From Naegleria gruberi (taxonomy: Eukaryota), in the NCBI GenBank assembly GCA_000004985.1, contig GG739567.1: 1,090 nucleotides of DNA, one strand, 5' to 3'. Made by a program: the position numbers and the translations under genes. This document shows positions 1 to 1,090 of this stretch, piece after piece. A model generated the notes under the pieces. The model made no database searches, had not been told where the DNA came from, and worked only from the letters and a program-made list of their open reading frames with translations. Every line of letters starts with the position of its first letter. Positions within the stretch are counted from its first letter, which is position 1.

Positions 1-48
1 TAAATCATACTGATCATTATATGCATATGTGGTACAGTACTTGGATGC
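1..48 (-). other. Tyr-rich segment distal to the last recognisable blade (aa 348-363, SKYCTTYAYNDQYDL). It may be a linker or the start of the next domain; the reading frame continues past the window edge.
   Basis: This segment follows the degenerate unit ending NYYILKA. It lacks the Gly-rich loop and the N-x-R-I-R-K-V signature. The frame stays open to position 1. Confidence 0.35.
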
Positions 49-1090
49 TTTCAAAATATAATAGTTATCATTTGTAAAATACAAATCTCCATTTGATGCA
101 ATTGCCAAAGACTGTGGTAGACCTGTTGATACAATTTTTGCATCACCATTGGTTGTAAATATCCCAACCCCAACTACTGTTACATCAGATAATGAACCAT
201 CAAGACCAATTTTACGAATTTTTCTGCAAATTTGGTCTGTATAAAACAATTCCCCTTTTTGGTTAAAAACAATACTAAGCGGTTCCATATTGGCTGTTCT
301 AGCCACTGTTTGAATACTCAAGCAACTGCGTACCCCAGTACCTCCCACAACTATCACATTGTTATACACTTTACGAATTCTATAACTGTCATCAGAAAAA
401 TAAAGTGTTCCATTAAATATTGTTACAAAAAGTGGTTTACCAATATTGGTAGATAATGGTTCCAATTCTCCGTTATATGTGGAACTTCCTGTACCAACCA
501 CTGTTGAAATATAACCATTGGTATCAACCTTTCTAATTCTATAATTATCAGTATCAGTAAAATAAATATCACCTGAATCTGCACAATAAACACTTCGAGG
601 ATTATTCAATAGAACAGTATTTGAGGTTGATAATTGTCCATCACCACCATATCCAGCTGTACCTGTACCTGCTAGTGTTGTAATAATACCACTTGATGAA
701 ACTTTCCTTAAACGATTGTTATTCGTTTCAGCAATAATTAGCTCATTATATTTAGTATAGCAAAAACCATAAGGATTAATAAGTTTGGCACTTGTAGCAG
801 GTCCACCATCACCACTAGAAACATAATTCAAATTTAAAGAACCAGCAATGGTGGAAACAATACCATTTACAGCAACCTTTCTAATTCTATGATTATAGAC
901 ATCCGCAATAACTAATTCTCCCAAAGAATTGAAAGCAATGTGTTGTAGATAATCAAATTTTGCCACTGTAACATTTTCATTATCACCACAAAATGCTTGA
1001 CTCATCGTACCAGCATAAGTATTCAAATAACCATTCGAATCTAATCTACGAATTCTAGGAATATCATTTTCGGTAAAGAACAACTCACCA
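1..1090 (-). CDS. Internal fragment (partial at both ends) of a large NHL-repeat beta-propeller protein. The frame has codon ends at + position 1 and codon starts at + position 1089, and is open for all 363 codons.
   Basis: I reverse-complemented the window and translated it codon by codon. The translation is GELFFTENDIPRIRRLDSNGYLNTYAGTMSQAFCGDNENVTVAKFDYLQHIAFNSLGELVIADVYNHRIRKVAVNGIVSTIAGSLNLNYVSSGDGGPATSAKLINPYGFCYTKYNELIIAETNNNRLRKVSSSGIITTLAGTGTAGYGGDGQLSTSNTVLLNNPRSVYCADSGDIYFTDTDNYRIRKVDTNGYISTVVGTGSSTYNGELEPLSTNIGKPLFVTIFNGTLYFSDDSYRIRKVYNNVIVVGGTGVRSCLSIQTVARTANMEPLSIVFNQKGELFYTDQICRKIRKIGLDGSLSDVTVVGVGIFTTNGDAKIVSTGLPQSLAIASNGDLYFTNDNYYILKASKYCTTYAYNDQYDL. There is no in-frame stop in 363 codons of roughly 33% GC DNA; random sequence of this composition would show a stop roughly every 15-20 codons. 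The repeated NHL signature (Gly-rich loop + Y-x-[AT]-D-x-x-N-x-R-I-R-K-V) gives the product call. The internal Met codons (M29 = + 1003-1005, M268 = + 286-288) sit inside blades and are not plausible starts. Confidence 0.88.
49..1089 (-). repeat. Protein-level tandem array of NHL/beta-propeller blades. In + coordinates: partial blade 1042-1089, B1 874-1041 (56 aa), B2 700-873 (58 aa), B3 526-699 (58 aa), B4 367-525 (53 aa), B5 208-366 (53 aa), B6 49-207 (53 aa, degenerate).
   Basis: Each unit ends in the strand-motif: PRIRRL (aa 11-16), ELVIADVYNHRIRKV (58-72), ELIIAETNNNRLRKV (116-130), DIYFTDTDNYRIRKV (174-188), TLYFSDDSYRIRKV (228-241), ELFYTDQICRKIRKI (280-294), DLYFTNDNYYILKA (335-347). 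Motif-to-motif spacing is 56, 58, 58, 53, 53, 53 aa, which is 168/174/174/159/159/159 nt. Each unit begins with x-x-N/D-G-x-[IL]-[ST]-T-[IVL]-[AV]-G-x-G and carries a Gly-rich loop. Nucleotide identity between units is low apart from the conserved-motif codons. This is ancient blade repetition, not a DNA satellite. Confidence 0.8.

What the first reader, a model, noticed from the sequence alone, without database searches (positions are those of the whole stretch)
1..1090. Window-spanning minus-strand gene missing from the supplied ORF track
The track lists only a 74-aa plus-strand ORF, but the minus strand carries an unbroken 363-codon frame across the whole window with strong protein-repeat structure. 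It was missed because it has no start or stop inside the window. The gene is therefore longer than 1.09 kb, and its two ends, with any fused domains, signal peptide or operon partners, lie in the flanks. Annotation from closed ORFs alone would mis-call this region as a tiny hypothetical protein on the wrong strand.
Basis: seen in the sequence. Interest (0 to 1): 0.5.

Follow-up and report, generated by a model that had tools for sequence, protein, structure and literature searches.

The report
Naegleria NHL-repeat surface protein gene fragment
The window is a complete 1,090-bp orphan scaffold of the amoeba Naegleria gruberi whose minus strand encodes an internal piece of an NHL-repeat beta-propeller protein; GenBank already holds a partial model of it, so this is an ordinary gene that a closed-ORF track cannot show.

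Summary
The minus strand is open for all 363 codons (chance about 7e-14) and the other five frames carry 18-48 stops. The product passes the Pfam NHL and teneurin-NHL cut-offs. It has seven RIRKV-type motifs 53-58 residues apart and folds confidently (pLDDT 87, pTM 0.87) into an NHL-type propeller.

It is 100% identical to GenBank XP_002667957.1, "predicted protein, partial [Naegleria gruberi]", whose contig is exactly 1,090 bp. The gene is therefore already annotated on window 334..1038(-), and that record has no flanks to extend into. The open frame does run past the deposited model, by 17 codons upstream and 111 downstream.

The best full-length matches are large N. gruberi proteins on 236-508 kb scaffolds. 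In them an N-terminal NHL array precedes EGF repeats, a membrane helix and a kinase; or a GPS motif, a multi-pass membrane region and RGS; or a plain membrane anchor. A Naegleria-specific end-of-array motif (window LKASKYCT) occurs in none of 282 other relatives, which places the window at the C-terminal end of such an array.

I read it as a non-catalytic extracellular binding propeller. Contamination is unlikely. Interest is low.

The parts
1..1089 (-). Open reading frame of 363 codons with no start and no stop: an internal fragment of an NHL-repeat protein gene. Residue 1 is window 1087-1089 and residue 363 is window 1-3.
   Evidence: 0 stops against 18-48 in the other frames. P about 7e-14 and GC3 17.6%. 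Pfam NHL and TEN_NHL above cut-off. AF2 pLDDT 87.3, pTM 0.87.
334..1038 (-). The part already deposited as GenBank XP_002667957.1 / EFC35213.1, 'predicted protein, partial [Naegleria gruberi]', 235 aa (residues 18-252 of the frame).
   Evidence: 100% identity and contig length 1090. The translation of 334..1038(-) equals P0001 exactly.
1..333 (-). An in-frame coding extension of 111 codons beyond the 3' end of the deposited model (residues 253-363). It holds the rest of repeat 5, repeat 6 and the start of repeat 7.
   Evidence: Open on its own (P about 1e-4). GC3 is 0.225. Codon-usage log-likelihood is best in this frame: -3.79 against -4.54 and -4.63. pLDDT block means are 84-94 for residues 251-300 and 83-87 for 321-340. 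It aligns to blades of P0175 and P0216.
1039..1089 (-). An in-frame coding extension of 17 codons beyond the 5' end of the deposited model (GELFFTENDIPRIRRLD): the B and C strands of a blade that the scaffold end cuts.
   Evidence: It contains the first RIRRL motif. Strands 3-7 and 12-16 are in the model with pLDDT 86.
922..1089 (-). NHL repeat period 1 (residues 1-56). The scaffold end cuts it at its N-terminal side.
   Evidence: Motif at residue 12. Translation verified.
748..921 (-). NHL repeat period 2 (residues 57-114). It carries the canonical SGDGGPATSAKL loop.
   Evidence: The best Pfam NHL stretch is residues 49-71.
574..747 (-). NHL repeat period 3 (residues 115-172).
412..573 (-). 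NHL repeat period 4 (residues 173-226).
259..411 (-). NHL repeat period 5 (residues 227-277). It is degenerate, with no GDGG loop.
   Evidence: The model has four strands here, 219-249.
91..258 (-). NHL repeat period 6 (residues 278-333). It is degenerate, and the loop at residues 301-320 is modelled with low confidence.
1..90 (-). The start of repeat period 7 (residues 334-363): the last blade, then the exit from the array.
   Evidence: pLDDT falls to 46 and then 31 in the last two blocks, residues 351-363.
31..54 (-). End-of-array junction motif LKASKYCT (residues 346-353). It corresponds to RKLIPWCS, RKVSLTCS and RKLTPYCN at the end of the NHL arrays of the N. gruberi paralogs.
   Evidence: The pattern [RL]K[LVIA]xx[WYTF]C[STN] occurs once in the window and once in each Naegleria paralog, always at the end of the array. 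It occurs in 0 of 282 other relatives, which hold 2,706 RIRKV-type motifs. Coordinates verified.
232..456 (+). The 74-aa TTG-start ORF of the supplied track. It is a chance antisense ORF, not a gene.
   Evidence: Its only Pfam match is below cut-off, 15.4 bits against 27. Its length equals the mean longest open stretch in shuffles, 72 aa. It lies antisense to confidently folded NHL blades.

Best explanation
The window is an entire 1,090-bp unplaced scaffold of the Naegleria gruberi NEG-M genome assembly. Its minus strand is an internal fragment of a native nuclear gene for a large NHL-repeat protein. The fragment holds three strands of one blade followed by six complete four-stranded blades, enough for one NHL-type beta-propeller.

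By analogy with its closest relatives in the same genome, this propeller is the last part of a long N-terminal extracellular NHL array. In those relatives the array follows a signal peptide and precedes a stalk or EGF region and a membrane segment. The inferred role is a non-catalytic, ligand- or surface-binding ectodomain of a cell-surface receptor or adhesion protein.

Shown: the coding frame, the NHL family and fold, identity to the Naegleria record, the paralog architectures, and the shared end-of-array motif.

Inferred: the extracellular location, the binding role, and what lies in the missing 5' part (more blades, a signal peptide) and 3' part (stalk or EGF region, a membrane helix, perhaps a kinase or a 7TM-RGS module).
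For: - Coding frame: 0 of 363 stops, P about 7e-14, GC3 17.6%.
- Family: PF01436 scores 53.9 against a cut-off of 20, and PF25021 scores 72.8 against 27.1. The best solved-structure hits are bacterial teneurin-like 9ifo/9pt5 (E 4e-55), SOQ1, NHLRC2 and TRIM71.
- Fold: AF2 pLDDT 87.3, pTM 0.87, with a regular four-strand periodicity. Foldseek gives 9ifo E 5e-25 with TMq 0.70, and 7djl and 6g7w with TMq 0.68-0.70.
- Source: 100% identity to XP_002667957.1 on a 1,090-bp contig. Window GC is 33.3% and the published N. gruberi genome figure is 33% (PMC6892926 Table 2). The nearest bacterial and metagenome relatives have 42-67% GC in the matching DNA.
- Native family: 3 of the 10 highest-identity representatives out of 1.84 billion are N. 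gruberi proteins on 236-508 kb scaffolds. P0216 and its cluster-mate P0277 give the best single-alignment scores of all 280 proteins held.
- Lineage markers: the junction motif is unique to the window and the Naegleria paralogs. The GY[IL][SN]T signature is enriched in P0175 (14 copies) and P0216 (2), is absent from P0227, and occurs in only 4 of 282 other relatives.
- Extracellular inference: in P0175 and P0227 the array follows a signal peptide and precedes the TM segments. In P0216 it precedes a C-terminal TM anchor.
- Non-catalytic inference: Vgb_lyase scores 27.8 against a cut-off of 50, there is no SGL hit at E <= 1, and the fragment has only two His and no Trp.
Against: - Identity to the Naegleria paralogs is 39% over the full length. 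That is not much higher than to the best bacterial relatives (35-45%), so the paralogy rests on rank, composition and short lineage-specific motifs.
- I wrote the junction pattern after seeing the four sequences.
- No second copy, ortholog or transcript-derived protein above 50% identity exists in 5.8 billion proteins.
- An isolated 1-kb scaffold is what low-coverage foreign DNA would also look like.
- ContScout reports bacterial-type contaminants in this assembly.
- No N-terminus, signal peptide or membrane segment is visible in the window, so location and function are by analogy only.
- Ring closure of the model could not be inspected because the coordinates are not exposed.
Confidence: 0.8

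Rival explanations
1. The scaffold is foreign DNA, from a bacterium or another contaminant, that entered the Naegleria assembly. The NHL protein would then belong to an unsampled low-GC prokaryote.
For: - Most of the 78,297 related representatives are bacterial or from metagenomes.
- The scaffold is an isolated 1,090 bp.
- ContScout counts 60-135 bacterial-type proteins in this assembly's annotation.
- No other assembly in the collection holds the gene.
Against: - No donor was found. The best identity is 34% in GTDB species genomes and 45% in JGI metagenomes, and IMG/VR has nothing.
- The relatives' DNA is 42-67% GC, against 33.3% here and 33% for N. gruberi.
- The best single-alignment matches are N. 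gruberi proteins on large scaffolds.
- The end-of-array motif and the GY[IL][SN]T signature are shared with Naegleria paralogs and are absent or rare in 282 other relatives.
Confidence: 0.07
2. It is a dead gene fragment: a pseudogene or a decaying duplicate of a Naegleria NHL-array gene that is no longer expressed.
For: - Repeats 5 and 6 have lost the canonical GDGG loop.
- The last 30 codons have flat composition, with GC1 = GC2 = GC3 = 0.267, and low pLDDT.
- It is an orphan scaffold with no close paralog.
Against: - There is no stop or frameshift in 363 codons at 33% GC (P about 7e-14).
- Codon bias is maintained in the extension, and codon-usage likelihood is best in frame.
- The intact paralog P0175 also has degenerate blades, at residues about 350-500.
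Confidence: 0.1
3. The propeller is an enzyme: a lactonase of the SMP-30/YvrE type, a streptogramin-lyase-like enzyme, or a PAL-like lyase, not a binding module.
For: JGI labels many homologs 'sugar lactone lactonase YvrE'. There are sub-threshold Vgb_lyase matches and structural matches to Vgb lyase, 2qc5 and 2z2o.
Against: - Vgb_lyase scores 27.8 bits against a cut-off of 50, and there is no SGL (PF08450) hit at E <= 1.
- Identity in the structural alignment to Vgb lyase is only 14-17%.
- The fragment has only two His, one of them in the structural NHRIRKV motif, and no Trp. From my own knowledge, the PAL zinc site needs three His.
- The Naegleria paralogs carry the array as a receptor ectodomain.
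Confidence: 0.03
4. The plus-strand 74-aa ORF (232..456) is the real gene, and the minus-strand frame is fortuitous.
For: It is the only closed ORF of 60 aa or more.
Against: - Its length equals the chance expectation.
- It has a TTG start and no family hit above cut-off.
- The opposite strand has overwhelming coding, family and fold evidence.
Confidence: 0.01

Closest known systems
Naegleria gruberi NHL-array surface proteins: XP_002670673.1 (P0216, 1,074 aa), XP_002673894.1 (P0175, 2,807 aa) and XP_002677176.1 (P0227, 2,103 aa). All are deposited as 'predicted protein'.
   Same: The organism is the same. The repeat period is about 56 aa with the same RIRKV core. Identity is 39% over the whole fragment for P0216 and P0175. 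All share the end-of-array motif ...K-x-x-x-[WYT]-C-[STN]. P0175 and P0216 also share the GY[IL][SN]T signature, which P0227 lacks.
   Different: It is a diverged paralog, not an allele of any of them. Three of its blades are more degenerate. Its signal peptide, stalk, membrane segment and any cytoplasmic module are unseen, because the scaffold ends.
Bacterial teneurin-like protein (PDB 9ifo / 9pt5) and the very large family of bacterial NHL-repeat proteins with the GDGGPAT loop.
   Same: It is the best solved-structure match by sequence (E 4e-55) and by fold (E 5e-25, TMq 0.70, 34% identity). The blade consensus is the same.
   Different: The hosts are bacterial and GC-rich. The Naegleria junction motif is absent. 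The window shows no YD-shell or toxin context.
Animal teneurins (Pfam TEN_NHL PF25021).
   Same: The NHL domain model scores above its cut-off, 72.8 bits. Paralog P0175 also carries teneurin-type EGF repeats.
   Different: Identity to teneurin structures is only 17-22%. A type II membrane topology, a YD shell and a Tox-GHH domain are not seen in the window, and Pfam does not find them in the paralogs. The window matches the NHL-domain model, but the protein is not a teneurin.
NHLRC2 / SOQ1 (thioredoxin-like domain plus NHL propeller) and the TRIM-NHL proteins (TRIM71, Thin, Brat-type).
   Same: They share the six-bladed NHL propeller fold. TMq is 0.65-0.70 for SOQ1 and NHLRC2 and 0.52-0.54 for TRIM71 and Thin. 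Sequence E-values are 1e-16 to 1e-11.
   Different: Identity is 16-23%. Their defining partner domains (Trx-like; RING, B-box, coiled coil) would lie outside the window, and the Naegleria paralogs lack them.
Naegleria 7TM-RGS receptors with GPS motifs (described for N. fowleri, PMC9283941).
   Same: Paralog P0227 has the GPS, multi-pass membrane region and RGS arrangement of this class. The window could be the ectodomain of such a receptor.
   Different: That paper lists EGF and lectin ectodomains, not NHL. The window itself shows no GPS, TM or RGS.

Membership tests
NHL repeat (Pfam PF01436; six-bladed beta-propeller clan) | Profile score above the curated gathering threshold | tested here: met
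   53.9 bits against a cut-off of 20, in 3 stretches.
NHL repeat (Pfam PF01436; six-bladed beta-propeller clan) | Tandem repeats of about 40-60 residues, five or six or more copies | tested here: met
   Seven motif copies spaced 53-58 residues apart.
NHL repeat (Pfam PF01436; six-bladed beta-propeller clan) | Four-stranded antiparallel blades arranged as a propeller | tested here: met
   The AF2 model (pLDDT 87.3, pTM 0.87) has six four-strand units plus a partial one. Foldseek probability is 1.00 to solved NHL propellers, with TMq up to 0.70. Ring closure was not inspected because the coordinates are not exposed.
Naegleria NHL-array surface protein family (P0175, P0216, P0227) | Closest full-length similarity is to family members, not to other NHL proteins | tested here: met
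   P0277 and P0216 rank 1-2 and P0175 ranks 5 of 280 by best-HSP score. Three of the ten highest-identity representatives are N. gruberi proteins. The margin over bacterial proteins is small.
Naegleria NHL-array surface protein family (P0175, P0216, P0227) | End-of-array junction motif [RL]K[LVIA]xx[WYTF]C[STN] | tested here: met
   Window residues 346-353, LKASKYCT. The motif occurs once in each paralog at the end of the array and in 0 of 282 other relatives. The pattern was defined post hoc.
Naegleria NHL-array surface protein family (P0175, P0216, P0227) | Signal peptide upstream and a membrane segment downstream of the array | not testable with these tools
   Both would lie beyond the ends of the 1,090-bp scaffold, and no longer contig is on record.
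Teneurin (animal type II transmembrane proteins) | NHL domain matching TEN_NHL PF25021 | tested here: met
   72.8 bits against a cut-off of 27.1.
Teneurin (animal type II transmembrane proteins) | EGF repeats, YD/RHS shell, and Tox-GHH C-terminal domain on one polypeptide | tested here: not met
   The window holds none of them. Paralog P0175 has teneurin-type EGF repeats, but no YD/RHS or toxin domain appears among its Pfam hits. The unseen parts of this gene cannot be tested.
Virginiamycin B lyase family (PF24684) and SMP-30/gluconolactonase (PF08450) | Profile score above the curated threshold | tested here: not met
   Vgb_lyase scores 27.8 bits against a cut-off of 50. PF08450 is not reported at E <= 1. 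NCBIfam Vgb(A) scores 17.1 against 600.
NHLRC2 / SOQ1 | Thioredoxin-like domain N-terminal to the NHL propeller | not testable with these tools
   The N-terminal part is missing. Similarity to their NHL domains is distant: E 1e-13 to 1e-16 and 18-23% identity.
TRIM-NHL | RING, B-box and coiled-coil domains N-terminal to a single NHL propeller | not testable with these tools
   The N-terminal part is missing. The cut first blade and the multi-propeller paralogs argue for an array, not a single C-terminal propeller.

The most novel reading that the evidence does not exclude
The fragment is the membrane-proximal propeller of a not-yet-described family of Naegleria cell-surface receptors. In that family, long teneurin-like NHL or NHL+EGF ectodomains are wired to a kinase or to a GPS-7TM-RGS module. 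The missing 3' part of this gene would then carry such a signalling module. This would put teneurin-type ectodomain building blocks, and adhesion-GPCR-like sensing, in a heterolobosean far from animals.
Probability: 0.35. Interest if true: 0.4.

Novelty: already known. Interest (0 to 1): 0.15.

Why it matters
For the scan, this is a useful negative. A closed-ORF, bacterial-code track applied to a short eukaryotic scaffold reports a spurious 74-aa antisense ORF and hides the real gene. The gene itself is an ordinary member of one of the largest repeat families and already has a GenBank accession.

There are two modest gains:
- The deposited partial model can be lengthened by 128 codons, from 235 to 363 aa.
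- The orphan fragment can be assigned to a Naegleria family of NHL-array surface proteins, at the C-terminal end of the array.

The paralog architectures noticed on the way are of mild evolutionary interest: NHL plus teneurin-type EGF plus kinase, and NHL plus GPS plus multi-pass membrane region plus RGS. They lie outside this window.

Tried and rejected
- An exact 55-base match in IMG/VR viral contigs gave none.
- The look-up of encoding contigs for the deposited protein P0001 and for paralog P0216 both returned 'not on record'. So no flanks and no Naegleria DNA for a codon-usage comparison could be obtained.
- A search with the diverged C-terminal half only (residues 205-363) was meant to pull out orthologs or paralogs. 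It returned only the protein's own record.
- The exhaustive representative search ranked giant multi-repeat proteins first by score. It became useful only after the highest-identity entries were looked up by name.
- Close-relative scans of GTDB genomes, JGI metagenomes and IMG/VR found nothing above 45% identity, so no contamination donor was found.
- The ContScout supplements held as text do not list this accession.
- Tandem Repeats Finder, Rfam and tRNA scans gave nothing real: one 15-base hexamer run, a sub-threshold snR50 hit at E 0.5, and no tRNA.
- Literature searches for Naegleria with 'NHL repeat' or 'NHL' returned no relevant paper.
- An in-frame retained intron in the low-confidence loop (residues 301-320) was considered and rejected. 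The motif spacing there is 54 residues, the same as in the other repeats.
Full report
**1. The observation**

Six-frame translation shows that the minus-strand frame window:1-1089:- has no stop in 363 codons. The other five frames have 18-48 stops each. The window is 33% GC, which gives a per-codon stop probability of 0.080, so the chance of 363 open codons is about 7e-14. In 2,000 shuffles the longest open stretch averaged 72 codons and never exceeded 166. GC is 41% at the first two codon positions and 17.6% at the third.

The mechanical ORF list holds only one ORF of 60 aa or more, the 74-aa TTG-start ORF at 232..456 (+). By its own description that tool omits ORFs that run off an end.

**2. 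What the frame encodes**

Pfam gives TEN_NHL (PF25021) at 72.8 bits against a cut-off of 27.1, and NHL (PF01436) at 53.9 bits against 20, in three stretches. Vgb_lyase falls below its cut-off, at 27.8 against 50. NCBIfam has nothing near a cut-off.

The best matches among solved structures are a bacterial teneurin-like protein (9ifo/9pt5, E 4e-55), then SOQ1, NHLRC2, TRIM71 and the animal teneurins.

The motif x-R-I-R-K-V lies at residues 12, 68, 126, 184, 237, 290 and 344, with spacings of 56, 58, 58, 53, 53 and 54. No repeat is detectable at the DNA level, and the 28-aa repeat cores are about 33% identical to one another. The repeats are therefore old.

An AlphaFold2 model built on 40 aligned homologs has mean pLDDT 87.3 and pTM 0.87. 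It shows three strands of a cut blade followed by six four-stranded blades. Foldseek matches it to solved NHL propellers with probability 1.00: 9ifo at E 5e-25 and TMq 0.70, with SOQ1 7djl and NHLRC2 6g7w at TMq 0.68-0.70.

**3. Where the window comes from**

The top database hit is 100% identical: P0001, which is XP_002667957.1 / EFC35213.1, 'predicted protein, partial [Naegleria gruberi]'. It is 235 aa long and is seen on a single contig of 1,090 bp. Its sequence equals the translation of window 334..1038(-) exactly. This has three consequences:
- The window is a whole orphan scaffold of a eukaryotic genome.
- A partial gene model on this strand is already public.
- That record offers no flanks to extend into.

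The open frame runs past the deposited model by 17 codons at the 5' side and 111 at the 3' side. For the 3' extension:
- It is open on its own (P about 1e-4).
- It keeps a low GC3 (0.225).
- It fits the core's codon usage best in frame.
- It folds confidently over residues 253-300 and 321-340.
- It aligns with blades of the paralogs.

The extension is therefore coding. The deposited model ends just before GTACGC, which may have been taken for a splice donor. The regular repeat spacing argues against any intron inside the window.

**4. Native gene or contaminant**

This needed testing for three reasons. The scaffold is tiny. Most relatives are bacterial. ContScout reports 60-135 bacterial-type proteins in this assembly, although it does not list this accession in the text held.

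Evidence against contamination:
- Scans for close relatives found at most 34% identity in GTDB species genomes and 45% in JGI metagenomes, and nothing in IMG/VR.
- The relatives' matching DNA is 42-67% GC. The window is 33.3%, and the published N. gruberi genome figure is 33% (PMC6892926 Table 2).
- Among the ten highest-identity representatives out of 1.84 billion, three are N. gruberi proteins on scaffolds of 236-508 kb, including the single best at 49%.
- By best single alignment, P0216 and its cluster-mate P0277 rank first among all 280 proteins held, and P0175 ranks fifth.
- The motif that ends the NHL array in each Naegleria paralog (RKLIPWCS, RKVSLTCS, RKLTPYCN) has a counterpart at window residues 346-353 (LKASKYCT). 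It occurs in none of 282 other relatives, which hold 2,706 RIRKV-type motifs.
- The signature GY[IL][SN]T occurs twice in the window, 14 times in P0175 and twice in P0216. P0227 has none, and only 4 of 282 other proteins carry it.

Caveats: the junction pattern was written after seeing the sequences, and full-length identity to the paralogs is only 39%. I put contamination at about 7%.

**5. How it most likely works**

The three Naegleria relatives show what such arrays are attached to:
- P0175: signal peptide, about 18 blades, a Cys-rich block of teneurin-type EGF repeats, one membrane helix, then a protein kinase.
- P0227: signal peptide, NHL array, a GPS motif, six hydrophobic TM-like segments (consistent with a seven-helix region), then an RGS domain.
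- P0216: NHL array and a C-terminal membrane anchor.

In all three the array lies on the extracellular side. 7TM-RGS proteins with GPS motifs and complex ectodomains have been described in N. fowleri as likely sensors of extracellular cues. That paper mentions EGF repeats and lectin domains but not NHL (PMC9283941).

By analogy, the window encodes the last propeller of an extracellular NHL array, and the junction motif marks the exit from the array. More blades and a signal peptide should lie upstream of window position 1090. A stalk and a membrane segment should lie downstream of position 1.

A catalytic role is unlikely. The lyase and lactonase profiles are below cut-off or absent, and the fragment has two His and no Trp. 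The binding role and the location are inferences, not shown.

**6. Comparison with known families**

The fragment meets the NHL repeat criteria: profile score, repeat number and fold.

It matches the teneurin NHL profile but is not a teneurin. The other defining domains are absent from the window. Apart from the EGF repeats of P0175, they are also absent from the paralogs.

Membership of the NHLRC2/SOQ1 or TRIM-NHL families cannot be tested, because their defining partner domains would lie outside the scaffold. Similarity to them is distant in any case.

**7. The plus-strand ORF**

The 74-aa ORF at 232..456 has a TTG start, and its only family match is below cut-off (15.4 bits against 27). Its length is what shuffled sequence yields. 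It lies antisense to confidently folded blades. It is a chance ORF.

**8. Verdict**

Three parts of its framing need correcting:
- It framed the window as a bacterial gene with operon partners, but the source is a eukaryote.
- The gene is missing only from the closed-ORF track, not from public annotation.
- The flanks it proposed to retrieve do not exist in this record.

The gene is an ordinary member of a very large family (78,297 representative relatives at E <= 0.001) and already has an accession.

The small additions made here are the 128-codon extension of the model, the assignment to a Naegleria family of NHL-array surface proteins, and the placement at the array's C-terminal end. Interest is low.

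Noticed in passing
Outside the window: N. gruberi protein P0175 (XP_002673894.1, NAEGRDRAFT_70916, 2,807 aa; scaffold of 508,457 bp): The architecture is a signal peptide, about 18 NHL blades, teneurin-type EGF repeats (PF25024 at 124.9 bits, PF23106, PF07974), one membrane helix (2550-2568) and a C-terminal protein kinase (2622-2788). No YD/RHS shell was found. This is a teneurin-like NHL+EGF ectodomain on a receptor kinase in a heterolobosean.
   Followed up: partly
Outside the window: N. gruberi protein P0227 (XP_002677176.1, NAEGRDRAFT_67572, 2,103 aa): It has an NHL array, a GPS motif (1542-1581), six hydrophobic TM-like segments (1609-1917) and an RGS domain (1952-2081). It belongs to the 7TM-RGS class described for N. 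fowleri (PMC9283941). That paper lists EGF and lectin ectodomains but not NHL.
   Followed up: partly
window 331..336 (-) and 1036..1041 (-): The deposited partial model XP_002667957.1 ends at residue 252, directly before GTACGC, and starts at residue 18. The frame, the repeats and the confident fold continue on both sides. The model boundaries therefore look like prediction artefacts, not exon ends.
   Followed up: yes
whole window (assembly GCA_000004985): ContScout (PMC10831095) lists the N. gruberi annotation as contaminated, with 135 bacterial-type proteins in one supplementary table and a total of 60 in another. This accession is not named in the text held.
   Followed up: yes
window 1..477 (-), residues 205-363: The diverged C-terminal half has no relative sharing exact words in 5.8 billion proteins, apart from its own record. 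Yet an unnamed ENA protein (P0277) sits in the same >=90%-identity cluster as paralog P0216. This gene copy has therefore been seen only once in public data.
   Followed up: partly
window 1..90 (-), residues 334-363: The last 30 codons have flat composition (GC1 = GC2 = GC3 = 0.267). Model confidence falls over the last two 10-residue blocks, to means of 46 and 31 (residues 351-363). This is consistent with leaving the propeller for a linker, but it was not resolved.
   Followed up: no
window 768..853 (+): There is a sub-threshold Rfam match to snoRNA snR50: 23.7 bits against a gathering score of 45, E 0.5. It lies antisense to the coding frame and I judge it a chance match.
   Followed up: no
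window 657..671: A 2.5-copy CTGTAC hexamer run is the only tandem repeat found. On the coding strand it encodes part of the GTGTAG loop of repeat 3, and it is trivial.
   Followed up: no
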